Assembly: GCA_965247115.1 (NCBI GenBank)
Contig: CBDFGR010000002.1
Coordinates: forward strand, 512,001-576,000
DNA from: Myxococcota bacterium
GTDB taxonomy: Bacteria > Myxococcota_A > UBA9160 > SZUA-336
Length of the DNA: 64,000 nt
Direction of reading: 5' to 3'
The notes beneath the pieces were generated by a model. The model saw nothing but the letters and a program-made list of their open reading frames with translations, did no database searches and was not told where the DNA came from. This document shows, one piece after another, positions 1-64,000 of this stretch. Position numbers and translations under genes: made by a program. Each line of letters begins with the position of its first letter. The stretch's first letter is position 1.

Positions 1-1
1 G

Positions 2-151
2 TCCTCCGTCGGCGGCTTCGTCGCCGCATCGATCGCTGACGTGCTCGGTGCGCCGTTCGCCGTAGCGCTCGGCGCGCTCTCGGTTTCGGGCTTCGCGCTG
101 ATCGTCTACGTGGCCTTCGCGGAGGTTCGAAACGGCGAACTCAGCGCGTGA
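2..151 (+). CDS. C-terminal end of a membrane protein, probably an MFS transporter (5' truncated by window edge)
   Basis: Frame 2 reads SSVGGFVAASIADVLGAPFAVALGALSVSGFALIVYVAFAEVRNGELSA*, two hydrophobic helices typical of the last MFS helices. Confidence 0.65.
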   Translation, partial: SSVGGFVAASIADVLGAPFAVALGALSVSGFALIVYVAFAEVRNGELSA

Positions 152-185
152 TACGATCGGCGCCACCGCGCCAGAGGAGACCCGC

Positions 186-656
186 GTGCCCATCCAGGAA
201 GGAAAGCCAGCGCCCGCCTTCACGTTGAAGAACGCGAGCGGCAAGAGCGTCGCGCTCAAGGACCTTCGCGGCAAAGACGTGATCGTCTATTTCTATCCCA
301 GGGATGACACGCCGGGCTGTACCAAGGAAGCTCAGGGCTTCCGTGACCTGGCAAAGCAGCTCGAGAAGCGGAACGCCGTGGTGCTGGGCATCTCGCCCGA
401 CGACGCGGCGTCTCACGCGAAGTTCAGCAGCAAGTACGAGCTCCCCTTCACCTTGCTCTCGGATCCTGACCGGAAGGTGATGATGAAGTACGACGCCTTC
501 GGAGAGAAGATGATGTACGGCAAGAAGACCACCGGGGTGATTCGCTCCACGGTTTGGGTCGGACCGGACGGCAAGGTGAAGAAGCACTGGGCCCGCGTCG
601 CAAAGGCCGCTGATCATCCCGCGAAAGTGCTCGAAGCGCTCGAGGCGGAGGCCTGA
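186..656 (+). CDS. bcp: Peroxiredoxin, BCP/PrxQ family
   Basis: YFYPRDDTPGCTKEA peroxidatic motif; GGAG RBS upstream; only one Cys. Confidence 0.93.
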   Translation: MPIQEGKPAPAFTLKNASGKSVALKDLRGKDVIVYFYPRDDTPGCTKEAQGFRDLAKQLEKRNAVVLGISPDDAASHAKFSSKYELPFTLLSDPDRKVMMKYDAFGEKMMYGKKTTGVIRSTVWVGPDGKVKKHWARVAKAADHPAKVLEALEAEA

Positions 657-664
657 CACCAGGC

Positions 665-1645
665 ATGCGGCACATCATTTACGGGGCCGGGGCCATCGGC
701 GGCTCGGTGGGAGCCAGGCTCCACCAGCACGGTCACGACGTAGTTCTCATCGCGAGAGGGGCGCACCTGCAGGCGCTCCAGGAACGCGGGCTCGTCTTCA
801 AGACTCCCGACGAGACGGTCACGCTCCCGATTCCGACGGTGGGGCATCCCTCCGAGCTCCGCTTCCAGGACGGCGACGTCGTGTACCTGTGCATGAAGTC
901 CCAGCACACCCTCTCCGCACTCGAGGATCTTCGAGCGGCTGCAGACGACGAGCTTCCCGTGATCTGCTGCCAGAACGGGGTGGCCAACGAGCGCATGGCG
1001 CTGCGTCACTTCCAGCGGGTGTACGGCATGATGGTATTCCTGCCAGCCACGCACCTCGAGCCAGGTGTCGTACTGCTGAACTTGAAGGAAACCAGCGGAG
1101 TCCTCGACGTGGGCCTCTATCCCTCTGGCACCGACGAGCGGATCGAAGAGGTCGCGACGACGCTCGAAGACGCGACGTTCACCGCCCGCGCCGACCCGGC
1201 GGTGATGAGGCTAAAGTACGCCAAGCTGATCGGGAACCTGAACAACGCCCTGCAGGCAGCGTGTGATGCGGGACGGGATGGCCAGGACATCTCGAAGCAG
1301 CTCGGGGACGAGGCGCGTGCCTGCTTCCAGGCGGCGGAGATCGACTGCGCCGGGCAGGAGGAGTTCCGGAAGCGCCGGGAGGGCTTGGTCAAGATCGCCC
1401 TTGTCCCTGGCCAGGAGCGCTTCGCAGGATCCTCCTGGCAGAGCGCGGTGCGCGGCGTGGGCTCGATCGAAGCGGACTGGCTGAACGGGGAGATCGTTCA
1501 GCTCGGGCGACTTCACGGCGTGCCGACCCCAGCCAACCGAGCGCTGCAGCAGATCGCCAACGAGCTGGCCCGCGCGCAAGGCAAGCCCGGCAGCGTGTCG
1601 CTCGACGCCGTCCGAGCGCGCATCGAAGAGGCCCGGGCCGGGTAG
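665..1645 (+). CDS. Ketopantoate reductase (PanE/ApbA) family protein
   Basis: GAGAIGG Rossmann motif, QNG, KL..NL, SSWQS..RG..SIEADWLNGEIV. Confidence 0.88.
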   Translation: MRHIIYGAGAIGGSVGARLHQHGHDVVLIARGAHLQALQERGLVFKTPDETVTLPIPTVGHPSELRFQDGDVVYLCMKSQHTLSALEDLRAAADDELPVICCQNGVANERMALRHFQRVYGMMVFLPATHLEPGVVLLNLKETSGVLDVGLYPSGTDERIEEVATTLEDATFTARADPAVMRLKYAKLIGNLNNALQAACDAGRDGQDISKQLGDEARACFQAAEIDCAGQEEFRKRREGLVKIALVPGQERFAGSSWQSAVRGVGSIEADWLNGEIVQLGRLHGVPTPANRALQQIANELARAQGKPGSVSLDAVRARIEEARAG

Positions 1646-1761
1646 GCCCAACAGCAGGCAATCGGAACTCGCGCGGACTCCTCGGTCCCCTTGCGCCAGC
1701 TCTCCCGGGCGGGCTTTGGAGAATCGGCACCCGGCCGATATCCGAGCTGAGGACCTGCGTA

Positions 1762-3636
1762 GTGCTCCGAATCGCCATCCACGCCGAAGACATGAAGCCT
1801 CGCGTCTTCGAGTTCGACTCTGCTGAACGCGTGTCGTTCGGGCGGGCTCCGGAGAACCAGATCGTCCTCGATCCCACCTATGTCTCCCGCTTCCATGGCG
1901 AGTTCGTGAAGGAGGACGACCAGTGGACGGTCGTCGATCTCGGCTCACGAACGGGGCTCCGCGTCGTGCAGCCCGATTCGCCGGAGTCGCCCCGCGAGCT
2001 CCACGAGGGCGATCGTATGGTGCTGCGAGGGGGCGAGACTATCCACATTCTCTACACGGTGCTCCAGATCGAGCTCAAGCCGGCTCTCGACGCCGGGGAC
2101 TCGAGCCTGGACGAGGGGTCACAGACGTTCACCCTCTCGCCCATCGCGTCCACCAAGCTCTCAGAGGCAGCAACGCTTCCGGATAATCTTCGTTCCGACA
2201 GCCACAAGCTGGAGCTCCTGCTCGAGCTGGCAAAGGACCTCTCGCGCCTGGATCGGCTCCACGAAGTGCTGGAGCGCATCGGGCTCACGGTGTTCGAGGC
2301 GCTGCCGTCCGCCACCCACTTCTCCATCTGCGTCCCCTCCCGAACCGGCGCGTTCACGCCCATATTCGGGACGCTCCGCGACGGCTCCGCGGTGCCGCGC
2401 GAGGAAATACGCGTATCGCAATCGATCCTCGGCCAGGCGGTGGAGCGCCAGATCGCCATGCTGTTCGATCCCGCGCAGCTGGGCGCCTCCATGTCGGAGA
2501 GCATCGTCCTCAACCAGATCGCCTCGTCGATCGCCGTGCCGCTGCGCGGCTCGCGCGAACACATCGGTGTGATCCAGATCGACAATCGCGCCTCGAGCCT
2601 CCCGTTCAGCCAGCGGGACCTGGACTACACCATCGCGATCGCGAGCAGCGCCGCGTTCTCGCTCGAGCGGGCCCAGTTCCAGGCGGACATCCAGCGCATG
2701 TTCGAGGGCTTCGTGGATGCCAGCATCACCGCCATCGAGGCTCGCGACCCGACGACGAGCGGTCACTCGCGCCGCGTCGCCGCCTTCTCCGTTGCCCTGG
2801 CGAGAGCGGTGAGCCGCACGCGCGCGGGACCGCTCGCCGGCAACGAGTTCAGAGAAGCCCAGCTCACAGAGCTCTCCTACGCCGCGCTGCTGCACGACTT
2901 CGGGAAGGTCGGAGTGGCGGAGTGCGTGCTGACCAAGGCGAACCGCCTCTATCCCGAGCAGCTGGAGCAGGTCCTGCTGCGCTCCCGCTTGATCCGTGCC
3001 GCTTCCCGGAACGCGTTTCTGGACGACGCGCTTGCCAACCACGTCCCGCGAGACGAGGCCCTGGAGCGGTTCGAGAGCGAGATGGCGGAGACCAGCCAGC
3101 GCCTGGACGAGGCTCTGGAGCTGATTCAAGAGGTGAACGCGGCGGGCTATCTGAGCGACGAGCTCCTGGAGCGGATCCAGCAGGTCGGAAAGATGAGCTT
3201 CCCCGACGATACGGGACAGCACATGCCCCTCATCACCGCCGAGGAGCTCACGTCTCTCTCGGTGCGCAGGGGCACGCTCACAAAGGAGGAGCGCAGGGCG
3301 ATCGAGTCCCACGTGATCCAGTCGTTCCGCGTGCTCGAGCAAATCCCCTGGTCGGCGGACCTCGAGAACGTGCCCTCGATCGTGCTCGCGCATCACGAGA
3401 AGCTCGACGGCTCGGGCTACCCGCAGGGCCTCAAGGCCTCGCAGATCCCGATCCGGGCGCGCCTGCTCACCGTCTGCGACATCTTCGACGCGGTCACCGC
3501 ATCCGACCGCCCATATCGCTCGGCCATGCCCATCGAGGGCGGGATCGACATCCTGCGCAGCGAGGCGGAGTCCGGCGAGATCGACACCGATCTCGTCGAG
3601 CTCTTCATCGACGCCCGCATCTGGGAACCTCGCTAG
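1762..3636 (+). CDS. FHA-GAF-HD-GYP cyclic dinucleotide phosphodiesterase
   Basis: FHA (FGR..., VSRFH, DLGS..G), GAF (IAVPL...IGVIQID...FSQRDL), HD-GYP (EARDPTTSGHS, LLHDFGK, HHEKLDGSGYPQGL, DRPYR). Confidence 0.9.
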   Translation: MLRIAIHAEDMKPRVFEFDSAERVSFGRAPENQIVLDPTYVSRFHGEFVKEDDQWTVVDLGSRTGLRVVQPDSPESPRELHEGDRMVLRGGETIHILYTVLQIELKPALDAGDSSLDEGSQTFTLSPIASTKLSEAATLPDNLRSDSHKLELLLELAKDLSRLDRLHEVLERIGLTVFEALPSATHFSICVPSRTGAFTPIFGTLRDGSAVPREEIRVSQSILGQAVERQIAMLFDPAQLGASMSESIVLNQIASSIAVPLRGSREHIGVIQIDNRASSLPFSQRDLDYTIAIASSAAFSLERAQFQADIQRMFEGFVDASITAIEARDPTTSGHSRRVAAFSVALARAVSRTRAGPLAGNEFREAQLTELSYAALLHDFGKVGVAECVLTKANRLYPEQLEQVLLRSRLIRAASRNAFLDDALANHVPRDEALERFESEMAETSQRLDEALELIQEVNAAGYLSDELLERIQQVGKMSFPDDTGQHMPLITAEELTSLSVRRGTLTKEERRAIESHVIQSFRVLEQIPWSADLENVPSIVLAHHEKLDGSGYPQGLKASQIPIRARLLTVCDIFDAVTASDRPYRSAMPIEGGIDILRSEAESGEIDTDLVELFIDARIWEPR

Positions 3637-3677
3637 CGGAAACCCGGCAGCGTGGTTCTCATGGTATTCTGCGCGCC

Positions 3678-5108
3678 ATGGGTGCATTTGCGGAGTATGA
3701 GAGTTACGACGCTGTGGGGCTGGCCGAGCTCGTCGCGAAGGGTGAGGTGTCGGCCGAAGATCTGCTCGACTCGGCGATCGCGCGCGCGGAGGAGCACAAC
3801 CCGACGCTGAACGCTGTCGTGATCACGCTGTACGACGAGGCAAGGGCAGCGGTCCGGGCCGGGCTGCCGAGCGGACCGTTGCGGGGGGTGCCCTACCTGC
3901 TCAAGGATCTCGGTGCCCACTACGGTGGGGCGCGGATGACTTCCGGCAGTCGCTTCTTCAAGGACTACGTGTCGGACCACGACAGCGAGCTCACGGCGCG
4001 CTACAAGCGCGCGGGGCTGGTGGTGTTCGGGCGCAGCGCCTCGCCGGAGTTCGGACTCACCTGCACGACCGAGTCGACGTTGTTCGGACAGACCCGAAAC
4101 CCGTGGAGCCTGGAGCACACGGCGGGCGGATCCTCAGGGGGTGCCGCCTCGGCCGTGGCAGCCGGCATCCTCCCCAGCGCGCATGCCAGCGACGGTGGAG
4201 GCTCGATCCGGATCCCGGCGTCGTGCTGCGGCCTCGTCGGCCTGAAGCCCACGCGGGCGCGCAATCCGCTCGGACCTGATGTCGGCGAGAACTGGAGCGG
4301 GATGAGCACGGTGCACGCCGTCACACGCTCGGTTCGGGATAGCGCCGTCCTGCTCGACGCCACGCACGGCCCCGCGCCGGGCGATCCGTACTACGCCCCC
4401 GCGCCAGACCGCCCCTTCGCGGCGGAAGTCGGCCGCTCGCCGGGAAAGCTGCGGGTCGCGCTCCAGACCCAGACCTTCAACGGGGCCGAGACCCACCCGG
4501 ATTGCGTCTCGGCCGCCGCCGACGCTGCGAAGCTCTGCGCCGAGCTGGGCCATGAGGTGAGCGAGGCGACCCTCCGCGTCGACTCGGAGGAGCTCGCGCG
4601 AGCAACGGGCGCCATCGTGAGCGGGAACATCCTGTTCCTCCTCGAAGACCGCGCGCGGACCCTCGGGCGTTCCCTTGCCGAGGGCGACGTCGAGCCCCTG
4701 ACCTACCAGATGGCGCGGCGCGCGGAGTCCGCTGGCGCCGCCCGCTACGCCCGCTCGATCCGCGCAATCCATGCCGCGGGGCGCCAGGTCGCGGCCTTCC
4801 TCGAGCGCTACGACGTCCTGCTCACACCGACCATCGCCACGCCGCCGCTCCCGCTGGGCGGCGCGCTGACCTTGACCCACCCCGATCCCGAAGAGCATCT
4901 CGCCAGCCTGGTGCGAATGATCGGCTTCACCCAGCTCTTCAACGCGTCGGGGAACCCGGCGATCTCCGTACCGCTTTGCTGGAACGAGGCTGGACTCCCG
5001 ATCGGCGTGCAGCTCGCGGCGCGCTTTGGCGACGAGGCGACGCTGCTGCGCCTCGCCGCGCAGCTCGAGGAGGCGCGTCCCTGGTTCGAGCGGCGCCCGC
5101 CGCGCTAG
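3678..5108 (+). CDS. Amidase signature family amidase
   Basis: [21 protein letters not shown] catalytic motifs; ATG at 3678 preferred to the long 2922 extension that overlaps the HD-GYP gene. Confidence 0.92.
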
Positions 5109-5111
5109 GGC

Positions 5112-5990
5112 TCAGAGCGCCTTCGCGGGCTCGAGGAGAGTCGTCACGAGCTCGTCGAGCCTCTTCCGAACGGCGTCGGCGTCGCGCGCGAGCGCGCCCA
5201 CAATGACCTGGTCGGCGCCTGCCTCGGCAAAGCGCGCCAGGTCGTCCGCGTCGACCACCTGACCCGGCGCGGCCACGCTGATCTCCACGTCGCTGCGCGT
5301 CCTGCCCCGCGCTGCGAGCAGCTCGTCGAGCCGGCGCATGCGAGAGGCGAACTCCTCTGGCGTGAGGTTGAAGCCGTACCAGCCCTGCCCGATGTCCACT
5401 ACCCGGCGCAGCGCCGCGTCACTCTCACCGCCGAAGTGGATGGGTGGGTGCGGCGACTGCACGGGCTTCGGATACTGGCGACAGGCGGGCAGCTCGTAGA
5501 ACTCGTCCTTGTACTCCGACACCTCGTCGCACCAGAGGCTTCGCATCACCTCCAGGTACGAGCGGCAGCGGGAGCCGCGATGCTCGAACGGAACCTCGAG
5601 CGCGCGGAACTCCTCCGCCAGCCAGCCCACACCCACGCCGAGGTCCAGACGACCGCCCGATAGCCAGTCGACATTCGTCGCTTCCTTCGCGGTGTAGACG
5701 GGGTTCCGCTGCGGCACGAGGCAGATGCCGGTCCCGAGCCGGATGCGTTCGGTGACCGCGGCTACGAAGGCGAGGCCCGTGAAGGGCTCGAGAATCCCCT
5801 GCTCGCTGGAGATCCGGATCCGGCCGTCCTCGGCATACGGGTAGCGCGAGCAGTACTCGTCGAACAGCACCACGTGCTCGGCGACCCAGAGCGAGTGGAA
5901 ACCACGCTCGTCGGCTGCGCGGCCGACCGCCTGGATGTAGTCCGGCGTGCAGAGCGGGCTTGCAAACGGTGCGAACAGTCCAACGCGCAT
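5112..5990 (-). CDS. LLM-class (probably F420-dependent) oxidoreductase
   Basis: GFHSLWVAEH, TERIRLGTGI, LSGGRLDLGVGVGW, PKPVQSPHPPIHFGG. Confidence 0.9.
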   Translation of the reverse strand: MRVGLFAPFASPLCTPDYIQAVGRAADERGFHSLWVAEHVVLFDEYCSRYPYAEDGRIRISSEQGILEPFTGLAFVAAVTERIRLGTGICLVPQRNPVYTAKEATNVDWLSGGRLDLGVGVGWLAEEFRALEVPFEHRGSRCRSYLEVMRSLWCDEVSEYKDEFYELPACRQYPKPVQSPHPPIHFGGESDAALRRVVDIGQGWYGFNLTPEEFASRMRRLDELLAARGRTRSDVEISVAAPGQVVDADDLARFAEAGADQVIVGALARDADAVRKRLDELVTTLLEPAKAL

Positions 5991-6067
5991 GGCGACCTCC
6001 CGAGAGCTCGAGTGAGAGAGCGGGCCAGCAGTGTATCATCGGGCCGCGGCGGCGACGGAGGTCTGGA

Positions 6068-6919
6068 ATGAGGACGAGTGCGAGAGCCTTGTCCCTGCTC
6101 TTGCTACTTCTGGGACCGGCCTGTAGCGCCGAGCCGGGCGGGCGAGAGCTCCTGCTCGCCACCACTACGAGCCTGCAGGACTCCGGTCTGCTCGACGCGC
6201 TGCTGCCACGCTTCCGCGAGCAGAACGGCATTGCGGTGCGCACGATAGCGGTGGGCACCGGAGCCGCGCTGCGCATGGGTCAGGAGGGCAACGTCGACAT
6301 CCTGCTGACCCACGCACCGGAGGCGGAGCAGGAGCTCGTGGACTCGGGTGCCGTGCTGGGGCGGCGTCCGCTCATGGAGAACTTCTTCGTGCTCGCGGGC
6401 CCAGCGCCAGACCCGTTCGGCATCGCGAGCGCCGGCTCCGCCGCCGCGGCCTTCCAGCGGCTGTGGCGCGAGCACGCTCCCTACGTGAGCCGAGGCGACG
6501 ACTCGGGTACGCACAAGCGCGAGCTCGCGCTACTTCGGGCCGCTGGCCTCGAGGCCGTGGGAGACTGGGAAGACTACGTTCGAACGGGCTCGGGCATGGG
6601 GCTGTCACTTCAAGTCGCGGGCGAGAGACAGGCCTACATCCTGTCGGATATGGGCACGTTTCTGGCCTTCGAGGAACGCACGAAGCTGGCCTCCCTCTCG
6701 CGCGAGGAGCCGGCGCTCCGGAACGTCTACTCGGTGCTGCGGGTGAGCCCGGAACGCTTTCCAGGACGCATCCGGAGCGAGTCCGCCCTCGAGCTCGAGC
6801 GCTTCCTCGTGAGCCGAGACGTCCAGCTGCGAATCGCGACGTTCGGTCGCGAGCGCTTCGGACAGCCGCTCTTCCGCCCGCTCGCGGGCGCGGCGGAAGA
6901 CGGAGCGGACGTTGACTGA
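6068..6919 (+). CDS. tupA: Tungstate ABC transporter substrate-binding protein
   Basis: ATTTSLQDSGLLD (TTTS motif), GTGAAL, SRGDDSGTHKRE; N-terminal signal/lipobox. Confidence 0.9.
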   Translation: MRTSARALSLLLLLLGPACSAEPGGRELLLATTTSLQDSGLLDALLPRFREQNGIAVRTIAVGTGAALRMGQEGNVDILLTHAPEAEQELVDSGAVLGRRPLMENFFVLAGPAPDPFGIASAGSAAAAFQRLWREHAPYVSRGDDSGTHKRELALLRAAGLEAVGDWEDYVRTGSGMGLSLQVAGERQAYILSDMGTFLAFEERTKLASLSREEPALRNVYSVLRVSPERFPGRIRSESALELERFLVSRDVQLRIATFGRERFGQPLFRPLAGAAEDGADVD

Positions 6920-7568
6920 GCTCGACCCGACCCTGGTCCTGGAGATCACGGCCCGCACGCTCGGCGTGAGCTTCGCAGCCCTCGCAATCTCCGTCGTGCT
7001 CGGCGTCCCCGTCGGCATCTGGGTGGGCAGCCGGCGCTTCGCCGGCCGTGGCGCCCTGGTGAGCGCCATCAACTCGGGCATGGGAGCACCACCGGTGGTG
7101 GTCGGACTTGCGGTGGCGCTCTTGCTCTGGCGCACGGGCCCGCTCGGCAGCTTCGGCCTGATGTACTCGCGCGAGGCCATCATCCTGGCACAGGTGCTGA
7201 TCGCCCTGCCCCTGGTCGTGGGCATCACACTGGCCGCGGTGGGCGCGCTCGACGCGGAGTGGTCGCTGCAGGTGCGCACCCTCGGGCTGTCGCTGCCATG
7301 GCGCACCTGGCTGCTCTTGCGGGAGATCCGTCTGGGCCTGTTGGCGGCCGTGATCGCCGCGCTTGGCGCGATCCTCTCCGAGGTGGGGGCGGTGATGATG
7401 GTCGGCGGCAACCTCGAAGGCGAGACGCGCGTATTGACGACATCGATCTTCATGTACACACGTATGGGACAGTTCGAGACCGCGATCGGTCTTGGCGCCG
7501 TGCTGGTCGGGCTCATGCTGCTCCTGGCCGGCCTGCTGACTGCGGTCCAGCAGGGCGGGCGCAGATGA
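6912..7568 (+). CDS. tupB: Tungstate ABC transporter permease
   Basis: PPVVVGL, GPLG, SEVGAVMMVGGNL..ETRVLTT; overlaps tupA stop. Confidence 0.9.
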   Translation: MTELDPTLVLEITARTLGVSFAALAISVVLGVPVGIWVGSRRFAGRGALVSAINSGMGAPPVVVGLAVALLLWRTGPLGSFGLMYSREAIILAQVLIALPLVVGITLAAVGALDAEWSLQVRTLGLSLPWRTWLLLREIRLGLLAAVIAALGAILSEVGAVMMVGGNLEGETRVLTTSIFMYTRMGQFETAIGLGAVLVGLMLLLAGLLTAVQQGGRR

Positions 7569-8647
7569 GCGCGCCTGTTCTGTCCGCACGTGACCTCTTT
7601 GTGCGGCGGCGTTCGCCCAGCGGCAGCTTCGAGCTTCGCGTCGCAAGCCTCGAGCTCTTTGCGGGAGAGGCTCTCGCGATCCTTGGCCCGAACGGTGCGG
7701 GCAAGACGACCCTGCTGCAGGCGCTCGCCGGGCTGGAACGCCCCGAGAGCGGTCAGATCACGCGCGCAGCCTCAGGCCCCGTCACCATGGCGTTCCAGCG
7801 GCCCATCGCCTTCGAGGGAAGCGTGGAGCACAACGTGAGGGCCGCGCTCTTGAGCTCGGGGCTTTCCGCCTCAGACCGGCGCCTGCGCGTGGCCGAGGCG
7901 CTGGGACGCTTCGGGATTGAGCGGCTGGCCCGGCGCCGCGCCAGACAGCTCTCCGGCGGGGAGCTGCGGCGTCTGGCACTGGCCCGAGCCTTCGCCTTGC
8001 GCCCGGCGGTGCTGCTGCTGGACGAGCCCTTCGACGATCTCGACGCAGCGGCGCAGGAAGCGCTGTCCCTCGACCTGCGCCGGGCCATGGACGAGACGGA
8101 GGTCGCACTCGCCGTCGTCACACACGACTTGCGTCGCGCGGCGCTCATCTCGGACCGGATCGCCGCACTGATCGGGGGACGCATCCAGCAGCTCGATCTA
8201 CGCGATGAAGTACTGCGGCGACCGGCCACGCTCGCGGTAGCCCGTCTGGTGGGCATGTCGAACCTGATCCCCGGGACCGTACTCGACTCGCCGGGAAGAG
8301 AGCAGGTTCGGGTCGAGATAGACAGCGCTCACCAGATCGATGTTCCCGCTGCACTGCCCGGTGGGAGCGCCGTGTGGCTGGGAATCCGCCCCGAGCACCT
8401 CAAGCTCGACGTTGGAGGTGGCGGCGGCACACCAATCGGCAAGGGGGTCATACGCCAGCTCGTCTCGGATGGGGTGCTGACGCGCGTCAGCCTGGACTGG
8501 GCCGGCTTCGAGCTGCGCACGCACCTGGTCGCCGGGAGAGGTCTCGCGCGCAGCCTCTCCTCGGGGGACTCGGTCACCCTGTCGGTTCGGGCCCACGACC
8601 TGCACCTGATCCAGCGTGCGCCGGAGCAGGTCGAGTTCAGAAGCTGA
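7565..8647 (+). CDS. tupC: Tungstate ABC transporter ATPase with C-terminal TOBE-like region
   Basis: GPNGAGKT, LSGGE, LLLDEP, VTHD; ATGA overlap with tupB. Confidence 0.85.
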   Translation: MSAPVLSARDLFVRRRSPSGSFELRVASLELFAGEALAILGPNGAGKTTLLQALAGLERPESGQITRAASGPVTMAFQRPIAFEGSVEHNVRAALLSSGLSASDRRLRVAEALGRFGIERLARRRARQLSGGELRRLALARAFALRPAVLLLDEPFDDLDAAAQEALSLDLRRAMDETEVALAVVTHDLRRAALISDRIAALIGGRIQQLDLRDEVLRRPATLAVARLVGMSNLIPGTVLDSPGREQVRVEIDSAHQIDVPAALPGGSAVWLGIRPEHLKLDVGGGGGTPIGKGVIRQLVSDGVLTRVSLDWAGFELRTHLVAGRGLARSLSSGDSVTLSVRAHDLHLIQRAPEQVEFRS

Positions 8648-9821
8648 CCGAGAGGCTCTCATCCGCCGGCGACCAGAGCTGGCGGCGTTTCCTCGAGAAA
8701 TGGAGGGGCTTGCCGTCGAAGCCGTCCGGCGGCAGGGCGGGCATGTAGTTCGGAACCAGCGCGCCGAGACCTTCGGGCAGCCGGCCTCGCTCGGCCTGGT
8801 ACGCCTCGACGGCAAGGCGGGTCTGGAGCAGTGAGATGCGCGTGTCGGTCTGGCAGCGCGCTTGCTCGGCGCTGCGGAAGTCGGGCGCCAGGATCGCCAT
8901 GTAGAGCTGCCCGACGCCGTTCGGTGCGACGAGCTGACGCCATCCGGTGTAGGTATAGCGACTCGCCAGCTCGCGGGCGGCCGAGAGCTCCGAGCAGACC
9001 CGCGGCGCGTCGGCCTGAAGCGCGCGGAAGTACTCTGCCAGCTCCTTGAAGGTCCGGTTCGGGTGGAAGATGTACGAGTCCGGTGCCAGCCGGATCGCCT
9101 GACGGCTCAGGCCGCTGAAGGCACCGACCCCGGCGTCACGGTCCGCGAAGCCCGACTCGAAGGCGCGAACGGCGCCGATCTTGATCGACTGGTACTCCGT
9201 CGCCCACATGCGGCTGCGCGCGTCGGGGTTACTGCGGAGCGCCTCGACCTGTCGGATCAGCCGGCGCGCCCTGCCCGGCTCCAGCGGCCTGCGATTCACC
9301 GTATCCTCGAGCGATTCCAGGCCGATCCCTTTGATCGTGATGCCAGCCTTCGCGTGGGCCAGAGCGGCGCCCCGCGCCCCTTCGATCAACCTGCCCAGCC
9401 TGAGGATGGCGATCCCGTCGGCCAGGGCTAGGCGCTGCTGCGCGTAGTCCGTGCGCAGCCACGCCCGCTGACCCAGGAGCTCCGCGATGTTGATCCAGCG
9501 TGAGACGTCGGGCGACTCGTCGCCGGGGCCGAGATACGGGGGAAACTGCATGTCCGGGGCCGCCAGCAGATGCACCAGGTGCTTGAGGGCGTAGCGGTTC
9601 TGGTCCAGCAGCTCCGGGGAAACTGCGGCTCCTTCGGGCCACTCGAGCTCCGCGGCGGTACGGGCCAGGTAGGTGTAGCCATTGTCCTCTTCCGAGAGGG
9701 TCTTCAGCTTGACGCGCAGATCCGAGTCCGCGGTCTCTTCCAGGTCCCTGCCCTGGTACACCATCCAGCTCGGCACGGCGCAGACCAAAAGCAGTAACGC
9801 GAGGCTCAGGAACAGCTTCAC
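8637..9821 (-). CDS. Membrane-anchored helical hypothetical protein with pseudopilin-like C-terminal motif
   Basis: GTG start after GGGAGG; N-terminal hydrophobic helix; C-terminal AVEAYQAERGRLPEGLGALVPNYMPALPPDGFDG. Confidence 0.7.
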   Translation of the reverse strand: MKLFLSLALLLLVCAVPSWMVYQGRDLEETADSDLRVKLKTLSEEDNGYTYLARTAAELEWPEGAAVSPELLDQNRYALKHLVHLLAAPDMQFPPYLGPGDESPDVSRWINIAELLGQRAWLRTDYAQQRLALADGIAILRLGRLIEGARGAALAHAKAGITIKGIGLESLEDTVNRRPLEPGRARRLIRQVEALRSNPDARSRMWATEYQSIKIGAVRAFESGFADRDAGVGAFSGLSRQAIRLAPDSYIFHPNRTFKELAEYFRALQADAPRVCSELSAARELASRYTYTGWRQLVAPNGVGQLYMAILAPDFRSAEQARCQTDTRISLLQTRLAVEAYQAERGRLPEGLGALVPNYMPALPPDGFDGKPLHFSRKRRQLWSPADESLSVSF

Positions 9822-9841
9822 GTGTCGACCCTCCCGACGGC

Positions 9842-9870
9842 CTATCGGCCCCGGGAGAGCCCCTACTTGA
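9842..9870 (-). promoter_or_regulatory. Putative sigma-28 (FliA/SigD-type) promoter
   Basis: Minus strand TCAAG-N16-GCCGATAG just upstream of the RBS of 8637..9821. Confidence 0.55.
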
Positions 9871-10019
9871 GAGCCCCGGAACTTCTGGCCGATCCGGGGG
9901 TCACACGCGCCACTGCTACCCAACGCCCCGGGATCCGCACGTCGGAGAAGGAGGCCTAGCGCACTGGATCGCAGCTGCTCGGCTAGAATGCGCAAGGTCT
10001 CGCGGCGGAGGCGGCCGGG

Positions 10020-10853
10020 ATGAGAAAGCAGCTACGCAAGGCGCTCGAGAGCGAGAGCATGGTGGTGGCCCCGTTCGTGTACGACGGGCTCCAGGCCAGG
10101 CTCGCCGAGGCGGCCGGGCTCGAGGCCGCCTATATGACCGGGTTCGGGACGGCTGCAGCACGAGGGCTACCCGATCTCGGACTACTCGGCGCGGCCGAGA
10201 TGGTAGAGAACGTCCGAAGTCTCGCCGCCAGCATCCGCATTCCGTTGATTTGCGACGCCGACACGGGCTACGGCGCCGCGCTGAACGTCATCCGTACCGT
10301 CCATGCGTACGAGGACGCGGGTGCCGCCGCGCTGCACCTGGAGGACCAGGTGTGGCCCAAGCGCTGCGGATTTCTCGACGGGAAGCAGGTGATTCCCCTC
10401 GAGCAGATGCTGCCAAAATTGCGGGCGGCCTGCGGCGAGAGGCGCGATCCGGATCTGGTCATCATCGGCAGAACGGACGCGCTGCAGCCGGAGGGCTGGG
10501 ACTCGGTGGAACGCCGCGCGCGTGCCTACGTGGAGGCGGGTGTCGACCTCGTCTTCGTCGACGGGATTCGCACGCTGGAGGACCTCGACCACTACGTCGA
10601 GCGACTCGGCGACCTGCCGCGGCTCTACAACGGCCAGCTCCTCGCGGCCTCCGAGATCGAGGCGCGGGGATTCAAGCTGATGATCCACCCGGCCACGCTG
10701 GGCGTCGTCTTCGCCGCTGCGCGCGACGCCATGCGGGAGCTCAAGGAGACGGGACAGATCGGGGAGCCGGGCGGGCTGCATGGCTTCGACGAGCTGGTTG
10801 CCCTGCTCGGGGTGCCGGAAGCCCTGGAGACCGCACAGAAGTACGAGAGCTAG
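10020..10853 (+). CDS. Isocitrate lyase/PEP mutase superfamily protein (PrpB-like)
   Basis: MTGFG, DLG, DADTGYG, HLEDQVWPKRCG, GRTD. Confidence 0.9.
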   Translation: MRKQLRKALESESMVVAPFVYDGLQARLAEAAGLEAAYMTGFGTAAARGLPDLGLLGAAEMVENVRSLAASIRIPLICDADTGYGAALNVIRTVHAYEDAGAAALHLEDQVWPKRCGFLDGKQVIPLEQMLPKLRAACGERRDPDLVIIGRTDALQPEGWDSVERRARAYVEAGVDLVFVDGIRTLEDLDHYVERLGDLPRLYNGQLLAASEIEARGFKLMIHPATLGVVFAAARDAMRELKETGQIGEPGGLHGFDELVALLGVPEALETAQKYES

Positions 10854-10871
10854 CCCGCTCGTGGCCGAGGC

Positions 10872-11324
10872 CTAACGCTCCTCCTCGGGATACAGCTCCG
10901 CGTAGCTGGGATCACCGTGCTCCCACTGCAGCTCGGCCGCGTTCAGGGAGTCGCAGACGGTATCCATCTCCACCTCCGGCGGGATGTTGATGGAGATGAA
11001 ACCGGCCGTCGCGCCTTCGTAGCTGCAGCCCAGCTCAACGAGCCATTCGAGGATCGTGGCCGACTCCTCAGACTGGTCTGCAGGCGGGTCGAGAACGAGG
11101 CGGACCGTGCGATTTCCGGACTTCCTCACAACGCGCACCAGGGTCGGTATGTCGCCCTCGCGCTCCGGGCGCGCCTCGATCACGTCCTGCCATGACACGC
11201 CGTAAGCGTAGAACGGGCTGTTGTCGAGCTTGTAGCGGTCGTGGCCCACAGGCGTAGCCCACAGGGTCTCGACGCGGTCGGACCGATCCCTGAGCTCGAC
11301 CTTCACCATCTCGGGGTCACTCAT
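10872..11324 (-). CDS. DUF4265-like protein
   Basis: ETLWA...YKLDNSPFYAYGVSWQDVIEA...VVRKSGNRTVR...LGCSYEG pattern. Confidence 0.75.
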   Translation of the reverse strand: MSDPEMVKVELRDRSDRVETLWATPVGHDRYKLDNSPFYAYGVSWQDVIEARPEREGDIPTLVRVVRKSGNRTVRLVLDPPADQSEESATILEWLVELGCSYEGATAGFISINIPPEVEMDTVCDSLNAAELQWEHGDPSYAELYPEEER

Positions 11325-11461
11325 CTGCAGGCCCCCCAACCTCACAATGGCGTTTTACCCTATCACGGCAGGTCTCTCAGTCGAGGCAAATGCGTGCGCG
11401 ACCCCACGCCCGCTCGGTCCCCGGATGGGGTACGGCGATCCGGCGCCGCGAAGCCCGCGCA

Positions 11462-12319
11462 TCAGCCGAGGAGACGCCCTCTGCAGATCGGCGTGCACGA
11501 GCCGATCAGGTCGACGCGGTAGTCGTCGTGGACATGGACGGACAACCGGCCACCGGGCATGCACACCTGAACCTGATCATCGACGAGCCCGAGACGCCGC
11601 GCCGCCGCGGCCACTGCGCAGCTGGACGAGCCCGAGGCCAGCGTCGCGCCCGCGCCCCGCTCCCAGATCAGCACCTCGACGGTGTTGCGTCCAAGCGGAC
11701 GCGCGAGCTGCACGTTGATCCGCTTTGGAAAGCGCGGATGGTTTTCGACCTGGGGGCCGATCTCGTGCAGGTCGATCTCGCGCAGCTCGTCCATGAAGAT
11801 CACACAGTGCGGGTTCCCGATGGACACGCAGGTCGCCTCCACCTTGCGCGTCTCGAGCTCCAGGCGTTCGCCGAGCATCTGGCGCGCGGGCCCGGTGGCC
11901 CCGACGGCCGCGCTCTCGAAGCTTGCAACCCCCATCTCGACTTTGACCCTGAGCACGATGTCGCCGCGCCCGAAGAGCGTCACGCGCACGACTCCGCCCG
12001 GCGTCTCGACGCTGAAGGCGCGGCGGCGCGTGTAGCCGAAGTCGTGCAGGAAGCGCGCGAAGATGCGAAGGCCGTTCCCGCTCTTCTCTGCTTCGGAGCC
12101 GTCGGGGTTGAAGATGCGCAGACCGAAGTCCCCGCGCCGCGAGCGGACGCGCGCCAGGATCCCGTCACAGCCCAGACCGTGGTGTCGGTCGCATAGCTTT
12201 CGGATGTTGCTACGAGTGAGGCGCTGCCCGAAGCTCAGCGTATCGATGGCGACGTAATCGTTGCCCAGCGCGTGGTACCTCGCGAACTCGCGCGGCCGAA
12301 GACGTCGCTCCGCTTTCAC
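11462..12319 (-). CDS. dapF: Diaminopimelate epimerase family protein, both catalytic Cys replaced by Ser
   Basis: YHALGNDY, CDRHHGLGCDG, NPDGSEAEKSGNG, GNPH, WERGAGATLASGSS. Confidence 0.85.
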   Translation of the reverse strand: MKAERRLRPREFARYHALGNDYVAIDTLSFGQRLTRSNIRKLCDRHHGLGCDGILARVRSRRGDFGLRIFNPDGSEAEKSGNGLRIFARFLHDFGYTRRRAFSVETPGGVVRVTLFGRGDIVLRVKVEMGVASFESAAVGATGPARQMLGERLELETRKVEATCVSIGNPHCVIFMDELREIDLHEIGPQVENHPRFPKRINVQLARPLGRNTVEVLIWERGAGATLASGSSSCAVAAAARRLGLVDDQVQVCMPGGRLSVHVHDDYRVDLIGSCTPICRGRLLG

Positions 12320-12410
12320 CGCTCCTCCTGTTCCACTCCTCGGAGCGTTCGCTACAGGCGAGCATCATATCCGAGCTAGAGGTCGTGCGTGGGGAGGGTA
12401 GAATGCCGGC

Positions 12411-13433
12411 ATGAACCCCGGACCGCGCGAGCGAGGCATACAGACGATCTGCCTTCTGCTGCTCTCCACGCTGGCCGCCGCCGCCGCTCTCTACTGGCTG
12501 CGGCCCGTGATGGTGCCCTTCGTGCTCGCCGTGTTCATCGCCTACGGCCTCTCGCCGCTGGTCGACCTTTCGGTGCGCCGGCTCCGCTTTCCACGCGCGC
12601 TCGCGGTCGCCGGCACGCTGGCACTGGCCTTCCTGTTGCTCCTCTTGCTCGGCGGACTGATCTCGGCATCGGTGGGACAGCTCGCCTCGAACGCGGAGGC
12701 GTATCAGGCCCAGCTGAGCCAGCTGCTTGCAACCGTGGCCGAGAACCTGCCCTTGGAACGCTATGGCGTGAACGCGGACCTGCAGCTGGATCCGCTGTCG
12801 CAGATCCCGGCCAGCGCCGTCGGCAACATGCTGCTGGGGACGACGAACGCCCTCGTCGATCTCCTCTCGCAGTCCATCCTCGTGCTGATCTTCGTCATCT
12901 TCCTCTTGATCGGAAGTGGTGGGCGGGCGCCGCTGACCGGAGTGTGGAGCGAGATCGAGTCCAACATCCAGCGCTACCTGGCAACAAAGGCCGCCCTCTC
13001 CGCCGCGACCGGGCTGCTCGTGGGACTGGTTCTGAGCGTGCTCGGGGTGGACCTCGCACTCGTGTTCGCTCTCTTCGCCTTCCTGTTGAACTTCATCCCC
13101 AGCGTCGGCTCGGTCATCGCCACCCTGCTACCCCTGCCCGTCGTGCTGGTGAGCCCGGAGATCACACCCTTGACGGCGGTGCTGGCCATCGCGATTCCCG
13201 GCGCCATTCAGCTCACTATCGGGAACGCGCTCGAGCCGAAGATCATGGGCGACACCCTGGATCTTCACCCGGTCGTGATCCTGATTATGCTGATCTTCTG
13301 GGGCATCCTGTGGGGCATCCCCGGCATGCTGCTCGCCACCCCGATCACGGCCGTCTTGAAGATCCTGTTCGGCAGGATCGAGCAGACCCGACCCCTCGCC
13401 AACCTGCTCGCGGGCCGCCTCTCCCCCGGCTGA
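12411..13433 (+). CDS. AI-2E (UPF0118) family transporter
   Basis: Multi-TM; FLLNFIPSVGS, GNALEPKIMG..LDLHP, FWGILWGIPGMLLATP. Confidence 0.9.
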   Translation: MNPGPRERGIQTICLLLLSTLAAAAALYWLRPVMVPFVLAVFIAYGLSPLVDLSVRRLRFPRALAVAGTLALAFLLLLLLGGLISASVGQLASNAEAYQAQLSQLLATVAENLPLERYGVNADLQLDPLSQIPASAVGNMLLGTTNALVDLLSQSILVLIFVIFLLIGSGGRAPLTGVWSEIESNIQRYLATKAALSAATGLLVGLVLSVLGVDLALVFALFAFLLNFIPSVGSVIATLLPLPVVLVSPEITPLTAVLAIAIPGAIQLTIGNALEPKIMGDTLDLHPVVILIMLIFWGILWGIPGMLLATPITAVLKILFGRIEQTRPLANLLAGRLSPG

Positions 13434-13442
13434 TCGACCCCC

Positions 13443-14144
13443 TCAGGGGTCCTCGCCGCCGGTCGGGATCCTCTCGATCAGGCTCTGCCAGGTGGCCTGG
13501 ATGGTGTCCTCGAAGGGGATCAGCTCCTCGCGGAAGGTCTCCTGGGCGAGCGTCAGATCGGAGATGCCCTCCCACACGATCCGGCCGGACCGGCCGTCCC
13601 AGAGCTGGAGCTGGAAGCGCGCATTGGCGGAGGCCGTCTTGCCGAGCCGGAGCCCGAACACGCTGAGACGCGTGCTGAAGGCCTCATTGAAGGTCACGAG
13701 GATCGGCACGGCAAAGTACCGGACGCCGACCACGTCCGACATCTGGACCAGCACGTCGCGCTCGAGGATGTTCGTCTTGTCGTAGATCTCGAGCATGGCC
13801 GCATACTCGTCAGCCAGATCCGCCTCGTTGATCTTGCTCGAGGCAAGGTTCGGGTGCACGAGCCCGCGCTCCAGGCGTCGCTGCAGGGTCTCGACCAGCG
13901 CCTGAGAGATCGCCTGACCAAAGGTCTCACGCCCGAATCCCACGCGGACGGCGAGGCTCGTCAGCCCGCCGCTCTCGAGCTCTTGAACCCCGAAGCCCGG
14001 CTCCCGATACAGCTCTCGCGAGTTGACCGCACGTTGCATCCGCGAGTTGCTCTGAGGAGCCCGGTAGCAGCCGGCGATAGCGGCGAGCAGGATCAGGAAG
14101 AGGACCGGCGAGCGCGGGCTCGCATGAAGCAGGCGCCGGCTCAA
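13443..14144 (-). CDS. Hypothetical lipoprotein
   Basis: TTG overlapping upstream stop; hydrophobic signal with IAGC lipobox; C-terminal LQLWDGRSGRIVWEG strand pattern of CsgG/LpoB-like lipoproteins. Confidence 0.65.
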   Translation of the reverse strand: MSRRLLHASPRSPVLFLILLAAIAGCYRAPQSNSRMQRAVNSRELYREPGFGVQELESGGLTSLAVRVGFGRETFGQAISQALVETLQRRLERGLVHPNLASSKINEADLADEYAAMLEIYDKTNILERDVLVQMSDVVGVRYFAVPILVTFNEAFSTRLSVFGLRLGKTASANARFQLQLWDGRSGRIVWEGISDLTLAQETFREELIPFEDTIQATWQSLIERIPTGGEDP

Positions 14145-14980
14145 TGCGTCGCTACGCTCGCGGCGGCGACGAGCGCCACGGTGCCCTTGTCCTTCTCGAT
14201 CCATACGAACGCCTCGGTGCGTGGCGGATCCTCCGCCGCGGGTCCGGTCACCACGCCCCGCACCGTGATGTGCTCCCCCGGCCAGACGATGTTCGTGAAC
14301 TTGACGTCGAGGGTTCCGCCGCGCCACCAGGGCTCACCGAAGTGACGCTCGAGAACCTCCCCCACGTAGGCCATGGTCATGCGCCCTCCGACCACGACGT
14401 CGGCAAAGCCCAGCTCCTCGGACGCCTGCCTGTCCGTGTGGTAGTTGGCGTGCCCGTGGAAGAAGATGCCGCACATCTCCAGGCTGATCGTGCGGTCGAG
14501 CGACTCGATGGGCTTGCCGTCCGGAACCTGGAAGCGGCGCGCGCCCTCCTTCCGCGTCGGGTCGCGCAGCGCAACCTCGCCGCTCTCCTGTCCGAGCAAG
14601 TAGGACTGGTGGTGGCGCGCCACCGCGGCAGGCTCACCAGCAGCGTCGAGCAGGGTCATCTCCGTGTTGACGACGGTCCGGTCGCGACGCTCGTAGATAT
14701 CGAGGATGCTGCCGGACACCTCATACCGCTCGCCGAGTCGCAGGGCCTCGTGAAGCTCCCACTCCTGGCGCATCCACAGGTTTCCGAACGCACTTGCATA
14801 GCCGCTCGCAGCAGTGAACGATGAGTCCGGGATGCTGGCCAGCATCGACGGAAGCTCAGCGCCCTCCGGGGGTCGTTCGAGGGCCAGCCCGTCGTAGTAG
14901 TGGTCGAGCGCTTCGCTCGAGACCGTGAAGGATCTCGTCGGAAGCTCTTGACCGATCCGCGGCTCCGTTTCTTCACTCAT
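14141..14980 (-). CDS. Double hot-dog fold MaoC-type dehydratase
   Basis: Two hot-dog halves; NYHTD..ASEELGFADVVVGG, LDVKFTNIVWPGE. Confidence 0.82.
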   Translation of the reverse strand: MSEETEPRIGQELPTRSFTVSSEALDHYYDGLALERPPEGAELPSMLASIPDSSFTAASGYASAFGNLWMRQEWELHEALRLGERYEVSGSILDIYERRDRTVVNTEMTLLDAAGEPAAVARHHQSYLLGQESGEVALRDPTRKEGARRFQVPDGKPIESLDRTISLEMCGIFFHGHANYHTDRQASEELGFADVVVGGRMTMAYVGEVLERHFGEPWWRGGTLDVKFTNIVWPGEHITVRGVVTGPAAEDPPRTEAFVWIEKDKGTVALVAAASVATH

Positions 14981-15026
14981 GCTTGCCTCCGGGGTGTTTC
15001 GTTCTCTCCGATTCTGGGTTCCCATT

Positions 15027-16835
15027 CTAGGCGCTCGAGATGCTGCGCCGAAACTCCAGCAGGTCCTCCTCGATCAGGTCGACGGACGCCTGCCAGAAAT
15101 CGGGTCGCTCCAGATCGACGCCGAGGCTACGCATGGCCACGGCCTCGGCGGTGTCGCTGCCCGTCAGTCGAAGCAGCTCCTCGTACCGGGGCAGGAAGTC
15201 GGGACCCTCCTGCTTGGCGCGCGCGAAGATCCCCAGACTGAACAGATACCCGAAGGTGTAGGGAAAGTTGTAGAAGCTCGTGCCCGTGATGTAGAAGTGG
15301 AGCTTCGAGGCCCAGAACCAGGGATCCAGCTCGTCTTCCGCGAGCGCGTCGCCGTAGTTGTCACGCTGGGCCTCCAGCATCAGGTCCCTCAGGCGGCCGA
15401 TGCCGAGCTCGCCCCCCTTTCGTTCCTCGTAGAGCGCACGCTCGAACTCGAAGCGCATCGGGATGTTGAGGAGGAACGTGGAAGCGTCGCTGAGCCGCGA
15501 GTCGAGCATCAGCGCCCGCTCCTGCGCGGACGCTGCGGGATTCGACAGGACGGCGTCGATCACGAGCTGCTCGGCGAACGTCGAGGCGGTCTCGGCGAGC
15601 GTCATGGGATAGCGCCTCGCCCAGGGGCGCATGTCGCGCATCAGGTAGCCGTGGTAGGCGTGGCCCAGCTCGTGCGCGAGCGTCGACAGGTCGCCCAGGG
15701 TCCCGTTGTAGGTGATGAAGATGCGCGACTCCCCGATCACGGCGGAGGTCGAGCAGAAGCCGCCGGGCCGCTTGCCGCTGCGCGGCTCGTAGTCGATCCA
15801 GCGCTTGTCGAAGGCGGAGGCGGCGAAGTCGGCAAGCCCAGGATTGAAGGCCCCAAAGGCCAGCAGCACCCGCTCGCGCGCCACGTTCCATGGCAGCTCT
15901 CCCGCTCCCGCCTGCGGCAGGGGCGCCATCAGGTCCTGGAAGCCGAGCTTCTCCTTGCCGAGCAACGAGGCCTTTTTCCTGAGATAGTCGCGGGCGACCT
16001 CCTGCCGCGCTGTCACCACCTCGAGCAGCGTGTCGAGCGTGCGGCGCGTGATGCCAGCGTCGAAGAGCGCAGGCTCCAGGAAGTGCGGCACGCCGCGCTG
16101 AGCATAGAGCGTGTGCCTGGTGCCGGAGATCGCGTTCAGACATGCGGCCGTCACGTCGCCGACCCGCTCCCATGCCCGGTTCGAGCCCTCGAGCGCGGCA
16201 CGGCGCACCTCCGGCTGCGGGTCCTCGAGCAGGCTGCGCACGACCGACACCGGAAGGTGACGGGCCTCGCGGCCGGGAACGGCGAGCTCGAACTCGAGCT
16301 TCCCGGAGAGCTGGTCGTACAGGCGGCCCCAGGCCGAGAGCCCATCCACGGAGAGCTCCGCGGACAGCTCCTCGAGCTCGCTCTTCATGCTCCAGCGCGC
16401 CCGCGTTCGCAGCCGGGTCAGGAAGTAGGCAACGTCGCGCAATGCTGGCTCGTCCAGCAGGCGAGCGAAGCGCTCGCGGTCGATGCTCTCGAGCACGGCG
16501 CGGAGCGCCACGTAGACCTTCTCGAGCTCGACCCGTGCCACCGTGGCGGAGGCGGTCTCGCTCTGAACGCGCTCGTCGCGGGAGTCCGCCGCACCGAGGC
16601 AGCCGAGATAGCCTGCCAGGTGACCGGAGCGTGCCGTCGCGCTCTCGAGCCGCTCCAGCAGGCTTGCCCAGTCCGACAGGTTCTCGTCCTCGATCTGCCC
16701 GAGCTGAGACAGCTCCCGTTGCAGCGCCGCCACGTCCTCGGCGAGTCGGCTCCGAAAGTCGCGGTAGCTCAGACCCCTGAGCTCGGCGAAATACGGCGTC
16801 ATGTCCCAGTTCGGGGCTGACTCCACACCTCCCAT
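15027..16835 (-). CDS. M3 family oligoendopeptidase (PepF-like)
   Basis: RSGKRPGGFC, TLAHELGHAYH, LAETAS, HFY...FYNFPYTFG. Confidence 0.93.
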   Translation of the reverse strand: MGGVESAPNWDMTPYFAELRGLSYRDFRSRLAEDVAALQRELSQLGQIEDENLSDWASLLERLESATARSGHLAGYLGCLGAADSRDERVQSETASATVARVELEKVYVALRAVLESIDRERFARLLDEPALRDVAYFLTRLRTRARWSMKSELEELSAELSVDGLSAWGRLYDQLSGKLEFELAVPGREARHLPVSVVRSLLEDPQPEVRRAALEGSNRAWERVGDVTAACLNAISGTRHTLYAQRGVPHFLEPALFDAGITRRTLDTLLEVVTARQEVARDYLRKKASLLGKEKLGFQDLMAPLPQAGAGELPWNVARERVLLAFGAFNPGLADFAASAFDKRWIDYEPRSGKRPGGFCSTSAVIGESRIFITYNGTLGDLSTLAHELGHAYHGYLMRDMRPWARRYPMTLAETASTFAEQLVIDAVLSNPAASAQERALMLDSRLSDASTFLLNIPMRFEFERALYEERKGGELGIGRLRDLMLEAQRDNYGDALAEDELDPWFWASKLHFYITGTSFYNFPYTFGYLFSLGIFARAKQEGPDFLPRYEELLRLTGSDTAEAVAMRSLGVDLERPDFWQASVDLIEEDLLEFRRSISSA

Positions 16836-16841
16836 CGGCTC

Positions 16842-16849
16842 AGTATAAT
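16842..16849. promoter_or_regulatory. Overlapping divergent -10 hexamers (bidirectional promoter candidate)
   Basis: TATAAT on + (16844-16849) and TATACT on - (16842-16847), the latter 6 nt from the peptidase ATG. Confidence 0.55.
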
Positions 16850-16887
16850 CGCAGGCAGGCGCGGACGCGCAGCCAGGAGAACACGCG

Positions 16888-17682
16888 ATGCTGACTCAGG
16901 ACCGCTACACCACGATCAAGATCGAGAAACGCAAGAACGGGGTTGCGATCGCGACCCTGAACCGCCCCGAGAAGCTCAACGCCGTCGACAGGGCGATGCA
17001 CACTGAGCTAACGACGCTCTCGCTGGACGCCAACGAGGATCCCGACGTCCGCGTCCTGGTGATCACCGGGGCCGGGCGCGCCTTCTGCGCCGGTGGCGAC
17101 TTCAGCGGCTCCGCCCAGTCTCCCGTCCGAGGAGGAGGCCAGACGATGCGCGAGGCGCGCCAGATCGTCGACAACCTGCTCGACTGCGAAAAGCCCGTCA
17201 TCACTGCGGTGAACGGCTACGCGATGGGCCTGGGCGCGACGGTGGCCCTGCTCGGCGACGTGGTAGTTGCGGGCAAGAGTGCCACTTTCGCGGACACGCA
17301 CGTGCGCATGGGAATCGGAGCCGGCGACGGCGGCCAGGTAATCTGGCCGCTGCTGATGGGAGTGAACAAGGCCAAGTTCTTCCTGATGACGGGCGACCGC
17401 CTGCCCGCGGAGGAGGCCGAGCGCGCGGGCTTGGTCAACTTCCTGGTGGAGGATGACCAGCTCATGAAACAGGCACTGGAGATCGCGGACAGGCTGGCCG
17501 CGGGTCCGGGCCAAGCCATCGCGGCCTCCAAGATGCCGATCAACAAGTACATCAAGATGGTCTCGAACCTGGTGCTGCCCCTGTCACTCAAGCTGGAAGA
17601 GGCGAACATGGCCGGCGAAGACGCCCGCGAGGCCGCGCTCGCCTTCCAGGAGAAGCGCGAGCCCAAGTTCACGGGCAGCTAG
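16888..17682 (+). CDS. Enoyl-CoA hydratase/isomerase family protein
   Basis: LNRPEKLNA, GRAFCAGGD, VNGYAMGLG, AFQEKREPKF. Confidence 0.92.
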   Translation: MLTQDRYTTIKIEKRKNGVAIATLNRPEKLNAVDRAMHTELTTLSLDANEDPDVRVLVITGAGRAFCAGGDFSGSAQSPVRGGGQTMREARQIVDNLLDCEKPVITAVNGYAMGLGATVALLGDVVVAGKSATFADTHVRMGIGAGDGGQVIWPLLMGVNKAKFFLMTGDRLPAEEAERAGLVNFLVEDDQLMKQALEIADRLAAGPGQAIAASKMPINKYIKMVSNLVLPLSLKLEEANMAGEDAREAALAFQEKREPKFTGS

Positions 17683-17707
17683 GCGGCAGCTCTCCGAGAA
17701 CACGAGC

Positions 17708-18145
17708 ATGGCAACTACGTTCCCGTCACTGGGCTTCTTCCGCGAGCTCGCGAGCCGCATGAACGCGGACCGAACGACCTTCGAGAAGCTTGGCGTCTGC
17801 GACACCGTGATGGGCGTGCGCGTCCTCGGAGAGCCCGCGCTCCTGTACGCGCTCACCTTCGAGGTGTTCGAGTGCGTCGAAACGAAGGAGCTCTCGAGCC
17901 CCGACGAGGCGGAGCTGGACTTTACGCTGGAGGCTCCGCTCGAACTCTGGCGCGAGATGCTCACATCGATTCAGAAGAGCGACGGCGCGAAGGCCGAGTA
18001 CACGCTGAACAGCCTCTCGCACCTCGGCAACCGCATGAGGGTGCAGTACGACGACCCGGACGGCCACGACAAGTTCTACCGCTTCATGGCGACCCTGCAG
18101 GCGTACTTCGACCAGACGAGCGACCTGGAGCTCGAAGACGCCTGA
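17708..18145 (+). CDS. Hypothetical protein, possibly SCP2/sterol-carrier-like fold
   Basis: Good codon bias; FPS..FF..LA..MN start and DFTLEAP..LW motif reminiscent of SCP2-like proteins. Confidence 0.6.
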   Translation: MATTFPSLGFFRELASRMNADRTTFEKLGVCDTVMGVRVLGEPALLYALTFEVFECVETKELSSPDEAELDFTLEAPLELWREMLTSIQKSDGAKAEYTLNSLSHLGNRMRVQYDDPDGHDKFYRFMATLQAYFDQTSDLELEDA

Positions 18146-18163
18146 GCCAGAGGGCGGCGAGCC

Positions 18164-19357
18164 TCAGATCACGCCCTCTTCCGCGAGCCTGGCGAGCTCG
18201 TTCTCGGACAGGTCCAGCAGCTCGCCATAGATCTCCGCGTTGTGCTCGCCGAGGCGGGGGAAGGGCTCGAGCGGCAGCTGGCCGAGCTCGGGGAAGCGCA
18301 GCGGGCTGTGCGGAAGCACCACGGGGCCCATGTCACGATGGTCGACCCGTTGGAGCATGCCTCGCTCGTGCATGTGGGGGTCGTTCATCACCTCGCCAAG
18401 GTCGCGCACTGGAGCCAGCGGAACCCGGTGCTCGCGCGCCGTTCGCTCGGCCTCCGCACGGGTCAGCGTCGCGGACCACTCGGCGATGATGCGATCGACC
18501 TGTTCTGCGTGACGGCCTCGCTCGCTCCGGGTCGCGAAGCGTGGGTCCTGCGCGAGCTCCACCCTCCCGATCATCTCGACGAGACGCTCCCAGTGCTGCT
18601 CGGTCACGCAGATGATGGCGATGTGGCCGTCCTTTGTCGGGTAGACGTTATATGGGGCACTCGCGCGACCCGCGGGCTGGTTTCCGTTCCGTCCCGGCAC
18701 CTCGCCCGTCCGGTGGAAGGCCGTGAAGAGCGTGCTGAACGTGAAGTACATGGTCTCCTGCATGGCCACCTCCACGAGCGTTCCCTGGCCCGTACGCTCG
18801 CGGCCGAGCAACGCTGTCAGCACGCCGCTGTAGAGGTGGATCCCGCCCAGGATGTCCGCCACCGCCCCCCCGGCTCGGAGCGGCGGGTCGTCCGGCTGCC
18901 CGGTCACGCTCATCATTCCGGAGACCGCCTGGATGGTGTGGTCCATCGCCAGCTGATCGCGATCCGGTCCGGTGAGCCCGAAGCCCGTGCCCGACGCGTA
19001 GATCAGGCGGGGGTTCGCTGCGGAGAGCACGTCGACACCCACGCCGAGACGGTCCATCACGCCAGGCGCGAAGTTCTCGAGCAGAACGTCGCCGTGCTTC
19101 ACGAGCTCGATCAGGAGCTCGCGCCCGCGTTCCTGCTTGAGATCGAGCGTGACGCTCTTCTTGTTCGAGTTCATCATGGCGAAGGACATCAGCGGCGAGC
19201 CGCCTGCAAGGACGCGCAGGCGCTCGCCCGCGAGGGGCTCCACCTTGATCACCTCTGCACCCGCCAGCGCCATCAGCAGCGTGGCATAGGGACCCTGGTA
19301 GATCTGGCCCAGGTCGATCACACGAACGCCGTCGAGCGGCTGCGAGTTCTGCACCAT
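18164..19357 (-). CDS. Class III CoA-transferase (CaiB/BaiF)
   Basis: LDGVRVIDL, GAEVIKVE, NKKSVTLDLK, ENFAPG, VADILGG. Confidence 0.93.
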   Translation of the reverse strand: MVQNSQPLDGVRVIDLGQIYQGPYATLLMALAGAEVIKVEPLAGERLRVLAGGSPLMSFAMMNSNKKSVTLDLKQERGRELLIELVKHGDVLLENFAPGVMDRLGVGVDVLSAANPRLIYASGTGFGLTGPDRDQLAMDHTIQAVSGMMSVTGQPDDPPLRAGGAVADILGGIHLYSGVLTALLGRERTGQGTLVEVAMQETMYFTFSTLFTAFHRTGEVPGRNGNQPAGRASAPYNVYPTKDGHIAIICVTEQHWERLVEMIGRVELAQDPRFATRSERGRHAEQVDRIIAEWSATLTRAEAERTAREHRVPLAPVRDLGEVMNDPHMHERGMLQRVDHRDMGPVVLPHSPLRFPELGQLPLEPFPRLGEHNAEIYGELLDLSENELARLAEEGVI

Positions 19358-19431
19358 GACGCGCCGTTGTACCCTTGCGCGCTCCGGGCGTCAAACGCGC
19401 GCCATTCGCCAGGTGCTAGGCTCCTGGCCGG

Positions 19432-20646
19432 ATGAACGTCCTGAAGATGGCCTGGCGGAACGTGTGGCGGAATCGCCGCCGTACCCTGGTCACGGTCGCC
19501 GCGATGACCCTCGGCCTGACCTCGATGATCCTCGTTGCCAGCATGCTGGCGGGCTTCCTTCGCGACATCGAGCGCGACGTGCTGGACCTCGAGGTCGGGG
19601 ACGTCCAGATCGTTGCCGCCGACTACCGCGATAACCCCTCCATCTACACGCGCATTGAGGATCCGGAGACGCTGCTCACACAGCTGGAGGAGGCTGGCCT
19701 TTCCGCCACCGCTCGCCTGCTCGCGTACGGTCTGGTCGCCGGGGACGAGTCGGCAGCAGGAGCCTCCTTCCTCGGGGTGAACGTCGAGCGGGACGCCCGG
19801 GTGAGCCTGATTCACGAGCAGCTCGCGCAGGGCGAGTGGCTCGCTCGCGACGATCCGAACGGCGTCGTCCTGGGCCGCCGCCTGGCGAGCAGCCTGGGGC
19901 TCTCGCTCGGCTCGCAGCTCGTCGTCCTGACACAGGCTGCAGACGGCAGCATGGCGAACGACCTCTACGTCGTTCGGGGCGTGCTGCTCGGCATTGGGGA
20001 TGGCATCGATCGCTCGGGCGTCTTCATGACGGAGGCCGCGTTCCGCACGCTGCTCGTCCTCCCCGCTGGGGCCCACCAGATCATCGTGCGCCGACCCCTC
20101 GAGGTCGACCTGCCCACCGCCGCGGGCCAGGTCCACGAGCTGGCTCTGGAGCACGACGTCCAGACCTGGCGCCAGCTGCTGCCGACGATCGCTTCGTACA
20201 TCGACTCGGCGCGCAGCATGATCTACATGATGTTCGTCGTCATCTACGTTGCGATCGGCTTATTGATTCTCAACGCAATGTTGATGACCGTCTTCGAGCG
20301 AATACGCGAGTTCGGCGTGCTGAAGGCCATTGGTGTCGGTCCGTTCGAGGTGCTGCTCTTGATCCTGGCCGAGAGTGCGTTCCAGACGGTCATCGCGGTC
20401 GTCGTCGGGCTGGGCCTCGCCGTTCCCGGCGTACTCTACCTGACCTATAGCGGGATCAATGTCGGCAGCATGGCCGGAGTCTCGATGATGGGAATGTCCA
20501 TGAACCCGATCATGCGCGCGGCGGTGGACATCGGCGTGTTCACCGCTCCGATCGTGACACTTCTTTCGATCGTCGCTCTCGCGGTGATCTATCCGGCCGC
20601 GAAGGCCGCGCTGATCCGCCCGGTCGAGGCGATGCGCTACCAGTAG
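19432..20646 (+). CDS. ABC transporter permease, FtsX/LolC-E/MacB family
   Basis: AWRNVWRNRRRT, ILNAMLMTVFERIREFGVLKAIG, PVEAMR. Confidence 0.9.
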   Translation: MNVLKMAWRNVWRNRRRTLVTVAAMTLGLTSMILVASMLAGFLRDIERDVLDLEVGDVQIVAADYRDNPSIYTRIEDPETLLTQLEEAGLSATARLLAYGLVAGDESAAGASFLGVNVERDARVSLIHEQLAQGEWLARDDPNGVVLGRRLASSLGLSLGSQLVVLTQAADGSMANDLYVVRGVLLGIGDGIDRSGVFMTEAAFRTLLVLPAGAHQIIVRRPLEVDLPTAAGQVHELALEHDVQTWRQLLPTIASYIDSARSMIYMMFVVIYVAIGLLILNAMLMTVFERIREFGVLKAIGVGPFEVLLLILAESAFQTVIAVVVGLGLAVPGVLYLTYSGINVGSMAGVSMMGMSMNPIMRAAVDIGVFTAPIVTLLSIVALAVIYPAAKAALIRPVEAMRYQ

Positions 20647-20660
20647 GAGGACCCCCGTCG

Positions 20661-21917
20661 TTGACGCGTACCAGACTCCCATCGACGGCCTGGCGGAACC
20701 TTTGGCGGCACCGCCGCCGCACCCTGCTCACGCTGCTCTCGATCGCGTTCGGAACGATGCTGGCAATCATCATGACCGGCATGGCCGACTCGATGTTCGG
20801 CGACATGATCAACCTCGCGGCGCGCATGGGCGGGGGGCACGTCACGCTGCAGCACCCGGAGTACCTGGACAGGCCCGCTCTCAAGCGGACGCTTGCCGAC
20901 ACGACGGGGCTGCGAGAGATCGCACTGCGCGAACGAGAAGTGGAGCGGGTGGTCCCGCGCATCACGGGACAGCTGCTGCTCTCCACGGCGGCCCAGAGCT
21001 ACGGCGCCGCCTTCATCGCCTTCGATCCCACACTCGAGGACAACGCCACGCTCTCGATTCTCGACAGCCTGGTCGAGGGAGAGGTCTTTGCCTCCCCGGA
21101 CGACAAGGGGATCATCCTGGGCTCGCGCCTCGCAGGCAACCTGGGCGCGCGGCTGGGCCGCAAAGTCGTCTACACGCTCGCAGACAAGCACGGCGAGATC
21201 ACGCGTGAGGCAGCGCGTGTCACCGGGATCCTGCGCACGGGCTCGCCCAGCGTGGACGCCGCCCTCGCGCTGTTGCCCATAGATACCTTTCGCCGGGCCG
21301 TTGCGTACTCCGCCGACGAGGGCATCCAGGTGGCGGTCTTCCTTTCGGATCAGCGCCGCGCGAATGCGGTGGCCGCACGCCTCGCGGACCGCGTGGGCAC
21401 CCACGTCTCCGCGCTGACCTGGCAGCAGGCCCAACCCGATGTCTCCAGCTTCATCACCATGAAGATCGTTGGCATGCAGGTGATGGAGGTACTCGTGATG
21501 CTGCTAGTAGCGGCGGGCATCTTCAACACGCTCTTCGTGAGCGTGATGGAACGAATTCGCGAGTTCGGGATCATGCTGGCGATCGGCTTCAGCCCGGCGA
21601 ACCTGTTCGGGCTCGTCATGTTCGAGAGCTTGTGGCTCGGGCTCGTAGGTCTCGTTGGCGCCGCCCTGCTTACCGCCGGCCCCTACTACTACCTGGCGAC
21701 CATCGGCATCGACTACGCCGGAATGCTCGCGGGGACCGACTCCGGCAGTGCCGAAGTCGCGGGCATCGCCATGCCCTTGCAGATGCGTGTGGGCATCACC
21801 CCCGAGCACGTGGTCATGATTGCGGGGCTCGTGCTCCTCGCGACACTGCTCGCAGGCATCCTTCCGGCCCGCCAGGCGGGTCGCGTCGTACCCGTCGAGT
21901 CCATCCGGCTGGTGTGA
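20661..21917 (+). CDS. ABC transporter permease, FtsX/LolC-E/MacB family
   Basis: AWRNLWRHRRRT, IFNTLFVSVMERIREFGIMLAIG. Confidence 0.9.
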   Translation: MTRTRLPSTAWRNLWRHRRRTLLTLLSIAFGTMLAIIMTGMADSMFGDMINLAARMGGGHVTLQHPEYLDRPALKRTLADTTGLREIALREREVERVVPRITGQLLLSTAAQSYGAAFIAFDPTLEDNATLSILDSLVEGEVFASPDDKGIILGSRLAGNLGARLGRKVVYTLADKHGEITREAARVTGILRTGSPSVDAALALLPIDTFRRAVAYSADEGIQVAVFLSDQRRANAVAARLADRVGTHVSALTWQQAQPDVSSFITMKIVGMQVMEVLVMLLVAAGIFNTLFVSVMERIREFGIMLAIGFSPANLFGLVMFESLWLGLVGLVGAALLTAGPYYYLATIGIDYAGMLAGTDSGSAEVAGIAMPLQMRVGITPEHVVMIAGLVLLATLLAGILPARQAGRVVPVESIRLV

Positions 21918-21918
21918 G

Positions 21919-22617
21919 ATGGCAGACACGCCCATCGTCGAGCTCGAGAACGTGACCAAGCTCTACCGCCAGGGCGCGGTCGACGTGGCCGCCCTGCGCG
22001 GGCTCAGCCTCGCGATCGATAGCGGCGAGTTCACCACGCTGTGTGGTCCCTCCGGCTCCGGCAAGACCACGGCGCTGAACTTGATCGGCGCGCTCGACAC
22101 CCCAACGTCCGGCCACGTCCGCGTGGAAGGGCGTGATCTCAGCACGCTGAGCCGGCGCACGCTCAGCCACCTGCGCCGCGACCGCATCGGCTTCGTCTTT
22201 CAGAGCTACAACCTGATCCCGGTGCTCACGGCATACGAGAACGCAGAGATGGTGCTCGCCCTGCAGGGCGTCGAGACCTCCGAGCGCCACGAGCGCGTGA
22301 TGCGCCTGCTCGCCAGCGTCGGCCTCGAGGGTATGGAGGAGCGCCGGCCCGACGAGCTCTCCGGCGGACAGCAGCAGCGCGTCGCCATCGCCCGCGCGAT
22401 CGCACCGGACCCGGCCATCGTGCTGGCCGACGAGCCCACCGCGAACGTCGACTCGGAGACCGCGGACATGCTGCTGGAGCTGATGGAGCATCTGAACCGG
22501 GAGCACGGCGTCACCTTCCTCTTCTCCACGCACGACCCCAAGGTGATGGAGCGGGCGCGGCGCGTGATCCGCATCGTCGACGGCCGCGTCGACCAGGACG
22601 ACATGCGAGCCACGTAG
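21919..22617 (+). CDS. ABC transporter ATPase (LolD-like)
   Basis: GPSGSGKT, IGFVFQSYNL, LSGGQQQR, LADEPT, STHD. Confidence 0.92.
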   Translation: MADTPIVELENVTKLYRQGAVDVAALRGLSLAIDSGEFTTLCGPSGSGKTTALNLIGALDTPTSGHVRVEGRDLSTLSRRTLSHLRRDRIGFVFQSYNLIPVLTAYENAEMVLALQGVETSERHERVMRLLASVGLEGMEERRPDELSGGQQQRVAIARAIAPDPAIVLADEPTANVDSETADMLLELMEHLNREHGVTFLFSTHDPKVMERARRVIRIVDGRVDQDDMRAT

Positions 22618-22680
22618 GGAGCCGCTGACGCCACGGGCCTGGCCTATCAAGTACGCTACGTGCACCAACGAGGGGATCCG

Positions 22681-23448
22681 ATGTCAGAAGCACTCAGCTT
22701 GAACGAGGCCCGCCGGAGCGGCGCACTGCGGCTCGTCCTTCCGCTCGGCATTCCCAGTCCGTGGTCCGAGTCGGCAAAGGGAATCTTGCGCCTCAAGGGA
22801 ATCGGCTATACGCCTGTCGCGCACGATGGCCGCGACACCGCCGCACTCCAGGAGTGGACGGGTCAGGCCAGCGCCCCTGCACTCGTCGACGAGGACGAGC
22901 GCGCCTACAGCAGGTGGGACGAGATCCTCTTCTTTGCGGAGGAGCGCGAGCTGGAGCCGCAGCTCATCCCCTCCAACGTCCAGGATCGCGCTCTCATGTT
23001 CGGGCTCGCCCACGAGCTCTGCGGACACCTGGGGCTCGCCTGGTGCCGGCGCCTCACCATGGTGGACGATTCGCTGCGAGAAGGCAGACCGCTACCGAAG
23101 GAGATCGCGGAACGCATCGGGGCGAAGTACGGCTACAGCTCGGAGGCGGCGGCGCGGGCGCCGGGCCGAGTCCTGGACATCGTCGGGCTCCTGGCCTCGC
23201 AGCTCGCACAGCAGAAGCTGCGCGGGCGGACCTTCCTGATCGGGGAGCAGCTCTCCGCACTCGACGTCTACTGGGCAACCTTCGCGGCCCTGATCGATCC
23301 GCTGCCAGACGAGCTCTACCCGACTCCGGCGATGATCCGGGAGGCCTACACCGTTCAGGACCCGCAGGTGCTCGAGCTCTTCGACACGGACCTGCGCGCG
23401 CATCGCGATACCATCTACAGCCGCTTCCTGCCCGGGGAGACCGCCTGA
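22681..23448 (+). CDS. Glutathione S-transferase-like protein
   Basis: PSPWSE..K N-terminal motif, SAP, and C-terminal FLIGEQLSALDVY GST_C signature. Confidence 0.7.
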   Translation: MSEALSLNEARRSGALRLVLPLGIPSPWSESAKGILRLKGIGYTPVAHDGRDTAALQEWTGQASAPALVDEDERAYSRWDEILFFAEERELEPQLIPSNVQDRALMFGLAHELCGHLGLAWCRRLTMVDDSLREGRPLPKEIAERIGAKYGYSSEAAARAPGRVLDIVGLLASQLAQQKLRGRTFLIGEQLSALDVYWATFAALIDPLPDELYPTPAMIREAYTVQDPQVLELFDTDLRAHRDTIYSRFLPGETA

Positions 23449-23624
23449 CCGACGCGATCCTGGCTCAGCCCAGCGTCGAGCCGGAGGACGTAGTCGCCTC
23501 GTCGGTTCGCGAGGCGGCCGCGTGATTCGAAGGGGCTACGCCGCTCCTGTATGATGCCCGGCGTGCGTACGCGTGGCACAGGCCCCCCTCTCCTCACTGG
23601 ACCCTTCGTCAAGCAGGGGACTTC

Positions 23625-24830
23625 GTGAACCGAGGGGCTCTGGAAGGCCTGTCCGTTGTGGAGCTGGGGCGCATGGTAGCGGCGCCCTACTGCGGAAAGG
23701 TCCTCGCTGACCTCGGAGCCGACGTGCTCAAGCTCGAGCAGCCGAGGGTCGGCGATCCAGCGCGGCGTCAGGGGCCGTTCCCAGCGGATGTGCCACACCC
23801 CGAGCGCAGCGCCCTCTTCCTGTACCTGAACACGAACAAGCGCTCCGTCACGCTGGCCCCGAACAACGAGGCAGGACGCCAGGTGTTCGAGCGGCTCGTG
23901 GCAGAGGCGGACGTGCTCATCGAGGACTGCGCTCCCGGGGAGCGGCAAAGCCTCGGGCTCGATCTGGCGCAGCTCCGCGAGCGGAACCCGAGCCTCGTCA
24001 TCACGTCGATCACTGCCTTCGGAGAGACAGGACCTTACCGCGACTACCGCAGCCACCACATCAACCTGTATCACGCCAGCGGCCACACTTCGTTCGGCTA
24101 CAAGGACCAGCAGGAGGACGGGCGCCCGCCGCCAAAGGCCGGTGGCTACCTCGGCGAGTACGACGCCGGACTCACTGCCGCGGTGGGCACGCTGGCGGCG
24201 ATCCTCGGTCGCGGCCAGGACGGCCAGGGACAATGGGTAGGCGTGTCGAAGCTCGAGGCGCTGATGTGCATGGAACGCGTCGACATCGGACGCCTGACGA
24301 ACGATCCGAATCCCCAGCCCTGGCGGGGTGGCATTGGCGGGATGATGAAGGCGAAGGACGGCTACTGCATGATCACGGCGTCGCAGGACCACCAGTGGCA
24401 GGGGATCGTTCGCGCCATGGGCAACCCGGAGTGGGCGCAGAGCGAGCGGTTCAAGGACGAAGCCTCTCGCCTCGAGCATCGCGACGCCATGCGGGAGAAC
24501 CTTGACGCGTGGGCGGCCGTGCACACGCGCGACGAGATCTACCACCTGCTCCAGTCGGAGGGTACACCCGCTGGACCGGTCCGGAACGTGGCCGAGGTCC
24601 TCGAGTCGCAGCAGTCCCGGTCACGCAACTACTTCGCGAGGGTCGAACACCCAGTGGCCGGAGCACAGCAGTATCCGACCCTGCCCTATCTGTTCTCGCT
24701 CTTCTCGGACGCTGCAACGCGGACGAGCCCCGCCCCGCTGCTCGGTGAGCACAACGACGAGATCTACTGCGGGCAGCTCGGCCACACGCGAGAGGAGCTG
24801 TCTCAGCTCGCCGACGCAGGAGTGATCTGA
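23625..24830 (+). CDS. Class III CoA-transferase, subunit with Glu at the catalytic Asp position
   Basis: LEGLSVVELG, LNTNKRSVTL, LGEYDAG, APLLGEHN. Confidence 0.9.
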   Translation: MNRGALEGLSVVELGRMVAAPYCGKVLADLGADVLKLEQPRVGDPARRQGPFPADVPHPERSALFLYLNTNKRSVTLAPNNEAGRQVFERLVAEADVLIEDCAPGERQSLGLDLAQLRERNPSLVITSITAFGETGPYRDYRSHHINLYHASGHTSFGYKDQQEDGRPPPKAGGYLGEYDAGLTAAVGTLAAILGRGQDGQGQWVGVSKLEALMCMERVDIGRLTNDPNPQPWRGGIGGMMKAKDGYCMITASQDHQWQGIVRAMGNPEWAQSERFKDEASRLEHRDAMRENLDAWAAVHTRDEIYHLLQSEGTPAGPVRNVAEVLESQQSRSRNYFARVEHPVAGAQQYPTLPYLFSLFSDAATRTSPAPLLGEHNDEIYCGQLGHTREELSQLADAGVI

Positions 24831-26059
24831 TGCCCGGCGCTGGAGAAAGCGGCGAAGGGCCCCTAGCCGGCATCCGCGTCACGGACTTCACCTGGGCCTG
24901 GGCCGGGCCGCACGCAACGCTGCTGCTGTCCATGCTGGGAGCGGAAGTAATCAAGATCGAGAGCCGCACGCGCATCGACCACAGCCGCCTGCGCTCGCTG
25001 ATGGGGGGCGCTACCCAGGGCGGCCCGGATGCCTCGCCCCTCTTCAACGATCTCAACCTGAACAAGTGCTCGCTCACGCTGAACCTGCGCGAGGAGCGCT
25101 CGCGAGAGATCGTGCGCAAGCTCGTGGCGAAGAGCGACGCCGTACTTCAGAACATGCGTCCCGGCGTCCTCGACCGGCTTCGACTTGGCTACGACGACCT
25201 GCGCGCTGTGAAGCCAGACATCATCATGCTCTCGTCTTCGGCCGTCGGAGCCACGGGCCCCGAACGAACCTATGCGGGCTATGCGCCCACTTTCGCATCG
25301 ATGAGCGGCATGGCCCATATCACCGGTCACCCCGACCTGCCGCCGCTCCCGCTCAGCGGCTCCGTGGATCTTCGCGTCGGTACGGCCGCGGCCTTCGCGA
25401 CGCTCGCGGCGCTCTATCATCGCGGGCGCACGGGCGAAGGACAGCACATCGACCTGTCGTCGACGGAGATCATGAGCTCGATGATGGGCGAGGTCTTCCT
25501 CGGCTACGAGATGAGTGGCCAGGTCCCGGAGCGGATGGGCAACCGCGACATCACGATGGCCCCACACAACTGCTACCGCTGCCGCGACGAGGGCCGGTGG
25601 GTGACCATCGCGGTCGGCAGCGAGGAGGAGTGGTCCGCGCTGAAGCGAGCGCTCGGCGATCCCGCGCTCGATGAGGAGGGCTTCGGGGATCCCGCCTCCC
25701 GCTGGCGCAACCAGGCTCGCCTAGACCCGATCATCGAGCGCTGGACCGTGGAGCGCGAGGTCGCCGAGGTCGTGAAGACCCTCCAGGCGGCCGGAGTGGC
25801 CAGCCTGCCCGTGAACTCGGGCGCCCAGATCTCCCGTGACCCCCAGGTTCAAGAGCTGGGCATCCTCCAGAACATCGAGCACCCCCTACTCGGCGAGAAG
25901 GCCGTCGTCGGCGCCCCCTGGACCTTCAGCAACGCCAGCGTCGGAGTCCGCTACCCCGCCCCCCTCCTTGGCGAGCACAACCACTACGTCCTGAGCGACA
26001 TCCTCGGCCTCCCCGACTCAGAGATCGACCAACTAGAAACCGACGGCGTCCTCAACTGA
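24830..26059 (+). CDS. Class III CoA-transferase
   Basis: PLAGIRVTDFTWAWAGP, GAEVIKIE, SVDLRVG, APLLGEHN; TGATG coupling to previous gene. Confidence 0.92.
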   Translation: MPGAGESGEGPLAGIRVTDFTWAWAGPHATLLLSMLGAEVIKIESRTRIDHSRLRSLMGGATQGGPDASPLFNDLNLNKCSLTLNLREERSREIVRKLVAKSDAVLQNMRPGVLDRLRLGYDDLRAVKPDIIMLSSSAVGATGPERTYAGYAPTFASMSGMAHITGHPDLPPLPLSGSVDLRVGTAAAFATLAALYHRGRTGEGQHIDLSSTEIMSSMMGEVFLGYEMSGQVPERMGNRDITMAPHNCYRCRDEGRWVTIAVGSEEEWSALKRALGDPALDEEGFGDPASRWRNQARLDPIIERWTVEREVAEVVKTLQAAGVASLPVNSGAQISRDPQVQELGILQNIEHPLLGEKAVVGAPWTFSNASVGVRYPAPLLGEHNHYVLSDILGLPDSEIDQLETDGVLN

Positions 26060-26165
26060 TAACTTGGGGACGGTCCTTAAATCATAACTTCTTCTCGAGC
26101 GACGGTGGAGGCCCGCAACGCTTCGAAAAGAAGTTATGATTTAAGGACCGTCCCCAAGTTATCAG
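26056..26165. repeat. REPIN/MITE-like long inverted repeat (38-bp perfect arms, 34-bp partly self-complementary spacer)
   Basis: CTGATAACTTGGGGACGGTCCTTAAATCATAACTTCTT (26056-26093) is the exact reverse complement of 26128-26165. Confidence 0.9.
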
Positions 26166-27031
26166 GGAGTGTTGGAGCGGAGGAAGGTGAGGATTTCGGT
26201 CTGGGTTTCGGGGGGCTCGGTGGCGGTGCCGTGCTCGGCGCCTTCGACGGCCAGGCAGCGGACGTTCGGGCGGCCTTCGGCGAGGGCGTGCCAGCCGACG
26301 TCTGGGAAGACGCTGTCGGCGGTGCCGTAAACACAGAGCAGCGGCATCTCGAGCTCGCCGAAGCGCTTGGTCGCGTCCCAGTCGACGTAGGCCGCGTATG
26401 TGCGGAGCTCCCCCGCGTACTTGGCCATGCGCTCCTCCCGGGGGACCTTTGCGAGCTGAGCCCGGATCTGGTCGCGCCGGCCTCCGCGCGCGCTCTGCTC
26501 TCCCGCGGCGGTGGAGGGCCTCGAGGCGGCGAACAGGTCGAGACCGACGGTACCGCCCTCGCGCCGGGCAGCGTAGGCGGCCTCGACGCCATCGGTCTCG
26601 AGGATACGGATGCGCGCACGCAGCTTTGAGAGCAGCTCCTCGTCCTGCGAGAGCCAGGGTGCCGACTCCGCAACGACCAGACCCGCGGCGGCCTCGGGAT
26701 GGTCGAGTCCGAAGGCAAGGGTGATCGGACCGCCCGCGGACGTTCCCCACACGTGGGCGCGCTCGTGACCCAGGTGCCGCAGCAGCTCGCGGATGTCGTC
26801 CGCAAACTGCTCCATGGTGTGCCGCGTCTCGGGATAGCCCGAGCGGCCAGACGAGCGCCTGTCGTACAGGATCACCGAAAAGTGTTGTGCGAACGACTCG
26901 ACCCATGTCGGTACGCCGGCGCCAGCCCCCGTCCCGAGTCCGCCGAAGCCGCCGTGCACGAACACGAGCGGGAAGCCCGAGCCGTGCGTCTCGTAGTAGA
27001 GCTCGGTCCTGTTGATGGCTGCCGTGGGCAT
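26162..27031 (-). CDS. Alpha/beta hydrolase
   Basis: LYYETHGSG.PLVFVHG, YDRRSSGRS, GTSAGG nucleophile elbow, GTADS, GAEHG. Confidence 0.9.
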   Translation of the reverse strand: MPTAAINRTELYYETHGSGFPLVFVHGGFGGLGTGAGAGVPTWVESFAQHFSVILYDRRSSGRSGYPETRHTMEQFADDIRELLRHLGHERAHVWGTSAGGPITLAFGLDHPEAAAGLVVAESAPWLSQDEELLSKLRARIRILETDGVEAAYAARREGGTVGLDLFAASRPSTAAGEQSARGGRRDQIRAQLAKVPREERMAKYAGELRTYAAYVDWDATKRFGELEMPLLCVYGTADSVFPDVGWHALAEGRPNVRCLAVEGAEHGTATEPPETQTEILTFLRSNTP

Positions 27032-27041
27032 TTTCTTCTCC

Positions 27042-27866
27042 TCAGGCTTCGCGGAACGGACCGTCGCGTCGCTCCAGAAACTCGCGCAGTCCCTGCTCCT
27101 GGAGAACGCTCATCAGCTCGCGCTTCTCCTCGATCTGCGACGAGTCGAGCACGAGCGCGTCGTTCGCGCGGTGGAGCTCCATCGCGTTCTTGAAGCCCAT
27201 CATCTCGTAGGCTCCCTTGATGCTGCGCTTGGTCAGCTGGACCGCATAGGCCGGTACGCGCGCGACCCGGCGCGCAATGCGCAGGGTCTCGGCCTGCAGC
27301 TGGTCCGGCGGCAACACCTTGCTCACCAGACCGAGGCTCAGCGCCTCCTCCGCACCGATCGTATCGCCGCTGTAGTAGAGGTAGTGCATCGCCTTGCTGT
27401 TGTTTGCCAGGTAGGGAAGAAGCAGCAAGGGCGAGAGCGCGAAGTGCCGGATCTCGGGCTCACCGAAGGTCGCTGTCTCGGCCGCAAGGGTGATGTCCGC
27501 GACGAGCGCAAGGTTTGAGCCTGCCGCGATCGCGTGCCCGTTCACCGCCGTGATGACCGGCTGGCGCAGGTTCCAGATCCGCATCAGCGTGTCGAAGTTG
27601 AGCCGGATCAGACGCAGGAAGTCGGACTCGTCTTCGATCGAGATCCCCCCGCGATCGCCCGGGGTAAGGTCGAAGCCCGTCGAGAACGCCCTCCCCGCGC
27701 CCGTGATCACGACCACACGAACCTCCGGGTCGGCCTCGATGCTATCCAGCGCGGTGCGGAGCTCCGCGAGTAGGCCCTGGGACAGGGAGTTCAGCTTCTC
27801 GGGTCGGTTCAGCGTGATCGTCGCGATGCCTTCGGACTCGTCGTAGAGCAGAAACTCGTAACCCAT
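27042..27866 (-). CDS. Enoyl-CoA hydratase/isomerase family protein
   Basis: ITLNRPEKLNSL, GRAFSTGFDL, VNGHAIAAG, FGEPE; GGAGG RBS before ATG 27866. Confidence 0.92.
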   Translation of the reverse strand: MGYEFLLYDESEGIATITLNRPEKLNSLSQGLLAELRTALDSIEADPEVRVVVITGAGRAFSTGFDLTPGDRGGISIEDESDFLRLIRLNFDTLMRIWNLRQPVITAVNGHAIAAGSNLALVADITLAAETATFGEPEIRHFALSPLLLLPYLANNSKAMHYLYYSGDTIGAEEALSLGLVSKVLPPDQLQAETLRIARRVARVPAYAVQLTKRSIKGAYEMMGFKNAMELHRANDALVLDSSQIEEKRELMSVLQEQGLREFLERRDGPFREA

Positions 27867-27969
27867 TCTTCCTCCGCGTGGCTCTGCACCATCATGAAGG
27901 CCCTCGGTCACGGAGTCGACTCTCCTCCGGTCGGGAGTGATTTGCGCCCGCGCGGTGGGCTCAGTATGA

Positions 27970-29391
27970 ATGGGGAGCATCGCCGGGAAGGATCTCCCCG
28001 TGGCTACGGATCTCGCTGCTGACAGAGCGTCCGAAGGGGCGACGGGCGCCCTACCAGACAGGCGCACCCGCGGCAGCATGCGCGAGGTGGGGATTCTCGC
28101 CTGGCCGATCATGTTGCAGATGAGCGCCGAGACGCTCATGCAGCTGATCAACTCCGCGCTGGTGGGTCGCCTGGGCGCGACGGAGCTCGGAGCCGTCGGG
28201 TTCAGCGGGATCTGGGTCTGGACGTTGCTCACGCCGTTCTACGGCTGCGCCATGGGCGTGCAGGTGTTCGTGGCGCAGGAAGATGGAGCGGGCAAGGCGG
28301 ACGGCTGCGGCAACTGGGTGTGGCAGGGTCTGTACGCGCTCGTCCCGGCCTGCGTGCTCTGGACCATCGTAGTCGCGTTCTCGTTCGAGTCCCTCGTCGC
28401 CTTGATCGGCCCGTCCCCTGAGCTGCAGGAGCAGTCGGTGCTCTACGCGCAGGTCCGGTTTCTCGGCGTGCCCGTGGTGGTAGCGGGGGGCGTAATCACG
28501 TCGTTCTTCCGCGGTCTCGGCAATACCCGCGCCCCCATGATGGCTACGCTCGTCTCGGTCGTCGCGCATGTGCCGCTGGCCTACGGGCTCATCCTCGGTC
28601 GGCTCGGACTGCCAGCGCTCGGGATCACGGGTGCAGGCGTAGCGATCGTCTCCGCCGAGCTCGTGTACCTTGGGATCCTATTCGCGATGCTGCTCTCGCG
28701 CCGGAACCGAAGCACGTATGGCACGCGGCCCGGGCGGATCAACGGTCGTGAGATCCGACGCCTGCTCCGCACGAGCGCCCCGATCGGCGGGCAGTGGCTG
28801 CTCGACATGACGTCCTTTGCGCTCTTCACCTCCATCGTGGCGCGCATGGGCGACGCCGAGATGGCGGCAAGCCAGGCAATGCTTCAGCTCCTGTCGCTGT
28901 CCTGGATGCAAGCGAGCGGGATCGGGACCGCGGCCGGAACCCTGGTCGGCCGCTACGTCGGCGCTCGAGATCTCGATTCCGCGGCTCGGAGCTACGGGTC
29001 TGCCCTAAAGCTGGGGATGATTCTGGTCGGATTCGCGGCGGTCCTGTTCCTGAGCATGCCCGAGCTCCTGATGCGCGTGTTTTCGAGCGACCCGGAGGTG
29101 CTTGCGCTCGCCCGGCCGTTGCTCCTGCTCGGCGCCTTCTTTCAGGTCATCGACGCCACCGTCATCGTTACGATGGGCGCGCTGCGCGGCGGTGGAGATA
29201 CGCGCTGGCCGTTCGTCGTGCAGGCGACCCTCGCGTGGATGCTGCGCATCCCGCTGGTCTGGCTGGCGGCCGTCACGCTGGACGGCGGCGTAGTGGGTGC
29301 CTGGGTCGGCGAGACCGGCTACCTGTTCGTCCTGGCCATCGCAATCGTGTGGCGCTTTCGCGCCGGACGCTGGCGCTCGATCCGGATCTGA
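27970..29391 (+). CDS. MATE family efflux transporter
   Basis: LAWP, VGRLGATELGAVG, FFRGLGNTRAP, GALRGGGDTRWP; about 12 TM segments; exact start uncertain. Confidence 0.9.
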   Translation: MGSIAGKDLPVATDLAADRASEGATGALPDRRTRGSMREVGILAWPIMLQMSAETLMQLINSALVGRLGATELGAVGFSGIWVWTLLTPFYGCAMGVQVFVAQEDGAGKADGCGNWVWQGLYALVPACVLWTIVVAFSFESLVALIGPSPELQEQSVLYAQVRFLGVPVVVAGGVITSFFRGLGNTRAPMMATLVSVVAHVPLAYGLILGRLGLPALGITGAGVAIVSAELVYLGILFAMLLSRRNRSTYGTRPGRINGREIRRLLRTSAPIGGQWLLDMTSFALFTSIVARMGDAEMAASQAMLQLLSLSWMQASGIGTAAGTLVGRYVGARDLDSAARSYGSALKLGMILVGFAAVLFLSMPELLMRVFSSDPEVLALARPLLLLGAFFQVIDATVIVTMGALRGGGDTRWPFVVQATLAWMLRIPLVWLAAVTLDGGVVGAWVGETGYLFVLAIAIVWRFRAGRWRSIRI

Positions 29392-29404
29392 TCCCCGGCC
29401 CCGT

Positions 29405-30214
29405 TCAGTCCGGAAGCGATGCGAGGAAGTCGCCCATCCGTGCCAGCATGGTCTCGTGTTGCTCCGCGGGAATGGGATGTCCGCACTCCTCGATCAGCTC
29501 GAGGCGCGCCCCCGGAATCGCACGCGATAGGATAACGCCGCCCCCCGGCGGAGTGAGGCCGTCGTCCAGCCCCTGCAGAACGAGGGCCGGCATGGCGAGG
29601 CGGCCGAGCTCAGCCGTGAAGTTGTAAGCACTGCAGGCGCGTGCGGCGGCCGCGTAGCACTGGGGGTCGTTGCGGCGAGCGGACTCCTCTGCCGCGGCCC
29701 GGATCGCGGCCGCGTGCTTCTCCGCATAGGCCTTCGCGTAGCTCAGCCCGGGACCCTCGGTCAGCACGGCGGCCATTCCCTCCTCTTCGACCAGCCGCGC
29801 CCGCTCGAGCCAGCCTTTGCGCGCCCAGTCCCCGACCTCGCTCGTGGTGCTCATGAGGATGAGCGCGTCGGTACGCTCGGGGAAGTCGAGAGCGAAGCGC
29901 TGGGAGATGACACCGCCCATGGAGATACCCACGATGATCGCGCTCGGAATCTCGAGATCCCCGAGTAAAGCGTCCAGGTCTGCGGCCCAGACTTTCGGAT
30001 CGACGGAGCCGTGCGGCCTGTCCGAGCGTCCGAAGCCGCGCACGTCCCAGCGCAACACGGTGTAGCTGTCCTCCAGGGCCTCCGCGGTAGGTTCCCAGGA
30101 CTCGAGGTTCCCGCCGAGTCCGTGGGTAAGCACGATCACCGGCCCGCTGCCGCTCACCTCGTAGTGGAGCCGTACGCCGTTCACACTGGCAAAGTTGCCG
30201 TTCCCATCCGTCAT
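29405..30214 (-). CDS. Alpha/beta hydrolase (PcaD/enol-lactone hydrolase-like)
   Basis: LHYEVSGSG, HGLGG, DVRGFGRS, GISMGG, GLDD, CGH. Confidence 0.88.
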   Translation of the reverse strand: MTDGNGNFASVNGVRLHYEVSGSGPVIVLTHGLGGNLESWEPTAEALEDSYTVLRWDVRGFGRSDRPHGSVDPKVWAADLDALLGDLEIPSAIIVGISMGGVISQRFALDFPERTDALILMSTTSEVGDWARKGWLERARLVEEEGMAAVLTEGPGLSYAKAYAEKHAAAIRAAAEESARRNDPQCYAAAARACSAYNFTAELGRLAMPALVLQGLDDGLTPPGGGVILSRAIPGARLELIEECGHPIPAEQHETMLARMGDFLASLPD

Positions 30215-30360
30215 CCTGATGTCCTCCCGAAACTCGTCCAGCACCAGGGAGCTGGACCGGCGACATGCGACCCCTGTATAGCTGAGCGAGGGCGCGGACG
30301 TCGAGCGGCCGAGCACGGTCGCGCCCCCCTCGACGGCGGCGCGAGGCTCGACGAGCCGGG

Positions 30361-31047
30361 CTAATCCGACCGGAGTCCGGGGAGCGCGCCCGCCTTTGTG
30401 TACAGGATGCAGCCCGCGGGGGAGCGCGGCTCCTGCTTCGCGCCAGCCGGAACACGCAGCCAGGTACCGGCCCCGTAGCGACCGTGCTCGTCCTCCAGTG
30501 CGCCCTCGAGCAGGAGGATCTCGATGCCGCCGTCTCGCTCGAGGAGACCGGGAGCAGTACCAGGAGCCTACCGCTCGAGGCTGGTCACATCGCGAAACCC
30601 GGGCTCGCGATAGAGCGTCCTCGTCTCGACACCTGGCAGGGAGGTCGACTCCCAGTCGAGCGCGCCCGTGTCCTGAGCCACGTGTTGGCGCCCCTCGCCG
30701 CCGTACTGACGGAGCTTGACGAAGAGTACGCAGCCCTCACGCGAGAACGGTACGTGTCGGAAGCCCTCAGGGTTCAGCAGGTAGGTGCCGGCCGGCCAAT
30801 CACCGTGCTCGTCGGAGAAGGTCCCCTCCAGCACCAGGATCTCTTCTCCTTCCGGATGGTCGTGAGCGGGAAACGAGGAGTCGGGCTCGTAGCGCACGAT
30901 CGAGGTGACCTGGCCGGACTCTGCACCGCCGACGAGGTGCAGACGCTTGCGCCAGACGCTTCCACTTGGGCTCGCCTGCCACTCCATCGACGCGCTGTCC
31001 ATCTGCGCGCGTCGCGTCAGATCTCCGTGGATCGATGCATCCGTCAT
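30361..31047 (-). pseudogene. ChrR-like double cupin protein with in-frame amber stop
   Basis: First cupin HDHPEGEEILVLEG; TAG at 30568-30570, then the frame continues APG...GGIEILLLEGALEDEHGRYGAGTWLRVP...SPAGCILYTK to TAG at 30361. Confidence 0.85.
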
Positions 31048-31233
31048 CCGTGTCTTCCTCTCGTTGCAGGCTTTGACTCCGCCTGGGCTCATGGAGTTTC
31101 AGATATCCTGGCCCCGATGCGGACTCGCAGCGACGTGTTCGAGCCGTTGCTCAGCTGGCTACGCCGGCACCGGCCCGGGAGCGGGCCCTAGTCGCGCGCG
31201 GGCCCGTCTCGCGCACCGCAAGGACATTCCGGG

Positions 31234-31758
31234 CTAGATCTCGGGGTCCTTCTCCACGTCCTCGAGCGCGTCTTGCATACCTTCCTCGAGCTGGCGCAGG
31301 CCTTCCTCGAGCGCCGACCCGAGCTCGCGGGCGCCGTCGACGAGCGCACCGCGCACGCGCCCGGCGACGGCAGTAACGACGCCTTTCGCGAGATCTCGCT
31401 GAGTTTGGTCCACGTCCACCTTCCAGAGGTCGCCCTCGCGCACCATGTGGGTCAGGAAGCGCGGACGCATCTCGAACTCGCCGAGCCTGGTCAGCACGGA
31501 TGTCTCTATGGTGGCGGCCCGCTCGTTTCGGAGCGTCTCCCCAAGCGTGAACTCCACGATCTCGTAGTCCTCGGCCCAGTCGCGGAGGTCCGAGCTCATC
31601 AAGCTCGCGTGCTCCATAGCCAGGTCGAGATCGTCCTCGTGCACAGCGTCCCAGAACTGTGTCGCAACCTCGGCCGGATCGCTCCGTTCCGGGAGGCAGC
31701 CGCAGCCGCCGGCCAGGAGCAAGACGGGCAGCCACGCCAGAGTACGCACTGGTCTCAT
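31234..31758 (-). CDS. Hypothetical lipoprotein
   Basis: Signal peptide ending LAGGC; P.EVATQFWDAV helix and WKVD motif. Confidence 0.7.
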   Translation of the reverse strand: MRPVRTLAWLPVLLLAGGCGCLPERSDPAEVATQFWDAVHEDDLDLAMEHASLMSSDLRDWAEDYEIVEFTLGETLRNERAATIETSVLTRLGEFEMRPRFLTHMVREGDLWKVDVDQTQRDLAKGVVTAVAGRVRGALVDGARELGSALEEGLRQLEEGMQDALEDVEKDPEI

Positions 31759-31834
31759 GCGCTCCATCCTACACTGACATCCCGATACGCTCTCCGTAGG
31801 GTCAACCAGCAGACGATCACATGATCCGCGGAAT

Positions 31835-32644
31835 TCAGGTTCCATCCTCTGAGCTGGCTCCCAGCTGAATCTCCCCGAGCACCTCGGGCGGGAATTCGCC
31901 TTCGAACACGCGGTGACCCGCTGTGAAGCCTCCGTCGACGGCCAGTGCGTGGCCGGTCACGAACGACGCGTCGTCGGAGGCGAGGAACGCAGCGGCCGCC
32001 GCGACCTCTTCCGGGCGGCCGAAGCGCCCCAGCGCGTGCGAGCGCTCGAGGTGCTCGCGCGCGGCCTCGAGGGGCTCGGTCTGAAGAAGTGCCGTCATCG
32101 GCGTGTCGATGAAGCCCGGGCAGACGCAGTTAACGCGAATCCCGCGGGTCCCGTAGTCGATCGCCATGTTGCGGGTAAGCAGGACCACGCCACCCTTCGA
32201 CGCGTTGTAGGCACTGATACCCTGCCCGCCGATCAGTCCTTCGATGCTGGCCACGTTGATGATGCAGCCTGCACGCCGCTCCGCCATTCGCCCGACGACG
32301 TGTTTGCAGACCAGGAACGTCCCCTTCAGGTTGATGTCGATCACGCGGTCCCATTCCTCGCCCGCCAGCTGGTGCACGGGCCCGCCGCCGGAGACGCCGG
32401 CCGCGTTCAGAACCACATCGATCTTGCCAAAGCGCTCCTCGACCGCTCGTACGGCGCGCTCGATCGCCGGCTCCTCGCGTACGTCGACCTCATGGAAGCT
32501 CTCACAAGGAGTCGTCTCGGCGGGCTTCTGCACGTCGACACCCGCCACTCGGGCGCCCTCCGCCGCAAAGCGGACCGCGCATGCGGCCCCGATGCCAGAC
32601 GCGATTCCCGTCACCAACGCAACCCGCCCCTCCAAGCGCTCCAT
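31835..32644 (-). CDS. SDR family oxidoreductase
   Basis: TGIASGIG, NAAG, YNASK, VNCVCPG. Confidence 0.93.
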   Translation of the reverse strand: MERLEGRVALVTGIASGIGAACAVRFAAEGARVAGVDVQKPAETTPCESFHEVDVREEPAIERAVRAVEERFGKIDVVLNAAGVSGGGPVHQLAGEEWDRVIDINLKGTFLVCKHVVGRMAERRAGCIINVASIEGLIGGQGISAYNASKGGVVLLTRNMAIDYGTRGIRVNCVCPGFIDTPMTALLQTEPLEAAREHLERSHALGRFGRPEEVAAAAAFLASDDASFVTGHALAVDGGFTAGHRVFEGEFPPEVLGEIQLGASSEDGT

Positions 32645-32745
32645 CCTTCCTCCTTCGCCAGTCCGGTTGACCAGCCGCGCTCATCCTCTCATGGTAGGGG
32701 GGAGACGCCCTAATGAGTCACACGAAAAATCGGGGAATTGCTGAC

Positions 32746-33474
32746 GTGGAGACAAAGCTGTACTCGGAGCTGGCGGAGTGGTGGCCGCTCATGTCCACAC
32801 CTTCGGAGTACGAGGAAGAGGCCGGCTTCTACACGGAGATCCTTCGCGAGGCCTGCGCCCCGCGCACGGTGATGGAGCTCGGAAGCGGCGGAGGGAACAA
32901 CGCGTCGCATATGAAGGCCCACTTCGAGCTCACGCTCGTCGATCGCTCGGCCGAGATGCTCGCGGTGAGCCGCGAGCTCAATCCGGAGTGCGAGCACGTG
33001 CAAGGGGACATGTGCGACGTACGCCTGCGTAAGGTGTTCGACGCCGTCTTCGTTCATGACGCCGTCTGCTACATGACTACCCCGGCGGACCTGGCTCGTT
33101 TGATCGAGACGACGAACGTCCACTGCCGGCCCGGCGGCGCCGTACTCTTCTGCCCGGACTGGTTCCGAGAGACCTTCGAGCCCGTCACGAGCCACGGAGG
33201 GCACGATGGACCCAAGCGATCGTTTCGCTATCTCGAGTGGGACGGCGAACCCGCTCCCGGCGAGGACACCTACAGGACGGACTTCGCCTTCCTGCTGCGA
33301 GAGTCAGGCAAGGTGCGGGTGGTGCACGACATGCACGTGTTCGGGCTCTTTCCGCGCGAGCGCTGGCTCGAGCTCTGCCGGGGGTCCGGCCTGGAGCCTG
33401 AGCTCCGCAAGGTCTTCCACACGGGGGGGAACCGGGAGGGCTCCGAGCTGATCCTCTGCCGGAAGCCCGCGTAG
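32746..33474 (+). CDS. Class I SAM-dependent methyltransferase
   Basis: ELGSGGG motif I, LVD, GDM, FDAVFVHD; start may be 32713. Confidence 0.88.
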   Translation: METKLYSELAEWWPLMSTPSEYEEEAGFYTEILREACAPRTVMELGSGGGNNASHMKAHFELTLVDRSAEMLAVSRELNPECEHVQGDMCDVRLRKVFDAVFVHDAVCYMTTPADLARLIETTNVHCRPGGAVLFCPDWFRETFEPVTSHGGHDGPKRSFRYLEWDGEPAPGEDTYRTDFAFLLRESGKVRVVHDMHVFGLFPRERWLELCRGSGLEPELRKVFHTGGNREGSELILCRKPA

Positions 33475-33490
33475 AGCTCGAGCGGAAGGC

Positions 33491-34243
33491 TCAGCTCTCC
33501 CCAGGCTCGAGCTTCTCCTGGCTGAGGACCACGCCGCGGTCGGAATCGAGGGTGACGACAGCCACGCTGCCCCATTCCGCCCTCCCGTACTGGGGCGAGG
33601 GGCTCCCGGAGTAGCAGGCAGTGGTCGAGCGTTCGCTCACGTCGCGGAACACGTGCACGTGCCCGAGCGCGAGGTAGTCGAGCCCTGAGTCTCCGATCTC
33701 TTCGGGAGTGATCAGCGAGGAACGCAGCTCGCTCCGGTCGGGTACGAGGTGCCCGTGGGCGATTCCGACATGCCAGTAGTCCCCGCTTCGATCGGGCACA
33801 CCCTCGAGCGGCTGGTTTTCGTGATCGTGCTCCACCATCGCGCGTCCCCACACCGTGCTGTGGAGCTCAGGGAACTCGAGGACGTCTCCGTCCTCCGCCA
33901 TCAGCGGGTGTACGTGAGAGCCCGCGTCGCGAAAATCGACCTTCCGGTACACGGAACGGTCGTCGTAGCAGTCATGGTTTCCCGGCAGCAGGACGACGGG
34001 ACAGGACGCAGCGCTCAGCGTAGCCATCACGAAGTCAATCTCGGGCCGAGCGATCCGGCTCGAGTCGAACAGGTCGCCCGCGATGAGGAGCAGATCGGCC
34101 TCCTGCCTCCGCGCGGTGTCGACGACTGTGCGAAATGCGATCTCCTCCAGCGCGCGGGTGGCCGGTCGCTCCTCGCTGCGAAAGCCCTCGCTGTGGATGT
34201 GCACGTCGGAAGTGTGGACGAGCTTCAGGGTTCTGCGCGACAT
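33491..34243 (-). CDS. Metallophosphoesterase, SbcD/Mre11-like
   Basis: HTSDVH, AGDLFD, PGNHD, AHG, LALGHVH, YSGSP. Confidence 0.88.
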   Translation of the reverse strand: MSRRTLKLVHTSDVHIHSEGFRSEERPATRALEEIAFRTVVDTARRQEADLLLIAGDLFDSSRIARPEIDFVMATLSAASCPVVLLPGNHDCYDDRSVYRKVDFRDAGSHVHPLMAEDGDVLEFPELHSTVWGRAMVEHDHENQPLEGVPDRSGDYWHVGIAHGHLVPDRSELRSSLITPEEIGDSGLDYLALGHVHVFRDVSERSTTACYSGSPSPQYGRAEWGSVAVVTLDSDRGVVLSQEKLEPGES

Positions 34244-34250
34244 CGCTTCC

Positions 34251-34832
34251 TCAGCGCGGACGGCGCCACTTGCTCCAGTCGAAGGGCTCGACCCCGTCGT
34301 CTGCCAGCTGCCAGATCGACACGTCCGGCTTGCCGTTCTCGATCTCGAGAAAGCCGATCGTGCCGAGCTGTGTATTCAGGTTGTGCGGGTAGGTGGGCGA
34401 GCCAGGGTTCACACAGACCACGCCGTCCACCACGTCGATCGCCTCGACGTGGGTGTCCCCGTAGATCAGCACCTCCGGCCGTTGCTCCGGGAAGAGCCTG
34501 CCGATCGCCCGCTCGAGGGTGAGGTGCGGCGGCATCTCCGGGATCGGCACCACGTGCGTGAGCCCGACCGACACTCCGCCCAGGTCGAGGGACCAGGCAT
34601 CGCGGAGCCGATCGTCATCGGGCTGCACGCCTCGCCCGCCCGACCCGTCGTCACCGTTCCCCCGAGCAACATAGATCGGTGCAACCTCATTCAGCTCGTC
34701 GATCACGCGGAGCTCGTGGATGTCTCCAGCGTGCAGGATCAGGTCGACATCTTGGAACGCATCGAAGACCTGCGGCCACAGCTCCTCGCGCGCCTCCGGA
34801 ATGTGCGTATCTGAGATCAGACCGATTCGCAT
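34251..34832 (-). CDS. Metallophosphoesterase, YfcE/MJ0936 family
   Basis: ISDTH, HAGDI, RGNGD, GDTH, NPGSP. Confidence 0.88.
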   Translation of the reverse strand: MRIGLISDTHIPEAREELWPQVFDAFQDVDLILHAGDIHELRVIDELNEVAPIYVARGNGDDGSGGRGVQPDDDRLRDAWSLDLGGVSVGLTHVVPIPEMPPHLTLERAIGRLFPEQRPEVLIYGDTHVEAIDVVDGVVCVNPGSPTYPHNLNTQLGTIGFLEIENGKPDVSIWQLADDGVEPFDWSKWRRPR

Positions 34833-34904
34833 CTACTCGACGTCCGCCCCCCCTCGACTCACCGTGACATTCTGTACCGCACCGACCCACGCTCTGTCCA
34901 GCGC

Positions 34905-35405
34905 TCAGCTGCGAGTCGTACGCCGGAGCAACTCGCGCAGCACGATGATGTCCTGGCGGTCCTGAGGTCGATCCGCGGCTTCCTTCGATCGGATGATGTC
35001 TTCCAGGCCCGAGGCGTGGACCTCGACGCCAAAGATCTCGAACGCCACGGCACCCTCGATCAGGTCGTCGTACCCGTCCGTTCCGGCTGGGACGAACACC
35101 ACGTCGATCCGTCCAGCCGAACTCACGAGATTCCAGATCTGAGACTGCGCGAGACTCTTCGCACTGCAGTCGAACGCCAACCCCGCCGGCTGGGTGTCCG
35201 TGTAGACCCGCGCATCGAGCTCCCGGAGCGCAGCAGCAAGACGCTCCAGGTTCTCTGCGTCCCGCGAAGGAGTGATGTCCGCATCCGCAGTCACCCGTGG
35301 GAACCCTTGAAGCCGTGCTGCAAGTGCGCCGATCAGGACGTACCGGACCTCGTGTCGGGCAAGAGTCCGAGCGATGAGCGCCGGATCGAGCGCCGCATCA
35401 GACAC
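34905..35405 (-). CDS. Pol-beta-superfamily nucleotidyltransferase (AbiEii/DUF1814-like)
   Basis: YVLIGALAA...R.TADADI, IDV, K.AADRPQDRQD; GTG start overlaps HTH stop. Confidence 0.8.
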   Translation of the reverse strand: MSDAALDPALIARTLARHEVRYVLIGALAARLQGFPRVTADADITPSRDAENLERLAAALRELDARVYTDTQPAGLAFDCSAKSLAQSQIWNLVSSAGRIDVVFVPAGTDGYDDLIEGAVAFEIFGVEVHASGLEDIIRSKEAADRPQDRQDIIVLRELLRRTTRS

Positions 35406-35724
35406 GGCGGGCGGCAGACACGAACGCGTTCACGTTCCGAACCTCGATCAGCCGCTGCTCCGGCGTCAGCGCCAGAACGCGATCGATGTCGGCGAGCATG
35501 TGCGTATCGGGGCAGGGGCTCAGCACCAACTCCGCTCGGAGCTCGAAGCCCGCAGCTTCGAGCAGCCGCAAAAGGGTATTGGTACTCGGGCTGGTCTGAC
35601 CATTCTCTATGCGCGCAACCACTGACTGAGCGGTTCCCGCGCGCTCGGCCAGCGTTCGCTGGGTCAGGCCGGCTCGCTGCCGGGCCTCGCGCAAGAGCTC
35701 ACTCGGGCTGAGCCTCTCCTTCAT
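35398..35724 (-). CDS. XRE-family HTH protein (putative antitoxin/regulator)
   Basis: LREARQRAGLTQRTLAERAGTAQSVVARIENG..SPS; C-terminal LALTPEQRL. Confidence 0.88.
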   Translation of the reverse strand: MKERLSPSELLREARQRAGLTQRTLAERAGTAQSVVARIENGQTSPSTNTLLRLLEAAGFELRAELVLSPCPDTHMLADIDRVLALTPEQRLIEVRNVNAFVSAARRV

Positions 35725-35730
35725 CCCCAC

Positions 35731-35749
35731 ACAATAGCTAATCAGCTAT
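35731..35749 (-). promoter_or_regulatory. Putative operator overlapping the -10 of the HTH-NTase operon
   Basis: Inverted repeat ATAGCT-aatc-AGCTAT (35734-35749) overlaps minus-strand TATTGT (35731-35736), 6 nt from ATG 35724. Confidence 0.65.
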
Positions 35750-35789
35750 CAAAAGCCGGGGCCGGAGCCTCCTACCCTCACGTAACGGC

Positions 35790-36359
35790 TCAGTACGTGA
35801 ACTTCGGCTGCCAGCCCTCGGGTCCCTCGGGGAGCAGCTCCAGCAGAGGCCAGACCGAGCAGAAGTCGTCCCCCGGGCCGAACTCCGTATCGCTCACGCG
35901 TACGATGCGATCGCCGTCGCGCTGGAACACGGAAACCCCCGGCCACCAGCTCTCGTCCCTGCGGTAGCCCAGATCGCTGGCAAAGCTCGTACCCTCGTGG
36001 GACACCATGCGAAAGCTCCAGGCCCTGCTCTCGGCGAACTTGCGCTGCGTCTCAGGGCTGTCCGGGGTCGAGACCACAAAGGCCGCGCGGTTCTCGAGAT
36101 GATCGATCACCCCGTTGAACCCGTCGGCCCACATCGTGCAGTAGGAGCAGCTCCTCCCCATGTTGTGCACGACGAAGAGGTGCTCGCGGTCGCCGAACAG
36201 CTCCGAGAGCTGGACGGGCTTCCCAGCCGCAGTCGTGAGCCGGTAGTCCTGGACCGCGGCCGGCTCGATCTTCGACTGTACCTCGCGCAGCTCGTCGCGT
36301 AGCTCGGCGATCCGCCCGCGAACCTCTCGCAAGCGTTCCGTTGCGTCCTCGTAGCGCAT
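35790..36359 (-). CDS. DUF899 family thioredoxin-like protein
   Basis: LSELFG, CSYCTMWADG, VS, PGVSVF; GGAGG RBS. Confidence 0.82.
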   Translation of the reverse strand: MRYEDATERLREVRGRIAELRDELREVQSKIEPAAVQDYRLTTAAGKPVQLSELFGDREHLFVVHNMGRSCSYCTMWADGFNGVIDHLENRAAFVVSTPDSPETQRKFAESRAWSFRMVSHEGTSFASDLGYRRDESWWPGVSVFQRDGDRIVRVSDTEFGPGDDFCSVWPLLELLPEGPEGWQPKFTY

Positions 36360-36435
36360 GGCTCCTCCTATGCTCGAGCGCGCTTCCCGCGCACTCTCCG
36401 GGGCTGGCTTGTGTCCGGCTCCATCCGTCTGATGA

Positions 36436-37050
36436 TCACGCAGCCGGTCGGCGCGCGGAGAGGAGATGGTCGATCGCGCTGCCCTTCCCTTCCACCGCCC
36501 GAATCCGCTCCTCGGCACGTTCCACCTCGAGGCCGAGCTCGACGAGCGCTTTGCTGAGGGAGTCCGGGTCCCACAGCACGCCGGGGTGCTGCGGGCCGCC
36601 GACGCCCTCCGTCAGGTTGCGAAGGGCGTGGCCGATCATCAGCAGAGCTCCGCCCGGGGCGAGTGCTGCAACGGCGTGCTGAAGGGCCCGGGCCTGGTCG
36701 GCCTCTGGCAGGTGGAGATACAGAACAACGACGCGCTCGAAGGCCTCAGGCGGGGGCTCGTAGCTGGTGACATCGGCGCAGATCCACTCCACGTCGACAC
36801 TGCGCCTGCCGGCGAGCCCCCTGGCGCGCTCGATCGCGACCTCGGAGAAGTCCACCGCCGTCACCTCGAAACCACGCTCGGCCAGCCAGATCGCGTTGCG
36901 GCCCTCGCCACAGGCCAGGTCGAGGACGCGGCCGAGCGGCTCCGCGTCGCCGAGCTCCTCCGCGAGGAAGCGGTTCGGCTCAATCCCCCAGACCAACTCC
37001 TCCGAGGAGTAGCGTTCATTCCACTGATGCTGCTTGTTCGTCGTCGTCAT
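36436..37050 (-). CDS. Class I SAM-dependent methyltransferase (TehB-like)
   Basis: WNERY, EPN, LDLACGEGRNAIWLA, VDFS, GGP. Confidence 0.88.
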   Translation of the reverse strand: MTTTNKQHQWNERYSSEELVWGIEPNRFLAEELGDAEPLGRVLDLACGEGRNAIWLAERGFEVTAVDFSEVAIERARGLAGRRSVDVEWICADVTSYEPPPEAFERVVVLYLHLPEADQARALQHAVAALAPGGALLMIGHALRNLTEGVGGPQHPGVLWDPDSLSKALVELGLEVERAEERIRAVEGKGSAIDHLLSARRPAA

Positions 37051-37188
37051 TCGCTTGCCCGTCTTCGCCGCATCGCGCCCGAGCCAGCGTCGCACGCGAT
37101 TTTGTAGAGAGTGTACGCACGGACGAAGCGCGGCTGCACGCTGAGCTCCGTGCACCAGGCCTGGAGCGAGCGCAGCGGAGGCGCTCTG

Positions 37189-37710
37189 TCAGGACGCCCC
37201 CACGTGCTCCTCCTCTCGAAGGCGATCCGTGTCCGCGGCGAGCTGTCGCACGAGCTCGTGGATCGCACGCTGCCCGAGCTCGGCAAGCTGCTCGGGTCCG
37301 ACGTTGAGCTGGGTGCCCTGGCCCGTGGCCTGGCGGATCGCCTGCTTCGTGAAGTACGTCGCAACGAGCAGCCGATTCCGCAGCAACACGGCCTGGAGCT
37401 CGAGCGTGTACGCGTCGGGCTCGCCGTAGTCCGAAGCTGCTAGCTCGAGCTCCCAGACTGAGGAGGCGTCTGGTGACCACTGGAGCACGCCGGCAAACAC
37501 GCGGGCAGACTCCAGCTCCTCTTCAAAAGCCAGCAGCACGCCCCGCGGGCTGAGGTGCGAGCGGTCGAAGGAGCCCTCGCGAACGCTCACGGTCACCCCG
37601 AGCGGCTGGGCGGGAGGCTCGATCGGAGGTTCCGCAGGTCCAGGCGGGGAAGCCGCGCATGCAAGCCACGTGATCGCAATCCCGACCCGTGCCAGGGCAG
37701 CTCGTTTCAT
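37189..37710 (-). CDS. Hypothetical lipoprotein
   Basis: MKR.. signal with WLAC lipobox followed by Pro-rich linker. Confidence 0.6.
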   Translation of the reverse strand: MKRAALARVGIAITWLACAASPPGPAEPPIEPPAQPLGVTVSVREGSFDRSHLSPRGVLLAFEEELESARVFAGVLQWSPDASSVWELELAASDYGEPDAYTLELQAVLLRNRLLVATYFTKQAIRQATGQGTQLNVGPEQLAELGQRAIHELVRQLAADTDRLREEEHVGAS

Positions 37711-37813
37711 CGGGCCTGACTCTAGCCCAGCGTCCGGCCCAGTGCGGCCGGAGACGTCGCTTGACCCCGACGCCGCGCCCGAACACGATGGCGGCTCGAG
37801 AAGAGGAGATGCA

Positions 37814-38734
37814 ATGCCAGAGGTAAAGCTGGGCATCGGCACGCCGAGAGGCGCCGGACACGGCACGATCGACGAGAAGCGAGCTGCCCTCGCGGCGGTC
37901 GCCGACGCCGGGCTCGACCACGTCGGTGTGGGCGACCATGTGAGCTTCTTCACGGGTCGCGGCTTCGACGGTCTGATCCAGGCGGCGCAGCTCCTGTCCC
38001 TGCACGACACGCTGCAGGTCTACGTCGCGGTGTACCTGATTCCCCTGCGCCACCCCACGCTGGTCGCGCGCCAGGTCCAGAGCGTCATCGCGCCGGCGCC
38101 AGGACGTCTGATCCTCGGCGTGGGCGTCGGTGGCGAGGATCCCCACGAGTCCGAGGTCTGTGGCGTCGATCCCAAGACCCGGGGCCGCCGCGCAGACGAG
38201 GCCCTCGAAATTCTGCGCGCTCTCATGACCGGCGAACCGGTCGATTACTCGGGCAAACACTTCCAGCTCGAGAACGCCATCATCCAGCCGCCCATCGAGC
38301 CGCGAGTGCCCATCGTGATCGGCGGCCGGTCGGACGCGGCGGTACGGCGCGCGGGACGCGTCGGCGACGGGTACGTCGGCATCTGGATCTCGGCCAAGCG
38401 CTTCGCGGGCATCCTCGGCCAGATCGATGCCGAGGCAGCCGCCTGCAACCGGGGCGAGGTCGCGTGGGAGCACGGGATGTTCGTGTGGTGCGGGCTCGAC
38501 GACACGCGCGAAGCGGGGCGAGCGCAAGTGGCGCAGTCCATGGAGGACATGTACCGCATCGGCTTCGACAACTTCGAGCGGTACACGCCGTACGGCCCGC
38601 CGGCAGACGTCGCAGACTTCCTGCGCCCATACGTCGAGGCGGGCTGCACTCGCTTTCACCTTGCCGCCGTGGCGGAGAGCGACGAGGCCCTGATCGCGCA
38701 TGCCGCCGAGATCAAGCGTCTGCTGAGCTCCTGA
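37814..38734 (+). CDS. LLM-class flavin-dependent oxidoreductase
   Basis: GDH, PLRHP..VARQ, GRLILGVGVGG, RGRRADE, PIVIGGRS; GAGGAG RBS. Confidence 0.88.
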   Translation: MPEVKLGIGTPRGAGHGTIDEKRAALAAVADAGLDHVGVGDHVSFFTGRGFDGLIQAAQLLSLHDTLQVYVAVYLIPLRHPTLVARQVQSVIAPAPGRLILGVGVGGEDPHESEVCGVDPKTRGRRADEALEILRALMTGEPVDYSGKHFQLENAIIQPPIEPRVPIVIGGRSDAAVRRAGRVGDGYVGIWISAKRFAGILGQIDAEAAACNRGEVAWEHGMFVWCGLDDTREAGRAQVAQSMEDMYRIGFDNFERYTPYGPPADVADFLRPYVEAGCTRFHLAAVAESDEALIAHAAEIKRLLSS

Positions 38735-38746
38735 TCGGAGGTACCC

Positions 38747-39316
38747 GTGGATGTCACGCGCGAGGAAGAAGTAGCGACCCTCGCCCGTGAGCTTGCCAGG
38801 ACGGGTCTTCACATCGCCTACCTGGTGAACAACGCGGGGATCCAGGGGCCCGGCCGCATCGCCGAGTTCGAGACGCGCACCTGGAGCCGCGTCATGCGCG
38901 TGAACCTGGACGGCACCTTCTACCTGACGCGCGCGTTCAGCGGCGGCATGATCGAGCGTGGCTTCGGGCGCGTCGTGAACCTGGCATCGCTCTACGCCTA
39001 CCACCCGGGGCCCGGTCAGCATCCCTACGCCGCCGCGAAGGCCGCGATCACGGGCCTCACCCGCTCCAGCGCGATGGAGCTGGCGCGCCACGGCATCACC
39101 GTGAACGCGATTGCCCCCGGCTACATCTTCCACGAAGGCCTGCGCGACCTGTTCCGCGAGGGTGTTTTCGAATCGCTCGTCGAGCAGGTCCCCGCGGGCC
39201 GGGCGGGTCGGCCCGACGAGATCGCCGCCACCCTCGACTTCCTGCTGTCGGAGGACGCCGGCTACATCACCGGTCAGACCCTACACGTGAACGGCGGCGT
39301 CTATCTGCCCGGCTAG
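38747..39316 (+). pseudogene. SDR (FabG-like) lacking the N-terminal Rossmann segment
   Basis: Starts at VDVT; has NNAG, YAAAK, VNAIAPG but no TGxxxGIG. Confidence 0.7.
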
Positions 39317-39732
39317 CGCTTCCAGGGACGGACCGTAGCCTCGGCCGCGATCAGGGTTTCCCCCTTCTGGTTCTTCGCGACGAGATCCAGGTCGACGTGC
39401 TTGCTCCCGCCTTCCTCGTACACACGGACCACCTTGCCCGAGCACGTGACCGTGTCGCCGGGCCAGACGCGTGACGTGAAGCGGATCCCATAGCGCCTCA
39501 TCGACTCCGGACCGAACCACTGCGTGGGAACCCGACTCAGCACTCCGGCCGTGAACATGCCCATCCCGAACACGGTCGGAAGGCCCGCCTTCTCGGCGAA
39601 GGTCTGGTCGTGATGGATCGGGTTGAAGTCCCCGCCGCCGCCGGCGTAGCGCACGAACTGGGTCCGGTTGATGTCCGGCACCTCGAAGCTCTGCTCGTCC
39701 CCTACCTTGACTGTTTCAAATGCGTCGCTCAT
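39313..39732 (-). CDS. MaoC-family dehydratase
   Basis: YAG.GGDFNPIHHD..FA..AGLP.VFGMG, F..RVWPGD. Confidence 0.88.
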   Translation of the reverse strand: MSDAFETVKVGDEQSFEVPDINRTQFVRYAGGGGDFNPIHHDQTFAEKAGLPTVFGMGMFTAGVLSRVPTQWFGPESMRRYGIRFTSRVWPGDTVTCSGKVVRVYEEGGSKHVDLDLVAKNQKGETLIAAEATVRPWKR

Positions 39733-40172
39733 TCCTGCACCACTCCCGCCGTCTGGATCAATGTGTTGCGCGAGCGCACCACAATCTCGCCCTGCGCGTC
39801 GCGGTAGATCGTCTCGCTCTCGATGAACTTCATGCTCCCGCCGCGGCGGCCCTTCTTCTCGTAGCTCTTCATCTCGCCGGGCTCGCTCGTCAACACGTCG
39901 CCAGCGAAGACCGGCCGCTCGTAGATCAGCTCCTGGCCCCCGTGCAACACGAAGCGCATGTCCAGGCCCTCTATGCGCTGACCGCCCGCGCTTGGCTCCG
40001 GGAAGAAAGCGGACGCGGTCGAGAAAGTCGGGGGCGCCACGACCGACGGCAGCCCCGCAGCCTTCGCCGCCTCCTCGTCGTGGTAGAGCTCGTTGTCGTC
40101 CAGGATCGAGTTCGCGAACTCGTGGATCTTGCCGCGCTCGACGGGAAAGCCCGGCGGGTTGATCAGCGCCAT
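39729..40172 (-). CDS. MaoC dehydratase N-terminal-like (HadA-type) hot-dog protein
   Basis: VERGKIHEFA, APPTF, LHGGQELIYERP..AGD; ATGA overlap with partner. Confidence 0.85.
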   Translation of the reverse strand: MALINPPGFPVERGKIHEFANSILDDNELYHDEEAAKAAGLPSVVAPPTFSTASAFFPEPSAGGQRIEGLDMRFVLHGGQELIYERPVFAGDVLTSEPGEMKSYEKKGRRGGSMKFIESETIYRDAQGEIVVRSRNTLIQTAGVVQE

Positions 40173-40246
40173 GTGGTCGCTCCTCTGCGGTACGGGTCCA
40201 GACTACCACGGCTACGTGCTACCTTTCTTCGCGAAGGGGAGCCAGC

Positions 40247-40827
40247 ATGAACTTCGACGACAACCCGGAAGAGGCGGCCTTCAGACAGGAGGCGCGAACC
40301 TGGCTCGAAGCGAACGCGAGGCTGTTGCGAGAGGGAGAGACGAATCAGGGCTTCGAATCCGACGACGACGACGACGACTCGATTGCGGCCGCCCAAGCCT
40401 GGCAGGCCAAGAAGGCCAGCGCAGGCTGGGCATGCATCACCTGGCCTATGCAGTACGGGGGTCGCGAGGCCACGCCTATCCAGAGCGTGATCTACACCTC
40501 GTACCGGACCCTGACCGCGCTCTCGCGCGGCCAGACGCCGGGACCCGAGGGCTCCATCAGCAAGCTCGTCTCCGCAAAGATGGACCAGGAGATGGCGTCG
40601 CTAGCGTCGAGCTCCAGGGTGCCGTGGGGGCCGTGCTCGACGAGGACGTCGCGGCACAGGAAGCGGAATGGCAGCAAGCGTACCTCTGGGCACCGGGCAT
40701 GCGGATTGGCGGCGGCACCGATGAGATCTTGCGCAACATCATTGCCGAGCACGTGCTGCGCCTACCGCCAGAGCCGCGCCTCGATAAGACCGTGGCGTTC
40801 CGCAGGGTGCCGAGCGGAAAGAGCTAG
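40247..40827 (+). pseudogene. Acyl-CoA dehydrogenase remnant (large internal deletion plus frameshift)
   Basis: ACAD N-terminus (EEAAFRQEAR.WL, W..ITWP.QYGG) fused directly to C-terminal GPEGSISKL; frameshift near 40605; then IGGGTDEILRNIIAEHVLRLP to TAG 40827. Confidence 0.88.
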
Positions 40828-41771
40828 AGCGCGGCGAGGAAGGGACGCACGACGTCGAGGAAGCCCGGCGTGTTCTGACCGTGCACGTTGTGTCCCGACT
40901 CGGGCACGGTGACGAGACGCCCATCGGGTAGCGCAGCCGCGAAGCGCCTCGCCGCCTCCTCGGTGAGGACGTTCGAGTTCGCGCCGCGCACGATGAGAAC
41001 GGGGGGCTTGAGCACCTTCACGTCGTCCAGGGTGATCGGATCCAGCGGGGCTGGGGTCTCCCCCATCGATGCCATTCGCCGGCCGTAGTCGCATTTGCTG
41101 ACGTACTTGCCGTCGGCTCGCTTCATCAGGTTGTACTTGACGGTGCGTTCGATGTGCACGCGCGAACGGAAGGGATCGTAGCGCCTGACGTTGGCCACGA
41201 ACTCTTCAACGTCGTCGAACTCGCGATTGTGGTTGACGAACTGGCCGATCGAGCGCGCGCCCTCCGCCGCGACCTCCGGACCGATGTCCACGATCACGAG
41301 CGCCCGGGCCACGTCGCCATGATCGAGCGCCAGCCGGAGCGTGTTGCGTCCCCCCATGGAGTGCCCGAAGACGATCGGCTGCCCGAGCCCCAGCGCGGCG
41401 ACAATGGCCTCGGCATCGCTGGCCATCGCCTGCGACGTGTAGTCGGAATCGCGCGCCCACTCGCTGTCCCCGTGGCCCCGCTGATCCAGCGCAATCAAGC
41501 GGAAGCGGTCTGCCAGGTGGAGGCTTACCAGGTCCCAGGAGTGGGCCGACTGGTTGCCCCCGTGGAGAAGCAGCACGGGCGGTGCTCCGAGGTCTCCCCA
41601 TTCCAGGAAGTGGAAGCGCTGCTGGCGCACCACGGCGTTCCGCGATACGTAGCGGATGTCCGGGCTGTGAGGAATTCCGAGATCCGTTGCGCTCGTGAGC
41701 AGGCTCTGGAACTCGTCGAACCGGGTCATGTCCAGCGACTCGGTGCTTGCCGAGAACTCGTTCAGGTACAT
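40824..41771 (-). CDS. Alpha/beta hydrolase
   Basis: LLHGG, DQRGHGDS, GHSMGG, SGHNV; start could be 41729. Confidence 0.88.
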   Translation of the reverse strand: MYLNEFSASTESLDMTRFDEFQSLLTSATDLGIPHSPDIRYVSRNAVVRQQRFHFLEWGDLGAPPVLLLHGGNQSAHSWDLVSLHLADRFRLIALDQRGHGDSEWARDSDYTSQAMASDAEAIVAALGLGQPIVFGHSMGGRNTLRLALDHGDVARALVIVDIGPEVAAEGARSIGQFVNHNREFDDVEEFVANVRRYDPFRSRVHIERTVKYNLMKRADGKYVSKCDYGRRMASMGETPAPLDPITLDDVKVLKPPVLIVRGANSNVLTEEAARRFAAALPDGRLVTVPESGHNVHGQNTPGFLDVVRPFLAAL

Positions 41772-41821
41772 ATGTGGTCGGGAGGATACCCCTAACCGCG
41801 ACCGCGGTGCAGCAAGCGGGC

Positions 41822-42601
41822 CTAGTAGGCCGACAGACCGCCATCCGCGGCGAGGATTGCCGCATTGACCATACGAGACTCGTCACTCGCCAGGAACAGC
41901 GCGATCTGCGCGATGTCGATCGCCTGCCCTACCCCGAACGGGTAGCGCGCTGCGGTACGGGCGGCACGCGAATCCTCCGCTCCATCCTCCGTGCCGGGCA
42001 AGTTCCCGAAACGCGCCCTCACCCGGTCGGTCAGGACGACACCCGGGCAGATCGCGTTCACGCGCACCTGCTGGCTCGAGTACTGGCTTGCGAGCGAGCG
42101 CGTGAGCGAGATCACCCCGCCCTTGGCCGCGGAGTAGATGTGCATCGGCACGCCCGACAGCGCCGCGGTCGACGACATGTTGATGACCGAGCCCCCGCCG
42201 GCCTTGATCAGCTCCGGGATTCCGAAGCGGCAGCACAGCATCGGCCCCTTGAGGTCGAGCGCCATCGTGTGGTCCCACACCCAGAGGGGAACGTCGGTGA
42301 TAGGGGCGTCCTCCGGTAAGGAGCCGCCCGCGCAGTTGTAGAGGACGTCGAGCTTGCCGAAGCGGCTCACCGTCTCCCGCACCGCGCGCTCGACGCTGGC
42401 GTCATCGGTCACGTCGGTTTCGAGGAAGAGCGCCTCCCCGCCCGCCTCCCGGACCGCCTTCTCCGCCCCGCTTCCGAGCTCCGGCTTGAGCTCTGCGATG
42501 GCGACCTTTGCGCCCTCCTGCGCGAAGAGCTCTGCAGCTGCGCGTCCAATCCCCGTGCCGGCGCCCGAGATCAGCGCAACCTTACCCTGTAGTCGTGCCA
42601 T
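41822..42601 (-). CDS. SDR family oxidoreductase
   Basis: SGAGTGIG, NCAG, YSAAKGG, VNAICPG. Confidence 0.93.
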   Translation of the reverse strand: MARLQGKVALISGAGTGIGRAAAELFAQEGAKVAIAELKPELGSGAEKAVREAGGEALFLETDVTDDASVERAVRETVSRFGKLDVLYNCAGGSLPEDAPITDVPLWVWDHTMALDLKGPMLCCRFGIPELIKAGGGSVINMSSTAALSGVPMHIYSAAKGGVISLTRSLASQYSSQQVRVNAICPGVVLTDRVRARFGNLPGTEDGAEDSRAARTAARYPFGVGQAIDIAQIALFLASDESRMVNAAILAADGGLSAY

Positions 42602-42630
42602 GCCCTGTCCTTCCGAGTGTGCGCGCCTAG

Positions 42631-43905
42631 CAGGCTGCTGAAAAACTCCTCATCGAAGGGTACCTTGGGAGCGAGCCCCAAAGGGGGAGGCGTGAGAGGA
42701 CAGGGGACGCTTCAGGGCGGGATGTTCAGCTACGTGTCGCTGGAGTCGCGGATTCCGGATGATCATCCGCTTCGAGCGATGCGGCGCATGGTCGACACGG
42801 CGCTGCAGCGGCTATCGCCGCGCTTCGACGCGATCTACGCCAGAGGCGTAGGGCGCCCGTCCGTGCCCCCGGAGCAGCTGCTGCGCGCCCTGCTGCTGCA
42901 GGTGCTCTACACCATCCGGAGCGAGCGGCAGCTGGTGGAGCAGCTGGAGTACAACCTGCTGTATCGCTGGTTCGTGGGTCTGGAGCTTGACGAGGTGGTG
43001 TTCAGCGCCACGGTGTTCACGAAGAACCGAGACCGGCTGCTCAAGGGCGAGATTGCCGAGCACTTCTTCGACGCAGTGCTGGAGCAGGCCGAGACCGAGG
43101 GATGGGTGTCGTTGGAGCACTTCACGGTAGACGGGACGCTGATCGAGGCGTGGGCGAGCCAGAAGAGCTTCGTACGGAAGGACGAGGAACGGAGAGACGA
43201 CGATGACCCGGGCAACCCGACGGTGAACTTCCGAGGCGAGAAGCGGAGCAACCAGACGCATGCGTCGACGACGGATCCCGACGCACGACTCGCCGGTATG
43301 AGAGGCCAAGGCGCCCGACTCGCGTACCAGGGACACGTGGTGACGGAGAACCGGAACGGCTTGGTGGTCGCGGCGAAGCTCACGCAGGCGTCGGGATATG
43401 CGGAGCGCGAAGCGGCGCTCGAGATGGTGGAAGGTCTGGGAGGCGGGCGTCGGAGGACATTGGGCGGAGACAAGGGCTTCGACACGAAGGGGTTCGTGGA
43501 AGAGCTTCGAGAGTTGGGCGTGACCCCACACGTGGCGCAGAACACGACGAATCGACGCAGCGCGATCGACGGGCGGACGACGCGCCACCGGGGCTACGAA
43601 CTGAGTCAGCGTTTTCGCAAACGGGTGGAAGAGGTCTTCGGCTGGATGAAGACCGTGGGGCTGATGCGCAAGACCCGACACCGCGGCACGGATCGGGTCG
43701 GCTGGGTCTTCACCTTCACGGCCGCAGCCTACAACCTGATCCGGATCCGCAAGCTGCTGGAGGCCACGTAGGTCATGTGCGAAACCGCCCCGCGATCAGC
43801 GGAGCCCAAGACCGGTTCGAACCGGGAATCGCGCCCCGCCCCTCGGCCGGTGAACCCCCTCGTCGGAAGGACCACCCCTCAACCAGTCACTTTCTCCGCA
43901 GCCTG
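42631..43905 (+). mobile_element. Complete insertion sequence, IS5/IS1182-like, 1275 bp
   Basis: IRL CAGGCTGCTGAAAAA (42631-42645); IRR reverse complement CAGGCTGCGGAGAAA (43891-43905), 13/15 match; CTAG on both sides (42627-42630, 43906-43909). Confidence 0.92.
42692..43771 (+). CDS. DDE transposase (IS5 family)
   Basis: IP.DHPLR, GRPS.PPE.LLRALLLQ.LY.IRSERQL, VDGT, STTDPDA, GDKGFD, RKRVEEVFGWMK; GGGAGG RBS. Confidence 0.93.
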   Translation: MRGQGTLQGGMFSYVSLESRIPDDHPLRAMRRMVDTALQRLSPRFDAIYARGVGRPSVPPEQLLRALLLQVLYTIRSERQLVEQLEYNLLYRWFVGLELDEVVFSATVFTKNRDRLLKGEIAEHFFDAVLEQAETEGWVSLEHFTVDGTLIEAWASQKSFVRKDEERRDDDDPGNPTVNFRGEKRSNQTHASTTDPDARLAGMRGQGARLAYQGHVVTENRNGLVVAAKLTQASGYAEREAALEMVEGLGGGRRRTLGGDKGFDTKGFVEELRELGVTPHVAQNTTNRRSAIDGRTTRHRGYELSQRFRKRVEEVFGWMKTVGLMRKTRHRGTDRVGWVFTFTAAAYNLIRIRKLLEAT

Positions 43906-44379
43906 CTAGACGAGGAACGTGAGGTTGTCGATGACCTCGTCATTCGCCACCAGCTCGACCTTCTTATAAGCGATGCGGAAGTCTCCCCCCTCGGGGCGCA
44001 GCCGATAGAACGAGCGGCCCGCAACGGTACACTGCTTGCCCAGACGGATCTCCGTCAGGTTGAAGTTCGCCGAGGCCAGCGTCTCGCCATCGTCGCCCTC
44101 CTCGACCTCGACGTTCGAGACGATGCGCCGCATGCGAGACTTCGGGATCTGCGTCCAGGCTGCACCGCTCGTGAGCCGCGAGATCTGCATCTCGAGCTGA
44201 GGCCGGTGCGCGTAGACGATCGACACGTACTGATTCGTATCGAGGTCGTCGCGGTTCGACGGGATCCAGTAGACCGCGTCATCCGTGAAGAGGTCGAGCC
44301 ACTCCTTGTAGCGGCTCTCGTCCATGAGCCGCGCCTCGCGGTAGAGGAAGGCCTCCACCGCCGGGCGGTCGGCGCTCAC
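43906..44379 (-). CDS. Aromatic ring-hydroxylating dioxygenase beta subunit
   Basis: FLYREARLMD...WL.LF..DA.YWIP, R..SNV, IAYKKVEL; GTGA overlap with alpha. Confidence 0.9.
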   Translation of the reverse strand: MSADRPAVEAFLYREARLMDESRYKEWLDLFTDDAVYWIPSNRDDLDTNQYVSIVYAHRPQLEMQISRLTSGAAWTQIPKSRMRRIVSNVEVEEGDDGETLASANFNLTEIRLGKQCTVAGRSFYRLRPEGGDFRIAYKKVELVANDEVIDNLTFLV

Positions 44380-45659
44380 GCTTCCGCCTCTCCCGTCATC
44401 AGGCGCTTCCAGTGCCGCCACATGGCGCGCTGCGGAACCTCGTCGGTCACCTGGCCGTAGCGGGTCCCGTCCGTGTCCACCTTCTCGCGGTGGAGCCCGC
44501 GCTCGAAGCGCAGCCACGGGTTGACGGTGCTCTCGAGGCCGCCGCGCACGCGCATGAACATCTCGATGTCGTCGGGGACGCCGCCTCCCGCCGGGCCGTA
44601 GAAGCCCTCGTGGTTGCGGAGGCGCGCGACGTTGAGCTCGTCGGGGGCGCCGGCCAGCAGCATCGGGCTGAGCCGGACCTCCGTGCGGTCCACGTGGATC
44701 GGTCGGATCGTGCGGATCTGGTTCTGCAGGACCACCAGGTTCGGGAACACGTGCATGTGTGTCCCGCCGATCAGCAGGAGCTCCTCGGCTCGGCGCTCGC
44801 CGTGGCTCGCGACCATGTCTTCCCAGTAGCGCTTGCCCCAGGGAGTCGCCTTCAGGCGTTCGAGGCGCCGGCGGAGCCCGTCGTCCTCGAGGTTGTGAGC
44901 TCGGTAGTCGAGCATGCTGTGGCCGCCGCCCAGGTCGCGCGAGCGCCCCAGGGAGCCGCCCTCGAACACCTGAGCGATCCTCGCACCCGTGCGTTGCTGG
45001 AGCCCCTGGAAGAAGGCCTGATGCGCGAAGTTCGGATGGTAGCCGTCGATGGAGTTCTCCATCTGCAGCTTCCAGTTCGCGTCATAGCCGTACTTGTTCG
45101 TGCCGGACTGCCCGACGATCTCGCCCTTTGGCGACAGGTCACAGAAGAGATCGAGCTGCTCCCGGACCGGAGCGCCGAGATGCTCGGCGAGCGAGATCCC
45201 CTCTGCCGAAACGCTCGCAAAGACGAAGCCGCGATAGCGCTCGACGCGCGGGGGCGAGGCGAGGTTCCAGTCGCTCTTGTCGAGATCCGGTCCGTAGCCG
45301 TCCGCATAGGGGATGGCCTTGAGCTGTCCATCGCAGGCGTAGGTCCAGCCGTGGTAGGCACAACGCAGCACGCGCCCACTCCCCTGCTCGCTCTGGCAGA
45401 GCGTCGCGGCGCGATGCGCGCAGCGATTCATCAGCACGCGGACCCGACGGTCGTCGCCGCGGATCAGAAGTACCGACTGGCGGCCGATCCAGGCCTGCTT
45501 CCAGTCGCCGGGATCGAGCACCTCGGACTCGTGTCCGATGTAGACCCAGCCGCGGTAGAAGATGCGCTCGAGCTCGTCCTGAAAGATCTCGGAATCGAGA
45601 TAGCAGTCAGCGTGAACCCGGTGCGGCCGCACCAGCCGGTCGTAATCGATGGCGGTCAT
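44376..45659 (-). CDS. Rieske ring-hydroxylating dioxygenase alpha subunit
   Basis: NRCAHR...CAYHGW Rieske motif; ANWK..ENSIDGYHPNFAH mononuclear Fe site; DD.E. Confidence 0.93.
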   Translation of the reverse strand: MTAIDYDRLVRPHRVHADCYLDSEIFQDELERIFYRGWVYIGHESEVLDPGDWKQAWIGRQSVLLIRGDDRRVRVLMNRCAHRAATLCQSEQGSGRVLRCAYHGWTYACDGQLKAIPYADGYGPDLDKSDWNLASPPRVERYRGFVFASVSAEGISLAEHLGAPVREQLDLFCDLSPKGEIVGQSGTNKYGYDANWKLQMENSIDGYHPNFAHQAFFQGLQQRTGARIAQVFEGGSLGRSRDLGGGHSMLDYRAHNLEDDGLRRRLERLKATPWGKRYWEDMVASHGERRAEELLLIGGTHMHVFPNLVVLQNQIRTIRPIHVDRTEVRLSPMLLAGAPDELNVARLRNHEGFYGPAGGGVPDDIEMFMRVRGGLESTVNPWLRFERGLHREKVDTDGTRYGQVTDEVPQRAMWRHWKRLMTGEAEA

Positions 45660-45732
45660 ACGCTGACGCACGGTCGATACCGAGACCTTACACCCCGCCG
45701 AAAGTACCGGTCAATCTCGCTAGACTGAGGCG

Positions 45733-48048
45733 ATGTCGGCACGTCTCCTCGCACTGATCTGCCTTCTGGCTGCGGGACCCGCGTACACGGCCGAGCAGAT
45801 CGACGACTGGCCTCGGGAGCACACGTACCTCGATGGCTCAAAGCTGGTCCTCTACCAGCCTCAGATCGAGAGCTGGGAGGACTACGAGCATCTCGAGGGC
45901 CGCCTGGCGCTGGCATTCGAGCCGGCTGGAGCGGAGAAACCTGCGCTCGGAGCGTTCGAGTTCGAGGTCGATTCCGAGACAGACCTGGAGAGCCGCCAGG
46001 TACGGCTCACGAATCTCCGGCTCCTGAACGGCCGCTTCCCCTCTCTGGACCCCTTGCAGTCGGAGGACCTGCGCACCAAGGTCGAGGCCGAATTCCCAGA
46101 GGAGACGGTGACGGAGCTCGACAGGATCCTGGCAGGGCTGGAGCGCGGCAAGGTCTATTCGGAGGAGGTCGACGTCAGGGAAGACCCGCCCAGGATCTTC
46201 AGCAGCGAGGAACCGGCAATCCTGGTGATCCTGGACGGAGAGCCGATCCTGAGCCCGATCGAAGGCAACGACCTGCAGTTCGCGGTCAACACGAACTGGG
46301 ATCTCTTCTTCTACCCCGACACCAAGACCTACTACCTGCGCAACGAGGAGAGCTGGCTCAAGGGGACGACCCTCGGTGGCACCTGGTCCCCGGCAGGAAA
46401 GCTCCCCAAGAGCTTCAAGAAGCTCTCGAAGAAGGATGAGAACTGGAAGGAGGTGCGCGAGCACGTCCCGGGCAAGAAGCTCGCGCCCGAAGATGTTCCC
46501 AGGGTCTTCGTGAGCGAGGTGCCGGCAGAGCTGATCCTGCTCGACGGGGAGCCCGAGATCGCGTTCATCACACCGAAGCTGCTCTGGGTCAAGAACACAG
46601 AGAGCGATCTCTTCCGGTCCAACAGCGACGGCAAGCTCTACTACCTGGTCTCGGGGCGCTGGTTCCGGGCCGAGAGCCTGGACGGCGAGTGGGCCTTCTG
46701 CAGCGCCGACCTCCCGGAGGACTTTGCCGAGATCCCTCCGGACCACGAGCGCGGCGATGTGCTGGCCGCTGTGCCGGGAACACCACAGGCCTACGAGGCC
46801 GTCGTTCTGGCGCACATCCCGAAGAAGGCGGAGGTCGAGCGCAGCGAGGTGAAGGCGACGGCAACCTACCAGGGCGAGCCCAAGTTCGAGAAGATCGAGG
46901 GCACGTCGATGTACTACGCGACGAACAGCCCGAACGACGTCATCAGGGTCGGCGATCTCTACTACATGTGCTTTCAGGCGGTCTGGTTCGTCTCCACCAG
47001 TCCACAAGGACCCTGGGAGGTGGCCGACAACGTCGCCCCCGAGATCTACACCATCCCCCCGAGCTCGCCGGTCTACCACACGACCTACGTCTACGTGTAC
47101 AGCTCCACCTCCACGCACGTGACCTACGGCTACACGTCGGGGTACGGGGGCGTCTACTACTCGTACGGCACCGTCGTCTACGGAACGGGCTGGTACTACC
47201 CGCCCTACGTCTACTACGGCGACTACTATCCGGTGTACTACAGCTACCCCTACAGCTACGGCGCCGGCACCTACTACAATCCCGACACCGGCACGTACGG
47301 GCGCGGCGCTGTAGCGTACGGACCCTACGGGGGAGCCGGCTGGGGCGCGGCATACAACCCGACGACCGGAACGTATGCACGAGGCGCCGCGGCCTACGGC
47401 CCGTACGGGTCGCGAAGCTTTGCAGAGGCGTACAACCCGCGCACCGGAACGTACGCGCAAACGCGCCAGGGCTCGAACGCCTACGCGAGCTGGGGGGCGA
47501 CCGGGGTCTCGCGCGGAAATGACTGGGTTCGCGGCGCGCACTACTCGGACTCTCGGGGCACGGTGGGCGGAATCCGAACCTCGGAAGGGACCGGCGCGAT
47601 CCGTGTCAGCGGCGAGGAGGGAAGCGGCTTCGTCGCGAAGGGCAAAGACAACGTGTACGCGGGAAAGGACGGCAACGTTTACCGCCGCACCGAGGACGGC
47701 TGGGAAAAACGGGAAGACGGCGAGTGGCAGTCGTCGGAGAGGCAGCGGGGCGAGGGCGACCGCACCCGCGAGCGGGAGCAAACCTCGGACCGGCAGGTTG
47801 ACCGACAACGCGACGCGCAGCCGGGGGACCGCCAGGCCTTCGACCGGCGCGATTCGAACCGTGACCTCAGCAGCATCACCCAGCCGCGCGACAGAAGCCG
47901 GGATACCTACCGACAGCTGGACCGGGATCGGCGCGGCCGCATGGAGGGCGGCCGCCGCTCCGCGAACTACGGCTCACGGCGCACTGGAGGGATGAGATCC
48001 GGCCGCGGTGGCATGGGACGCTCGAGAGGCGGGGGACGCCGGCGCTGA
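45733..48048 (+). CDS. Large secreted repeat protein with Tyr/Gly-rich repeats and Arg/Gly-rich tail
   Basis: Signal peptide; three similar ..NT..DLF/V...YY....W...L.G.W modules; three YNPxTGTY repeats. Confidence 0.8.
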   Translation: MSARLLALICLLAAGPAYTAEQIDDWPREHTYLDGSKLVLYQPQIESWEDYEHLEGRLALAFEPAGAEKPALGAFEFEVDSETDLESRQVRLTNLRLLNGRFPSLDPLQSEDLRTKVEAEFPEETVTELDRILAGLERGKVYSEEVDVREDPPRIFSSEEPAILVILDGEPILSPIEGNDLQFAVNTNWDLFFYPDTKTYYLRNEESWLKGTTLGGTWSPAGKLPKSFKKLSKKDENWKEVREHVPGKKLAPEDVPRVFVSEVPAELILLDGEPEIAFITPKLLWVKNTESDLFRSNSDGKLYYLVSGRWFRAESLDGEWAFCSADLPEDFAEIPPDHERGDVLAAVPGTPQAYEAVVLAHIPKKAEVERSEVKATATYQGEPKFEKIEGTSMYYATNSPNDVIRVGDLYYMCFQAVWFVSTSPQGPWEVADNVAPEIYTIPPSSPVYHTTYVYVYSSTSTHVTYGYTSGYGGVYYSYGTVVYGTGWYYPPYVYYGDYYPVYYSYPYSYGAGTYYNPDTGTYGRGAVAYGPYGGAGWGAAYNPTTGTYARGAAAYGPYGSRSFAEAYNPRTGTYAQTRQGSNAYASWGATGVSRGNDWVRGAHYSDSRGTVGGIRTSEGTGAIRVSGEEGSGFVAKGKDNVYAGKDGNVYRRTEDGWEKREDGEWQSSERQRGEGDRTREREQTSDRQVDRQRDAQPGDRQAFDRRDSNRDLSSITQPRDRSRDTYRQLDRDRRGRMEGGRRSANYGSRRTGGMRSGRGGMGRSRGGGRRR

Positions 48049-48106
48049 GGACCCCCTGGGCCTGGCGGCGGGGCGGCCCGTAGCGCTCGAGCGAGCCTGA
48101 TTCGGG

Positions 48107-48523
48107 CTAGTCCTGCTTGAACTTCTCGTCTGCGGCGAGGCGTTTGCCGAGCGCCTGGATGCGAGCACGGATCGCCGGCGAGAGGCTCATGCCGGCCGCC
48201 TCTGGCCCGGAGGCGTTGAGGACGTCGACGTGCTCCGAAGCTGCCGCCCCCCGCTCCTTCATGATCGCCATGACGATGCCGAGGATCTCCTTCTGCGCGT
48301 ACGGGGGCATGCTCGCAAGCTGCTGGTTCGCGATTCTGCCCTGCTCGCTCTGGCCAGCGGCGGCCTGGCGGGCGACGTCGTTCATGAGCAGCATTTGAAG
48401 CTGCATGAGAGCCGCCTGATCGTGGCGATCCTCCGCGTTCGCGACACCGGGAGCGAGCGGGGCGAGCGTCAAGCTCGCGGTGACACCGATCGCCAGAGCC
48501 GTTCGAGTCACCCATCTGCTCAT
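48107..48523 (-). CDS. Small secreted hypothetical protein
   Basis: AGGAG RBS; signal peptide ending ANA; helical body. Confidence 0.65.
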   Translation of the reverse strand: MSRWVTRTALAIGVTASLTLAPLAPGVANAEDRHDQAALMQLQMLLMNDVARQAAAGQSEQGRIANQQLASMPPYAQKEILGIVMAIMKERGAAASEHVDVLNASGPEAAGMSLSPAIRARIQALGKRLAADEKFKQD

Positions 48524-48611
48524 CGTGACTCTCCTTCGTCCAGAGCGGTCTACGTCGAGACAGCTGGCTACAGCGATCCCCTCTAACCGTCGGTTCCGAC
48601 AGGGCAATCCT

Positions 48612-49226
48612 TTAGCCGTGCGACAGGAGGTCGGTCGACGCGAGCCGCACCAGCTCGTAGAGGCCAGGCGTCAATGCTCGGACGGTGGTAATGCTGCACT
48701 CCCGCATCACATCACCGCTGTACGGGCGCCGAGCGAAGCCCGCGTTCGCGCCTTCTAGCTCCTCCAGAGAGAAGATGTTCCGCAGGAAGTCGGCCAGCAC
48801 GCCGCCATGCGTCACCGCTACGACGAGACCGTCGCTTTCCTGCTCGCAGATCAACCGCACGAATCGCTCGAGTCGGCGACCCGCCTCGATGGAGGAGTCC
48901 CCCACCGCGGGAACGAAGGCTCGCTCGCGGTTGCACCGGCTCCACATCGCAACGAAGTCAGCCTTGGTCTGGTCGGGTAGATCGCCCCAGCTCGCACGCT
49001 CGCGCAGAAGGGAACATTGAGAGCTCGGGAGGCCGTGGGGGTTTGCGATGATCTCGGCGGTCTTCAAGGCACAGAGCAAGGGACTCGTGTAGACCTTCGT
49101 GATCGTCCTGTTCGCCAGTGCAACCGCTGCCTTCTGCGCCTGCGCGCGGCCCTCCACGGTGAGCGGAGAATCTCCGGGACCCCTCTCCTCCCTTCTGCCG
49201 TGCCGAACGAAGTGGAACGTCGTCAT
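48612..49226 (-). CDS. Histidine phosphatase family protein
   Basis: FVRHG, PLT..G..QA, SPL, LRE, VTHGG. Confidence 0.82.
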   Translation of the reverse strand: MTTFHFVRHGRREERGPGDSPLTVEGRAQAQKAAVALANRTITKVYTSPLLCALKTAEIIANPHGLPSSQCSLLRERASWGDLPDQTKADFVAMWSRCNRERAFVPAVGDSSIEAGRRLERFVRLICEQESDGLVVAVTHGGVLADFLRNIFSLEELEGANAGFARRPYSGDVMRECSITTVRALTPGLYELVRLASTDLLSHG

Positions 49227-49309
49227 GTCGGCAAACACGCAGGTGAGTTGTACGGCGGCTCCTGCGCTGTCGTATGCTGGGTCCTCATCGCTCGAGGATA
49301 GCCCGACAC

Positions 49310-50089
49310 ATGGAACTCGAAAGGAAAGTCAGCGTCATCACCGGCGCGGCGAGCGGCATCGGCGCGGCCACGGCTCGGGCATTTGCCAAGCAGGGGGCCA
49401 GGGTCGTCGTGGCGGATCGGAACGCCGAGGGAGCCACAGCGGTCGCCAGCGAGATCGGCGGGCTCGCGGTGGCCTGCGACGTCGGGCAAGAGGCCGACAT
49501 CGACCGCCTGGTCGCCCGGACCCAGGACGAGTACGGCCCGGTCGACGTCTTCTTCAGCAACGCAGGGATCGGGACGGGAGGCAATCCACTCGATACCGAG
49601 CTCCCCGTCTGGCAGCACCAGTGGGAAGTCAACCTGATGGCCCACGTGTACGCGGTGCGCGCCGTGCTTCCCTCCATGCTCGAGCGCGGCTCGGGCTACC
49701 TGCTCCACACGGCCTCGATGGCCGGCGTCCTCACCTCGCACGGCAACCTGACGTACGCCGTGACCAAGCACGCGGTCGTGGGGCTCGCCGAGTGGCTGTC
49801 GATCACCTACCACGACAAGGGCATCCGCACCTCTCTTCTAGCACCGCTCGGTGTACGGACGCCGATGCTGGGTGATTCGAGCTCTGAATGGACGCGCAGC
49901 GCGGCAGGTCCGATCAAGGAGCCGGAGGAGGTCGGGGACATGGTGGTCGAAGCCATCCTCGAGGAGCGCTTCCTGATCCTGACCGACCCCATCGCCCAGA
50001 AGTGGATGGAGTACAAGACCCTCGACCCCGAGCGCTGGCTGCGGGGAATGCGCCGCTTGCAGGCGAGGATCGACGCCGAGCGGGGTTAG
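49310..50089 (+). CDS. SDR family oxidoreductase
   Basis: TGAASGIG, SNAG, YAVTK. Confidence 0.92.
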   Translation: MELERKVSVITGAASGIGAATARAFAKQGARVVVADRNAEGATAVASEIGGLAVACDVGQEADIDRLVARTQDEYGPVDVFFSNAGIGTGGNPLDTELPVWQHQWEVNLMAHVYAVRAVLPSMLERGSGYLLHTASMAGVLTSHGNLTYAVTKHAVVGLAEWLSITYHDKGIRTSLLAPLGVRTPMLGDSSSEWTRSAAGPIKEPEEVGDMVVEAILEERFLILTDPIAQKWMEYKTLDPERWLRGMRRLQARIDAERG

Positions 50090-53000
50090 GAGTGGGTGCT
50101 CTCCAGGCGCTCGGCATGCGCGGTCGCGCCGAGCTCCTGGTAGAGCCGCTGTGCCTCGCGTAGCTCGCGCTCGGAGTCGGCAGCGCCCCGAGTACGCAAC
50201 AAGCGCGCGAATTCCTCGCGAACGAAGGGCATGAAGATGTGAGCGCCGCTCTCAGCGATGGCGGTTCTGGCCTGCCGAAGCTGTGACTCGATCTCGGACG
50301 CCGCGGTACGTCCATCCGTTGTCAGCAGGACGCGGGCCAAGACGATGCGAGGTTCGATGCTCCACTTGGTCTGCACTCGTTCCTCGAGTCGGTCGGTGGC
50401 CCGCTCGGCCATCGCTCTGGCCTTGTCGAGATCGTCGCGCAGCAGGTACGCCTGTGCGAGCTGTCCCTGCCGGAGCGCCTCGAACTCCTGAAAGACCTGC
50501 TCTCTCGTACCGAGCTCGAGCGCCTCTGTCAGTGTCTGGATGGCGAGGTCCGCCTGCCCCTCCAGAAGCTGAGCTCCGCCAACCCAGCCGAGAGCGGCCA
50601 CACGCCCGCCCACGTTCCCGGTCCTCTCGGCGTTCCTCAGTCCTTCCTGGCTGTAGGAGAGCGCGCGGGGTCGGTCGCCCATCAGGATCGCAAACCTCGC
50701 GCAGGTGCCCCTCGCTTGCCCCGCAGCGCGCTCCCCCGGTCGGGCGAGCCTAAGCACCTGCTCCAGCTCTTCGAGTCCCTCGCGAGGACTCCCGTGCAGA
50801 CACAGATACCAGCCCCGCAGGTATCTCAGGATCAGGTAGGGGTCCTCGCCGCGCGGATCGGTCCGGTCTCGCGGATCCGTCGGGAGTCGGGCCAGTGCAC
50901 CCTCGAGCGTCTCCAGCGAGTCCTGCAAGCGCAGCTGGTTGGCCGCCACGATACAGGCCGTCGAGGCCGAGACGCCCGGCTCGTCGAGCTGCGCGGCGAT
51001 GGGCAAGATCGACTGCACCTGAGCTTGCGCCCCCTTGGGACGACCGCGATCGATGAGCCTGTAGTAGTAGCCGGTCTCGAGTCGCCACTGCGCCGGCAGG
51101 TCGCCTCGCCTGCGCGCCAGCAGCTTCGCGTCCGCGTAGAGCCGCTCCGTCTCTTCTGGCGATATTCCGATGCGGAAGCTGTACGAGACGATCTGCGTCT
51201 GGGCCTCCAGAGCCAGCGCCTCGGTCTCCGTCGACTCCGGCACATCTCTAAGGAGGTCGAGGACGGACCTCCAGTGCTGGGCCGTCTCCGACACCGTTCT
51301 CCAGCCGATCCAGTCCGCTGCCCGTCGATGCCAGCGGGCCGCCTCGAGCGGTGTGCCCGATCGCTCCCAGTGCTGTGCGATCAGAGCGGCTTGCTCGTCG
51401 CGGGTCTCGGCGCTGTACGCTTGGAGCGCTCGCGCGACTCCCGCATGGATGGGGCGCCTCTTCTCCAGGAGCTGCGACTCGAAGGCGACCTGCTCGGTCA
51501 GTGGGTGTCGAAAGGCGTACTCCGTATCGGGGTAGAGCGCCCGCTCGTACAAGAAGTTGGTCGCCTTCAAGGTCTCGAGTGCAGCTCCCAGCTCGCTGGC
51601 GGGAAGGGTCGACACCGCCGCGAGGATGGGCTCGGTGAACACGCGCCCGATGACCGCTGCCGTCTGCAACACTTGCTTCTCGCGGTCGGGCAAGCGATCG
51701 ATGCGCGCGGCCAGCACCGCCTGCACCGTCGCGGGCACTTCGAGACGCTCCACAGGAGTCACGAGCCGGTATGCACCATCCGAACCTTCGAGCTGCTTGG
51801 AGTCCGCTAGCGAGCGCACGAGCTCCTCGGTAAAGAAGGGATTCCCCTCGGTCCGCTCGTGAACGAGCGCGGGCAGCGCCTGTAGGGAAGCGTCGTTGCC
51901 GAGAAGATCGCTCAGCAGCTCGGCGACGGCCTGCGGCGAGAGCGGTACCAGGGGAAGCTGCTGGTAGCTAGCGCCAGACATCCACTCCGCGCCGTACTCG
52001 GGACGGAAGTTCACGAGCAGCAGGATCCTGGTCCCGCTCACGGCCTCGACGATCTGCGCCAGAAAAGCGTCGCTCGCCGAGTCGATCCAGTGCAGATCGT
52101 CGAAGAAGAGGACGATCGGCTCGCGCTCGCTCAGCGCTTGCACCAGACGCCGGACGAAGGTGAAGCTCTGCCGTTGCTGCGCGCCAGGGTTCTCGGGATC
52201 GTCCCGCAGGACCGCGCGTTCGGGCTCGCGAACCCCAAGGAATCCGAACACCAGCGGCAGTCGCTCCTGGAACTGCGGGTCCAGAAGCACGAGTCTCCCC
52301 GCGATCTTCTCGCGGGCTGCGGACGGATCGTCGTGCTCCTCGATCCCGATGATGCCGCGCAGGAGCTGCAGCAGAGGCAGAAACGGAACGGTCTTTCCGT
52401 GGGACGGACAGTGGGCGGAGTAGACGGCGATTCCCTTTGCGCGGCAGGTGCGCACGAACTCGTCGCAGAGCCGACTCTTGCCCAGTCCGGCCTCGCCGCG
52501 CACACCCACGACCCGGCCCTGGCCTTCTATCGCCCGCTGGAGCGCCGCATCCAGCGTGGCCATCTCCTCGTCGCGCCCCACGAAGCGCGAGAAGCCGCGG
52601 GAACGAGCGAGGTCGAGCCGGGTTCGCGCCTCGCCCACGCCCTCGAGCTCGTAGATCGCGAGCGCGTCGTCCGTCCCTGCGAGCTTTGACTTGCCAAGGT
52701 CGCGCAGCTCGAAGAAACCCTCGACGAGCCTGGCGGTGTGCTGCGTCAGGTAGACGCGTCCGGGCTCCGCGAGACGCTCGACGCGGGCGGCCAGTCCGAC
52801 CGTGTGTCCCTGCGCAGTGTAGTCCATGCGCAGGTCGTCCCCGATCTTTCCCACCACGACCTCACCGGAGTTGAGTCCGACTCGCACCGCGAAGCTGAGC
52901 CCTCGCTCGACGCGCAGCTCGTCGGCGTAGCGCCGCAGCTCGGCGCGCAGATGGAGCGACGCGTAGCAGGCCCGCTGCGCGTGATCCTCGTGGGCGATGG

Positions 53001-53442
53001 GCGCGCCGAAGAGCGCCATGATGCCGTCGCCCGTGTACTGATTCACGCTCCCCTCGAAGCGGTGCACGCCGTCGGTCAGGATCTGGAAGAAGCGGTCGAG
53101 AATCACGTGCCACTGCTCTGGATCGACCTGGCCCGACAGCTCGACCGAGCCCTTCACGTCTGCGAAGAGCACCGTCACCTGTTTGCGCTCGCCCTCGAGT
53201 GCGGACTTGGACTGGAGGATCTTGTCGGCGAGGTGCCTCGGCGTGTATGCGCGAGGGTCGCGTTCGGGCCCTGACGAGGCTGCACCGGTCAGCGGGCGTG
53301 CACACTCACCGCAGAACTTGAAACCTGGCGGGTTCTCGAAGCCGCAGCCGGGACAGCCCGCCAGGGCCTGAAGCGGCTGCGCACAGTTCCCGCAGAACTT
53401 GATTCCAGCAGGATTCTCGAAGCCGCAGGCCGGGCAGCTCAC
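50086..53442 (-). CDS. Double zinc ribbon + class III nucleotide cyclase + STAND/AAA ATPase + TPR-like protein
   Basis: CxxC-x10-CxxC twice; LFADVKGS, GDG, AAR; FVGR..E, GEAGLGKS, FDDLHWID, EGNPFF, ARIDRL. Confidence 0.92.
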   Translation of the reverse strand: MSCPACGFENPAGIKFCGNCAQPLQALAGCPGCGFENPPGFKFCGECARPLTGAASSGPERDPRAYTPRHLADKILQSKSALEGERKQVTVLFADVKGSVELSGQVDPEQWHVILDRFFQILTDGVHRFEGSVNQYTGDGIMALFGAPIAHEDHAQRACYASLHLRAELRRYADELRVERGLSFAVRVGLNSGEVVVGKIGDDLRMDYTAQGHTVGLAARVERLAEPGRVYLTQHTARLVEGFFELRDLGKSKLAGTDDALAIYELEGVGEARTRLDLARSRGFSRFVGRDEEMATLDAALQRAIEGQGRVVGVRGEAGLGKSRLCDEFVRTCRAKGIAVYSAHCPSHGKTVPFLPLLQLLRGIIGIEEHDDPSAAREKIAGRLVLLDPQFQERLPLVFGFLGVREPERAVLRDDPENPGAQQRQSFTFVRRLVQALSEREPIVLFFDDLHWIDSASDAFLAQIVEAVSGTRILLLVNFRPEYGAEWMSGASYQQLPLVPLSPQAVAELLSDLLGNDASLQALPALVHERTEGNPFFTEELVRSLADSKQLEGSDGAYRLVTPVERLEVPATVQAVLAARIDRLPDREKQVLQTAAVIGRVFTEPILAAVSTLPASELGAALETLKATNFLYERALYPDTEYAFRHPLTEQVAFESQLLEKRRPIHAGVARALQAYSAETRDEQAALIAQHWERSGTPLEAARWHRRAADWIGWRTVSETAQHWRSVLDLLRDVPESTETEALALEAQTQIVSYSFRIGISPEETERLYADAKLLARRRGDLPAQWRLETGYYYRLIDRGRPKGAQAQVQSILPIAAQLDEPGVSASTACIVAANQLRLQDSLETLEGALARLPTDPRDRTDPRGEDPYLILRYLRGWYLCLHGSPREGLEELEQVLRLARPGERAAGQARGTCARFAILMGDRPRALSYSQEGLRNAERTGNVGGRVAALGWVGGAQLLEGQADLAIQTLTEALELGTREQVFQEFEALRQGQLAQAYLLRDDLDKARAMAERATDRLEERVQTKWSIEPRIVLARVLLTTDGRTAASEIESQLRQARTAIAESGAHIFMPFVREEFARLLRTRGAADSERELREAQRLYQELGATAHAERLESTHS

Positions 53443-53482
53443 AGCTCGAGCTCTCGCATCACCCGCTCAGCCCTCGAGCTGT

Positions 53483-53869
53483 CTAGAGATAGGTCGCGAT
53501 CGCCCAGATTGCGGCGACCAGGACGACGAGCGAGGTAGCGCCCGCACCGATTGCCCGGAGTGGGGGGGCCGTGGTATCGGGCTTCAGTCCCAGAGGATGG
53601 GCGATGCGTGCCAGGAGAAGCGTCGCCCCGAAGACGTGGAGCGCCGTGCCCGAGACGCCGTTCAGCTCGAGGACGCCGATCAGGATGAGCGCGAGCGGAA
53701 CCCACTCGGAGAAGTTTCCGTGGCGACGAAAGGCCACAAGCTGCTGGGGGTTGTCTCCAGCTCCCAGCGAGACTCCTGTCTTTACCCGCAGAAAGCCGGA
53801 ACCAGCTGCCAGGACCAGTCCGACCAGTGCGAGAAGGCCGGCATAGAGAGCCGTGATCGGCACGAGCAT
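53483..53869 (-). CDS. MAPEG family membrane protein
   Basis: ITALYAG, R.HGNF.EWVP, ARIAH; GGAGG RBS. Confidence 0.88.
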   Translation of the reverse strand: MLVPITALYAGLLALVGLVLAAGSGFLRVKTGVSLGAGDNPQQLVAFRRHGNFSEWVPLALILIGVLELNGVSGTALHVFGATLLLARIAHPLGLKPDTTAPPLRAIGAGATSLVVLVAAIWAIATYL

Positions 53870-54042
53870 GAGATCCTCCTCCAGACGTATCCGGTAGTTG
53901 CCGAGCGATCCTCGTCGGGCTCAATTGTGACACGAATCCTGGCAGGTGAGCTGCGAAGCGGGGAGCACAGCAACGCGCGCGCAGAGCTCTCGCCCTTTGG
54001 CGGGCTCGGGGTAGAATCTCGTGCACATCAGGGAGGTGCCTC

Positions 54043-55314
54043 ATGCCTGAGCCGCTCGAGGGGCTTCGCGTAGTCGAGCTGGGAACCGCGCTCCAGGGAC
54101 CCGCCGCGGCCCTGTTCCTGTCCGACATGGGGGCGGAGGTCATCAAGATCGAGCCGCCCACCGGAGAGGCAAGTCGGGTGCATCGCGGAGCGAACGTGCC
54201 GTTTCCCCAGGAAGCGCACAGCTCGTTGTTCGTGGCCGCAAATCGCGGCAAGAAGTCGCTCTGGCTGGACGCGAACGGCGAGCGCGGTCGCGCGACCCTA
54301 TACCGACTGCTCGAGACGGCCGACGTGTTCGTGTCCAACTACCGGCAGTCCGCCCTGGATCGTATGGGCTACGGCTACGAGACCCTGCGCGAGCTCAACC
54401 CGCGGCTGATCTACTCGGTGGTGAACGGCTTCGGGCCAAACGGCGCGTTGGTCGACAAGGCGATGGTGGATGGAGCTGCACAGGCGCGGGGCGGGCTCAT
54501 GAGCCTGACGGGTCGTCCAGACGGAGGGCCCACGATCGCGGGCGCGGCGATCGCGGACACCTCGGGCGCCATGCAGTTCGCCCTGGGGATCATGACGGCG
54601 CTGGTCGCGCGCGAGCGCCATGGCGTGGGGCAGAAGGTGAACACGTCCGGCTACGGCGCGCAGATCTGGCTGCAGATGTGGGAGCTCACGCACTCGTCCA
54701 TGACGGGCAAGGCGCTCTCGCGAGACGGCGACCACCTCATGAACATCCCTGGCATGTACGGCATCTACGAGACGAAGGGTGGAGAGTTCCTGTTCCTGGC
54801 CTTCCCGCTCGACAAAGCCTCGTGGCTGGCGCTGTGTGGCTTCCTCGACGAGCCTGAGCTCGCTGCCGATCCGCGCTGGCACAGCACGGCGCTGCGTATC
54901 GGCATGTCCGATCCGGACGAGCACTACGACCATCTGCGGGAGAGGCTCACGGCGGCTTTCCTCCGCAAGCCCATGAAGGAGTGCGAGGAGTTCCTCGACT
55001 CCGAGCCCGAAGTCATCTGGAACCGGGTGCTCGGGCACGACGAGGTCATCAACGACCCCCAGGCCCTCGCCAACGACTACTTCGTCGACATGGAGATCTC
55101 CGGGGTGGGCCCGACCCGGGTCGTGGGCAACCTGGTCCACCTGAGCGAGACGCCGGGATCCGCGAAGGGACCCAGCTCCGAACAGGGGCAGCACACCGAG
55201 GAGATCCTGCTCGAGCTCGGCTACTCGTGGGACGAGATCACGGCCCTGAACGAGGAGACACAGGCGGGCATACGCCGCGCCTTCGTCAAGGCCGGCATCG
55301 AGCCTCCCGCCTGA
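54043..55314 (+). CDS. Class III CoA-transferase
   Basis: PLEGLRVVE, GAEVIKIEPP, NRGKKS, IADTSGA, GQHTEEIL. Confidence 0.92.
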   Translation: MPEPLEGLRVVELGTALQGPAAALFLSDMGAEVIKIEPPTGEASRVHRGANVPFPQEAHSSLFVAANRGKKSLWLDANGERGRATLYRLLETADVFVSNYRQSALDRMGYGYETLRELNPRLIYSVVNGFGPNGALVDKAMVDGAAQARGGLMSLTGRPDGGPTIAGAAIADTSGAMQFALGIMTALVARERHGVGQKVNTSGYGAQIWLQMWELTHSSMTGKALSRDGDHLMNIPGMYGIYETKGGEFLFLAFPLDKASWLALCGFLDEPELAADPRWHSTALRIGMSDPDEHYDHLRERLTAAFLRKPMKECEEFLDSEPEVIWNRVLGHDEVINDPQALANDYFVDMEISGVGPTRVVGNLVHLSETPGSAKGPSSEQGQHTEEILLELGYSWDEITALNEETQAGIRRAFVKAGIEPPA

Positions 55315-55353
55315 TACTCGCCAGCGCGAAGTGCGAGCGCAGCGAGGACCGGG

Positions 55354-56463
55354 TCAGGACTCGAAGAGGGCCTCGGGCAGCAGCGCCGAGACAACGTAGT
55401 TCGGCACGTCGACCACGTTGCTCACGCGCAGGTCGCATGCCACGCTGCAGATGATGTAGGCCTGCTCGCGAGTCCAGCCCCTCTCCTGCAGCAGGTCCAG
55501 CATGTTCAGGAGCGCATTGCGACAGGCGAGTGTGAGGTTCTCGCCTTCGTTCACGCCCTCATCCGTGATCGGCATGCCCATGGCGGCGACGAACCCTCTC
55601 GGCGCAGCCCACTCGGGCGGCGCGAAGTAGCCCGGGTGCGAGAAGCGCGGGCCCCGCATGCTTCGAGCGCCTGGCGCGTCTTTCACGACGCGAAAGCGGA
55701 GCGCCACCGTGGCGCCGATCTCGACGGCCATGACGCACACCTCCCCGTCGCCCTGAGCGAAGTGGGCATCGCCCGTGGAGAAGAGCGCGCCCTCCACGGA
55801 CACGGGCAGCAGCAGCTTCGCCCCCTTGGTGAGCTGCTTGACGTCGAAGTTGCCCCCGTTCTCGCGGGGCGGCAGCGTGCGCAACCCCTCGCTCGCAGGG
55901 CGCCCGTGACTCGGGACGGCGCCTGCCGGGTCAGGAAGAAGTGCCACACCCCCGCGTTCCGTCAGCTCCCGCTCGCGCTCTGTCCATGCCCCGACCTCCG
56001 CGTGAGAAGGCGAGACGGCGGAGATCCCCATGAACGGAGCACCCGGGATCCGCACACCCGCTAGCTGCGCAGACGTGGCCCATCCGTCGCTGATGCTCCA
56101 GTGGACGAGGAAGGGCGTCGTGCACACATCGCGCAGGAACCCGAAGCCCGGGAGGATCGCGCTGACACCGCGCGGCTCCGGAACGATGTCGAGAAACTCC
56201 ACCTCGAGCAGATCGCCCGGCTGTGCCCCCTTCACGAACACAGGCCCGGTGAGCGGGTGGACGACGTCGGCGTCAAAGTCGGACAGATCTGCCACGGTCG
56301 CGGTTGAGGCGAGTTGACCGTCGATCGCGTCCCGGGTTTCGAGCACGACCTCCTCGCCCTCGTCCACTTCGAGGATGGGCGAAATCTCCGGGTGATAGCG
56401 GTTGTGCCCGGTCGACGGCTCATCGCGAAGTGCCTTCCCCCGGTCGATCTCGATGCTCTTCAT
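55354..56463 (-). CDS. Acetamidase/formamidase family protein
   Basis: HNR.HP, HPLTGP..V.GA.PGD, PPRENGGNFD, GDAHFAQGDGEVC. Confidence 0.92.
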   Translation of the reverse strand: MKSIEIDRGKALRDEPSTGHNRYHPEISPILEVDEGEEVVLETRDAIDGQLASTATVADLSDFDADVVHPLTGPVFVKGAQPGDLLEVEFLDIVPEPRGVSAILPGFGFLRDVCTTPFLVHWSISDGWATSAQLAGVRIPGAPFMGISAVSPSHAEVGAWTERERELTERGGVALLPDPAGAVPSHGRPASEGLRTLPPRENGGNFDVKQLTKGAKLLLPVSVEGALFSTGDAHFAQGDGEVCVMAVEIGATVALRFRVVKDAPGARSMRGPRFSHPGYFAPPEWAAPRGFVAAMGMPITDEGVNEGENLTLACRNALLNMLDLLQERGWTREQAYIICSVACDLRVSNVVDVPNYVVSALLPEALFES

Positions 56464-56560
56464 CTGGCTCTCCCTTGTCGCCGCGCAGCTGGCGAGCTCC
56501 GCGCGCTCGACCCAGCGGGAGGTAGACGTGAACCTTCCGCCGCAGCTAGGGTACCAGGCC

Positions 56561-57292
56561 ATGAGCAAGGGCATCTATGCGGCGTATGCGGCGCTGTGCT
56601 ACGTCGTCTTCTTGGGCACGTTCCTCTATCTGGTCGGCTTCGTGCTCGATCTCGGCGTGCCAAAGACCATCGATTCGGGGGCCGCTGGCTCGGTCGGAGC
56701 CGCTCTCGTCGTCGATTCGCTCCTCGTCCTCCTCTTCGGCCTTCAGCACACGGTGATGGCGCGGCCTCGCTTCAAGGCTGCGTGGGTCCGCCTCATCCCC
56801 CAGCCGATCGAGCGCAGCACCTATGTGCTCGCGAGCAACCTGGTGCTGATCCTCTTGTTCTGGCTATGGCGTCCGATTCCCGTCACGCTCTGGGCGGTCG
56901 AGTCACCTGCTCTTGGGGTGGTCCTGACCGGGATCGCGCTGATCGGGTTCGGGATCGCCGTCTACTCGACCTTCCTGATCGACCACTTCGACCTCTTGGG
57001 CCTGCGTCAGGTGGCAGGGCACCTGCGCGGCCAGACCCCTTCCGGGAAGGGGTTCCGGACCCCGAGCCTGTACAGGCTCGTGCGCCACCCGCTCTACCTC
57101 GGCTTCTTGATCGCGTTCTGGCTGACGCCGCACATGACGGTCGGACACTTCCTGTTCTCGGCTCTGAACACGGCCTACATCTTCATCGGGATTCCGTTCG
57201 AGGAGCGCGACCTCGCTCGAACTCTCGGAGACGACTACATCCGCTACCGCGAGAAGGTGCCGATGGTCCTCCCGCTTCCCAGGCGCGGCTGA
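56561..57292 (+). CDS. mddA: Methanethiol S-methyltransferase
   Basis: FGLQHTVMARP.FK, IERSTYVL, LFWLWRP, DHFDL.GLRQ, VRHPLYLGF, YIFIG..FEERDL. Confidence 0.85.
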   Translation: MSKGIYAAYAALCYVVFLGTFLYLVGFVLDLGVPKTIDSGAAGSVGAALVVDSLLVLLFGLQHTVMARPRFKAAWVRLIPQPIERSTYVLASNLVLILLFWLWRPIPVTLWAVESPALGVVLTGIALIGFGIAVYSTFLIDHFDLLGLRQVAGHLRGQTPSGKGFRTPSLYRLVRHPLYLGFLIAFWLTPHMTVGHFLFSALNTAYIFIGIPFEERDLARTLGDDYIRYREKVPMVLPLPRRG

Positions 57293-57355
57293 GGCCTTCT
57301 CGGCACGATTGCTCGCGTACCCGCGATCGCTGGAACGACGCCGCCTGTTCCTGGA

Positions 57356-57619
57356 CTAGAAGCGCACCGCGAAGCCGTTGGGGGTGGTCCGCACGACTTC
57401 AGCCGACAGATCGACGGAGCGCATCTTCTGCCCCTCGGTCCAGTAGAAGATCGTGAGGCCCATCCGCTCGCCCGGATATGCGGAGGTCGACGATGGCTCG
57501 ATCAGCGCGCCCGACATGGAGATGTTCGCAACGGCACCTCCGCCTTCGAGCTCATGTCCACAGTAGGCAACTACCGCCCGCATCTTGTGACGCGGACGGA
57601 CACCTTGGTTGCTCGTCAT
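57356..57619 (-). CDS. PilZ domain protein
   Basis: RPRH, NISMSGALI (N/DxSxxG), AEVVR, GFAVRF. Confidence 0.8.
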   Translation of the reverse strand: MTSNQGVRPRHKMRAVVAYCGHELEGGGAVANISMSGALIEPSSTSAYPGERMGLTIFYWTEGQKMRSVDLSAEVVRTTPNGFAVRF

Positions 57620-57636
57620 AGGTCTCCCCTCGCACC

Positions 57637-57664
57637 TTATCGGTGGTGCCAGGGGGCGACTTTA
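57637..57664 (-). promoter_or_regulatory. Putative sigma-28 (FliA/SigD-type) promoter
   Basis: Minus strand TAAA-N16-ACCGATAA just upstream of the PilZ gene RBS. Confidence 0.6.
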
Positions 57665-57682
57665 AGCGACCTTTGAGACAGT

Positions 57683-58558
57683 CTAGGCCAGGGAGCTCAG
57701 CTGGCGCATGTAGCGGCGGTCGCTCGCGTCGAAGCGATCGCGGCGGTGCATGCCGCCGAGAGCATCGAACAGGATCAGGTCCCCGACCTGCCAGTCGTGA
57801 CGGTAGATGAACTCCTCCTGGGTCGAGTGCTCGAAGAGTTCCCCCAGCAGGGCGGCGCTCTCGTCCTCCGGGACGTCGAGGATCCAGCGTGTATTCGCGG
57901 GGCTCACGTAGAGCGCCTCGCGGCCCGTCTCGGGATGGCGCATGACCACCGGCCGGACGTACTCGGGAAGCGGCGGGCGCTCGATGGCCGCTTTGGCATC
58001 GCGCTCCTTCTTGAGACGCCCCGCCTCCTCGATCTGCGCTCGGTCCTCGGCGCCCATCACGAACTCGCGAAGGTCGTGATGGGCGCGCATACCGCGGAGC
58101 TGCTTGACTCGCTCGTCCGGCAAGGTCTCGAGCGCCCGATACATGTCGCAGAAGTGGGTGCTGCTCGGGGCCCGCGGCAGCTCGACGGCATCGAGGAAGC
58201 TCTCCTTCGCCACGCGGTCCAGGTACGAGTAATCCAGGTGCCAGGGGAACTCGACCGCCGCGCCCGTTCCCAGCGGGTACCCCTGCTCGTCCTCCAGGTT
58301 CGTGATCGGCAGGATCTCGGGATACTCGGCGGGGTCGCGCAGGAAGTCGGTGCCCACGATCAGGTCGCCAAAGTTCCTGGCAAAGCGCACGAACTCGGGA
58401 CCCGTCGGGGGGACATGGCCGCGAAACAGCAGCACCAGGTGCTCCCGAAGGGCCTGCTTGAGCTGCTCGATTACGTCTGACGGGACGTCTTGCGTCAGAT
58501 CCACCCCGCGGACCTCGGCACCCCGGGGCTGTGCCAGCGGCTTGATCTCGACGGTCAT
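57683..58558 (-). CDS. TauD/TfdA-family 2-oxoglutarate/Fe(II) dioxygenase
   Basis: GAEVRGVDL, WHLD facial triad, HPETGR.ALY, H.WQVGD..FD....H. Confidence 0.9.
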   Translation of the reverse strand: MTVEIKPLAQPRGAEVRGVDLTQDVPSDVIEQLKQALREHLVLLFRGHVPPTGPEFVRFARNFGDLIVGTDFLRDPAEYPEILPITNLEDEQGYPLGTGAAVEFPWHLDYSYLDRVAKESFLDAVELPRAPSSTHFCDMYRALETLPDERVKQLRGMRAHHDLREFVMGAEDRAQIEEAGRLKKERDAKAAIERPPLPEYVRPVVMRHPETGREALYVSPANTRWILDVPEDESAALLGELFEHSTQEEFIYRHDWQVGDLILFDALGGMHRRDRFDASDRRYMRQLSSLA

Positions 58559-58726
58559 TCGCACACGCTCCGACTTGGCTGTGGACTAGTGTATAGCAGC
58601 GGCAAGAGGCGGGCGAATGATCGTGCTATCGCGCCGCGCTCGGGCAACGGGCCGGAGATCGCCGTGCGCGCAGACTACACTCACCATCGGAGTGGGAGAC
58701 ACAGCGACACACGCAGGCACCGTGTC

Positions 58727-60094
58727 TTGATCCAGTCCCGAGAGCGCGTACCCCTGGGGACACTGGTCATCTACGCGCTGCCCACCGCGTCATTCGGCTT
58801 CATGGGCGGGCTCATCTCGATGTACCTGCTCAAGTTCTCGACGGACGTGTTGCTGATCGCGCCCGCGGTGATGGGCCTCTGGTTCGGGTTGTCACGCCTC
58901 TGGGATGCGGTCTCGGACCCGCTCGTGGGCTACTGGAGCGACCGGACAAAGACCCGCCTCGGCCGCCGGCGTCCCTGGATGATCGCGGCCGTGCTACCGC
59001 TCGGGCTGCTCTTCGTCGCGTTGTGGAGCCCGCCGGTTACCCTCACGGGGAACTTGCTCGCGGTCTGGACAGGCGGGGCGATCATCCTCTTCTACACCGC
59101 CCAGACCGCGCTCGGCATCCCGCACCTTGCCCTGGGAGCGGAGCTCACGCTCGATTACCACGATCGTTCGCGGGTCTTCGGCGCGAGGATGATCCTGGAG
59201 TTCACGGGCGTCATCCTTGCCGCCAGCTCGCTCGTGCTGCTCGAGAGGGCCAGCGACCAGCGCACGATCGCGACCGAGCTCGCGATCGCCGGCGCGGTCC
59301 TGACCATGGGACTCGTCCTGCTCACCGCCACCCGGATCCGCGAGCGGCCGGAATACCAGGGCCGCGGAGCGACGGGCTCGTATGGCGCGTTTCGAGACGT
59401 GCTGCGCAATCCCCACGCGCGCCTTCTCGTGGTCGTCTTTCTGCTGGATCAGCTTGGCTTCTCCGCGCTGATCACGCTCCTCCCCTACACGAGCCAGTAC
59501 ATCCTGCAGGAGACGGGGATGACCGGGATCTTCGTCGGGGCATCGATCGTCTCCGCCCTGGTCGCATACCCGATCTGGTTCCCGCTCGCGCGGCGCTACG
59601 GCAAGCGCAATCCGTGGATCGTCGCGACCGTGATCAAGGCAGGCGCGTTCGGCTGCATGTTCTTCCTGCAGCCGGGCAACTGGGAGCTGATCATCGCGCT
59701 GATCGTGGTGATCGGCGCGGTCCAGGGCGCGGGCAACATCCTCGGACCGTCGATCAAGGCCGACGTCGTCGACTACGACGAGTACCAGACCGGCGAACGC
59801 AAGGAGGGCTCGTACTTCGCGATCTGGAACGTGGCCACGAAGGCAGCAGCCGGCGTGGCAATCGCGCTCACCGGCTTCGTTCTGAGCGCGGCCGGGTTCC
59901 GGCCGAACCTCGAGCAGAGCGAGACCACGCTGCTGTCCATGCGCCTGCTCTTCTCGGCCTTCCCCTGCCTGCTGAACCTGACGACCGCGCTGCTACTGGT
60001 GCGCTTCAGCCTGAACGAGCGCGAGCACGCCCGCATCCGCGCCGCCCTCGATGCCAGGTCAGGCATATCCCAGGGGGCAGGCGATCACGGGTAA
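58727..60094 (+). CDS. MFS transporter, GPH/MelB family
   Basis: WDAVSDPLVGYWSDRT.TRLGRRRPW, ADVVDYDEYQTGERKEG; start uncertain. Confidence 0.9.
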   Translation: MIQSRERVPLGTLVIYALPTASFGFMGGLISMYLLKFSTDVLLIAPAVMGLWFGLSRLWDAVSDPLVGYWSDRTKTRLGRRRPWMIAAVLPLGLLFVALWSPPVTLTGNLLAVWTGGAIILFYTAQTALGIPHLALGAELTLDYHDRSRVFGARMILEFTGVILAASSLVLLERASDQRTIATELAIAGAVLTMGLVLLTATRIRERPEYQGRGATGSYGAFRDVLRNPHARLLVVVFLLDQLGFSALITLLPYTSQYILQETGMTGIFVGASIVSALVAYPIWFPLARRYGKRNPWIVATVIKAGAFGCMFFLQPGNWELIIALIVVIGAVQGAGNILGPSIKADVVDYDEYQTGERKEGSYFAIWNVATKAAAGVAIALTGFVLSAAGFRPNLEQSETTLLSMRLLFSAFPCLLNLTTALLLVRFSLNEREHARIRAALDARSGISQGAGDHG

Positions 60095-60267
60095 GATCCC
60101 GTCAGAAGGAGCCCGTCGGAGGATCTCGTGTGCCTTCGCGACGTCCATGAATACGCCGGCGCCTCGGTCGCCGCCATCTAGACGATGCGTCTCCCCGCAG
60201 GTTACTCTTGACCCGGAGACGAGGCGGCAGGCTTCGTGGTGGGCCTTCCCTGCCGAGAGGAGCTCGA

Positions 60268-61185
60268 ATGACAACTTCTGCAGGACTCCGTGGTGTGATC
60301 CCGGCGATTCCGACGCCGTTTACCCCTGACGGAGGCAAGGTCGATGAGGTCGCCCTCGAGCGGGTTGTAAGGCATGTACTCGACGGAGGCGTCCACGGGA
60401 TCATGACCACGGGTGGCACGGGCGAGTTCCCGCATCTCTCCCGAGAGGAGCGCCGCCGCGTAACGGCTGTCGTCGTCTCCGAGGCCGCGGGGGCGGTCCC
60501 GATCTACGCTGGGACAGCAGCCTGCTCGACCCTGGAAGTCCTCGCGCTCACAGAGGATGCTCGAGCAGCCGGCGCCGATGCAGCCATCTTCACGCCGCCG
60601 TTTTACTTCCCGATCCCAGAGGACATGCTCCACCAGCACTTTGCCGATACTGCAGCGGCCGACATCCTGCCGGTCGTCGTCTACAACAACCCGCTTTACA
60701 CGGGAAACAACCTCGGCCCCGCACTGATCGCCTCGCTCATGGAGCTCGACAACGTGATCGGGCTGAAACAATCGAACGACGACCTGGGGCAGCTGGTCGA
60801 GGCTCTGCGGCTCAGTAGAGCAGGGAGCGAAGCCTCGCTGCTCACCGGCATCGATAGCCAGTTCTACGCGGCCCTCGCCGTCGGTGCGCGCGGGATCTTC
60901 TCGACCGCCGCCGCGATCGTTCCCGCCCAGATGGTGCGCCTGTACGAGCTGGCGCAGAAAGGCGATCAGGTGGGGGCGCAGGCGCAGCACGAGCTGCTCC
61001 AGCCGCTCAACCGCTTCCTCGAGTACGACCCGGGCTACGTCTCGCCGACGAAGGAGGCGCTGCGGATGCTCGGGCTCGAATGCGGACCCGTGCGGCGGCC
61101 GCTCCCCGACTTCCCGGATTCCGAGCGGGCTACCCTCCGAGAGGCACTGGCGGACCTCGAAGTTCTGAAGGGGGTGGCAGCATGA
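60268..61185 (+). CDS. DapA/NAL-family aldolase
   Basis: PTPF, GGTGEF, PPFY, YNNP..TG, Schiff-base Lys in IGLKQS; GAGGAG RBS. Confidence 0.9.
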   Translation: MTTSAGLRGVIPAIPTPFTPDGGKVDEVALERVVRHVLDGGVHGIMTTGGTGEFPHLSREERRRVTAVVVSEAAGAVPIYAGTAACSTLEVLALTEDARAAGADAAIFTPPFYFPIPEDMLHQHFADTAAADILPVVVYNNPLYTGNNLGPALIASLMELDNVIGLKQSNDDLGQLVEALRLSRAGSEASLLTGIDSQFYAALAVGARGIFSTAAAIVPAQMVRLYELAQKGDQVGAQAQHELLQPLNRFLEYDPGYVSPTKEALRMLGLECGPVRRPLPDFPDSERATLREALADLEVLKGVAA

Positions 61186-62186
61186 GGCTCGTGACATACG
61201 AACACGACTCCCGGCGCGCAATCGGCGCAGTCCACGACGGCAGCGTCATCGACCTCCAGAGCGCATACGCCCGCTACCTCGCTGACGTCGAGGATGACCC
61301 ACGAGCGGCGAAGATCGCCACGGTTCGCATCCCTGTCGACATGACCGGGTTCGTCGCAGGACTGGAGCCGTCGTGGCGGGCAGCGGAGCATGCTCTCGAC
61401 TATGCAGTCGGGACGGCAGCCGGGGAATTCGCGCGGGCGCTCGAGGACGTCAGACTGGTCGCACCCCTCGTTCCTCCCACCATCCTCAACACCGGCCAGA
61501 ACTACTGGGATCATCGTGACGAGAAGCCCGCCGTTGAGCAGCACGATCCTGAGTTCTTCCTGAAGGCCCCGCTCGCGGTCATCGGCCCCGACGAGCCGAT
61601 CGTCTATGACTCGGTGGTCACGAAGAAGCTCGACTACGAGGTGGAGCTGGCGGTCGTGATCGGAAAACCGGGACGTCACATACCGAAGTCCCAAGCGCTC
61701 GAGCATGTCTTTGGCTACACGGTGGCGAACGACATCACTGCCCGAGACCGGCAGGCCGTTCCTCATCCCGAGGGCGGCTGGGAGTACCGGCTCGGCCCCG
61801 GAAAGAACTTCGATACGGCGGCGCCGCTCGGACCCTGGATCGTCACTCGGGACGAGATCCCCGATCCGCAGAGCCTCCAGCTTCGGACGCTCGTGAACGA
61901 CGAGCTGCGCCAGAACAACTCAACCAAGAACATGATCTGGGACGTTGCCACGCTCGTGTCGTTCTTCTCCGACTTCTACACGCTTCAGCCCGGCGTTGTG
62001 ATCGAGACCGGAACACCCGGCGGAACGGCGTGGGCGACCGATCCCGAACTCGGCGGTCGCCCCTATGAGCGGGAGGACGTCAAACGCGCGGGCTACCTCG
62101 AGCCGGGCGATGTGGTGCGCGTTGAGATTGAGGCGATCGGCTCGCTTAACAACCCCATCGTCTCGGCACGAGAGACAGGGGAGTGA
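61182..62186 (+). CDS. Fumarylacetoacetate hydrolase family protein
   Basis: GQNY..H, FFLK, LDYEVELAVVIG, NDITARD, GKNFD, TGTPGG. Confidence 0.92.
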   Translation: MRLVTYEHDSRRAIGAVHDGSVIDLQSAYARYLADVEDDPRAAKIATVRIPVDMTGFVAGLEPSWRAAEHALDYAVGTAAGEFARALEDVRLVAPLVPPTILNTGQNYWDHRDEKPAVEQHDPEFFLKAPLAVIGPDEPIVYDSVVTKKLDYEVELAVVIGKPGRHIPKSQALEHVFGYTVANDITARDRQAVPHPEGGWEYRLGPGKNFDTAAPLGPWIVTRDEIPDPQSLQLRTLVNDELRQNNSTKNMIWDVATLVSFFSDFYTLQPGVVIETGTPGGTAWATDPELGGRPYEREDVKRAGYLEPGDVVRVEIEAIGSLNNPIVSARETGE

Positions 62187-62207
62187 GGCAGGAGAGGAGG
62201 AAGTTTG

Positions 62208-63044
62208 ATGGCCCGCTCGATCTACATGCCCGAGATGACCAACCTCCAGGTGCGCGAGTTCCTCGATGGTGGCGGGCAAACAGTCATCGTCCCGGTAGGC
62301 TCGACCGAAGACCACGGTGACCACGGCCCGCTCTGGACCGACGTATACATCCCGACCGAGGTGGCCAAGGCGGCGGCGCCGGAGTTGCAGGCACTGGTGG
62401 GTCCACCCATTCCATTCGGTCTCGCACACGACCACCGCGGCGCCAGCGGCCTCGTGCACCTCCGCCTCGAGACCTTCGTCGGACTCCTCAAGGACGTCAG
62501 CCTCTCTCTCGCAGACTCGGGTTTCTCCCGGATCGTTCTCTTGAACGGCCACTACGTGAACAGCTGGGCGATGCAGTATGCGACGGCCCAGTTCTTCGAC
62601 GAGTTGCCCGAGGGAGTCCGCGTGTATCCCTTCCCGTACTGGCAGGGGCTTCCACCCGAGCGAGCGGCCCAGTACATGGGGCCCGACACGGGTATTCATG
62701 CCAACGTCGGTGAGACGTCGATCGTGCTCGCCATCGACGAGGGCCTCTGCGACATGGATCGGGTCCGTGACTTCACTCCCGACGTCGGCGAGCTGCGCAC
62801 CAACCTCCTTGGCCTGCTCGACCCCCTCTACCTCTCGACCCCAGGGTCCTTCTGGTCGATGCTCGAGCCCGGGGGCGGCACATGGGGAAATCCCTCCGAG
62901 TCGACCGCCGAGAAGGGCAAGCAGTTCCTCGAATGGTGTGCCGAAGCGGTCGTCAACCTCGTTCGCGACATGGAGGATGTTCACGATCGCCTCGAGCCGA
63001 GCTACCGAGCGAGTCGGCCCAATCGGGGCCGTGCCGTTCGCTGA
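62208..63044 (+). CDS. Creatininase family amidohydrolase
   Basis: PVGSTEDHG.H.P..TD, NGH..N, HA...ETS, G.P...TAEKG. Confidence 0.88.
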   Translation: MARSIYMPEMTNLQVREFLDGGGQTVIVPVGSTEDHGDHGPLWTDVYIPTEVAKAAAPELQALVGPPIPFGLAHDHRGASGLVHLRLETFVGLLKDVSLSLADSGFSRIVLLNGHYVNSWAMQYATAQFFDELPEGVRVYPFPYWQGLPPERAAQYMGPDTGIHANVGETSIVLAIDEGLCDMDRVRDFTPDVGELRTNLLGLLDPLYLSTPGSFWSMLEPGGGTWGNPSESTAEKGKQFLEWCAEAVVNLVRDMEDVHDRLEPSYRASRPNRGRAVR

Positions 63045-63055
63045 TCTCGAGGAAT

Positions 63056-63079
63056 AACTTCGATACGGCGGCGCCGCTC
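63056..63079 (+). repeat. 24-bp exact direct repeat of 61806-61829
   Basis: AACTTCGATACGGCGGCGCCGCTC occurs inside the FAH gene and again here. Confidence 0.85.
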
Positions 63080-64000
63080 AGGCCTGATTCAGCACTTTCA
63101 GGTACTGCTCACGCACCTCCGCGATGCGCTCGTCGAGGTCTTTCGTAGTCCAGTCGGCGGTCGGGATCGGCGGCAGGACGACGGCCTCGACGGTTGCGGG
63201 GCGCACCACAAAGGCGTGCTTTGGCATGGCATCCAGGGCATTGCGCAGAACGATCGGCACGACCGGGACGCCCGCCTGCATGGCGATGTGAAAGGGGCCC
63301 TTCTTGAATGGCCCGAGGCGCGGCGTGGGACTGCGGGTCCCCTCCGGGGCAATCACGAGGGAGCGACCCGCGCGGATCTCGTCCACGACGGGACGCAATG
63401 CCTCGATCGCCTGCTCGGGGTCGGAGCGGTCGATGAACACGGTCCCGGCCCACTCCGCGATGCGTCCGAACAGGGGAACCCGCAGCTCCTTCTTGCCAAC
63501 GGCGATGACGTCGCGCCGCACCATCTTCGTGACCAGGACCGCGTCGATGTTGCTCTGGTGGTTGAAGATGAACACGACCGGGCGCTCGAGCCACAGGTTC
63601 TGCTCGCCCTCGACACGAAGCTCCACCCCGGCGATCGCCGTACAGAGATCCGCGCTCGCAGACATCGAGGCGTTGACGAAGTGCCGCCAGTCGCGATTCA
63701 GCAGCGCCCCTGGCAGCGCGAGCAGGGGCGCGTACGACATCCCGGTGAGAGCGAGGCCGGTGCGAATGACGTCGATCGGCCGAGCGCGGCCGCGGCTCTC
63801 GAAGCGTGCCATGGGCCAGGCTCTCCGCCGCGCCACCCGTGCAAGGTTCGAATCGGGGTTCACGGGACGCGGCTTGCCGACCGCCTGGAGCAGCGGCAGA
63901 TCCTGGTAGTTGTCGGTATAGAAGTAGCTGCGGTCCAGGTCGAGCCCGTACTCGAGCGAGAGCCGCTCGGCGCCTTCCGCCTTGCGCCTGCCGTCGCAGG
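63078..64000 (-). CDS. HAD-IB hydrolase / 1-acylglycerol-3-phosphate acyltransferase fusion (5' truncated)
   Basis: YFYTD..QDLPLL.AVGKP..VNP (HAD-IB C-term), then NHQS..D, FIDR, PEGTR, FKKG (PlsC motifs). Confidence 0.88.
   Translation of the reverse strand, partial: CDGRRKAEGAERLSLEYGLDLDRSYFYTDNYQDLPLLQAVGKPRPVNPDSNLARVARRRAWPMARFESRGRARPIDVIRTGLALTGMSYAPLLALPGALLNRDWRHFVNASMSASADLCTAIAGVELRVEGEQNLWLERPVVFIFNHQSNIDAVLVTKMVRRDVIAVGKKELRVPLFGRIAEWAGTVFIDRSDPEQAIEALRPVVDEIRAGRSLVIAPEGTRSPTPRLGPFKKGPFHIAMQAGVPVVPIVLRNALDAMPKHAFVVRPATVEAVVLPPIPTADWTTKDLDERIAEVREQYLKVLNQA

Follow-up and report, generated by a model that had tools for sequence, protein, structure and literature searches.

Why should two convergent genes both lose G at their silent positions, each on its own coding strand, just where they run into a palindrome? 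The question is raised by a locus in the window, i.e., the whole stretch of 64,000 nucleotides analysed from a Myxococcota bacterium whose genome (G000) comprises 5.17 Mb with 66% GC. A + strand gene for a CoA-transferase of family III (24830..26059; 409 amino acids; PF02515, E 2.9e-104) there meets a - strand gene for an alpha/beta hydrolase (26162..27031; 289 amino acids; PF00561, E 1.4e-22). Both are host genes with a recoded 3' end. Between them lies an inverted doublet of a TIR-type repeat, composed of a left arm (26056..26098, + strand, with the core GGGGACGGTCCT at 26066-26077), a 24-nt spacer without strand assignment (26099..26122) and a right arm (26123..26165, - strand). The left arm overlaps the stop codon of the CoA-transferase gene, the right arm that of the hydrolase gene. 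The arms, of 43 nt each, are 98% complementary; the predicted folding energy is -50.4 kcal/mol for the full doublet (z -14.8) against only -1.4 for one arm on its own (z -0.03), and a search of Rfam with the long hairpin returned sub-threshold miRNA matches only.

The G depletion on both sides of the palindrome had been described in a sequence-only reading of the window, the counts of which are exact on recount. In the left footprint (25862..26056), a G- and T-poor, C-rich segment where the + strand enters the element, the last 65 codons of the CoA-transferase gene have 1 G and 29 C at 35 four-fold degenerate sites; in the right footprint (26165..26338), where the - strand enters, the last 58 codons of the hydrolase gene have 2 G and 32 C at 37 sites. 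The first 64 codons of the CoA-transferase gene have 15 G at 41 sites, and the amidase junction near 5108/5112 is as G-rich as had been claimed (20 and 18 G of 42). The depletion was drawn too narrowly, in that T is lost together with G, and the proteins do not stay as intact as had been supposed, since amino acids are shifted alongside the silent sites (within 150 nt, Pro x1.35, His x1.33, Val x0.79, Met x0.49).

Against the genome mean for gene ends, 0.371, binomial P values are 1.9e-6 for the CoA-transferase and 9.0e-6 for the hydrolase; these segments were picked post hoc, and the genome-wide control therefore weighs more. Genes were called with a hexamer gene finder of our own, which gives 4520 genes and 86% coding DNA. 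Of the 443 convergent junctions that have no element within 600 nt (mean G 0.37), none has a pooled G of 0.07 or less. The mean at 21 convergent junctions with an element is 0.205, and the junction in the window ties for the lowest value, 0.07. Gene ends with G of 0.10 or less number 15 of 69 within 150 nt of an arm versus 27 of 3835 more than 500 nt off, so that ordinary gene ends are normal genome-wide. Orthologs lacking the element are normal as well, in the case of aroC (see below) and of the CoA-transferase, where five such orthologs have 11-17 G at 34-42 four-fold sites; for the hydrolase, no ortholog was obtained at E<=1e-30 in 40 relatives. Among the strain contig matches listed for the window (40 of 298), the locus runs into an arm in X10 and X2, and the density of strain differences near it is not clearly raised (15 in 1338 nt for X10, 9 in 428 nt for X1).

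The palindrome belongs, as one inverted doublet, to a dispersed repeat family; a Y1-HUH transposase gene is likewise flanked by arms of this family, an arrangement of the TIRtron type. G000 has 101 arms with the core GGGGACGGTCC out of 115 candidates, the doublet in the window among them; a stricter arm pattern has 87 matches in G000 and 70 in its sister species, G002, and 39 other relatives are free of it. The TIR is dispersed as singles, dimers and clusters, its 95 outer arms being paired (54) or lone (41), and element clusters prefer convergent junctions (37 of 72 clusters versus 287 of 2086 gaps). At G000:C3:2177079-2178064, between aroC and mutY, inverted arms bracket a gene that matches PF01797 with 32.3 bits (cut-off 23), has an HYH motif and a downstream Tyr, and reaches 78.4 bits against NF047646 (cut-off 80) over its N-terminal 151 amino acids. 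C-terminal helix-turn-helix matches are weak (HTH_23, E 6.6e-4; Bac_DnaA_C, E 4.8e-3; both below the curated cut-offs) and lie in a second frame in G000. The gene is frameshifted there, and the frameshift is real, since the contig of run X6 is identical at this place; the contig of strain X10 is one base shorter at L001:1413, and arithmetic then yields a single frame of 279 codons that includes the HTH. The frameshift in G000's own gene speaks against a nuclease model, although one strain, X10, is free of it. The nearest homologues are from records titled Deltaproteobacteria or Myxococcota, and TIRs of homologues read GGGGACGT, GGGGACGG or GGGGTCAG; a PDB search gave 4ER8 (TnpA_REP) at an E of 0.46 only. 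The remaining five of the six PF01797 matches in G000 have no arm in the flanks examined.

Other arms of the genome are likewise skewed, as is evident from counts binned by orientation and distance. The strand entering an arm has lost G and T and gained C and A, and this effect fades by 300-400 nt. Upstream of the 95 outer arms, in genes running in, four-fold G amounts to 0.13, 0.15, 0.21, 0.24, 0.30, 0.35 and 0.38 in bins to 600 nt (genome 0.39), which places it at 0.13-0.15 within 100 nt. Near the arms, two-fold purine sites have G at 0.49-0.54 versus 0.87, and two-fold pyrimidine sites have C at 0.93-0.99 versus 0.80. At the 41 lone arms, the mirror image is present on the opposite side. 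The coding strand of 36 genes running away from elements is depleted of C (409 C versus 552 G, P 4.6e-9), and from this mirror skew it follows that the effect tracks the DNA strand and not the gene. The skew beside the palindrome is real, and it acts at the DNA level. Fork direction has no influence on the footprint, with values of 0.209 and 0.210 for leading-type and lagging-type strands, on replichores that a weak skew defines only roughly. Stalling of forks or priming of Okazaki fragments at the repeat, which would give a one-sided, replichore-dependent skew, is rejected, as no such skew is seen; a double-strand break with 5' resection is rejected as well, because the opposite polarity would be expected. 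Ordinary gene starts have no skew. Strong hairpins in general are out as the cause, since the strongest non-repeat hairpins (top 40, 120 or 300) have no effect, with G at 0.39 for the top 40; a 24-copy repeat family is also without footprint (G 0.46).

The sister species G002, about 86-88% identical to G000, is a single natural knockout, resting on one species pair. Its transposase gene is cleanly deleted between aroC and mutY, where one full and one truncated arm remain, and the transposase protein has no match in the assembly, which is 95% complete. The comparison covers 1509 aligned genes, about 2.4 of the 5.8 Mb of G002. Where both species have the element (31 genes), G in G002 is exchanged for C in G000 at 78 sites and the reverse at 41 (P 0.0009), G being lower in G000 for 19 genes and higher for 6. 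With the element only in G000 (15 genes), the exchanges are 30 versus 18 (P 0.11); with the element only in G002 (28 genes), there is no net shift (50 versus 56). Empty orthologous sites are partly skewed already (G 0.26-0.33 versus 0.376), and several of them carry visible remnants of arms or of the S/U repeats treated below. In aroC, which starts at the TIRtron, C/(C+G) over the first 60 codons rises from 0.19 in G000 to 0.37 in G002, with 28 other relatives at 0.38-0.84, and the remainder of the gene has 0.51-0.69 in all 30 genomes. Within 300 nt on the aroC side, 36 differences between G000 and G002 go with the footprint and 9 are opposed to it; on the mutY side, there is no net shift (34 versus 29). 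Among 16 polarised strain SNPs beside the TIRtron, 8 go with the footprint, 7 against it, and 1 is neutral. Another genome of the same genus, G001 (73% complete), has neither an arm match nor aroC and is thus unable to polarise the changes. The weaker footprint in G002, which is devoid of the gene, fits a dependence on the enzyme, whether as deepening in G000 or relaxation in G002; a host-wide rate difference would fit, too. Non-synonymous G>A differences from G002 number 91 versus 53. Total divergence at four-fold sites is barely raised, at 0.296 near elements versus 0.280 elsewhere, and the footprint therefore looks like a slow, biased by-product, a bias rather than hypermutation.

Two-lineage fits, with additive and free models, put entering-strand G>A, G>C, T>C and A>C at about 1.4-4.6 times background. 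With one process for both lineages, a model of added mutation beats one of fixation bias in all three data sets, and it loses in two of three when the weights of the ancestor and of G002 are free, a freedom by which every fitted model improves; these fits do not firmly separate added mutation from fixation bias. With gene and distance allowed for, a C as the 3' neighbour gives purine-to-C change a strong advantage, lowering G:C x0.57 (z -7.4) and A:C x0.38 (z -8.6) across 227 genes. The corresponding values are x0.52 and x0.40 in G002 and only x0.89 at 504 control genes, and the trend is alike in the three other genomes described below. When the C is the 5' neighbour, G:C is unaffected (x0.95) and A:C is lowered less (x0.74). 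In genes running away, the 5'-G effect that would be expected falls short of significance (x1.04, z 0.3). Run-length slippage is rejected, as a following CC adds little (z -1.6), and so is transition-only deamination, which predicts 21% A at four-fold sites versus the 10% seen. Seen from the leaving strand, the changes amount to A>G, C>G, T>G and C>T, most of which follow a G. A 5'-GX-to-GG signature is typical of E. coli Pol IV. The purine-to-C change boosted by a 3' C resembles DinB errors, in a context that is only partly Pol IV-like. Both G000 and G002 have three genes for Y-family polymerases (PF00817) and MutS. For P. aeruginosa Pol IV, A>C is described at template A with a 5' G and/or a 3' C (PMC12318082), and uncorrected replication errors of E. 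coli are described to favour T and G as leading-strand template (PMC8510543).

The best reading of the footprint, to which a probability of about 0.42 is given, is nick-primed outward patch synthesis that escapes correction. A nick set by the Y1-HUH nuclease in one strand, within the repeat or close to it, would leave a free 3'-OH from which patch synthesis of 100-300 nt would be primed in outward direction. Uncorrected errors of a low-fidelity polymerase, likely a DinB-like one, would then add G and T to the strand leaving the repeat; with the leaving strand as the newly made one, these errors would be dG opposite T, G or A, and dT opposite G, and they would have to escape mismatch repair. 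On the displaced old strand, which would be single-stranded, deamination of C and A would push in the same direction. Such errors would match the strand bias of uncorrected replication errors in E. coli (PMC8510543) and, in part, the Pol IV signature (PMC12318082), and the reading also draws on what is described for related enzymes: HUH cleavage leaves a 3'-OH able to prime synthesis (PMC3333891, PMC8266576), and E. coli TnpA_REP, for which priming of host polymerases from this end has been proposed, cuts more than 400 nt to either side of a BIME in vitro (PMC3333891). We infer nicking of the repeat by the enzyme in vivo, the identity of the leaving strand as the new one, the acting polymerase and the escape from mismatch repair, and the nuclease would, by the same token, be the presumptive cause of the footprint. 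Against patch synthesis speak a second repeat family, S (see below), which has the polarity although no nuclease gene bracketed by it was found, the zero mean skew of distant TIRtrons, the nearly flat divergence, the fits with free weights, the even split of strain SNPs, the flat mutY side, the non-significant 5'-G effect and the restriction of the knockout to one species pair. The proposal of the sequence-only reading that an HUH/RAYT-type enzyme leaves a local footprint in the DNA has gained support from the arm-flanked HUH gene and from a skew that follows the strand, and none of the three outcomes named there as refuting it was obtained, since other copies are skewed and neither orthologs without the element nor ordinary gene ends are G-poor; its wording as a palindrome-directed mutagenesis system overstates the case, in view of the nearly flat divergence and of a nuclease whose causal part is presumed. 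In a bolder, rather tentative version, domesticated RAYT/TIRYT nucleases might nick their repeats in vivo so often that each copy would be a tiny bidirectional start of error-prone synthesis, by which some 300 nt of host gene per side would be recoded, amino acids included.

Patch synthesis is to be weighed, at first, against the same nick with the roles of the strands reversed. The 5' end would be blocked by the enzyme, and the entering strand would be chewed back 3'-5' and refilled towards the repeat; the leaving strand, exposed meanwhile, would suffer deamination of C and A, and bypass of abasic sites or misalignment would insert C and A. Polarity and range would equal those observed, and a base on the entering strand indeed tends to become its 3' neighbour if that is C, as template misalignment predicts. 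The free models also suggest less C>T on the entering strand (0.24-0.76), which is expected if this strand is renewed. This route is nevertheless unlikely, since the excess of A given by transitions alone would call for much extra transversion, copying of a 3' A at four-fold sites is not significant (z -1.1), and C:C and C:A mispairs are needed, which are rarer polymerase errors than G:T.

Similarly unlikely is a host process acting at several protein-bound or structured repeats, through a host nuclease or through R-loops from outward transcription that expose the G-rich strand, with the HUH enzyme merely spreading the repeats. It draws on two further repeat families, S and U, at which the polarity is as at TIR arms, though weaker. 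Family S, unrelated-looking and present as 137 intergenic segments, has G at 0.30 in the 98 segments without a nearby TIR arm, and no nuclease gene bracketed by it was found. The end motif CTTnGGGAC is rejected as its trigger, as the end with the motif is the weaker side (G 0.31 versus 0.18) and 229 in-gene copies are unskewed. At S sites common to both species, the skew is stronger in G000 (36 versus 19, P 0.03), which could reflect a host-wide difference. A host process would also accord with the weaker footprint and the same context effect retained by G002 without the gene, and with the taxonomic distribution, as distant TIRtrons are mostly without footprint and high-GC kin of delta/Myxococcota type have it. 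In a survey of TIRtrons from many phyla (72 of 80 loci used, 8 with short upstream flank being left out; 51 with TIR, 48 of them with enough flank), 21 left and 21 right flanks of the 48 are C-skewed, with a mean of zero for this raw skew, which is not codon-resolved; the distant elements without net skew may be young insertions. Three other genomes, with enzymes 56-70% identical and a different TIR, have G within 150 nt at 0.25, 0.25 and 0.20 versus 0.39, 0.49 and 0.44. They are a biased sample, being the three that held the pattern out of five picked for skewed TIRtron flanks, with 8-10 loci each; in one of them, G041, genes running away barely respond. Against a host process stand the unaffected strongest hairpins, 24-copy repeat family and ordinary gene starts, and a footprint that is strongest at TIR arms and graded with the presence of the enzyme at aroC. 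Moreover, S often adjoins TIR arms (39 mixed clusters), and its skew may remain from lost arms.

Improbable is that a C-rich entering strand is favoured by selection or by biased fixation, a class of models that includes Rho utilisation or unstructured RNA ahead of the hairpin, which the sequence-only reading had offered as its second model. The preference of the elements for convergent junctions, the flat total divergence, the better fit of fixation bias in two of three data sets with free weights, and the YC dinucleotides created by purine-to-C change before C would all be in line with it. The Rho model finds no support, however, because the C-rich tract is translated or, in genes starting at the element, where the skew is mirrored, lies on the antisense strand, and because the read-through RNA is G-rich. 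In addition, a preceding pyrimidine gives C no advantage over G (x0.95), amino acids of the host genes are pushed as well, as seen from the non-synonymous G>A differences, and none of the 443 element-free convergent junctions needs such a tract. That the repeats insert preferentially beside already C-rich sequence would explain the partial skew of orthologs where only one species has the element, but it is very improbable, given the arm or S/U remnants at several empty sites, the normal orthologs in element-free genera and a skew that is still diverging at shared sites.

Summarizing, the element itself is of a known kind, and for its flank footprint no published account was found in a literature search covering main texts and few subscription journals. 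In one genome, a neighbouring repeat shapes the choice of codons and amino acids at the ends of about 230 genes, a pattern that can pass for selection, Rho sites or horizontal transfer. According to 10.1101/2021.07.10.451892, no study went further than in vitro cleavage in connecting REPIN function to RAYT; a footprint with strand polarity, weaker where the enzyme gene has been deleted, would offer a genomic measure of activity in vivo, with testable geometry and spectrum. If the bolder version with frequent nicking holds, some 190 repeat clusters would subject a few per cent of the coding DNA to a switchable mutation bias imposed by the repeats, and the footprint would constitute a fossil record of enzyme activity. 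What the present locus contributes are orientation and fork controls, an enzyme-less species and a directional context signature.

Among known systems, the layout matches, as judged from its sequence features, that of TIRtrons and not that of GTAG-type REPs. In TIRtrons/TIRYT (Di Nocera et al. 2013, PMC3733652), equivalent to subclass 2.1.2 of TnpA_Y1 (Quentin et al. 2018, PMC6006769), a Y1-HUH gene is located between terminal inverted repeats, as here. Common to both are a GGGG-led motif and TIRs that occur singly, as dimers and in clusters. The G000 core GGGGACGG agrees with GGGGWSAS at 7 of 8 positions, and the C-terminal HTH/Bac_DnaA_C similarity is weak, below the curated cut-offs; in the main texts of these two sources, the word 'skew' is absent. 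Unlike GTAG-type REPs, the G000 arm has no GTAG foot, the tetranucleotide GTAG/GTGG being absent from its consensus, and no stable single-arm hairpin; that a single arm barely folds sets it apart from them. Like the doublets of G000, the REP/BIME/REPIN elements associated with RAYTs are inverted and hug stop codons at convergent junctions, with a single cognate HUH gene that is lost or frameshifted in some lineages (PMC3333891, PMC8266576, 10.1101/2021.07.10.451892, 10.1101/119735). REP/RAYT cleavage yields a 3'-OH that may prime synthesis, and cleavage in G000 would be of the same type; a flank mutation footprint is not described for these systems in the available portions of the four sources just named.

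With the Pol IV (DinB) signature of P. aeruginosa (PMC12318082), the footprint shares A>C at an A with a 3' C. That signature differs in including a 5' G, in having no neighbouring mutations and in being found at regions of replication problems, whereas the footprint in G000 is strand-fixed and repeat-centred and comprises also G>C, G>A and T>C, with the 5'-G effect not isolated. A Rho utilisation site, i.e., a tract with more C than G in ribosome-free nascent RNA upstream of where transcription terminates, is unlike the G000 tract, which is coding or antisense. In the repeat-induced mutagenesis of yeast (PMC3681665), mutation likewise affects both sides of an inverted repeat, in yeast through an error-prone polymerase, but over a kilobase range after a double-strand break and resection; by 5' resection of this type, the entering strand would be exposed, and its deamination would be expected to give the opposite polarity. 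In G000, by contrast, the footprint extends over about 300 nt and is present at lone arms as well.

A collapsed perfect palindrome of the terminal inverted repeat (TIR) arm is located at G000:C3:1368480 in the genome under study, at the convergent junction with the lowest G fraction at four-fold sites (0.13) among those classed as element-free. This palindrome was missed by the arm search pattern. For the genes beside the inverted doublet in the window (24830-27031), no close ortholog is present in the sister species, G002; the best match of the CoA-transferase in that species is 44%, and no ortholog of the hydrolase was found in 40 relatives.

GC-rich multi-hairpin repeats, designated family S, occupy 137 intergenic segments genome-wide (e.g., C1:125405 and C2:405849) and are frequently joined to TIR arms. 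Their footprint is weaker at the end carrying the stop-hugging motif, with a G fraction of 0.31 versus 0.18 at the opposite end. Among 41 genomes compared, high family S copy number is confined to G000 and G002. A further repeat family, marked by the 18-mer GACCGGTTCGAACCGGGA, comprises 24 intergenic segments, and no G loss was seen at the four-fold sites flanking them.

At the TIRtron, the transposase locus L001, one contig of run X6 (record 25) carries a different transposase allele joined to the aroC flank (L001:650-1592; 27 differences in 178 nt), which suggests that alleles have been swapped at the same site. The mutY gene directly adjoins the TIRtron (L001:1955-3091), and pairs of arms are found near two other genes as well, at a distance of no more than 4 kb from the best PF00817 gene and 2 kb from a MutS_V gene (G000:C3:1260016; G000:C3:2223783); this proximity to all three genes may be due to chance.

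Besides the TIRtron gene, there are five mutually related PF01797 matches, L002-L006, which share an upstream motif, except in the L002 flank shown; no TIR arms are found in their flanks shown. The inverted repeats of family U (e.g., C2:978156 and C1:157136) possess a GGGGGACGT core that resembles the TIRs of the homologues L184, L185, and L189, and the family is possibly a remnant of another TIRYT, the enzyme class of the TIRtron transposase.
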